Below, piece after piece: positions 1-64,000 of a DNA stretch of 64,000 bases (within the stretch, counting starts at the first letter, position 1; every line of letters begins with the position of its first letter). This stretch comes from Saccostrea echinata (Eukaryota). The DNA lies in NCBI RefSeq assembly GCF_033153115.1, contig NW_026889801.1, positions 5,456,001 through 5,520,000 of the forward strand. Reading direction: 5' to 3'. A program made the position numbers and the translations under genes. The notes beneath the pieces are model-generated. The model had not been told where the DNA came from, made no database searches, and worked only from the letters and a program-made list of their open reading frames with translations.

Positions 1-13217: not shown

Positions 13218-14735
13218 ATGCAAATCTTGCAGTTTGTGTTTCATTATAGTCTTTCTATTGATTTGCTATGTCGGAATTAAGCTTATTGGTGAGTGACCAA
13301 TATCTATTTTATTTGTACCATAATATAATAAAAATTATACGATGAAATATGAAGATAACGAGCAGTATTCAAGCTCAACGTCCATTAAAACAATACAAAT
13401 TGGGAGAAGAGCAAACAGGGACCTCCAAAAACATCAGATGTGGGATTAGGTGCCATAGAGGAGTGAGCATTCTCTGCAGACCGGTCATACCCGCCATGTG
13501 CTCCTTGTCATGATCGGGAAATAACGGAAAAATCCGTCGACAACTTAGTGAATAAATAATAGCATAACAATTAGTATGAAAAACGTCAGTCAGCATATGA
13601 CTTAATGATAGATTGTATTTGCCGACAATGTCATTGTATCAACCATAGAACTTACGAAATGATGACTTTAAACGAGACTGGTGATATTCTTGTTTCATCA
13701 ACTTGTTTGTCAATAACTTACCTCGTTTTAGAAATTGTTCATACGAAGAGCATGTTCTTGCATATCGAATCAACTGAGAGACCCCATATGCAGGTGATAA
13801 GGGTGCGTACGTAAGGGAAGTTGACGATTGAAAAGTTACAGACATCACGCTTATCATAAAGCTTTGTTGTCAGATTACCATTAACGTCTTTTCTCTAGTA
13901 AAATATCCAAATATGTAACTGATATGCCAGCCTCTGGTATCGTTTATTTCAAGCTCACTGAGCTATATCGTGTCGACATATGAATGGAAATAACAATTGT
14001 TAATTCATAATACGTCGTCGATATATCTAAATGTCGAGTTGAAGACCACAGCAAGAGATTTCGTTTTCTCGTGTATAAGATTTTGAATTTGAATTTGAAA
14101 TTTTTATTTGAAGATTTTGAATTTTAAATGAACTATACTGTATAAAAATGCATTCCTTTTGGATTGTAAAAAAAAAACTTTCAGAGAAAAACATTTTTTT
14201 TTAAACTATTTCACATCAGAGAATAATTGTTGAAACAGGTATTAAGTTGAAAATATGCTGAGTTATAAATGTACTGTTCATATGTGCGAAGAAAATTTAA
14301 GAGAAATCATAAATGTAAGACTTCAAAATCGTAGTCTTCTTTTTTTACGGAATCGTACTTTGATTTTTCACTTGATTTATAGTATTTAAAAGAAAACTAA
14401 ATAATGCTGAATTCTTATTGTCCTTCTCCTGACCTCAATAATATAATTCCGGGTTTAATAAACCTTGAGTAAAGTAACATAAATGAAAACCGTTTGGGCA
14501 ATTCTAATATTAAGATTTTTTTCTGATACACAGTGAGATTAATATTTGAATCTTTTTGCAGAGTATTTTGAAGGCAAAATCTATGTTGCTTGTCTGAGTA
14601 ATTCCTCGAAGTCACATTCCACGAGTGAACCTGATGTCAATGTGAAGCCATCCCCCATTAATACAACTTTGAAAAATTTTCAAGATGATACTAGTATCCA
14701 GAATGACTATACAAGTTCAGATCTATTATCCACAT
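13218..14735 (+). pseudogene. Receptor-family copy B: broken partial duplicate of copy C (signal-like exon + stalk exon; no ectodomain, TM or tail exon)
   Basis: Signal-like exon ending ...VGIKLI-g|gtgagt at 13288, with ATG 13218 out of frame. Stalk exon 14562-14735 (EYFEGKIYVACLSNSSKSHSTSEPDVNVKPS...) is closely similar to 20811-20984, and intron 14150-14500 resembles 20440-20810. Confidence 0.7.
13341..14085 (-). mobile_element. Penelope-like retroelement fragment (RT C-terminal part + 3' end)
   Basis: Minus strand encodes AVVFNSTFRYIDDV and SPAYGVSQLIRYARTCSSYEQFLKRGKLLTNKL; the same 3' terminus occurs in other copies. Confidence 0.8.
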
Positions 14736-16099
14736 GTGCTTATATCTAAGAATACGTAAAGATATTTAAGAATCAAAATCAGTGAATACCAAGTATCCCG
14801 TGAAAATTGTGGAATGTGGCATAAAAATAAGTTAAAACTCATGTAAAATTCAAGGGTATGATATAAAAAAGAAACCAATTTTTTATCATTCCTAAGGAAA
14901 CCATGCATTTTTAGAGAACGTGTTTTGTACTTTAGCATAACACAAGAATTTATGATTAATTTAATACATTTTTATTACTTATTATTAAAATAATCTTTTC
15001 CCCCCTTTTTTTATTCATATAAATATACTCTATTTTAACAACTGTTAATCATTGATATTCTCTTTATCTTTTGAGAAATTTACAAGTATTTTAAGGTTAA
15101 TTTTGATCCAATAAACCGGCAAATCTGAAGCACTTCATTAACGAGGTTCACACTTAAGTTTTTGAGCAGGTTTTTTTCTTAACCTATATTTCAAAAATTC
15201 TGCATAATGTTTTAGTTCTTACAATAAATTTGGATTCTACAATACAAATTAAACTATATTCAGTTAAAACTCCATGATTAAATTCCACACCAAAAGCATG
15301 AAGTGAGGAACTATTTTTGTGGTGGAAGGTTTTTAGAAGAAAATGATAATATTTTTCCATGCAGCCTGTACACAGAGTTATTCTGTGCCATGAACTGTTT
15401 CATGCTGTTTCTATATTATATATTAAATAAACTATCTTGAATTCTATCATCATATTTGATAAATATAGCAAACATATTGTGAAAGTCCAGAAAATAATAG
15501 CCCTAATTTAAAGCTTAAAATTAGCACTATTTTAATAATATCTAAAAATTAACATCACAGACCCCCACTTTAAATTTTCTTTTCTGAATATATAAGATAC
15601 TTTTAACAATTTTTCCTAAATTCAGTAAAATGGCATTACTTTCAAATGATTTTATTGCTTGTTAAATTTTTAATGCCAGAAAAATGATATTTTTATAGGT
15701 GCAGAAAGGTCAAATAATTGATCATGCGAAATAATTTGAAATTTTTTTTGTTGTCACAAATTTTTTTATGTGTCTATTCAAGATGAGATAAGAATGTGTT
15801 TGTTCCCATAATTTATTTGAATAAAAATATTGGTGGAAAAACTTTGATAATTGATTTATGTGTAAGACGTATTTACAGTGCAAACAGGTCAAACAATGCT
15901 CTGCAGAACCAAAAGAAGCGCATTAACCCCGATTTTTTGTTTTGATTTTTAATCAAGCTGTGTGTGTAGATTCTTAAAATATACTTGATAAAAAAATTCT
16001 CATTACTTTTGATGACAGAAGAATCAAGAAAAAATCCATAGGCAACTTAAAGATATTAGTAAAAAAAGATTAATATCCATAATTTTCTGTACTTTTACT

Positions 16100-16255
16100 T
16101 AAGGAATGAATTTAATAACTTATCAAGTTATACTGTATAACCTAGGTTTTGGCAGTTAACGCTTTATAAACCCCAAAGCGGATTATGAAAAGCGTAAACT
16201 GTTCCGACCAAGGTTATACCAGTATGACTTGGGTAGGTATTAAATTCATTCCTTA
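16100..16255. repeat. Palindromic element (taaggaat...attcctta)
   Basis: Imperfect ~155-bp inverted repeat. Confidence 0.8.
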
Positions 16256-18339
16256 TAATTTAATTTTCCATCATTAAATTGTAGAAAATAAGACAATATC
16301 TCTTCAAAAATGCCTTCAAATTGTATGAATTTTATATGGAACGTCAAGTGTATTGATACGTTTTTGACGTACGTCATTGTTACGTTACAACACAGGTTAT
16401 ACGACATAAGCTATTTTTTATCCAATCAAATGACGCGTTACAACCAAAGTCAAATTATATCAAATAATATCTCTTTGGATTCTTTGACACAATAGGTAAA
16501 AATTGTATTTTGCTTACATTGTTTTCAATGATAATGCACAGAAAACAAGTAGACAGTTGCAAACTTTGAGCAGTCTGAGCCTCTACTCTGGCGTCTTTTT
16601 TTTTTTCTTATTACGGTAAGTGATTGAAAATTTTACCATTTTTTTTACAACTGAAGAATGTACTTGTTTAGCATAATCATGTAGTAAAATATGTAACACT
16701 TGGCAAGTGTTTTGTTTGGTTTTTCACATTTTAATAATACTTCTGATTGATTACGTATGTTAGTGTTTTGCATTTCATTAGTAAAACAAAAAGATTGAAG
16801 AGAGTTATTTTGAAATGTAAAATAGTTGGTCAGTCACCTCACTTTATCCCAAATTGTAGAGTTTAATTATAGTTGGTAAGGTTAATAAGAATATGTCATT
16901 CTATATATATTTTGATTTACCAATAAGAGCTATTACCTATATGTATTACATGAAAAAATATATATTTTATGAAAAACCAATACTCTTATGAAATATGTGT
17001 AGGACTTTTTTATATCATCTAAATAAATGAAAGGAGAAAGGGGGGGTTGCTCTTTGCACATAATATATTCTAGGAGAAGAGATTAGCTTTGAAGTGTAAG
17101 TATAATACTACATGTATAATGTAGTGGACTAGTGGCAACTGCATTGAACATATATATTGTATAATTATGTATACTGTATTGTATATATAACACATTAAAA
17201 TAAATAGTGGATTCTTAAGAATTCACTTGTTGCTGATGTCATCCAGTTTTTACTTTTTAATGAAAATTCATTTTTATCTAATATTTTTATTCTAGTTCCA
17301 CTGAACTAGGCCAAACTTTGTTCAAGCTTTAAGTAACATCTCTTCACAACTATATATGCATCCTAAAGTATCCTAAGCATTAAAGTGTGATGAAACAAGT
17401 AACTATTATCCCACTTTCTTGAATGACGTGATAATGGAAAGAAATGAAAACATAATTTAGTGTTTTGACAAACTTAAAATCTAGAACCAGTTGACCTTTT
17501 TATTGCAATTTTTTTAAATTTTAATTCATAGAATATCTAAAATCAGTATGTTTCAATTTTGTGTTGTGTACTTCTGCTTGTGAGGGAAATTAAGCTTTTT
17601 TCAGCCAAACTTAGAATGAAACAGAAACAGAATTGGATAAGAAAAGGAAAGCAACGATGTGCACATATAACTTATACATTTGGGATGTGCTGATATAGAT
17701 TAAGGTAGAAAAAAATATTTTAATATATATAGTACAAACTTAAACTTTTTTTATTAAACAATTAAACATTGAAATTTCTTGAAAATTGATATTAAAGAGG
17801 TTCGTTCCTGAGCTTTTGAGCAGATTTTTGTCTTGGCCTTTATTTAAAAAAAAATGCTGAATGTTTGATTTCTTATAATAAATTTGGATTCTACAATGCA
17901 AATTAAACTATATTCAATTAAAACCTATTAAACAAGTACATGTAATTATTATATTTCTTTTTATAGCATGTTATTAAATATATTTTGAGGACAAAGTTCA
18001 AGTTTTTATTATTTTGTGATAATCGATTTATACGTTTTACAAATAAAAAAAAAAATACATAAACTAATGCATGGAACAGAATAGGACATCTTTGTAAACA
18101 TTAAATTTTAAAATAACATAAATTAATTTATGAAATCAGCTTCCTTAAGGTTACTCAAGTATACAAATCGTTTTTTTTTTATCCAGAACATCAGCAGTTT
18201 CTCCATCTAAAAATGAATTACAGATAGATAAACAGGAAACAGTGAAACCAGATGAGAATCACTTGTTTTTTTAAATTCAAGCAAAAGAATTTTTTTATTA
18301 ATTTAGTATAACTAGATGGTATGAGAATAGACTGTTCCC

Positions 18340-18432
18340 AGGGGGTCCGTGCTTAAGCCTTGTTCACAGATTTGTATTGTTTATGGGATTTTACAGATCG
18401 ATCACTGTTCGTAATCTTCACTTATTTCATTG
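18340..18432 (+). mobile_element. 3' terminal fragment of the Penelope-like element, ~85 bp upstream of the copy C start codon
   Basis: atttgtattgtttatgggatttt...cactgttcgtaatcttcacttatttcat matches the termini of the other copies. Confidence 0.55.
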
Positions 18433-18515
18433 ACATTTAGAAAAGAACTTACACGAAAAAAGGATTACGTTTACGTATATTAAGTAATCTGTTTCTTTTT
18501 TTATGTTGGAACACA

Positions 18516-21500
18516 ATGGTTCACGCCATGTATTTAATCATACTTGTTTTATCGTTATGTAACTTTGGAAACACGCTTACTGGTAAGTGGTCATTAACAT
18601 TTCTTCACCTCAAAGGATACATCTTGTAACTATAACTGTTACAGCATTGATGCTAATTTTATATAACCCCTTGCTTGCAGATACATGTAGGAATGTTTCT
18701 TTTGCTTGCCAACGTAATGCTGGGTATCCTTATCCTATTGCTACCTTTGATGTTTAAAATAGGGTAAATGCTACATGAAGTTGCATTATTCTGTGGGAAA
18801 GTAATTTTTGCGGGGTGCAAACTTTGGCATATTTTTGCGTTTTTGAAGTAGCCCGTTCGAATTTTAATCGCTAAATCTGCACCCTTGCGTACAAGTTCTG
18901 AATGCAAGAAAAAAAATTTAATCAGTCTGTTGTTAAACAACATATGATTCATCTGGTATTTACTCAATATCTTGTTTAAATTGGTATTCAATAATTAAAT
19001 AAGGATGAATTTCCTCTTTTTTACAACATCTAATGACTTAGTGTTCGCCAAAATAAGTCCCGCCAAAATAATTGGCATACCTTTAAACAAGCAAAACGCC
19101 AAAATTTACACCAGCTAAAGAAACCCGCTGTACGGTATTTCAAATTAAAGGTTTGTAGTTTAAAGCAATAATTTTTTTTAAGACTATATATTTATATGTA
19201 TTTATATATATATACTCTAAATTATTGAACCAGTTTTATTTTTCCGTTGTCTGAATTAAATTTTTCACTAAAAATGCAGATTGATTTCCAGATGATAGTA
19301 TTAGATTAATTACATGTAATTAATCTAATTTCAGGCAATGAGTGAAGAATTGTGAAAATGACAAAGGCTTTAAAATTACTACTAACAACATAATTTTTTT
19401 ATAGGCTAATTTTTTTTTTTTTTTTAAATTTTTATTGCTAAATCAACCCAATTATAGCAGGTAATGGAATTTGTATGTTATGCACCATTAATCTCTTAAT
19501 GAATGGGGAATACCATAATTGTTATGTCCAACAAATGTTCAAGTGTAAAGATATTTATAAATTATTTTCATTATCAAGTATTTAATTCTCATAATAAATA
19601 AGGCATCAAAGGATTTTATGAATATAAATTATTAATAAGTTTTAAATCCTTACTCATGGTCACGGTAACATAGTTTTTTTTTCAAAAATAAATATCAACA
19701 TAGGATCGACCTATGTCTTTTTAAACCGTTTTGCATAACAATTTGCTCGAAATTTATGATTAACTGTTACTTATCCTCTCCTGACTCAATTTCATGGATA
19801 GTAATGCAGGAAATATAAGATAGAATATAGTCTAACATGTAAGATGAATAATCTATAAAGTAAAAAATAAACATCGAATGTTTATTTTTTATAAAAAAAA
19901 AAAATATGCAGGATTGTTTTAACTACAGATTATTTTCAGATCTCATATCTGTTTATGTTACAGATTGTAATAGCCAATCCGAGAATGGAAGCTTTGCCGT
20001 TGTAAATTATAAGGATGTCAATTTACAATGCAAATGTATCATAAAGACTCATTTTAATGGAATTTTAAAACTAACCTCTGGACCTCCTGATGTATGCAAT
20101 GTATGCTTTCCAGAAGTCAACTTATTTGATGTGAAAAATGGCAAAAAAGTGTTAAAACTGCCGTGTGCAATAAACAGATCTTCCGAAGAACTTCATGTTT
20201 CGATAAACAATATATTTGTTATGATACCTACAAATTTCAACTCTACGTCTAAAAGGGTTTGTCCCCAAGTAAGGATTTTTGAAGGTTCGTGAAATGTCAT
20301 CTTATGATTTGGACAATATTCCAATATTATAAATAAAATGTCTGTTTTGCAAAGTACTTCATGGTATTCAAGCATCTAAATCAAAACCAATATTGATAAG
20401 AGTACCTTCCTCATGTACTTAACTGTATATAGAAGGAGGTCTTTTAGATTGTAAAAAAAACTTTAAAACTTTTGTTTAATTATTTAACATCAGCGAATGG
20501 TTGTTAAAACAGGCATTAAAATGAAAATTAGCTGAGTTTTGTATGCCCTGTTTATATGCACGACCAAAATTTAAGAGAAATCATAAATAACACTTGAAAA
20601 TCGCAGTCTTCTCATTTATTTTACGGAATTTTTACTCTGATTTATCACTTGATTTACAGTACTTACATATGTAAAAGTAAATTAAATCATCCTGAATTCT
20701 TATTGTCCTTCTCCTGACCTCAATTATGTAATTGCTGCGTTTCAGGGTTCATAAAACGTTAAGTTCTATGAATGAAAAGCGCTACCACAATTCTAATATT
20801 TCTATTCCAGAGTATTTTAAAGGCAATATTTCTGTTGCTTGTATGAAAATCTCCTCGAGGTCAATGTCCACAAGCGAACCTGATGTCAATGTTAAACCAT
20901 CCTCAATTAAAACAACTTTGAAAACTGTTAGAGATGATACTAGTATCCAGAATGATTATACAAGTTCAGATCCGCTGTCCACAGGTGCGTATATCTAAAT
21001 ATACGTTAAGAAGAGTCCTAGGCTACTTATCTTACAAAATAAGTGTGTGCAAATGTAATTGTCATATTCAACCAAATTATAAGGACTGTTTAAATGCACA
21101 ATATTTTATTTTTCTTATTATGTCAAAAAATAATTTATATTTAATCGTTTCTTCTAAAGGATAACACAACAATCTTATGTAATTTGGTATATTTTCTCAA
21201 AAGAAATAGTTTGGAAAGCAACGTTTACGTTGTTAAAGGGAAGTTTTCCTCCAGGTCCATTTTAATAACAATTGCAGGCGATGTCCATATTAAGCTATAT
21301 TCCAAAGATATGACCAGAAATGCTGTTACAGATCATACAAATATACAAAATGATCCCATAAAAACAGAACCAAGTGCTAAAATTTCCTCCGGTACCTCTC
21401 CCTCGAAAGCTGTTGAAAATGATACCACTGACCTCAATGACTACCAAAGTCAGGATGCATTTTCTACATGTGCGTATATGACATATTACGATTAATAATT

Positions 21501-21969
21501 TATCTTGACATAACCAGGTTAATTTTTCTCACAATGTAATTCAGGTAAGGGTAATTGTTAATGTTATGATTAATTTTTTATTAAATAATTCACAAATGAT
21601 CGCTACAAGTAGATATGAACTTGAAAAGGTATTGAATGTCGCTTTAAAATAGGATTAAAACTGCAGCTTTAAATTATTAAATTGAGAGCTTATAAATCTT
21701 ACATTTCATTTTTTTCTTTTAACTTTTGTCTTTCAATACTGCATATTGAAATTTCTTTCAAAAATATTATTTATACAAAATACACTTTACCTCTTATTGA
21801 TTATAAAATTCTAAAAAGAAAAAAAATAGAAATATATTATGAGCATTCATTTTGTATCATGTTATAGTTTATTTTCTTTTATTTTATAGACATTTTATAT
21901 GGAATCTCTGGAGCTGCTGCTTTAATAATCTTAGGCATAATTTTTGTAGTTATTTGGTGTTTCAGGTAT

Positions 21970-22013
<44 letters not shown>

Positions 22014-25000
22014 TAGATCAGTGAATATAACATTGAATATAAAGAAAAGGTTAAATATCAACAATTTTTGAGTGGTGAATGAATTGCTGAATCAATTGTT
22101 CATATAGTATGAATACAAGGTTGGTATTTTGTGTAGACATGTTGTTCGGACGAGATTGTTTAAACCAATGTCCCTATCGCAGTAGATGCTGTCACGATAA
22201 CACTACTCAAAGGCCGTAAGTGCCGAGTACGTACAGGTCTAAATTTGCAGCCCTCTAATGGCACGTGGTGGCGTCTCAATATGAGTGAATAATCCTCGAA
22301 GAGACTTTAAACAACAAACAAGCAAAGAAACAGTTATGAAGTTCTAAGTCAGTTAAATTCATAAGATATTCCAGATAGAGTCTTCCAGTTTAACTCAACC
22401 ATGTATTTGATATTCATCAAGGAAAAGTCCCCGGTTCTTCTGATTCTTTTTTTACTTGTGGCTACACAACTGTCTTAAATACTGGAAATATGTTAGAAAA
22501 TGTCAAACAATTTTTTAAAGGGGGATATTACACAACATAAAAGTCATTATTAGTCAATATTTCCATTTCTATTTGTTTTCTCTGTTATAACTCTTTGAAA
22601 GTTAGGAGAGTTGATTTCTTGATCATTCTAACGGAATGCAAATTTTGCCAAGCGAAAGGTCAGTAGTTAAGAAGGCATAATATGCATGTAATTCTCGTGC
22701 GGCTGTCTTTGTGTCTGACTCTAAGGAGGCCAATTATGCATGTAATTCTCGTGCGGCTGTCTTTGTGGTTGAGGTCAGTGGGCGGGGACTATTGAAATTG
22801 ACATGTGAGGCCCCGTGTAATTTAAATCTATTAGTCTACATTTTTAAAATCTAAATTTACAATTTTATTTTAAAATGAAATGGAAATATAAGGAATCACT
22901 GTCTAGTTAGTAGAGTATGCCAGGGACATCAACGATAGTTGGAAACGTGGGATAATTATGCATAACGGGCATCGCCCGTTATGCAAATTATCCCACGTTT
23001 CCAACTATCGGTGATGCCCTGGCATACTCTACTAACTAGACAGTGATTCCTTAATAAATTTTGGTTTTGGTTGATTATGTTATATTTTTTATGTGAAGAC
23101 TTGGAATATGCATACTGAAATTAATTTTTAATATCACTTTGTTTTCATCTTGATCCCACTTCTTTATGAGTATATTTCACTAGCATAAAAACTATAACGA
23201 CCCCGCTGGAAATTCCTTTCAAGTGCTATCCTTGGTATGCGAACACATATTATGCACCTAGTATTAATGTTTTTCTAAAACCAATTCCAATAAACTTTGA
23301 TTATCATCATTTTTTAAAGGTGGGGGGTGCCAAATATCATACTCTTTAATCAAAGTCCAGAATTTATTAGAAATGTTAAATAGAAATGTATACCAAGTAC
23401 CGGTAATTATCTATATACGAGGGTTGTCCCAGAAAAATGCTAACATTTGCAATATTTTTTGATTCACTGTTATTATAAAGTTAAATATGGTATTCACGCT
23501 AAACAACATTTTGTACATAATTCACAGAAATTTCAAAAAAAAATATCTCTATAAATAATATTTTTATCTTTGAACAACAAATCATTCAAAATAGCTGTCG
23601 GCGCAACACCGACGACATCAAAACGTAGCTCGTGGAGTTTTTGAATTTGTGTTGGAAACGTGCATCTTTAAAATGTTGATTTTCTTTTAGTTATCGAGCT
23701 ATCCATTTCACACATGCTACAGTTAAGAGTAAATCAATGAATTAATTCTTTTAAAAGACAATTTCCCAATCATAAACTAACTGCTCACATAGTGAACGGC
23801 GGTCTCCACGTATGACGCCAAGCTCAAGACTTTTCAGTTGTCATTTTTGTAGGTCTACTAAACGCTTCTTCTATCGGATAACTAGTCCATCATGCATCTT
23901 TGAACCTCATTTTTGTTGGTCTACTAAACGCTGCTTCTATCGGATAACTAGTCCATCATGCATCTTTGAACCTCTTTTACAAAGTATAAACAGTCGCCCG
24001 CGTGGGGCAGTGGTTAGAGCGTACGCTCTAGAGTCGCGGAGTAAGGAGTTGATCCTTACGTCGCGGATTCGAATCCCACTTTGGGACGTGGAGACCAGTC
24101 CTTCGGATGAGACCGTATAAACCGAGGTCCCGTGTCGCAGTAGGTGCTGGCACGAAAAAGATCCCTCACTGCTCAATAGCCTTGGGTGCCGAGCATAGGT
24201 CAAAATTTGCAGCTCTCCACCGGCAAGTGGTGGCGTCTCCATATGAGTGAAAAATTATCGTTAAACAATAAACAAACAAGCAAACAAAAACAATGTATAA
24301 ACCGGTGTTCGATACATGTATTTTGTGTCGTTCCTTGGTTCCAAGCTCTTTTCCCGTATGAACAGGGGTCATACAACGCTCCACGCAGTACTAAGTGATA
24401 ATTTGGTGCGCCGCATTATCGTTTGACGACGCCGTTTGTGCATATAACATCGTATTTTCTCTTAAATAAGGTTAGAGTATTGATTTTTTTTACACAAGAG
24501 TACCCTTGATAATACAGTTCCTATGGATGTAATTTTGGTCACATTATATTAACGTATACCTTGAAAATAAAGAAAACATCGCTGTCAGTGCAATTGTTGA
24601 AGGTCAAGAAATAGCCATGCGCCGAACACCGATATCTAACACTTTTTAAATGTTGTTTCTGATTGCATTTGAAATTACAACCTTATATAATTTTGCCAAA
24701 ATGACGAAAATATCATTTCCCAACATTGTGCCAAAAATGAATAATTTTCGTCAGGTAGTTTATGAAATATTTAAAAATTTCGCTTTTTTTCTGGGAAAAC
24801 CCTCGTATCTATTAATATAATGACAAATATCTTATCAATCCCTTTGTGTGTTATTTTATGAGTAGTCAGGAAATCAATAAAATATAACGTAGCTTTCCTT
24901 AAAAGGAATTCAAGACTTTGAATTAAGATATTTTATGTACATTATAATTTCTTTCTTATCTGTTCAGAGGCAGACAATCAGTATCAAACAACAATTCTGG

Positions 25001-25106
25001 TCGGCGGAAGAATGGCGCTTTTGATGGCGGACTTCCGGACAATCCTCTGTATCATTCCTACGAGCCACTGGAACATTCTGAGAGAAAGATATCAGGAGAG
25101 CAATAA
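18516..25106 (+). CDS. Receptor-family copy C: ~330-aa type I membrane protein with duplicated stalk exon and NPxY tail
   Basis: Exons: 18516-18582 (MVHAMYLIILVLSLCNFGNTLT signal), 19940-20284 (Cys domain), 20811-20984 and 21278-21469 (stalk), 21890-21965 (YILYGISGAAALIILGIIFVVIWCFR), 24968-25106 (…LPDNPLYHSYEPL…GEQ*). Total 993 nt, in frame, all AG/GT. Confidence 0.82.
21971..22008 (+). repeat. (CT)n microsatellite immediately after the TM exon donor of copy C
   Basis: Direct reading. Confidence 0.95.
22145..22325 (+). mobile_element. 5'-truncated decayed SINE (same family as 2197-2497)
   Basis: ggccgtaagtgccgag...aaatttgcagc...atatgagtgaa...aaacaacaaac. Confidence 0.75.
22889..23053. repeat. 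Near-perfect 165-bp palindrome in an intron of copy C
   Basis: taaggaatcactgtctagttagtagagtatgccaggg...gggc-atc-gccc...ccctggcatactctactaactagacagtgattcctta. Confidence 0.95.
23418..24805. mobile_element. Non-autonomous mariner-type element in a copy C intron, carrying a SINE
   Basis: ta|cgagggttgtcccagaaaaa ... tttttctgggaaaaccctcg|ta; related copy at 46818. Confidence 0.85.
23993..24289 (+). mobile_element. tRNA-derived SINE inserted in the mariner element
   Basis: Near-identical to 2197-2497; flanking caa(a/t)gtataaac duplication; the empty site is visible in the paralogous element near 47370. Confidence 0.9.
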
Positions 25107-25467
25107 AAAGATACCCAGTGTTCTACAGAAAAATATAATGAAGCTAGAGAGGCTGAAAACAATTCAATCTATGATAAAGCAAACAAAATTCAAGCGTAGG
25201 AGGCAAACACAAGTACTGACTTCATTTTTTGCAACACAGATCAGTTTCCTACTCTGACTTAATTTTCATATGTTAAACTCGTGTCTACGGGGATTGGAAA
25301 TCTTAATTATGGTTCTTCTATATAGTCGTATGAAGACAGAATTTCCAAAAAAGTGGCAATCCTGGCGGCGGAGAAAAGCATAATGAACAACTAATATCTT
25401 CATCCCATTGATGACTTTAGCATTCTGTTATATGCGTCAATGCATCGTCTCTCACACTTGAATAAGT

Positions 25468-25503
<36 letters not shown>

Positions 25504-27175
25504 GGTTTCAATATGTTGTTTTGAAAGTAGCTAGGGTTTGGACTTTATTTTGCCCTAAAATATCGATGTTTGTAAAGTTTTGAAATTTGCCTTAATATGA
25601 GTTGAATATATGAATGAGATAAATCATAAAGAATCATTGCATAAAGATGACCGTACTGAAAATAGGAAATCTGTAATCTGTTACATTTTAAGTTTTAAAC
25701 AGTCATATCTTCAAAATGACCCATTTCAGGGTTTATTATCCTCAAGAAAATAGTGTCTACATCCACCGTCGCCCACTTCAATATTCGGTATGTTGTGTAA
25801 AAATTCATGAAAAGTCACATATGTGATATATTTTGTCTGAAAATATATTTCACTGAAAATTGATGTCTTCTACAACTTGTTCAGAAATTACAGAAACATG
25901 CACAAGTTCAGGACGTCACAATTACATGTAGCATTTCGTCGGTCATACATTGTTGAGATAAACGATTCGTATCATCTTTCTGCACGGAAGTTGAAAATTC
26001 AGAAAGCAAAGGTTTTTATTTTTCACAACTATTTTATATTTTAGAAAATTGAAACCCTACCTTCTTCTTATCCTGTCTAATATTAAAACTGATACAAACT
26101 TTAGACTGCCAAATTTCATGTGGAACTATAAATAGTTTGCTACCAAACGACATTTTTCCGGGCACATTCATCATGCTTGTGAAATATTTCTGATAAGTTT
26201 TAGTCAATTGATAAAATGTTATGTTTGAGTTTCTAAAGGCAAGTAAGGTCTACAGTATGTGCTACATGCTTTCTTTTATGGAAAAAAACAACGTTGGCAA
26301 TTTAGCTTAAATCGACCAATTTCTAAATGTGAACTGATAATATAGGGAAATTCCTACAGAAAGCAGAAGCACTTAGAGATTCACATCTGTAAACTAAGGA
26401 TTTTTTTTTAAATATTTGGCTGGAAATATTGTACACAAGTAATGTTAAAAGTTAAAAAGTTAAAACAAGTGTATGTAAATATTTCATGTATGTACATTTT
26501 GTTTTTTATAATTATGAGTATGTAATCTGATAAGCCATACATGGCTTAAGGAATAAACAAACAAACAAACTAACTAACTAATATAACTAAGTCACTAGAC
26601 ATGCGCTGAAGATTTGACTAATACACAGTGATCAACACCTACAGATCTATCACGTTTTCTTTTACCTTAAATGATTGATACTTGGAAAAACATCATTTTT
26701 TTTATTTCATGAGATTTTTAATTGTTTTATTCCTTAAAAATATCAATATAATTCTTAGAAAGAAAGTTTGGTACAAAGAAATATTGGACTGTGTGCTTCA
26801 GAAGGAATATATGCCTCTATATAGCTACAAGCTACTGTAAAATTATTCTTAAATATTTGAAAATTCCATCCAAGCAAAATTAAAATTGTGACATAAGATT
26901 GCTTCAGTTTATTATCTATGAAAATGAGCACTAGTATAAAATATAAACCCTTAACAATGCTAAGAGCGTCAACGTACATTTTCAAAGAAAGATAAAGAAA
27001 AGTTTTAGAAAATGCTATATTTCCAAACTGATTCAAAGGATTTTGAATGTTGAAGTCACTAACAAAGATTCTTCTAAATTGATATTATTTGTTCATGAAA
27101 TTAAGCAAGAGAGCATGTATTACATACTGGATCGTGATTATATGTACAAATTTATTTGTACTTTTATAATTATTT

Positions 27176-40595: not shown

Positions 40596-41385
40596 AGGTG
40601 CTTTGACACAGATTTGAAGTTTATATTTTCTCAAATTTACTGTATAATTTCACAACTTACATGTTGCTATAGCATTTCACACGAAAATAAAATTAAAAAC
40701 TTATTTAACCTGGAAATTATTGAAACTACGAATTTCGGGAGGCGTTTGATTAACACATCCTTGCACTTTCACAATTTTTAACTCTATCCTTAATACTTAA
40801 GAAAAGTAGCAATTCTATTGTGTATTAATGAATAATATTACATCTATAATCCAGAAAATTCAGAGTAAAAATGTGCGAAAGCAAAACCCACTCACTTGAG
40901 CATTGTCAGCCCGTGCTCAATGTTGTGTAGTTGTGTACAGAGTTTAACAAATTGAATACACCCGTGAAACGTAAACTGTTTTTGTAAACAGGGCACGAGC
41001 TCTGTTGTTGTTAATGTTTACGTTTCACCGGGTGTGTTCAATTGTTAAACTCTGCACACACCACTGAGCACGGACTGACAATACTGGTGAGAGGATTTTG
41101 ATGTCTACATTTCTACTCTGGAATTTCTGCATTATAGTTTTAATATTTTTCATTAATAAACAACAAAATTGCTACTTTTCTAAAGTACTAAGGATAAAGT
41201 TAAAATTTGTGAAAGTGCAAGGATGTGTCTATCAAACGCGTCCAGAAATTCAAAGTTTCAATAACTTCCAGATAAAATAAGATTTTTATCAAATTTTTGT
41301 ATGAAATGCTATAGCAACATACAAGTCATGAAATTATACAGAAAATTTGAGTAAATATTAACTTCAAATCTGTGTCTAAGCACCT
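40596..41385. mobile_element. ~790-bp foldback (whole-length inverted repeat) element with TTAA TSD
   Basis: ttaa|aggtgctttgacacagatttgaagtt ... aacttcaaatctgtgtctaagcacct|ttaa; arms pair inward to ~40990. Confidence 0.88.
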
Positions 41386-42253
41386 TTAAATAAAAAAGAA
41401 TAAAGTGCACACATCCGAGGAAATACTCATATATTGATTCTTTATGATCTTTATTCCAATGCCTACAGCACTGAGTTACTTAAACAAGAGACATTTATGT
41501 TTCTGCCTAAATTGTGGTTTTAGGTAAAATTTCTTTTCATCGAAATTTATTTATTCATTTATTTTTGGAATAAGTTCTGTTTTATTTTTCATATATATAC
41601 GGCATTAATTATCGATTGACTAAAGTGCACATAAAAGTAAAGTTTTTGCCATTGTATATATGCATTTAATGTGAGTTGTTATTTAAATGTTTTCACTGTT
41701 TTCTTTCGTCAATAAATCTTGGATCCACGCCTTGGCTTATGCATTCAATATGCCATGTTTTGTGTATTTTGATCCCTGCGCGCTGACCATCGTTTTACGC
41801 AATAGCCTAGATACAATGTTTATGTGTATAAACCGTTAATGAAGACCCACCACCACCCAAGTGATCCTACCTCTATTACTCTTAATGAACACTGGTTTAG
41901 TTTTACTTTAAGATGGACCATTTTGTTTAATAATAATAAGACAGACCTTGGTCAATTTTGTTTACATCTCTATATTTAGAAATTGTGTCATCGTCAGTTC
42001 CTTTGCCAGACCACCAGCTTATCAATGGCAGCTTACACTAGGACTTCACTTCCGGTGATTCAAACTTAATGTGTCATCTCCCGAGGGAGATGACAAAAAG
42101 ACCTGAAGATTTTTTTTTTTAAACCTTGTTTCCGAATCCTATTTGATCTTTACTTAATGTCTGCTATTTATGCTTGTGATTTTCAAATAAAATATGTTTT
42201 AAACTAAGCGATTACTTTTCTATAGGAAAATATAATATAATAAATATATAAAT

Positions 42254-43075
42254 TAGGGATGGCAATCGAATACAAAATTGCTAATCGGTTAACCGCAAGA
42301 CGTTCCGACCGATTAATCGGTTAATCGTAACAAAATACACATTTTTCTGATATTTTATTTTTTCAAGTAAACTCTAGTTATATACACAAGAAAGCTGAAA
42401 AAGACGTTAGTAATATTCTGTTAATGCTTGATTAGAGCGCTATATATTTTTTTTTTTTTCAATTTCGAAAAGCAAAGAAAAGTAAATAAATAAATAAAAT
42501 TTTAAAAAAAAAACAAAAAAAAAAAAAACCATGAAACATATCTCTTAGATATTAAAGAAAGTGATAATGTTACAATACAAGGTCATTGTGCATTGTCACC
42601 ATAAACAAAATATGAGTCTGAACTGTCCCTTGATTTACAATGTTTGTTTAAAAATATAATTTGACAGATACCTGCGAAGGATAGACAGGGTAAGATACAC
42701 ATTGCAATCATTTTTATCATTTAACAGACCCAACAAAGATATAATTAATATCATTAAAGAAATTTAGGACCGGCTGGGTACTGACATGGTGTTTATACAA
42801 CAATTAACACATCGGAAAATGACCAATTACCCGATCGATTTCAATCCTGAGAGTCTTAATTACCTCCAAATCAGCCGAATTAAATATGAAAACGTCGTAA
42901 CTTATCCGTATTCAGAAGGGTTTTTAACATTGTAAATCAATTTTTAAGGAAATGTACATTATTTATTTATTTTTTTTTTTTTTTTTTTTTTTGACTCACC
43001 GATTACAGATTTTCTAACCGATTGCCATCGGTTCGACCGAGTAACCGGTGAACCGGCTACAAATTACCATCCCTA
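42254..43075. mobile_element. hAT-type non-autonomous element with 8-bp TSD
   Basis: tagggatggcaat ... attaccatcccta TIRs; TSD atataaat at 42246-42253 and 43076-43083. Confidence 0.88.
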
Positions 43076-43466
43076 ATATAAATAAATATATAAATAAAAT
43101 ATAATTTAAACTAAGCGATTACTTTTCTATAGGAATATACGTCATTCAAGTACCTTTGACTAGGAAAGTAGAGATGCGAGTAAGTCAATAAAGTTTTTAT
43201 TAAATGACGCAAATTTCCGTTTACAAATACATATCTCCGTCTCTGGACCACAGATTAGTGTGGGCTTTAAGTGTTTTATTACAGTGACATGAAAACCGGA
43301 AGTACTGACAACACTCGGAATATAATGTCCTCTCTATCTAGGAGATACCAAACGATACATCCACTAGTTTGACTTTTGATTTTAATTTGACCCTGACTTT
43401 TCGCTTAAGGTTTCAAAAAATTGTGTATTTATTCTTCGATTCTTATTTTCCTACAGCTTGGACTTA

Positions 43467-46400
43467 ATGTCTACTTCTGGGATTTATATTTTATTTATTT
43501 TACTTTTATCTGACAATGGAGAACTACTTACTGGTAAGTCATTCATATGGAATTTCAGATACATTAGTTACTAATTCTCTCTCATTATAAGTGTACCTTT
43601 CAAGTATTTTTTTCTTCAAGGGCCGGATATTGTAAGAGTCATTATTTGATCTTTTTTTTAAAGTTTAGTTACGTAAGATCATTTAAAACAATTCTGCTTA
43701 AATATTTCATTGTAGACTATTTAGGAACATGTCAGTATAAACGCACCTTGATTCATTTACACATAGATTATTTGTTAGTTTATTTATATAACATGTGTAT
43801 TTTAAAAGTTAATCTAAGAGCTCAAAGTTTTAAAATTTTCATTAAAGTCGTCTTTCTCATGCAGGAGTTTTGCTTAATATTTTCACCTTGATGAGCCTTA
43901 AAAAAAACTTGAATCTCATTTACACATGATGTCGTGATAAAACATCTGTTTCAAACTTCCCCTTTACTTCTAATATTAAATGACGAGTTTTTATTCTATC
44001 ACATTACATTTCTTTTGTTAATGCTACATTCGGGTTATACGAGTGCGTATGAATTTAGAAAATTTACTTTAGGGCGTATTTTTATCATTTGTTATGTATA
44101 TTGGTTACATTTGTAATTGATGAATATATACTTTATATATTTCTTTCATTTACAGCTACTAAAAACGTCGATATAACAACGTGTGATGGTAGTACAAAGT
44201 ATGGCTCCGTGATTATAGTAAAATATAGTAAAATAAAATCTCACTGTGAGTGTCAGATAAAACCTCATTTTGTTGGGGTTTTAAAATTTGCTTCTAATGT
44301 GATTTCGTTTTCCTGTAACACGGAGATAAACATTTTTGAAAATGACAAGCCGGATGAAGTGTTAAGACTTGCGTGTGGTCCAAGGACTTCTGGCGGATTC
44401 AATGTAACCAATGAAAGTGTCCTTTTTATGACATCTAAATACGTCAATTCGTCAGCTGGAACTTTTGAACAAGAGGTTACAATATTTGAGAGTATGTAAA
44501 AGTTGATAAACATACAAAAATACAAAATGATGTTTGCATTTGCTTTGAAAGAAAATGTAGGTGAAAGTATATTTATAAATATCTCTGTGGTATGTATTTG
44601 AAATTGATTTTAGAAGTCATTCATTATTCATCATTATAAAAATAGAAAAAGGAGAATTGTTCGATTAATTGCATATTGTTTAACACCGATTCGGCAATTA
44701 TCCAGCCATATTTCGGCGGTAAAAACGACCATTAAATATATATTACTAAAGATGATCTATATCACAGTAGATAGTTCTGGGTTCATTTCTTGTGAGAAAT
44801 TCTGCCTTTAAATTGCGTATGAGTATAATATTACTTTTTTGCTTATAATACAAATCCTATTCTTAATTATATACCAATGGCCTCAGAATAGCATGTGTAG
44901 AATTTTAGTACTGCAATTCCTTTCTTGTATTCAAATTCCAGACATTCCAGACATATGATACATACTAGCACTGCATATTTTGATCACAAAGAGGCTAAAA
45001 GAAAAAAGTATAAATAAACTTACACAGCAAACAGCAATGAAATAAGTCATCCTAATAAACAAAATGGGGCTAGTAAAAAAAATGCGAATTTAGAGAATAT
45101 CTGTATTAAAGCATATATTTTCTTTACTGTATTTTCTTAGGAAATTGATCAAACTTTATAAAAACAAAGTATGTTTTGTCTTGTTGAAGTTCCACGGGAA
45201 AAATTATGAAAAAATACTTTCAGAAAAAAGTTTCAATGGCACAATTTCTGTCACTTGTGGAGATAATTTCTCAACTTCAATGACAACAACAAAATGGACC
45301 ACAAATACTGATGGTACAAAAAACAGAATAACTACCAACACCGATGTCTCCTTAAAAACAGAAGGAGGGGACCTCCAAAGCAAAGATAAGACAAACTACA
45401 CAGTAAAATGTAAGTATATTGTACATGTTTTTTAACATATTGATAAAATTTGTTTTCCTAAATATTTTCCTCTAAAATTGTGAAGAAAAAAGAAGTTATC
45501 AAGATATTATTAAGAACATGAAAACTGCAATTTATGGAAATTCGTGAGGAATTACTTTTCAAAGATAAATAATTATTGTTTTTCAACGTAGTTTCAATTA
45601 ACGATAGTTGTTTCCATTCATATGTCGACACGATATATCCAAATGAGCTTCAAATTAGAGATATCACAGAGTCTGACACCTCTGTTTCGTATGGATATTT
45701 TACTAGAAAAAGACCTTAAAGATGACCTTACAACAAAGCTTTATATTAAACGTGATGATCGTCATCTTCCCTTACTTATGCAGCAATATACCCTTACCAC
45801 TTGCATATAGGGTTTATATCTCTAAGTTGATTCGATACGCAAGAGCATGCTCGACGTATGAACAATTTCAAAACCGAGGTAAGTTATTGACAAACAAGTT
45901 GATGAAACAAGAATATCAACAGTCTCGTTTAAAGTCATCATTTCGTAAGTTCTATGGTCGATACAATGACCTTATCAGCAAATAAAATCTTACCTTAAAT
46001 CGAATGCTGACTGACGTTTTTCATACAAATTGTTAGGCCATTATGTACACACTGAATTGTCGACGGATATTTCCATCATTTCCCTATCATAAGAAGAAGC
46101 ACACGGCGGGTGTGACCTGTCGACAGGGGATGTTCACTCTGCTCCTAATTTGTATTGTTTGAATGGACTTTTGAGCTTGAATATAATTTGTTATCTCCAT
46201 TTATTTCATTTCAGATATTATATTTGGTGTTGCTGGAACTGCTGTGATTTTATTAGCAGGCATTTTTTCATTAGCTGTTTGTCATTTCAGGTTCTATTTC
46301 ATTATTTTTCTTTCACATTTAATTTAAATTGTTGACTTCTTACCCAAATATATTTCACGTTGGCAAATTATTAATTTATAACTCTGTACATTTGTTAAAA

Positions 46401-46727
46401 TAATTAACTTTTAACATATTTTACTTGAGATATTCTACACATTTAAACGATTTATCTTCCTCTAGACGGAAACAATCAGTCCTGAGCACAACATATCTGA
46501 AAGATGAAATCAACTCTGAACAGAAAAATGTAGACATTTTTAAGGAACTCCCAGACAATCCTCTTTATCACTCATATCAGCCTGAAGACGTGGAAAATCA
46601 GACTTATGCTCAACCCAATAAGAACAAAGAAAAGACCCAAATAAAAGAAGTCCGCAAATCTGTTACGCAAGCAAAATCTGCTAATGAAGATGATTGTGAT
46701 ATTGTTTATGCCAAAGTGAATAAATAA
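43467..46727 (+). CDS. Receptor-family copy D: ~308-aa type I membrane protein with NPxY and terminal ITIM
   Basis: Exons: 43467-43533 (MSTSGIYILFILLLSDNGELLT), 44156-44491 (Cys domain), 45224-45409 (Thr-rich stalk), 46215-46290 (YIIFGVAGTAVILLAGIFSLAVCHFR), 46466-46727 (…ELPDNPLYHSY…TYAQP…DIVYAKVNK*). Total 927 nt, in frame, all AG/GT. Confidence 0.85.
45580..46213 (+). mobile_element. Penelope-like retroelement fragment in the stalk-TM intron of copy D
   Basis: FPYLCSNIPLPLAYRVYISKLIRYARACSTYEQFQNRGKLLTNKLMKQEY; 3' terminus abuts the acceptor at 46214. Confidence 0.8.
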
Positions 46728-46817
46728 TAGAGATTACATTTTAACTTGAAAATGTGACTTGTATCAAAATTTAAATAATCAATTTCAAAATATCACAAAA
46801 CATACAATTTACATGTA

Positions 46818-47490
46818 CGAGGGTTGTCCCAGAAAAACGCGAATTTTTTCAATATTTTTCGTTTCACTAATGTTATAAAGTTAAAACTTGGCATGCACTA
46901 TAATCAACATTTTTTTACATAATTCACAGAAATTTCAATAAAATATCTCTATAAATAACATTTCTCTCTCTGATAAATCATTCATTCAAAGTAGCTCCCG
47001 GCGCAACACCGACGACGTCAAAACGTAGCTCGTGGAGTTTTTGAATTTGTTCAGAAATGGTGCGTCTTTAAAAATTCGTTCGTAGCAGAAATTCGATAAT
47101 GCATTTGATTTTTTTTTAGTTACCAAGTTATCCATTTCACGCGAACTACAGTTAAGAATAAATTAAGGAATTAATTCTTTTAATAGACAATTTTCCAACC
47201 CCGATTATAAAGTCAACTTCTCGCATAGTTAACGACGGTCTCCACGTATGACGTCCAGCTACATGTATAGACTTTTCAGTTTGTCGGCATTTTTTTTTTT
47301 TTTTTTTTGGTCTACCAAACGCTTCTTCCATCGGATAACCAGTCCATCCATCTTTGAACCTCTTTTGCTAGGTATAAACCAGTGTTCGACACATGTATTT
47401 GTATTTGTATCGTTTCCTCGTTCCCAGCTCTTTTGCCGTATAAAAAGGAGTCATACCTCGCTCCACACAGTAATGAGTGATAATTTGTGT
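46818..47490. mobile_element. Truncated copy of the mariner-type element at 23418
   Basis: ta|cgagggttgtcccagaaaaac; colinear with 23418-24400 but lacking the SINE; no right TIR seen. Confidence 0.8.
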
Positions 47491-48997
47491 CTGTGCCAGT
47501 GTGTGATGAACAGAATACACGCAAACAAATTAAATATGATTTTGCAAAGCATGTGTTTTCAAATACACATACTTAAAATATTTGATATGGACTATATCAA
47601 CAGTTACAAGCATCTGACTAGATTTCCAATTAATAGAAATTGTAAGAAGGAACTCATAGTTTCACCTGCATGATACGAGAGATGAAATACAAATATATCG
47701 AAGCTATTTATTTCGGCTTGGTTGACAAGAAGTGCGACATCTATTTTGTGCATGGAAATTTCTGTCCTCTTTTTTTTTAATTTACGCAATGGAAAATTAA
47801 ATCGAAAGTCAAATATTTATTATTAATACATGTTTACTTTGAACAGCAATATTTGGCAGACAAGAAGTTCTTCTTGAGTTCCCCCTATGAAATATATACG
47901 TTTAGAAAGGTACATGAAAAATTCACCAGAAATAAATGTGTTGGCCAACACCAAGAGGACTAAGTAAGTAAAACGTTTTCATAAAAAATTTATTATTTTT
48001 TTTTTTTTAAATATAGTATGACTACATCACAAATGTTTCTGAATCATCATAATGTTACGGGATCGAGATCCGGAAAAACTCTTCAAAAGATGGAGGAGAA
48101 AAAATTGCAAGAGGCTGACCTTGACAGATGAATTGCACGAGGACGCAGTTTTCTTCACACTTGGATGAATATATTATAGTGGGTACAAGCTGTAGTGTGT
48201 GTTCCTCATAGTGAATTCTAAAAGGTACAATTGTCATAATTGTGCGGGACTTCATTACTTTTTTTATTACTCAGTGGACACTGGTTATGCCCATTGAGGC
48301 CACGGGAGTTCGCAATTTTATCAATAAAGTCAAAGGAAATCACTCGATTGACCAAGCCATGCATTCGCACAATTATAATTCGCATTATAACGTACGTATT
48401 AATTGTCAGTGATTTTTTTTTTCTCGAAATCCCTAGTAGGAAGACAATTCAGTTAGACGACAGCTTTTCCATGTAAGCAGACTTAGCAAGCCACTTGTTC
48501 ATGCTAAAAAACAGAATATGGTATGGATTCTCTGTGATCGGGGTGGTGTCGGTGACGATGCAAATGGATCTGATTAGCTGTAACAGTCTTACGTAATAGT
48601 GTACAGTGTAACAGTAATTATCATACTTTGTTGTGACTTGACTTCTACATTTTGATGAATGTGAATGGATTATGTCTTACTATAGCATGACATATTTTAA
48701 ATTAATGGAAAAATGAATTTGTTATTTTGTATCAGTGATTGTGATGTTCATATTATAAAACACAATATAGGCCTATAGCTGTGTTAAAAATATATTGAAC
48801 ATGTTCAACAATTTCAATAAATTTAGACCTAAAAATTATTTTGGCATGTCGTGGCAAGTAAAAAAAAAGGTTATGTGAAAATTTGGTATTAATTTCATTT
48901 GCGGGGGGGGGGGGGGGATGGGGGTATTTTTAATTGTCAGGTATGTAGAAACTAGGAACTTGAATAAAGAGCTTTGTTGCTGCTATTTACTTTTCAT

Positions 48998-49159
48998 TAA
49001 GAAATGAAGGTAATATTTTTTTTTCTTTGACCGACGTATCAAACAAAAATTTGGACGGAAAACGTCATCAATGCGAGTAGCGCATTGATGAAAAAGTTTT
49101 CCGTCCAAATTTTTGTTTGATACGTCGGTCAAAGGAAAAAGTATTACTTTCATTTCTTA
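48998..49159. repeat. Palindromic element (taagaaat...atttctta)
   Basis: ...tttgaccgacgtatcaaacaaaaatttggacggaaaac...gttttccgtccaaatttttgtttgatacgtcggtcaaa... Confidence 0.92.
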
Positions 49160-49969
49160 TCATTTAATTATAAATTATGATTTAAAAATAATAAAATGAA
49201 ACTTTCTTTCATTTTAATATTCATAATTTAAGCATCAAAGACAGTGCGTAAGAATACGTCACAATAACGTTGCTGAAATTCAAAATGGCTGAATGTTCAG
49301 ATCTACGTACGCGCATTGGATTGATGACGTTTTACGTCCAAGCTGTCTATGATACATCGATGAAATAAAAAAATTATAAGATTTATTTCTTATCATTTAA
49401 TATTCATCTTTCAATGACGAGATTTAATTTGAGAACGAATGACTGTCCAATATATAGGTTAGGCCTAACTAAGTTGCCTAAAGTATAGCGAACAAACGTT
49501 TTCAAATATTTTTCGTGTCAATACCAGCTTTTTCTAACAATAACAGTTTTAACACAAAACACTTACCTGTTGTGTTATTAATTTTTGCTATATCCCAATG
49601 GTTATATTCCCTAGTTAAACTCATATCTTTAGGTCCGTAAATGTTAAGGGAAGCTGCTCAAATATAACCTTACAACTCTTTCTAGGTCACAGAAAATTTG
49701 GATTTCATTTGCGCATCTCTTCATCTGAATTTCAAACCGAACAATATATACGTATCACAACCTGTCCATGCATAACACAACATGGAAGAGTCAGATAACT
49801 TTGTAAGAATTCCGTCCTCGCTCAGTGTCATGTCGTTTTTCTTATGCATTCGTTTCCTAAGAATTAACAGATTAATGGCATTTTCCCGCTTTGGTAGCAT
49901 AAATACATTTCTTCATAATTCTATTGTTCATATCAGTTATCTCAAAGACAAATATTTAACATAGGTATG

Positions 49970-50012
<43 letters not shown>

Positions 50013-53000
50013 ATATTTTTTTTAATTTAAGTTTTTCTAGCAGATCTATACTATAAATTAAACTGATAGTTCATAGGGAATGTGAAAACAGTCTTGTTCT
50101 GAGTGGTCAGTCAGTTATTTAGTCCTAACACCAGTGGTCAGACGCAGGCATAGAACAATAGGCAATTAGGACCTATTGTTAAGCTGACCATTGCAAATTT
50201 CATTAGATATATATACAAGAACCTACCCTGGTTCTGCTTCAGTGCTTACAATGAAGTTGATAAAAGAAAAGCGCTGCGCGGATCAATGATTCTTAATCAC
50301 AAGTGGGTCTGAAAATTGAAATTAGATGATAGAGTAAATGAAATTATAATTGAATTATAAAATCATTTCATTTTAAACAAATTCTGTATCCCCATAAAAA
50401 CCATAAGAGCATGCTAATTAATTTTATGACCGGAAATCGGAAAATTTTGTTCTGGTAAGGTCCAAATAATGTAGACTTTCATCAAGATATTTAACAAAGA
50501 GATGATATAGAATTAATGTCTAAAACTGTGTACAAGTAATCAGGCCCTATCTTTATCGTATTTTTGTGCAAGGAAATAGTGTTCTCATCACTTCATGGAT
50601 GTATTATTACATGTAATTCGAAACATCGTTTTAGGGGGTTGGGGGTGGAGGTGGTGTGACGTGGGGTCAGTAGTAACTATTTAAAAGTACATGATCGCGT
50701 GATAATACCGTGTTGGTGTAAAATACAAAGACGAGAGGGGGGTGGCTTATAAACTTAATAGCTTTATTCATTCCTCCAGTCATTAATAATACAAACTCTT
50801 AACAGTTTGAAATATTCATAAAAAATCAATGATTGATTTCACAATCGAAACTTGATTGATTTTTTACAAAATATTACGTTAATCAAAACGCAGATAAGGA
50901 ATCGTCAGAAATGCAACAAAATATAATGGAAAATTGCATTCAAATGATTTCTGAGCCATCTTTAAATTACGAGAAAAGGAGAAAAGAATAATTACTTTCC
51001 AGTGCTGCTAATAATTGTTTAATAATTGTTTCTGAATTCGTTACATTAACAATGAATTATTGAATGTGCGAAATTACATAAATACATAAAAATTAAATAT
51101 CTGAATATGACTTAGAATTCAAATTTTAGCTTCAGGAAGAATAATTTGTTTTCACGTCCCTTAGTTAATTAGCCACTGTTATTTTCATTAATGGCATCAT
51201 TTTAACAATATTTATTGGGAATTGTTATGCTCCTAGGTAAAAAAAAAAATACTTCTTTACAAACATGTTCATTTTATCTGATTGAAAAGCATGCGGGTTC
51301 AATTCCAACTAATTCCTCTTTTTAATAAGTTCGAAGAAAGTCCAAATATATACATTCAATGTGTTAAAACGGACTGACCTTGTTAATCATTCGATGATTC
51401 AAAGTGATAATGATAATTCTGCAGCCACTTACAACAGGACAGGACTTTTTCTTGAAATAATAGTGATTAGTTATCGTTATCTCTAGTACATTGACCGTAA
51501 TCATTACCGTCTGAAAACAGGGGTTTTGAAAGCCAGTAGTGCAAGGTTTCGGACTGGAAAAACTGTTATACGACAATTGTCCCTAAATTCTGTAGACTGA
51601 TCGCATATCTTTAACAAAAAGTACCGTATCTCTCTAAAATTTTATGGGTGAATGTAGTGTGTTATTGGTTGGTAATTAAAATTAAGAAGTTCGAACATGA
51701 TTGATTAAAAACAGTTCGAGTAATTTCAGGTTCAGAAATACCGTTCCCTAACATCCGAAGCAATCTTCAACGTCAAAAAGATGCACTTAAATTTTGATTG
51801 AAGTGGTTTCACTAATTACAAGAATCAAATTCTTTAATTTATCATAAACATTATAAAAAAATAAAATAAAAATATCTTAATAGCTATCATAAGAATTAAC
51901 ATTAGCAAATACAAACAAACTTTAACAAAGTATGCACATGCATATTTATCCAATAGTAATGATTTAAAAAAAAAACTCATGTCTCTAGAAAGGTTTTTGA
52001 TTTCTCTGTCTTCTCAAATAGAGTTGCAAAATGTCACTTTTTTCACAATTCCGTGCCCCTATCCTCATGCGATCTCTTATTTATTTTCTCTTTTTTAAAA
52101 AAAAAACTTAGAAAATTTGGATATAATAAGGTCCGGAAGACATTTCCATGTGTACCAGCTGACATTTATGACTTCTGTGTTTCTGTAGGAGTGACTTCAA
52201 GTTCAAAACATTTAATCACAGTCCAGTGCGCCGTCGATGTTAACACAGCCGCCATTTTTTAACTGGTCATATTTCAAAATGCATATATAACGTTCTAAAA
52301 TTTATACTAATCAAGAAATATGAATTAAAATTTCTAGGAAAGACAGTTTACAGTTTACATTGCAATTTGAATAATATTTATTTGTCTTTTTGAAATTCTG
52401 AGCATTAAATACTTTTTCTTATTTTAAAAATTTTTCAGAGTACTTGTTTTTCAATGCCGAAAAATAATTCAGAGAGATGACAAATGCACAGTTAAAGATA
52501 ATTTGTAGTCAGGGTTTCAAAAGTCAGTCACTTCGAAAAGTAAGGTTGATCATATCTGGTCGATATTGAACACTGACAAGCAAAATACCCGGTGTGCTGG
52601 CATAATAAAGTGAGGATCTTTCCCTATGTATAGATCTATTTACAATGTCATATGCATTGAAAGCAGCTGTTCATGACATTGTAAAGTCATATACTGCAAA
52701 CAAGAGGGGTTTAAGTTCTTAACTCCAAAGAATCTCATCAAGATAAGTGCATGAGGTATAGAGGTAGCGGACATTGAGAAACAATGACGCTGTCGGACGT
52801 CATGAAACTAAACGGCGACAGCGTCAAATGATCATAAAATGGCTTTTCAATTTTATAATAATTTGGCAAATTATCAACGCATCGAGCTAAAATTTTCAAC
52901 ATTTCTTAAACTTTTGTTGTTTTATGTTTCTTATAATTTTTGTGAGCACAGACTACATAAGATTAATTTTATCAGTACACGAACTGCTTGATAACCCCTC

Positions 53001-53639
53001 GTATGTATGTTTATTTAGGTTTAGGCGAAATGTTCATTTTATTTAAAGTCTTTTATATATTTGATATGCAAATCGGTATACATGTAAACGTAAATGTAAA
53101 TGCCTGGTAAATAAATTTTGAAATAATTCTTAAATTTCTATACAAAGTTCGAAACTTAAACCTAAACTTAGAAACTAGTTAAAATTAAAAAAAAGATATT
53201 TACAAATCAAATAATCTTTCACTATTTCATAAAAAAAATTGAATATACTTGCAATAGTGCCCACAACATACTCTACGTGGATGTGTTCGAAGGGTACAGA
53301 TACTTATGTATGAGTGGTTAAAAACTAAACATGAGACAAGTTTGCTGGAACACTCTCCTTGTTATAAATTACGAGGTTTACGTGTGAAGTATTTTATGAA
53401 AAGACCTACGTGACAAAGTTCAGTTTATATCAAGAAGGATGTGTAAAACACCGGAACCTAGGATAGATATTGATTATGAAAAGGAATTTTGGTTGATGAG
53501 GTACATGTACAGAACGCCTGGCGATATTCTGTTTTATTTATGTTAGCTTGTGTTTAAAACGCAATATTTTACTTTTTTCTTTCATTTCTTTCAGTAACCA
53601 CCAATGCAGTGATGTAACCAAACAATTACAGGTTTAAAT

Positions 53640-55170
53640 ATGGCACAGGATGTTCTTAGATGTGAATTATGCCTAAACATTGAATTCAAATTGGAAGCGG
53701 ACGCTTTTTGTAACACATGTAATGTGAATCTGTGTAAAACCTGCGTTGGTCATCATATCATATCGATACCTTCCTTGAAGCATAATGTGATGACTCTTTC
53801 AAGTCGAAAATGTGGTTTTAAAATCCCTGTTTGTCCTCATCATTCAAAGCAAAATTGTGAGCTCTACTGTCCAAATTGTGTTTCTCCAGTCTCTGTTGAA
53901 TGCATTGCATCTGGGTCACATAAATTTCACGATATTGAGGAAATTAACAAGGTATATAAATCAAAAAGACTAAATGCAGAGAAAGACAAATTTGAATTAG
54001 AGAATTGTATATTACCAGAGTTTGATTCAATAATTGCTGAAATTGAATACCTTGATCAAGGACTTAGAGAACAGCATAAAAATCTAAAAGAGGCAATCAC
54101 ACAATGTGGGAAAACAGCACATGACGTTCTGGATAAAGTGAAAGAGAAATATTTAGCAGATGCAGACAATCTTGAAGCAGAGGATATTAAATCGGTAAGA
54201 ATACTTAGTCGTATTTTTCATCATTTGAAACTGAACGTAGAGTCAGAATTGAAAGTTCTGCAAAAGGTTATGTTGGAAAGAGATTTTAGCAAATTGGAGA
54301 GCTACTCATCAAAGGTTGAGGAACTAAGAATAGTACCAGCTCGTTTTCAATTATCAGTTCCTGCTTTTCAAATGTCCATGCTTTCCGAAGATAAACTTTT
54401 TCAAGAAATTGGAAGTCTACCATTATCTCTTAAAACTCTTTTTCCAACGGAGACAATTAAATGTCATCATAGCCTTAAAGTGTTTGAAAAAAAATTTCAA
54501 AAAGATTTTGCAAAATTCCAAAGCTACTAACCGTTTTTGATACAGGTTTCAAACACACACTAAGAGTAAGTTGTTCCAGAACACTAGACCAATTTTATGT
54601 CAGTGGGGATGCAGAATTTATCAGGCTTATAACTTTTAAAGGTGATGTTTTGGAAAAACTCGCGACAAAGTCTTGCAACAACAGATATAACGGTAACCAA
54701 AGATAATGCTTTGGTTTACGCTGATGGTAGAGATCGCAGCATAAATATTGTTAAAGATAAAAAAAAAAGTTGAATGTATCATAAAAAGATTGGAAGCCAT
54801 GGTCAGTTACCAGTACATCAACTAATGAACTTCTGGTTTCGATGTGGACCGAAAGTTTCAAAGATAGTAAAGTTGTTCGTTTTTCAGATTCTCTAGCAAT
54901 TCAGGAGATTCAATATCGAGAAGATGGACAACCTTTATATCATTACCCTGCTTTTGTGGAAGAAAACGTCAATTTGGAGGTGATAGTGTCTGACATAAAT
55001 GAAAATCAGACAAACTGGGAAAGCTAAAGTTTGTATACGACGGAAAGTTTAAATCCCAAAGGTACCCAGAATTTCATCCCTTTGGTTTAGCTACTGATAG
55101 TATCGGTAACATTCTCATTGCAGACAGTGAAAAGTTGTATATTCTTTATAAATACAAGGAAAATATATAA
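53640..55170 (+). pseudogene. TRIM-like B-box1/B-box2/coiled-coil/NHL gene; 296-aa intact ORF followed by a frameshifted NHL region
   Basis: CELC...FCNTCNVNLCKTCVGHH and CPHH...CELYCPNC...C...H..H B-boxes plus a coiled coil (53640-54530). NHL-like segments (DITVTKDNALVYAD, WKPWSV, IQYREDGQPLY, FHPFGLATDSIGNILIAD) continue in shifting frames to ~55170. Acceptor at 53594. Confidence 0.8.
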
Positions 55171-56650
55171 TGTGGTATGAAACAAAGAGCATGGAGTTAA
55201 AAACAAATGATTTAATTTTTTTTATTTTCTATCGTTTATTGGTTAATGATGCCATAACATATTTATTCAGATACATGAACTTTACTTTGGGTCCAAATAA
55301 AAGTTTTATCAGTGTTTTTAAAAATTCATGATGTAATCACATGTTAAATCTTGCATTACCATTCATAAATTAGAACTATAAAAATCCCTTATCATAATAT
55401 TAACATTAATTATATTTTCATTTTGGAATGAATTTTCTGGTCTAAAAGGAACATAATAAAGCTGAGAGACCATGCAAAGTCTGTTAAGAGTTTTTCGTGT
55501 TCATTGCGAATTAATCATGATATATCCGTAAAATGTACTTTATCTCATAATCACTCCAATGCACTAAACAAGTGAAATTAGTTTAGTTAAACAAGTCACA
55601 TAATTTACTGAAAATTGGGCAAATGTACAATGTAACTTAGTTTAATATAATACTGTAAACATACTTTTTCCACGGAGTCATGATTCCAAGGAATCTCAAT
55701 TTCTGTATAATCGCGGGTGGAAAGTTAGCGGATTTCTTAGATTTCCACTAATATGTGTCTTAAATTTACTTAAAGTATATTAGAGCTCTCTCGAGCTAGC
55801 AACTACATTAGTCTTTCTTTTTTTTTTTACTGGAATAGGCATGCTCACGGCAGGACATTCTGGAAATCGTACGTTAGATAAACTGTACCCTGTCAATTTC
55901 GTTTTATCATCTGAAAATACATATGATCTGAAGTTTCCTGATTTGTTATTCTAATCTGTACATAAATGTACAAAAAGTAACAATAACAGAGGTCTTATAT
56001 AACAGGACTGTAGAGATCAGTTATTTCTAAAATTATGATAAAACCTAGCTTTTCTTAACTACCATCCCCATTGCCGTAAGAACCGGGGGGGGGGGGCTGT
56101 GCCCCCCCCCCCATAATTTTGCCGATATATAGATAACTACAGAAAACATAGCTACTATACGCATGTGCCCCCTCAATTAAAACGTCTGATGACCTTTTTT
56201 TTTCTTTTTTTTTCTTTTCTTTTTTTTTTTCTTGTCAAGGAATTTTTGGTAGTTCTACTGATCTCCTAAATAATTGTATTCACCTCAAAATTGAAATAAC
56301 AGTAACTATAGAATGTTAAAGGCACAGTTACTGCATTTCTGACCTAAAGCCCACTCTAGATTCACCTTTCTTAATTGAGACCACCAGTCCCCCAACTCCA
56401 CCCCCACCCTCCCCCCACCCCACCCCAGTACACCAGTGTCTTCCCATTAATAATATATATCTCGACTCGGTAAATTAAACGAATAGCTCTGATACCTACT
56501 TCTGTGTTTTAAGTTTTGATGGCTACAGCGCTAGCTCACCCCTCGTCTTAAAAGATAAACTTGTTATTAGTAAAATTTTCTTTCACATGTAGTACACGTG
56601 CTTGGATTTATTAAATTTTATAGATTCTTTGTTTCCATTCGTAGACAGTT

Positions 56651-58606
56651 TTATGTAAAATATAATTTTGTTTCGCCATATTTTTCGGCTATTTGACGAT
56701 TGATATCCACTGAAGAATCTCGGTAGATTAGTTTGAGCGCACTTCCTTCACCTTTTAGTATAAATTGTTCATTTCCTATTTCATCAATGAAAGATTGCAA
56801 AGCTTCTTTATTTTCGTCCGCAAAGTCATTGAAAGCATAAAAATAACACAATTCGATGACAGAGTTAAATATTCCCTTGTCTCTTTCAACAGAATTATTA
56901 CTTTCTATCTCATTTTCAATTGTTCTTATATCATTTTCATCAAATTTATGTGGCATGTTCAGATACTCTGTTGCTTTGTCAACGTCTTTCAACAGTTTCT
57001 TGTAATCCCCATTTTCTGATCCAAAGGGACACAATTTTGACAAGACGTTATGTGGAACGAAGAAACTCGATAAGTTTTTCTTGTGCAAACATTCCTTCAA
57101 AATAATCCAGGCCTCAAACAAGCGAACAGATAAATTATCTTTTGTCCAGCACACATCTTCATAATACCAAGCCATCAAATAGAATACAATAGTCTTCAAC
57201 CAGTAGGAAGGAATAGCTGGTTCCATTCTGAAGAGAATGTCATTATACCGCTTTGGTATATATTTTTGGTCAAAGAATTTTAGCGAACGCAAAATTGTTT
57301 TCCTACCATCCATTTCAGGAAAGCTCGCCCATATTTCTTTTTCTAGAAGTGCTCTTGTCCATCTGGCCTCGCCATCAGACCTTAGTAACAAGTAAATTTT
57401 CTCTTCGCTTCGGTTGTTTTTTCGCTTGCCTTTGGTGCTAATACCTGGTCGAGATTTGTCTAAAATGTCTTGATTGAAATCAATATTTGTTTCGAATTCC
57501 GAGGGTTTTAAGCAAATACAAATATCTAGGTCCACAATTAAATGCCTGTAAATTTGCCCTTTCCAAAGCAGTTTGTTTGTTTGCGCTAAGGTTGACGTTA
57601 ATGCTGGAACAGTGTCCAACCACTTCCAACCAGGTAATACATTCTTTTTCATAGTATTTGCTAGTTCTATCTGAATTTCATTCCACACTCGTCGCATAAA
57701 TGTTTTGTCGTCTCTTCCTTCTGCTAAATCTTCTGAAAGATCTTTAAAATCTTGAAACACTTCTCGGTTTTTCACACGGACGTCTCTGTTTTCATGCTTT
57801 AAGGAATACATGCCTTCTGTATAAAACTCTAAAGACTGATTAAAACATGGGAGATCTATCATGAAATCAAACTCGTCTGGGTCACCAAATTTTGTTCCTT
57901 CAACCATGCTTCCCATTTCGATGATGGAATAATTTTTGAAAACAAGATGGTGGTTTGCCATATCTTTACAAACATTTTCCAAAATTATTCTCACGTCTGT
58001 GCGAATTTTTTCATATTCAGGGGACATTTCCCTTCGAAATGCTTCTTCGGCTTCTTTCAACACAAAATTAATCAACTCAAAATTTACATTTTGATTTTCG
58101 ACATTTAATTCTGGAATGTATGTTTCCCGAAAATTATGTCTTTCGTGGGGATCAAATGTTTCATCAAATTCACTCAAAAAAACATCGGGATTTAATTTTG
58201 GTTGCAAAGGAGATTTATCCCACGGAAGAAAAGGCCATTTGGGTCTAGAAAGAGATGGGTTTCCATCTGGCTTGATTATACTGAATGTTGGATTAAGTCC
58301 TTTTGCAATTCTCCTGATGCCTTCTCTTCTTTTTTCTATGTATTCATTAGAATGCACTGCTAAGATAGGTTCAAAAATATTATTTCCGGCTATCGGCATT
58401 GGACTGAAAGGCAGAAAAGGTTGTTTCGAAAGTACACTGCTCATGTTAGTTAAGATTGTTTCGCATCCACTGCTTCTATTCAAAAGACAATTTTGGGATG
58501 CATCATTACTTCCTTTACTGGACAATAATGTACCATCGACATCAAAAGATGTTTGTCTGTTGACACATAATTTTAGCTCATCTTCGGGTGGAGGAGTCTC
58601 TCTCAT
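56651..58606 (-). CDS. Mab-21/cGAS-like nucleotidyltransferase (cGLR), 651 aa
   Basis: GSMVEGTKFGDPDEFDF (GS + D/E-x-D catalytic motif), IVDL third acidic strand, Mab-21 C-lobe motifs ILRSLKF, PSYWLKT, SSFFVPH; uninterrupted ORF with an acceptor just upstream (exon starts 58636). Confidence 0.92.
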   Translation of the reverse strand: MRETPPPEDELKLCVNRQTSFDVDGTLLSSKGSNDASQNCLLNRSSGCETILTNMSSVLSKQPFLPFSPMPIAGNNIFEPILAVHSNEYIEKRREGIRRIAKGLNPTFSIIKPDGNPSLSRPKWPFLPWDKSPLQPKLNPDVFLSEFDETFDPHERHNFRETYIPELNVENQNVNFELINFVLKEAEEAFRREMSPEYEKIRTDVRIILENVCKDMANHHLVFKNYSIIEMGSMVEGTKFGDPDEFDFMIDLPCFNQSLEFYTEGMYSLKHENRDVRVKNREVFQDFKDLSEDLAEGRDDKTFMRRVWNEIQIELANTMKKNVLPGWKWLDTVPALTSTLAQTNKLLWKGQIYRHLIVDLDICICLKPSEFETNIDFNQDILDKSRPGISTKGKRKNNRSEEKIYLLLRSDGEARWTRALLEKEIWASFPEMDGRKTILRSLKFFDQKYIPKRYNDILFRMEPAIPSYWLKTIVFYLMAWYYEDVCWTKDNLSVRLFEAWIILKECLHKKNLSSFFVPHNVLSKLCPFGSENGDYKKLLKDVDKATEYLNMPHKFDENDIRTIENEIESNNSVERDKGIFNSVIELCYFYAFNDFADENKEALQSFIDEIGNEQFILKGEGSALKLIYRDSSVDINRQIAEKYGETKLYFT

Positions 58607-58720
58607 ATAAACGACTGTTTCCTTGGAAATTCGGTTCTAAAATGAGACAAAATACATTTTCAATTCGGAAACAATTAACTTACTCCTATAACCAGTGGTG
58701 TGAATCAATAGGTACCGTAT

Positions 58721-58764
<44 letters not shown>

Positions 58765-58798
58765 TATATATAGATATATATATATATATATATATATA
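58721..58798. repeat. (GATA)n/(TA)n compound microsatellite
   Basis: Direct reading. Confidence 0.95.
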
Positions 58799-60789
58799 AA
58801 TTACACCTTTACCTTTATTCAAGGGTATATCAGGGTTTATCAACTGACCTGCATACAACTGTATCTTATTTATCCCTCAAAACTATATATGTTACGAATA
58901 GTTATATAACTGAAAACTAAGAAAAGAATTAAATCACCACAAGAAGGGTTTGCATAAAAGCCCAACATTTTGAGATTTTAAAAAAAAAAGTTGAAAATTG
59001 CCGAAATCTGTATATATGTCTTATGACCGGCTCTTAAGTTTTCTTCCATTATTCTGAATCTCATACACAATGGTTAATTCATTGTATCACAAAAAGGTAA
59101 AGTGAAATTAAAATTCATTTATTTGTCGCGTTTCTTGGTGTATTAACGTTTTAGTGGACCTCACGAAACACTGCAATTGCAAACCTTCATTTGCAAGCAG
59201 AAGTTTACCGTACCAGTCCTTTAAATATCTATTTTACTTTTTCATAGAGCTCAACATTTCAGGACATTGTCCTTTTACAATATGTTACCCTTATAAGCAT
59301 GCGTATCAACTATCAACCTTGTAGTGCTTAATTTCAGCCCCCTCATAGTAACACTTTTTTTCTCATTAAAAATATGTTTTATATACAGTATGTGGCTATA
59401 AGTGAGTCATAATTGCATTTTATTACTATATGTTTCACTAAAAAACCAATTTTTATAAAACAGTTGTGAGGTGTCAATTTTAGCCTAATTTCCATAATTA
59501 TTTTACTGTTTTATTCAGAAGTGTTCAAATTTTCTTTTCTTAAAATGCTTCAAACAGAATAATACACCAATCAAATCATCAAGTCGAACTTTCTAACCTC
59601 AAATTATAAACTCAAATTACTATGATTTCTTAACAATCTAAAATCGTAAAATTCTGATTTTGCATTTGATGGGTGATATCACTGCAACGTCTATAGCTAC
59701 AATTATTCAGAAGTTATGTAAATTCTACATTTCATTGTGTTTTAGTCATTAAAAATAAGCCACAAATGACGTGAAATAATACTAAGAAATATACAATTTT
59801 CATATAAATATATAGTGAAAATATATAGTGAAAAAAATAAAATTATGACTCACTTACTGGTACTGTATTTTATTTTCAGAGACATACATTTTGTCGCGAA
59901 GGTGGATCCTTAAGTTTAAATCCCTGCCTTGTCGACAAAATCGTTGTGAAATACACAGATATATTTCAGTCATCTCACCTCTTTCTTTCCAGATTCCATA
60001 TTTATCTAATGACACTTTCCTTCGTAAACATAATTTGTTTAAAGTAAAAACTGAAAGTGAATTGGTCAATCGGAATTTTCCTAGTCTTACATGGTCAGTA
60101 CACGATCTTTGTTTATCTTGCCTCGAACTTGCACTACGGAACCTCATTTGTGCCATTTAAATTTTATCATGGCCGTAATGTCATTTAGCCTTCTCTTTGT
60201 TGCGTTCCGAGTTATACATTTGTTTTTGGGTTACTGATCATTTTTTGAACGGTATAAGCATTTATAGCAAATTATATTAACCGTCAGTGTTGAAATAGTC
60301 CATTGCAGCTAAAATCGGTGCATAAATAGAAAGGCAATAATGAATCCAAATCCGAGCAGTTTAGAAGGACCTTGTCAAAATTAGCTCGACTTAGGCGACT
60401 GTATATATTAACCACACTGAAATAAGATTTAAACCCCATACTGGTTTTTACTTTTTTCAGTATGAGTTTTTTTCTGTTAAAATTTGACATCGTTCCATTT
60501 TATATTATTTCCCAATCATGTCTTTTTTATTTTTTTTTTTATATTTCATTGTTTTCATTTATTATTTAGCTTTGGTTCTTACTTCAGGATAATTATTTCA
60601 ACAAAAGTTAAAGTACAAAGGTTGCTTGCGTAGCAGCAAAGTAATATATGGCTTTGCACTTTTTAAGAAGATCTTTTAACATTTTGCTTTTTTATGTTAA
60701 ATTTAGGAACCCCTTTTATGCCAAAATTTGCAATCAGAGGCCATATTTACACGAAAAAAGTAACGTAAGCATATACCATTATTAGGCAT

Positions 60790-60990
60790 TCAAATGTAGA
60801 CATACTCGGCACTCAGGGGCATTGAGTAGTGAGGGTTCTCTTTCCTGCCAACACCTGCTGTACGTGACACGGGACATCGGTTTTTAAAGGTCTTATCCGA
60901 AAAAAACTGTGACTTTCACTTTTAATAGCCGGTGCTTGGCGAGGAAACATTCACTACCTTTATCAATGTCTTAGGTTTGACGCAGAGTGG
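60790..60990 (-). mobile_element. Decayed SINE (36881-type)
   Basis: Reverse complement of the core: actcggcactc...attgagtagtgaggg...gacacgggacatcggttt. Confidence 0.7.
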
Positions 60991-62816
60991 TGAACAAGAA
61001 TCAGATTAGGAGAATGAGATTGAACCTTCCAAACACAAAGCAAACACCCTGCCACACGGCTACCATGACCGGTAGGAACGTAGCATGGACATACAAGACA
61101 TTACACTTCCTGATAATTTTTCTGTTATTTTTGATTTTTGCAATGGCCTTGGCCATAGAAACCGGGGTCGGGGGGGGGGGGGGGGGTTGGGGCAATGATT
61201 GTACCTATGTATAGTATACTATTAAATAAATACGTCGTATAAAGTATTCTATAGAAAAACAGCTACTTTATGCTTGTGCTCTCTCAATAATAATATCTAA
61301 TAACCCTTTTTATACTTGTCAAGTTTTTGTCCACTGTATACCCCTTACTAAAATGGTTGCCTCATCCCACATCTGAAATTGCTTCCAACGGGTCTGATTG
61401 TTGTCTAGAAGTTCTAAAGAAGAAGCCCCTTTTTATAGATTTTTCTTTTGTATTTTTGTTTTTCTACAGTTTACACTGATTTCCTTTTGGGATTCTTTAT
61501 CTACCCCGAGGTTCACGATTTGAACCAACTTAAATCTACACTACATGAAGACGCTTTAATGTAAATATAACAATTTGAAGCTCTGTTGTTTAAAAGATCT
61601 TTTATTCAGAATTCCCTTTTCATTGTAAAGCATTAATTCCTATTTACTGCCCGAGAGCACATGCATTCAACATGCTTAAATATTAATAATATAAGGAACC
61701 ATTTACAAGACACATTTACTTGATACTATAGCGATTATGGAGAGAACGATCTTTAAATGACTCTACATTATTTTCACTAATTCGTAATTATCTCATCTTG
61801 AAATGGTGAATGGAAATTCATTCAAAAGAGTTGAAATCATCTAAATGCATCAGATGACTGACAAGTCCTTAAATAGAAGGAACTGAATACTTGAATGCAT
61901 CATAATTTTGCTCGGCATATATTTTTGGAAATGACTGAGTTATTTATCCGTTGATAAAATTTCAGAACATTTTTATCTAGATCTGGTTTGTCCAGTAATC
62001 CTGTTGTTAATCATATCATCAATGATATCTGATTTCTCACGTTTTAATCAAAAGCAATTTTTTCTGAAATATAAAGTAGTCAATAAAAAACAAATATATA
62101 TTATAATTAATATAAAAGCCTGAGTGTTTTAAAATCAATTAAACATATTACCAGGATTTAAGACTAAATATCTTATTAATAAGAAAAACGGCATGACTTT
62201 ATCCATGTATAGTTTAAACAGGTACGTACTTTCAATAAGCACATAATATCTTTCTATGTCTAGTTTTGAAGTATTCAAGCTAAAACGAAATTGGGAGTGT
62301 ATAGCAATTTGAAAGTTAAACTTGATATGTCGACACAATAAATACAGGTATTAAGACAAGAGTCAGTGAAGCATGCATCGATAATTAAAGTTTATAAAGA
62401 CAACTTTAAATGGACACAGCCTCTAAATATGCAAGTTACAGGTAGATATGTAAATAGTTTTAAATTCCAGCCGTCTTAATTTTGAGCACAAGAGCAATAT
62501 ATTGTAATTACTATTCTGATATCTCCAACGCTGAGAAAACCTTCAATCAGGACAACCGCGTGACAGACGCACTAGGGTAAGAAAAATAAAATAAGAAAGA
62601 AAAAAAAGAATAAAATAAGAAAAAAAAGTAAACCGTAGCATTATGTTCAAATCCCATACGCGCATCATTTAAAAGTTAGCAAATCTATCAAATTTTCAAT
62701 TCTGTTTGTAGCGTTGGAGTGATAACAAGTTGTTTTACGCCTTTTTTCTTTGGTAAAACAGAAAGATTCATATGTGCATTTTTCTTGTTTACAAAGATAC
62801 AACTACCACATGTAAA

Positions 62817-63384
62817 ATGGCAACAGCATCAGATCTATACTCTGGAGCACAGTATGTTAAACGATGTCAACTTTGCCCTGGAAAAATTAGAAAATCTATA
62901 GCAGAAACGGTGTGTAATACATCTCAAGTCAGTCTCTGTAAAGACTGTGTAGGTCAACATATGATCTTCGATCCAAATGTAAGACATGTTGTTGTTACCT
63001 TTGAGTTCAAAAAATCTGAAATCACTCCACCACAGTGTAGTGTTCACTGAGAAGAAATGTTTGAATTGTTCTGTGAACAATGTGACTCTCTGCTTTGTTT
63101 GAAAAGCCTTGCATCTGGATCACATGAAAATCACACTGTCTCACAAATATCTAAAATTTACAGCTCTAAAAAAAACTCCCATAAGAAAAGACCCAGATGA
63201 ACTAGAAGCTGACATTGCACCTGTGTATGAATCAATTCTGTCTGGAATCGAAGCAATGCCATGGGGTATCGTCCAAAAACATGATGAAAGACGAAAATCT
63301 ATGAATGACCTTAGTAAAACATGTCACAAAATTGTAAACAAGGTCTTTGAAAAATATCAGAGATATGTCCAAGACACGATGTAG
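62817..63384 (+). pseudogene. Second TRIM-like B-box gene, disrupted
   Basis: MATASDLYSGAQYVKRCQLC...LCKDCVGQH; in-frame TGA at 63048 inside B-box2 (continues EEMFELFCEQCD...SGSHENH); frameshift at the A-run near 63170; truncated by a repeat at ~63385. Confidence 0.8.
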
Positions 63385-64000
63385 TTACGATATCGACATA
63401 TTACTTTTTTCTAGTTTGCTTTAATACTTCTCTATTCTTGTGTGTTTAACTTTCTGTTTTAAGAAGTTTTCCTTACTGTTAATATCCATGATATCGTACC
63501 GATATCGAATCATGATTTTCAAAGGACTTTGGTTTCCATTCTTAGTATTGTGTTTTTTAACATGTGAATTACTTGAAAACTATCTTTTATAAAACTTTCC
63601 CTGTAGTGTCGGTATCGTCGATATCGATGATATCGCTTCGATATAGAATCATGTTAGCTCAACTCTTGGTAAGTATCGTCCCTGTTACTGTGTATGTGTG
63701 TTTATATTTAAACACTTTACTTTTACGAAGATTTACTTGCAACCGATATCGTCGATATCGACGACATCGTATCGATATCGAACCATGATTGTTAAAACAT
63801 ATTACTTTACCGACCTTCACCCTAATACAAAACCTTACTTTTAAAATATCCAAAGATAATAACTTCTATGTCTCTTAATGCAACACTTGTTCATATTTAT
63901 TTTCTGATTAATAAGTTTACCCTACTGTCGATATCGACGATATCGTATCTATATCGAATCATGATTGTTAAAACATATTTAACAATTTCCTCCCTAACAC
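63385..64000. repeat. Tandem repeat rich in gatatcg motifs, running off the window
   Basis: gatatcgaa(t/c)catgatt recurs near 63500, 63775 and 63950. Confidence 0.75.

Follow-up and report, generated by a model that had tools for sequence, protein, structure and literature searches.

The described systems closest to the locus analysed here are vertebrate paired receptors and two tandem receptor families of invertebrates. In KIR2DS2 a relic ITIM follows a stop codon that was introduced into the tail, and activating paired receptors of the KIR2DS/LILRA type have a positively charged residue in the transmembrane (TM) helix (both as given in excerpts of PMC3533184). The oyster gene studied here, copy C, resembles the KIR2DS genes of these excerpts in being a tandem-family receptor with a distal Tyr motif readable behind a nonsense codon, and the KIR2DS/LILRA type in its short tail (45 aa) that lacks the distal Tyr motif. 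It differs from KIR2DS, as described there, in having neither an Ig domain nor a Lys/Arg in the TM helix, in a relic that is YxxP rather than ITIM, in the retention of NPxY and in the absence of a near-identical long-tailed or inhibitory partner. The relic behind the stop thus resembles that of KIR2DS2, but copy C falls outside the paired receptors as these excerpts define them. The Hydractinia Alr genes, in the portions consulted of bioRxiv 10.1101/2022.03.04.482883, are likewise tandem type I receptors with diverse Tyr tails, pseudogenes and frameshift-truncated tails; unlike Alr, with its Ig/Fn3 ectodomains and ITAMs, the oyster family has one six-cysteine β-sandwich and NPxY/YxxP/YxxV tails. 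The Biomphalaria GRC, PTC2 and LG5R clusters (PMC7494358, PMC13712769; main texts, in part) also consist of molluscan single-pass TM genes with divergent alleles and large haplotype indels. The likeness is one of organization only and not of homology, and the resistance link described for the snail has no known counterpart here; the terms tyrosine and intracellular are absent from the main text of PMC7494358, and cytoplasmic and ITIM from that of PMC13712769. Oyster proteins of the same family include C. gigas LOC105331197, C. virginica LOC111103182 and, in S. cucullata, XP_062588891 and XP_062581604, which match the ectodomain profile and have PDNPLYHS tails, with no annotated function and no clear copy C orthologue among them. 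No published description of the oyster receptor family was found in the open-access literature searched.

The window is the whole 64 000-nucleotide stretch of Saccostrea echinata DNA that was analysed (C52:5456001-5520000), and the genome searched comprises 923 Mb in 425 contigs. Public proteins labelled Saccostrea echinata (P0004, P0018, P0128, P0133 and P0139) match loci of this genome with identical tails. Over this part of C52, contigs C39 and C99 (the latter reversed) run collinearly, most blocks being ~90–97% identical, and from this collinearity we take them to be the alternative haplotype. Copy C is a six-exon gene for a 330-aa type I membrane protein, with canonical splice sites and open on both haplotypes. 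It is laid out as a leader, a six-cysteine domain, two Ser/Thr stalk exons, a TM helix and the 45-aa tail, as follows.

18516..18582, + strand: exon 1, ATG and signal-peptide-like leader; GT donor, frame joins exon 2, other haplotype identical
19940..20284, + strand: exon 2, predicted six-cysteine all-β ectodomain (jelly-roll/CUB-like; AF2); alleles 81% identical
20811..20984, + strand: exon 3, Ser/Thr-rich stalk; AG/GT ends, open on both haplotypes
21278..21469, + strand: exon 4, Ser/Thr-rich stalk; AG/GT ends, open on both haplotypes
21890..21965, + strand: exon 5, TM helix without internal charged residue; contig X1-7 has this 3' end as its loose end
24968..25106, + strand: exon 6 coding part, 45-aa cytoplasmic tail to TAA; one difference in 135 nt between haplotypes
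25041..25052, + strand: NPLY (NPxY) motif, kept; invariant in all five aligned subfamily tails
25102..25107, + strand: AATAAA hexamer including the mutated base; background 1.9 per kb, contigs continue to 25436 and 25250
25104..25106, + strand: nonsense TAA, ancestral CAA (Gln); CAA opposite in P1 and P3, TAA in both genomic copies and in X1-7
25107..25196, + strand: vestigial 30 codons, now likely 3' UTR; paralogue alignment and haplotype damage
25170-25172, + strand: relic Tyr codon within N-S-I-Y-D-K-A (ancestral type NPIYAKP, from comparison of family motifs)
25197..25199, + strand: ancestral stop TAG, opposite the own stop of the intact paralogue P1

The TM exon contains no internal Lys or Arg on either haplotype. 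The copy C gene is intact and spliced, and its product belongs to a tandem family of oyster type I membrane receptors that are uncharacterised.

The stop described in the earlier note is present: the + strand reads ...ISGEQ* at 25104-25106 and continues in frame with KDTQCSTEKYNEAREAENNSIYDKANKIQA to a TAG at 25197-25199. Behind it, the 30 codons of open frame are also as described, with the qualification that openness is weak evidence on its own. In the six frames of the window, 1069 of 8167 stop-to-stop segments (13%) span at least 30 codons; such a length is not unusual and the case therefore rests on homology. When eight tail exons of the subfamily are aligned, the TAA lies opposite CAA in P1 and P3, and the TAG of the remnant lies opposite the stop of P1, whose tail terminates EENPIYAKPLKIKD on both haplotypes. 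The remnant aligns with this intact P1 tail (C52 ~5369.9k; shuffle p = 0.005, 20 000 shuffles), so that homology downstream of the stop is borne out among the paralogues. The earlier proposal that one nonsense change shortened the tail, with loss of the distal Tyr motif and retention of NPLY, agrees with the alignment, which indicates that a single C>T change (CAA>TAA) clipped the tail of copy C. No orthologue of copy C was found in other species by word-based and profile protein searches (weak evidence of absence), and the stop is therefore undated. The AATAAA at the stop was also considered as a new poly(A) site and is not supported, as the hexamer is frequent and the contigs do not end there.

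Both genomic copies, on contigs that are 95% identical here, carry TAA at 25104-25106. Four read runs (X1–X4), presumed to be RNA, were also searched. Contig X1-7 (511 nt, depth 3.3) spans 24963-25436 with no substitutions and includes the TAA; the TM exon forms its loose 5' end and is thus joined to exon 6, which marks the contig as a spliced transcript. It is identical to the window haplotype and possibly comes from the assembled animal itself. Contig X2-16, from another study, has no listed change at the stop, with weak support at a depth of 2.6, 20 letters 5' of the stop (against a bridging rule of 31) and one of its five differences unlisted. X3 and X4 gave no contig over the stop and are uninformative. 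The evidence on the stop comes from two assembled haplotypes and two samples. The suggestion of a sequencing or assembly error can be practically dismissed, as the TAA stands on two contigs of 95% identity as well as in the spliced contig. That the TAA is still segregating, with intact alleles elsewhere in the species, would suit a highly polymorphic locus from which few haplotypes were sampled; we nevertheless regard it as improbable, since both assembled haplotypes, which are divergent, carry the TAA and each shows separate damage behind it. Sharing of the stop together with separate damage indicates that the stop predates the split of the haplotypes.

This damage differs between the copies. 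On C39, 45 nt past the stop, a 1-nt deletion shifts the frame in which SIYAKP was read. The window haplotype remains open up to the TAG, but its motif reads SIYDKA (A>D and P>A). X2-16 has AAA>TAA at 25131, a second in-frame stop that may be an error at depth 2.6, and its change at 25179 gives the ancestral Pro. Between the two haplotypes, the 135 nt that precede the stop contain 1 difference and the 90 nt that follow it contain 4 (Fisher p = 0.085, not significant); with X2 pooled the latter becomes 6 of 90 (p = 0.017), the third haplotype being counted mainly after the stop. Divergence behind the stop resembles that of the flanking non-coding DNA (3–12% between haplotypes). We conclude that the remnant is a decaying relic and likely untranslated 3' UTR. 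Programmed readthrough, giving a long and a short isoform, would draw on the openness of the window haplotype up to the ancestral TAG. Against it, the extension is not conserved across alleles as in a readthrough gene: it is frameshifted on C39, its motif is mutated on the haplotype that is open, and X2 adds the low-depth second stop. The stop context is UAA followed by A; in mammalian cells readthrough is lowest at UAA (0.015–0.228%), and A/U at position +4 is tighter than C/G (PMC5829715, in excerpt). No stable structure or hairpin was found downstream of the stop (folding z = −0.7). Because the remnant is damaged, the UAA-A context tight and a stable hairpin lacking behind it, programmed readthrough is unlikely, and as an account of this locus we hold it to be very unlikely; the functional readthrough raised in the earlier note is not supported.

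The severed motif had been labelled an ITIM. The consensus [I/L/V/S]xYxx[I/V/L], as stated in the consulted part of the Alr preprint (bioRxiv 10.1101/2022.03.04.482883), is matched by none of the three versions (NSIYDKA in the window, NSIYAKP on the alternative haplotype and NPIYAKP in P1). Scored against motif classes built from other family members (ten YxxP-class and 13 terminal-class motifs), SIYDKA gives 19.1 for the YxxP class versus 12.8 for the terminal YxxV class, SIYAKP of the other haplotype 32.1 versus 16.8 and PIYAKP of P1 26.5 versus 10.2. An example of the YxxP class is NAIYAQPNKV in C. gigas P0143. The ITIM label is accordingly withdrawn for the relic; the IVYAKV of copy D does match the consensus. 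The earlier pairing of SIYDKANK with IVYAKVNK of copy D stands in so far as the alignment exists (copy C versus copy D, tblastn E = 3e-7; remnant alone, p = 0.03), but it pairs the wrong motifs, the relic being of the YxxP class. From these scores, the severed motif appears to be the middle NPIYAKP/YAQP (YxxP) motif of the family and not an ITIM. The subfamily of copy C would have been without a terminal ITIM-like motif before the stop arose; the direction of this loss is suggested by the presence of the terminal motif in Crassostrea and in the D and E types.

Further members of the family in the window are the following.

44158..46727, + strand: paralogue D; ectodomain 44158-44490, TM ~46216-46291, tail ~46467-46727
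423..3546, + strand: paralogue A; ectodomain ~423-758, TM ~3050-3128, short tail NSPY...HIYIPL
14555..14750, + strand: orphan stalk exon copy, 84% identical to exon 3 of copy C

No ectodomain exon was found near the orphan stalk exon (window 9–16 kb). The tail of copy D contains NPLY, YAQP and the ITIM-matching IVYAKV, and the order in Crassostrea and copy D is NPLY ... YAQP ... YAQV/YAKV. E-type paralogues (C52 ~5393.6k and ~5379.5k; C99 ~98.9k; L046:1542-1901, L041) have long multi-tyrosine tails with NPLY, YSxV, YAKP, YAIP/YAIL and YAQV. Three subfamily genes have an ectodomain: P1 is intact, copy C has the nonsense codon and P2 (C52 ~5405.6k) lost the YxxP motif through frameshifting deletions on both haplotypes. 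The shifted P2 tail occurs in contigs of three of the four runs (X1, X2 and X4), and S. cucullata XP_062588891, a protein with four NPLY repeats, has the same out-of-frame end. P3 (C52 ~5436.5k, L031:7200-7800) consists of stalk, TM and tail exons, its TM exon having a stop on C52 but none on C99, the copy for which there is a 151-aa public model; no intact ectodomain exon was found in the 16.5 kb searched around it. The frameshifted P3 was dropped as a third independent motif loss, as it is without an intact ectodomain exon and has the TM-exon stop on C52. In the ectodomain tree, copy C, P1, P2 and P0002 group with moderate support (93/78), the order among them being unresolved.

The copy C ectodomain is modelled by AF2 (pLDDT 81) as an all-β sandwich of ten strands. 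None of three ectodomains matched a Pfam family, CUB included, at E ≤ 1. In the structure atlas it scores 0.92 to a cluster with 31% CUB, which has weak recognition value. VIA gives Z = 6.5–7.2 to CUB-containing chains and a best Z of 8.4 to a collagen-binding domain (r.m.s.d. 2.9, 99 aligned), all VIA scores lying within the common range, and Foldseek returns generic jelly-roll matches with TM ≤ 0.5. The model thus suggests a generic jelly-roll, with CUB a weak lead. Two genome searches gave at least 16 and at least 26 matches to related exons (alleles counted), mostly in C52 4.79–5.50 Mb. The ectodomain profile matches 94 proteins at E ≤ 0.001, and those named among the ten clusters inspected are uncharacterised oyster proteins. 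A word-based protein search with the copy C ectodomain gave 34 candidates, none at E ≤ 0.001; profile searches recovered the family, with neither copy C nor an orthologue of it among the matches.

The ectodomain alleles are 81% identical in copy C, 74% in D and 76% in P1 (divergence of 19–26%), and 96–100% identical in four other genes of the cluster. The copy C ectodomain has a dN/dS of 1.08, with no excess over 1 (p = 1.0). Positive selection was rejected for the ectodomain, none of seven allele pairs being significantly above a dN/dS of 1, and the divergence may fit either diversifying or relaxed selection. Exon 3 of copy C has a dN/dS of 0.07 (p = 0.011; four synonymous changes versus one replacement), the tail before the stop is identical at 44 of 45 residues between haplotypes and the TM helix is also conserved. 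These values suggest that purifying selection persists upstream of the stop.

The same values bear on whether copy C is an expressed gene heading for pseudogenisation, with the stop as an early lesion. The low contig depth (3.3, a poor measure of expression), the ectodomain dN/dS of about 1 and the nearby relics (P3 and the orphan stalk exon) would be in line with this. Decay of the gene is nevertheless quite unlikely, as, on two haplotypes whose introns diverge by ~4–12%, each of the six exons stays open between canonical splice sites, exon 1 is identical in both, exon 3 shows its excess of synonymous changes and the tail before the stop has a single change in 135 nt.

Alternatively, truncation may have been favoured as a functional switch by which, within a paired-receptor-like system, a signalling receptor became a decoy or an endocytic partner. 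Two of the three ectodomain-bearing subfamily genes lost the YxxP motif through different lesions, that of P2 is also found in another species (S. cucullata), and the tail before the stop, stalk exon 3 and the TM helix are conserved while the ectodomain alleles differ at 19% of residues; KIR2DS2 is a precedent (PMC3533184, in excerpt). However, copy C has no charged TM residue, the lost motif is not an ITIM and the ectodomain dN/dS is not above 1. A close intact-tailed partner is also lacking: the nearest paralogue ectodomains, from searches that give a lower bound, are 41–45% identical to that of copy C (P1 41–43%) and are without an ITIM. We consider a selected switch possible but doubtful, and take tolerated loss as the default over selected loss.

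The reading that we prefer, and in which we have good confidence, is a fixed, tolerated truncation of the copy C tail, which ends after 45 cytoplasmic residues with NPxY kept. The last exon would have gained CAA>TAA, common to both haplotypes; translation would stop at 25106, and the 30 codons behind would decay as 3' UTR. Stop codons in a last exon spare the mRNA from exon-junction-dependent decay, and because the stop of copy C sits in its last exon the mRNA probably escapes this decay. NPxY is a site for PTB adaptors or clathrin endocytosis, and YxxP is a site for SH2 domains of the Crk/Abl/Nck type. The protein would retain the NPxY and lose one YxxP SH2 site, and with the one kept and the other lost ligand binding and uptake by the receptor may continue, at the cost of one phosphotyrosine output. 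Erosion of the tail would have been stepwise: the terminal motif of NPLY-YAQP-YAQV was lost in the C subfamily, and copy C and P2 may then each have lost the YxxP motif via different lesions. The ectodomain dN/dS of 1.08 is also compatible with relaxed selection on the whole copy C gene.

Elsewhere in the cluster, the D ectodomain exon (44158-44490) matches that of A2 (C52 ~5423k; L030:4238-4570) at 309 of 333 nt (93%) but its own C39 allele (L013:2920-3252) at just 85%, and S. cucullata P0136 has 83% aa identity to D and 64% to the D allele. The tail of D is ITIM-matching and that of A2 is short without an ITIM match, which makes them a paired-receptor-like pair; this pair does show the feature of similar ectodomains on different tails. 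The resemblance may come from either gene conversion or trans-species polymorphism. The public model P0133 joins an A2-type ectodomain to the stalk, TM helix and tail of copy D (45220-46727), ~78 kb apart on C52, and could be a mis-annotation, a real chimeric allele or a long-range splice. At window position ~10100 the alternative haplotype has a tandem array of 2.67-kb units (99% identical) that is absent from the window, and contigs C99 and C39 both terminate in this array at ~10.1 kb. Adjoining the cluster, a 661-codon frame (56651-58636, − strand) with a Mab-21_C domain (E = 6.8e-9) is a candidate cGAS/Mab-21-like nucleotidyltransferase, and B-box zinc-finger (TRIM-like) frames lie at 53613-54530 and 62757-63384 (+ strand), the second apparently broken. 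SINE-like repeats of ~300 bp, degraded element copies of ~700 bp and long inverted repeats are dispersed in the window.

2196-2499, 22131-22332, 23992-24286, 37031-37236: dispersed/inverted repeats
13308-14058, 27151-27902, 45586-46139; 40590-41391; 22889-23053: dispersed/inverted repeats

A broader reading, which we put forward as a tentative and on balance unlikely one, joins two proposals: that this is an undescribed oyster paired-receptor-like cluster in which gene conversion exchanges hypervariable CUB-like ectodomains among the genes, and that selection repeatedly favoured the loss of YxxV and then of YxxP, while NPxY was kept or multiplied. If true, the cluster would hold inhibitory, reduced-signalling and decoy/endocytic receptor versions, convergent with KIR/Siglec and without ITAM adaptors.

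Taken by itself, the stop is a last-exon truncation of an ordinary kind, apparently fixed and of a sort to be expected in fast-evolving receptor families; it serves as a clean marker of tail change in this oyster receptor cluster, which is uncharacterised and highly polymorphic. The cluster holds more interest than the stop, three of its genes having ectodomain alleles that diverge by 19–26% and near-identical ectodomains being joined to different tails. Should the cluster prove to be immune, it would be a bivalve counterpart to the snail resistance clusters, of relevance to oyster disease-resistance breeding, and would offer natural tail variants on related ectodomains (D ITIM-matching, P1 YxxP, copy C and P2 NPxY only).

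What the first reader, a model, noticed from the sequence alone, without database searches (positions are those of the whole stretch)
46466..46727. Paired-receptor logic: copy D keeps a canonical ITIM while its closest ectodomain relative (copy A) does not
Seen: the D tail ends DIVYAKVNK*, which fits the ITIM consensus [ILVS]xYxx[ILV], and also carries NPLY (NPxY, a PTB-binding/endocytosis motif) and YAQP. A and D domain exons are the same length with 73/112 identical residues (manual count). The colinear A tail, however, has NSPY instead of NPLY, has two YxxL motifs (YVEL, YIPL) and stops before the ITIM position. Similar ligand-binding domains coupled to different tails is the known design of vertebrate paired inhibitory/activating receptors; a mollusc equivalent is my inference.
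Basis: partly seen in the sequence, partly recalled or inferred. Interest (0 to 1): 0.82.

Follow-up and report, generated by a model that had tools for sequence, protein, structure and literature searches.

The report
Oyster receptor family with swapped tyrosine-motif tails
Copy D is an intact, annotated gene of an oyster-only family of single-pass membrane proteins; its ITIM-like tail end is conserved across species and absent from a second conserved tail type (copy A), but copy A shows none of the marks of an activating partner.

Summary
Window 46466-46727 is the last exon of a five-exon gene in Saccostrea echinata, LOC133204120 (XP_061195873.1). Its tail carries NPLY and YAQP and ends DIVYAKVNK, with IVYAKV fitting the ITIM consensus.

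One ITIM match means little: 18% of shuffles of this tail contain one. The weight comes from conservation. The last nine residues are invariant in four D-type genes of two Saccostrea species, and they are homologous to a VYAxV-K motif repeated in longer tails of Crassostrea relatives. The A-type short tail (…HIY[IV]PLQ, then stop) is also conserved across species and under purifying selection.

- **Closest relative:** A is not D's closest ectodomain relative. A unit 33 kb upstream of the window is 89% identical in the domain. It is a mosaic: D-like from promoter to domain exon, A-like in stalk, membrane segment and tail.
- **Pairing:** similar ectodomains on different tails is real. "Inhibitory versus activating" is not shown for A. 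Its membrane segment is uncharged and its two YxxL motifs are 18 residues apart.
- **ITAM-like tails:** these do occur in Crassostrea members, one on an ectodomain 85% identical to an ITIM-like neighbour.
- **Ectodomain:** a jelly-roll, not Ig.
- **Expression:** could not be tested.
- **Earlier notes:** the scan noted a different ITAM/ITIM-tailed family elsewhere in this genome.

The parts
43467..43533 (+). Gene D exon 1: start codon and signal peptide (22 codons + 1 base)
   Evidence: sequence, donor GTAAGT. The translation equals the N-terminus of XP_061195873.1 (P0089).
44156..44491 (+). Gene D exon 2: 112-codon ectodomain (5 invariant Cys), jelly-roll beta-sandwich
   Evidence: AlphaFold2 pLDDT 88.5. 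Best structural matches are GOLD, PPC and CUB-type sandwiches at Z 7-8.6. No Pfam hit.
45224..45409 (+). Gene D exon 3: FNGTISVxCG box and Ser/Thr-rich stalk
   Evidence: Matches P0089.
46215..46290 (+). Gene D exon 4: transmembrane segment, with no charged residue inside the membrane
   Evidence: Matches P0089.
46466..46727 (+). Gene D exon 5: cytoplasmic tail (the finding), from the RRKQSV juxtamembrane site to the stop
46557..46568 (+). NPLY (NPxY) inside the family-wide LPDNPLYHSYQ block
   Evidence: This block is a 13-residue invariant run in the four D-type tails.
46701..46718 (+). IVYAKV, the ITIM-consensus match. It lies inside the invariant terminal DIVYAKVNK.
424..759 (+). Gene A exon 2: ectodomain. 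Exon 1, the signal peptide, lies about 490 nt upstream of window base 1.
2556..2729 (+). Gene A exon 3: stalk
3049..3127 (+). Gene A exon 4: transmembrane segment, uncharged
3366..3546 (+). Gene A exon 5: short (A-type) tail, 59 codons, with NSPY, YVEL and HIYIPL (Tyr motif at 3505-3516)
   Evidence: Identical on the second haplotype, C99.
19951..20286 (+). Gene C ectodomain exon (about 31% identical to D)
24968..25199 (+). Gene C tail exon: stop at 25104-25106, followed by a still readable relic of the terminal Tyr motif (NSIYDKANK)
   Evidence: The same stop occurs in the C39:27613 copy.

Best explanation
**What D is (shown).** D belongs to an oyster-restricted, tandemly expanded family of type I membrane glycoproteins. 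Each has a signal peptide, one ~110-residue jelly-roll ectodomain with five invariant Cys, a Ser/Thr-rich stalk, one membrane segment, and a cytoplasmic tail assembled from tyrosine motifs.

**The ancestral tail (shown).** It is still seen in long-tailed members. It carries LPDNPLYHS (NPxY), GYST, two to three copies of x[VI]YA[KQE]x-K, and L-x-Y-x-x-V. D-type tails are a shortened version that keeps NPLY, one YAQP-K copy and the terminal IVYAKV-NK copy. A-type tails stop soon after the first copy, which in them reads HIY[IV]PL.

**How the classes arise and persist (shown).** Both classes are maintained by purifying selection in two Saccostrea species. Exchange of whole 3' modules (stalk, membrane segment, tail) re-assorts them with ectodomains, as in the mosaic unit at C52:5423238.

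**Most likely mechanism (inferred).**
- The conserved tyrosines are phosphorylated docking sites.
- The terminal IVYAKV fits the binding preference of SHP/SHIP-type SH2 domains (hydrophobic at -2, Ala at +1, Val at +3). D-type proteins would then deliver a dampening signal that A-type proteins with near-identical ectodomains cannot deliver.
- On this reading A-type proteins are differently wired or signal-poor counterparts, not activating ones.
For: - **Gene model.** My five-exon model equals XP_061195873.1.
- **Family size and range.** The own genome has at least 18 domain exons plus further ones. There are 79 representatives among 1.84 billion proteins. Every named one comes from Ostreidae and all are labelled 'uncharacterized'.
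- **Terminal motif.** DIVYAKVNK is invariant in D, in C39:52920 and in two S. cucullata genes, although their tails are only 72-91% identical. Of 87 tail columns, 56 are invariant. The last nine are all invariant (P = 0.015). All four motif Tyr are invariant, while the other Tyr vary.
- **Homologous motifs in distant members.** These include AVYAQVNKP, AVYAQVSKP, LVYTDV, LLYMEV and LMYLDV.
- **A-type tail is conserved.** It is found in A, its C99 allele, C12, C52:5423238 and S. cucullata isoform X3.
- **Selection.** dN/dS is 0.21 for the D-type tail, 0.24-0.62 for A-type tails and 0.21-0.46 for domains between paralogous copies.
- **Mosaic unit.** Its similarity to D runs from upstream of exon 1 to the end of the domain exon and stops there. 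Its 3' half matches A and C12. Synonymous divergence is 0.16 against D in the domain and 0.17-0.35 against A-type copies in the tail.
- **Pathways exist in oysters.** ITIM-SHIP2 and ITAM-Syk signalling have been shown experimentally in C. gigas on IgSF receptors (PMC11841013, PMC6994640).
- **Neighbours.** The window also holds a Mab-21/cGAS-like gene and B-box genes.
Against:
- The ITIM pattern is degenerate (18% of shuffles).
- In the homologous motif of distant members the -2 position is A, G or D rather than hydrophobic. What the family conserves is YAxV, not the full ITIM.
- NPxY plus YxxV would serve equally well as sorting signals.
- The four D-type tails are not independent: tails cluster by species, which suggests gene conversion.
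- The function of the ectodomain is unknown.
Confidence: 0.55

Rival explanations
1. The tails are trafficking or engulfment signals rather than immune-inhibitory ones. NPxY would recruit PTB adaptors of the GULP/CED-6, Dab or Numb type. YxxV and YxxL would act as AP-2 YxxPhi endocytic signals or CED-1/Draper-like docking sites. The D/A difference would then tune internalisation or recycling.
For: - The most conserved block in the whole family is LPDNPLYHSYQ.
- One S. cucullata member repeats the NPLY unit four times (P0002).
- YAKV, YIPL and YAQV all fit YxxPhi.
- The -2 position of the VYAxV motif is not conserved as hydrophobic across the family.
- That CED-1/Draper/MEGF10 tails combine NPxY with YxxL is my own knowledge, not tested here.
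Against: - Ala at +1 and a basic residue shortly after the motif are conserved in a way that a bare YxxPhi signal does not need.
- Some family members carry ITAM-like pairs, which are signalling motifs rather than sorting motifs.
- A itself has lost the strict NPxY (NSPY) yet is intact on two haplotypes.
Confidence: 0.22
2. The ITIM match is a by-product of a conserved C-terminal sequence with another role, or with none that depends on tyrosine phosphorylation. The A/D difference would be ordinary divergence among paralogues with no paired logic.
For: - The pattern arises in 18% of shuffles.
- Only some family members satisfy the strict consensus.
- Tails evolve in concert within a species, which can inflate apparent conservation.
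- There is no functional evidence of any kind.
Against: - All four motif tyrosines are invariant while non-motif tyrosines vary.
- The motif persists in members whose ectodomains are below 40% identical and in other genera.
- Both tail classes are kept in two species.
- dN/dS is below 1.
Confidence: 0.13
3. Copy A is a silent or decaying copy, so the A/D comparison has no functional meaning.
For: - No annotated protein matching A was returned when the closest A-type protein (P0004) was used as query, although D, C12 and C39 copies are annotated.
- A's NPxY has degenerated to NSPY.
- Copies C and C39:27613 show that premature stops do occur in the family.
Against: - All five A exons are open with canonical GT-AG borders, including a signal-peptide exon.
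- The second haplotype (C99) is 97% identical in the domain and 100% in the tail.
- dN/dS of A against its A-type paralogues in the tail is 0.24-0.34.
- An A-type protein is annotated in S. cucullata and on C12.
Confidence: 0.1

Closest known systems
Vertebrate paired inhibitory/activating receptors (KIR, LILR/PIR, Ly49, SIRP, CD33-related Siglecs); compared from my own knowledge
   Same: - Tandem multigene cluster.
- Ectodomains up to 89% identical joined to different membrane and tail modules by module exchange.
- One class carries a conserved [ILV]xYAxV motif very like VTYAQL or IVYTEL.
- The other class was made by truncation before that motif.
   Different: - The ectodomain is a jelly-roll, not Ig or C-type lectin.
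- The short-tailed class has no charged membrane residue and keeps a 52-67-residue tail with its own conserved Tyr motifs.
- No adaptor is known.
- The family is restricted to oysters.
- No function has been tested.
Oyster IgSF receptors with tested tails: CgNCAM1 (two ITIMs, binds CgSHIP2; PMC11841013) and CgIgR (ITAM, recruits CgSyk; PMC6994640)
   Same: - Single-pass oyster membrane proteins with ITIM or ITAM motifs in the tail.
- They show that the downstream SH2 machinery exists and is used in oyster haemocytes.
   Different: - Those are single Ig-domain receptors.
- They are not described as tandem paralogues with exchanged tails.
- They share no sequence relationship with this family (no Pfam Ig hit).
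Invertebrate allorecognition families with ITAM/ITIM-like tails: Hydractinia Alr (10.1101/2022.03.04.482883) and the Botryllus fuhc-linked receptors (PMC12065747)
   Same: Lineage-specific, clustered, rapidly diversifying receptor genes whose members differ in ITAM-like versus ITIM-like tails.
   Different: - Different phyla and different (Ig-like) ectodomains.
- Oysters are not colonial, and no allorecognition phenotype is linked to this locus.
CED-1 / Draper / MEGF10 engulfment-receptor tails (my own knowledge)
   Same: NPxY combined with YxxL-type motifs in a single-pass receptor tail.
   Different: - No EGF repeats.
- A different number and arrangement of motifs.
- D has YxxV rather than YxxL.
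CUB, GOLD and PPC (collagen-binding) jelly-roll domains
   Same: - An all-beta sandwich of about 110 residues with 10 strands.
- VIA Z 8.6 (GOLD), 8.1-8.3 (PPC) and 7.2-7.7 (CUB) over 90-100 residues.
- The language-model neighbours that carry a name are CUB.
   Different: - No sequence-level match to any of these Pfam families.
- The Z values are flat and within the range common for unrelated sandwiches.
- The Cys pattern is the family's own.

Membership tests
ITIM-bearing inhibitory receptor | Cytoplasmic [S/I/V/L]xYxx[I/V/L] | tested here: met
   IVYAKV at 46701-46718. The same pattern appears in 18% of shuffles.
ITIM-bearing inhibitory receptor | Type I topology: signal peptide, one membrane segment, motif on the cytoplasmic side | tested here: met
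   The five-exon model equals XP_061195873.1. The hydrophobic segment is followed by RRKQS.
ITIM-bearing inhibitory receptor | Motif conserved in orthologues | tested here: met
   DIVYAKVNK is invariant in four genes of two Saccostrea species.
ITIM-bearing inhibitory receptor | Tyr phosphorylation and recruitment of SHP-1/2 or SHIP | not testable with these tools
   Needs phosphopeptide binding or cell assays.
Paired inhibitory/activating receptors | Highly similar ectodomains on different tails, genes clustered | tested here: met
   D against C52:5423238 is 89% identical in the domain, with a D-type versus an A-type 3' module, 77 kb apart. D against A is 65%.
Paired inhibitory/activating receptors | The partner has a charged membrane residue for an ITAM adaptor, or its own ITAM (YxxL/I-x6-8-YxxL/I) | tested here: not met
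   - A-type membrane segments have no internal charged residue.
- YVEL and YIPL are separated by 18 residues.
- The first Tyr is Ser in the C52:5423238 unit.
Paired inhibitory/activating receptors | ITAM-tailed members exist in the same family | tested here: inconclusive
   - ITAM-like tails occur in Crassostrea: P0092 has YTEL-x8-YDSL and P0052 has YTEL-x12-YESL.
- P0052 against P0067 is 85% identical in signal peptide plus ectodomain.
- No such tail was found in S. echinata with the queries P0021 and P0094.
Paired inhibitory/activating receptors | Opposite signalling outputs | not testable with these tools
   Needs reporter assays.
Immunoglobulin superfamily receptor | Ig-like domain in the ectodomain | tested here: not met
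   No Pfam hit. The predicted fold is a 10-strand jelly-roll, and no Ig-domain entry was among the 50 listed structural matches.
CUB domain (PF00431) | Match to the Pfam model, or a clearly best structural match | tested here: inconclusive
   - No Pfam match at E up to 10.
- CUB structures score Z 7.2-7.7, below GOLD and PPC.
- Atlas feature scores are 0.83-0.87, which makes this a lead only.
CED-1/Draper-type engulfment receptor | NPxY plus YxxL in the tail, and EGF repeats outside | tested here: not met
   NPLY is present in D, and YxxL only in A-type tails. There is no EGF or any other Pfam domain.

The most novel reading that the evidence does not exclude
This uncharacterized, oyster-only jelly-roll receptor family is a true paired-receptor system that arose independently of the vertebrate Ig and lectin ones.

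- Closely related ectodomains would be re-assorted onto three kinds of tail: ITIM-like (D-type and long tails), signal-poor short (A-type) and ITAM-like (Crassostrea members).
- The re-assortment would happen by exchange of 3' modules, and possibly by splicing between neighbouring units, as the NCBI isoform models suggest.
- The result would be opposing signals from the same ligand specificity.
Probability: 0.25. Interest if true: 0.8.

Novelty: new variant of a known kind. Interest (0 to 1): 0.55.

Why it matters
Paired receptors with near-identical ectodomains and opposite tails are a hallmark of vertebrate innate immune regulation and of host-pathogen arms races. In molluscs only isolated Ig-type ITIM or ITAM receptors have been studied.

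Here the same genomic logic appears in a lineage-specific, non-Ig family: a tandem cluster, exchange of tail modules, and conserved ITIM-like, short and (in Crassostrea) ITAM-like tails. If it signals as inferred, that would show convergent evolution of the design.

It also gives oyster immunology a concrete, experimentally tractable gene set: LOC133204120 and its neighbours in Saccostrea, and LOC111105461, LOC105333905 and LOC117691699 in Crassostrea. Oysters are farmed animals with major disease losses, so regulators of haemocyte activation have practical interest.

Tried and rejected
**Family and structure searches that gave no assignment**
- Pfam on every exon and on ten family members gave nothing beyond noise from the membrane segments.
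- A PDB sequence search gave nothing.
- Foldseek against PDB gave only weak jelly-roll and CBM hits, TM up to 0.6.

**Ideas rejected**
- An Ig-like ectodomain.
- A canonical ITAM in A: the spacing is 18 residues.
- A charged membrane residue in A-type copies.
- C39:52920 as a mere allele of D. It is collinear with D but only 75-82% identical in nucleotides including introns, whereas the true haplotig of A is 97.6-97.9% identical.

**Inconclusive or unresolved**
- The domain tree could not resolve the order within the D/A clade; most forks have under 80% support. I rely on pairwise identity and dS instead.
- The ITAM-type tail was sought in S. echinata with P0021 and P0094 and not found with these queries. 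This is no proof of absence.
- The tails of C52:5266526, 4841849, 4801603 and 4966754 could not be located in the 10 kb fetched.
- Paper searches for the LOC and XP identifiers found nothing on this family.

- I never sent my own joined exon model to a search tool. Exons were searched one by one by reference, and full-length comparisons used database proteins returned by the searches.
- The N run at 1352-1560 (intron 2 of A) was left untouched.

Full report
**1. What is at the coordinates**

The window is C52:5456001-5520000 of a 923 Mb genome. Contig lengths attached to annotated proteins identify it as Saccostrea echinata.

Window 46466-46727 is the last of five exons of a plus-strand gene:

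| Exon | Coordinates | Content |
|---|---|---|
| 1 | 43467-43533 | signal peptide |
| 2 | 44156-44491 | ectodomain |
| 3 | 45224-45409 | stalk |
| 4 | 46215-46290 | membrane segment |
| 5 | 46466-46727 | tail |

All borders are GT-AG. The conceptual product is identical to XP_061195873.1, LOC133204120 isoform X1, 308 aa (P0089).

The tail contains RRKQSV next to the membrane, then NPLY, YAQP and the C-terminal DIVYAKVNK. IVYAKV (46701-46718) fits the ITIM consensus.

Copy A spans 424-759, 2556-2729, 3049-3127 and 3366-3546. Its signal exon lies about 490 nt upstream of the window. Its tail has NSPY, YVEL and HIYIPL and stops 13 codons later. The two domain exons are both 336 nt and share 72 of 111 full codons plus the split first codon.

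**2. Is the ITIM match more than chance?**

Taken alone, no. The pattern appears in 18% of shuffles of the D tail.

Conservation makes the case. Four D-type genes have tails that are only 72-91% identical overall: D, C39:52920 (P0086), and two S. cucullata genes (LOC134250542 and LOC134243361). Yet all four end in the same nine residues.
- Of 87 aligned tail columns, 56 are invariant.
- The invariant runs sit on the Tyr motifs: 13 residues around NPLYHSY, and 9 at the C-terminus.
- The last nine columns being all invariant has P = 0.015 by column shuffle.
- The four motif tyrosines never vary, whereas the other tyrosines do.
- dN/dS of the D-type tail is 0.21.

One caveat applies. Tails cluster by species, so concerted evolution reduces the independence of the four sequences.

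**3. The family**

The D ectodomain exon finds at least 18 exons in the own genome and more with a distant query. Most lie on C52 between 4.80 and 5.50 Mb, with copies on the contigs C99, C39 and C12.

A profile of 15 paralogous domains finds only 79 representatives at E ≤ 0.001 among 1.84 billion proteins. Every named one is from Ostreidae (Saccostrea, Crassostrea/Magallana, Ostrea), and every one is called 'uncharacterized'.

No Pfam family matches. The AlphaFold2 model (pLDDT 88.5, ten strands) is a jelly-roll sandwich. Its best matches are tied and middling:
- GOLD, Z 8.6
- SID1 ectodomain, Z 8.5
- PPC / collagen-binding domain, Z 8.1-8.3
- CUB, Z 7.2-7.7 (Foldseek; Atlas lead to CUB)

It is not an Ig domain. 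Nothing here shows what it binds.

**4. Tail anatomy across the family**

Long-tailed members are P0071 from S. echinata contig C99, P0038 from S. cucullata, P0067 from C. virginica and P0078 from C. gigas. They share, in order: LPDNPLYHS, GYST, [IM]P[VI]YA-x-x-KK, x-VYA[QE]V-x-KP and [LF]-x-Y-x-[DE]-V.

D's QTYAQPNKNK and DIVYAKVNK align with the first and third YA copies. The ITIM-like end is therefore an inherited family motif.

In distant members the -2 position is A, G or D. The family-wide constraint is YAxV followed by Lys, and the full ITIM consensus is a feature of the D lineage and of the separate L-x-Y-x-x-V motif.

Other derived tails also occur:
- C and C39:27613 have a shared stop after GEQ, with a readable relic of the terminal motif in C.
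- The C52:5402115 unit has a short tail.
- The C52:5368037 unit ends in a second NPxY (NPIYAKP).

**5. The A-type tail**

The A-type tail is a real class. It occurs in five places:
- A
- its C99 haplotype (tail 100% identical)
- C12:11345693 (annotated, P0004)
- the unit at C52:5423238 and its C99 copy
- S. cucullata LOC134250542 isoform X3 (P0088)

All keep N-D-T-[YS], DN[PS][PS]YQSYQ and HIY[IV]PLQ, and stop at or shortly after that point. dN/dS is 0.24-0.62.

In the alignment, HIYIPL occupies the position of D's QTYAQP. A-type tails have therefore kept the first YA-type site, changed to YxxL, and lost everything after it.

The upstream YxEL Tyr is shared with three of the four D-type tails (D itself has Phe) and with more distant members. 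It is ancestral, not an A-specific gain.

**6. The pairing**

Genome-wide, D's nearest ectodomain is not A. It is the unit at C52:5423238: 89% identical in protein and dS 0.16, against 65% and dS 0.92 for A.

That unit is a mosaic. Nucleotide similarity to D runs from upstream of exon 1 through intron 1 to the last base of the domain exon and then ends. Its stalk, membrane and tail exons match A and C12.

What fails is the 'activating' half.
- A-type membrane segments have no internal charge.
- The two YxxL motifs are 18 residues apart, where an ITAM needs 6-8.
- The first Tyr is Ser in the very unit that pairs best with D.

**7. Beyond the window**

Some Crassostrea members have ITAM-like tails.
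- C. angulata XP_052712177.1 has YTEL-x8-YDSL, the canonical spacing.
- The C. gigas form has YDSV at the second site.
- C. virginica XP_022295476.1 has YTEL-x12-YESL.

That C. virginica protein is 85% identical (130 of 153) in signal peptide plus ectodomain to XP_078326535.1. The tail of XP_078326535.1 carries NPLY, IGYSTI and LMYLDV, and the rest of the two proteins is unrelated. This is the best paired-receptor-like case in the family.

I therefore cannot say whether the two are neighbours, alleles or assembly-specific. No ITAM-type tail was found in S. echinata with two queries.

**8. Context in the literature**

ITIM-SHIP2 signalling (CgNCAM1, PMC11841013) and ITAM-Syk signalling (CgIgR, PMC6994640) are experimentally described in C. 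gigas. The downstream machinery therefore exists, and an ITIM receptor in a mollusc is not new in itself.

Clustered invertebrate receptor families with ITAM/ITIM-like tails are known in Hydractinia and Botryllus (PMC12065747; 10.1101/2022.03.04.482883).

No paper was found on this family.

**9. Verdict**

- **Observation:** confirmed.
- **Interpretation:** partly supported. The tail dichotomy, its conservation and its re-assortment with ectodomains are shown. Inhibitory function of D is a reasonable inference. An activating role for A is not supported.

Noticed in passing
window 45224 (D stalk exon acceptor) and C52:5423238-5423570, about 33 kb upstream of the window: NCBI isoform X2 of LOC133204120 (XP_061195874.1, P0087) joins the domain exon of the upstream unit to D's stalk, membrane and tail exons. 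The splice spans about 77 kb and skips units A and C. The junction codon GAA uses the upstream exon's last base. S. cucullata LOC134250542 isoforms X2 and X3 likewise share one signal exon between a D-type and an A-type unit. This could be real splicing between units or a prediction artefact.
   Followed up: partly
Crassostrea proteins P0052, P0067, P0092 and P0091 (not in the window): Family members with ITAM-like tails: YTEL-x8-YDSL in C. angulata and YTEL-x12-YESL in C. virginica. The C. virginica pair P0052 and P0067 has 85% identical ectodomains and unrelated tails.
   Followed up: partly
window 46466-46484; also 24968-24986: A juxtamembrane RRxQS[VL] site of the basophilic-kinase type is conserved in D-type and C-type tails and in the more distant C52:5402115 and C52:5368037 tails. 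A-type tails lack it and begin RK[AT]KPIPK.
   Followed up: no
window 25104-25199: Copy C's tail has an in-frame TAA followed by a readable relic, NSIYDKANK. The C39:27613 copy has the same stop, but its relic is frameshifted, so the stop is old and the downstream part is decaying.
   Followed up: yes
window 56654-58636 (-), 53613-54527 (+), 62757-63047 (+): Neighbouring open frames: a Mab-21_C (cGAS-like) protein of at least 661 codons, and two B-box zinc-finger proteins.
   Followed up: partly
window 45707-45982 (+) and 13642-13869 (-); 2192-2473 (-), 23940-24254 (-) and about 47155-47367: Two kinds of repeated, ORF-bearing elements lie in introns of A, C and D and downstream of D. They are probably transposon remnants and have no Pfam match.
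   Followed up: no
contigs C99 (327 kb) and C39 (1.69 Mb) of the same assembly: C99 is a second haplotype of C52 from about 5.36 to 5.46 Mb; its copy of A is 97.6-97.9% identical in nucleotides. C39 carries copies of C and D that are only 75-82% identical in nucleotides, so they are old paralogues or very divergent haplotypes.
   Followed up: partly
   Followed up: no
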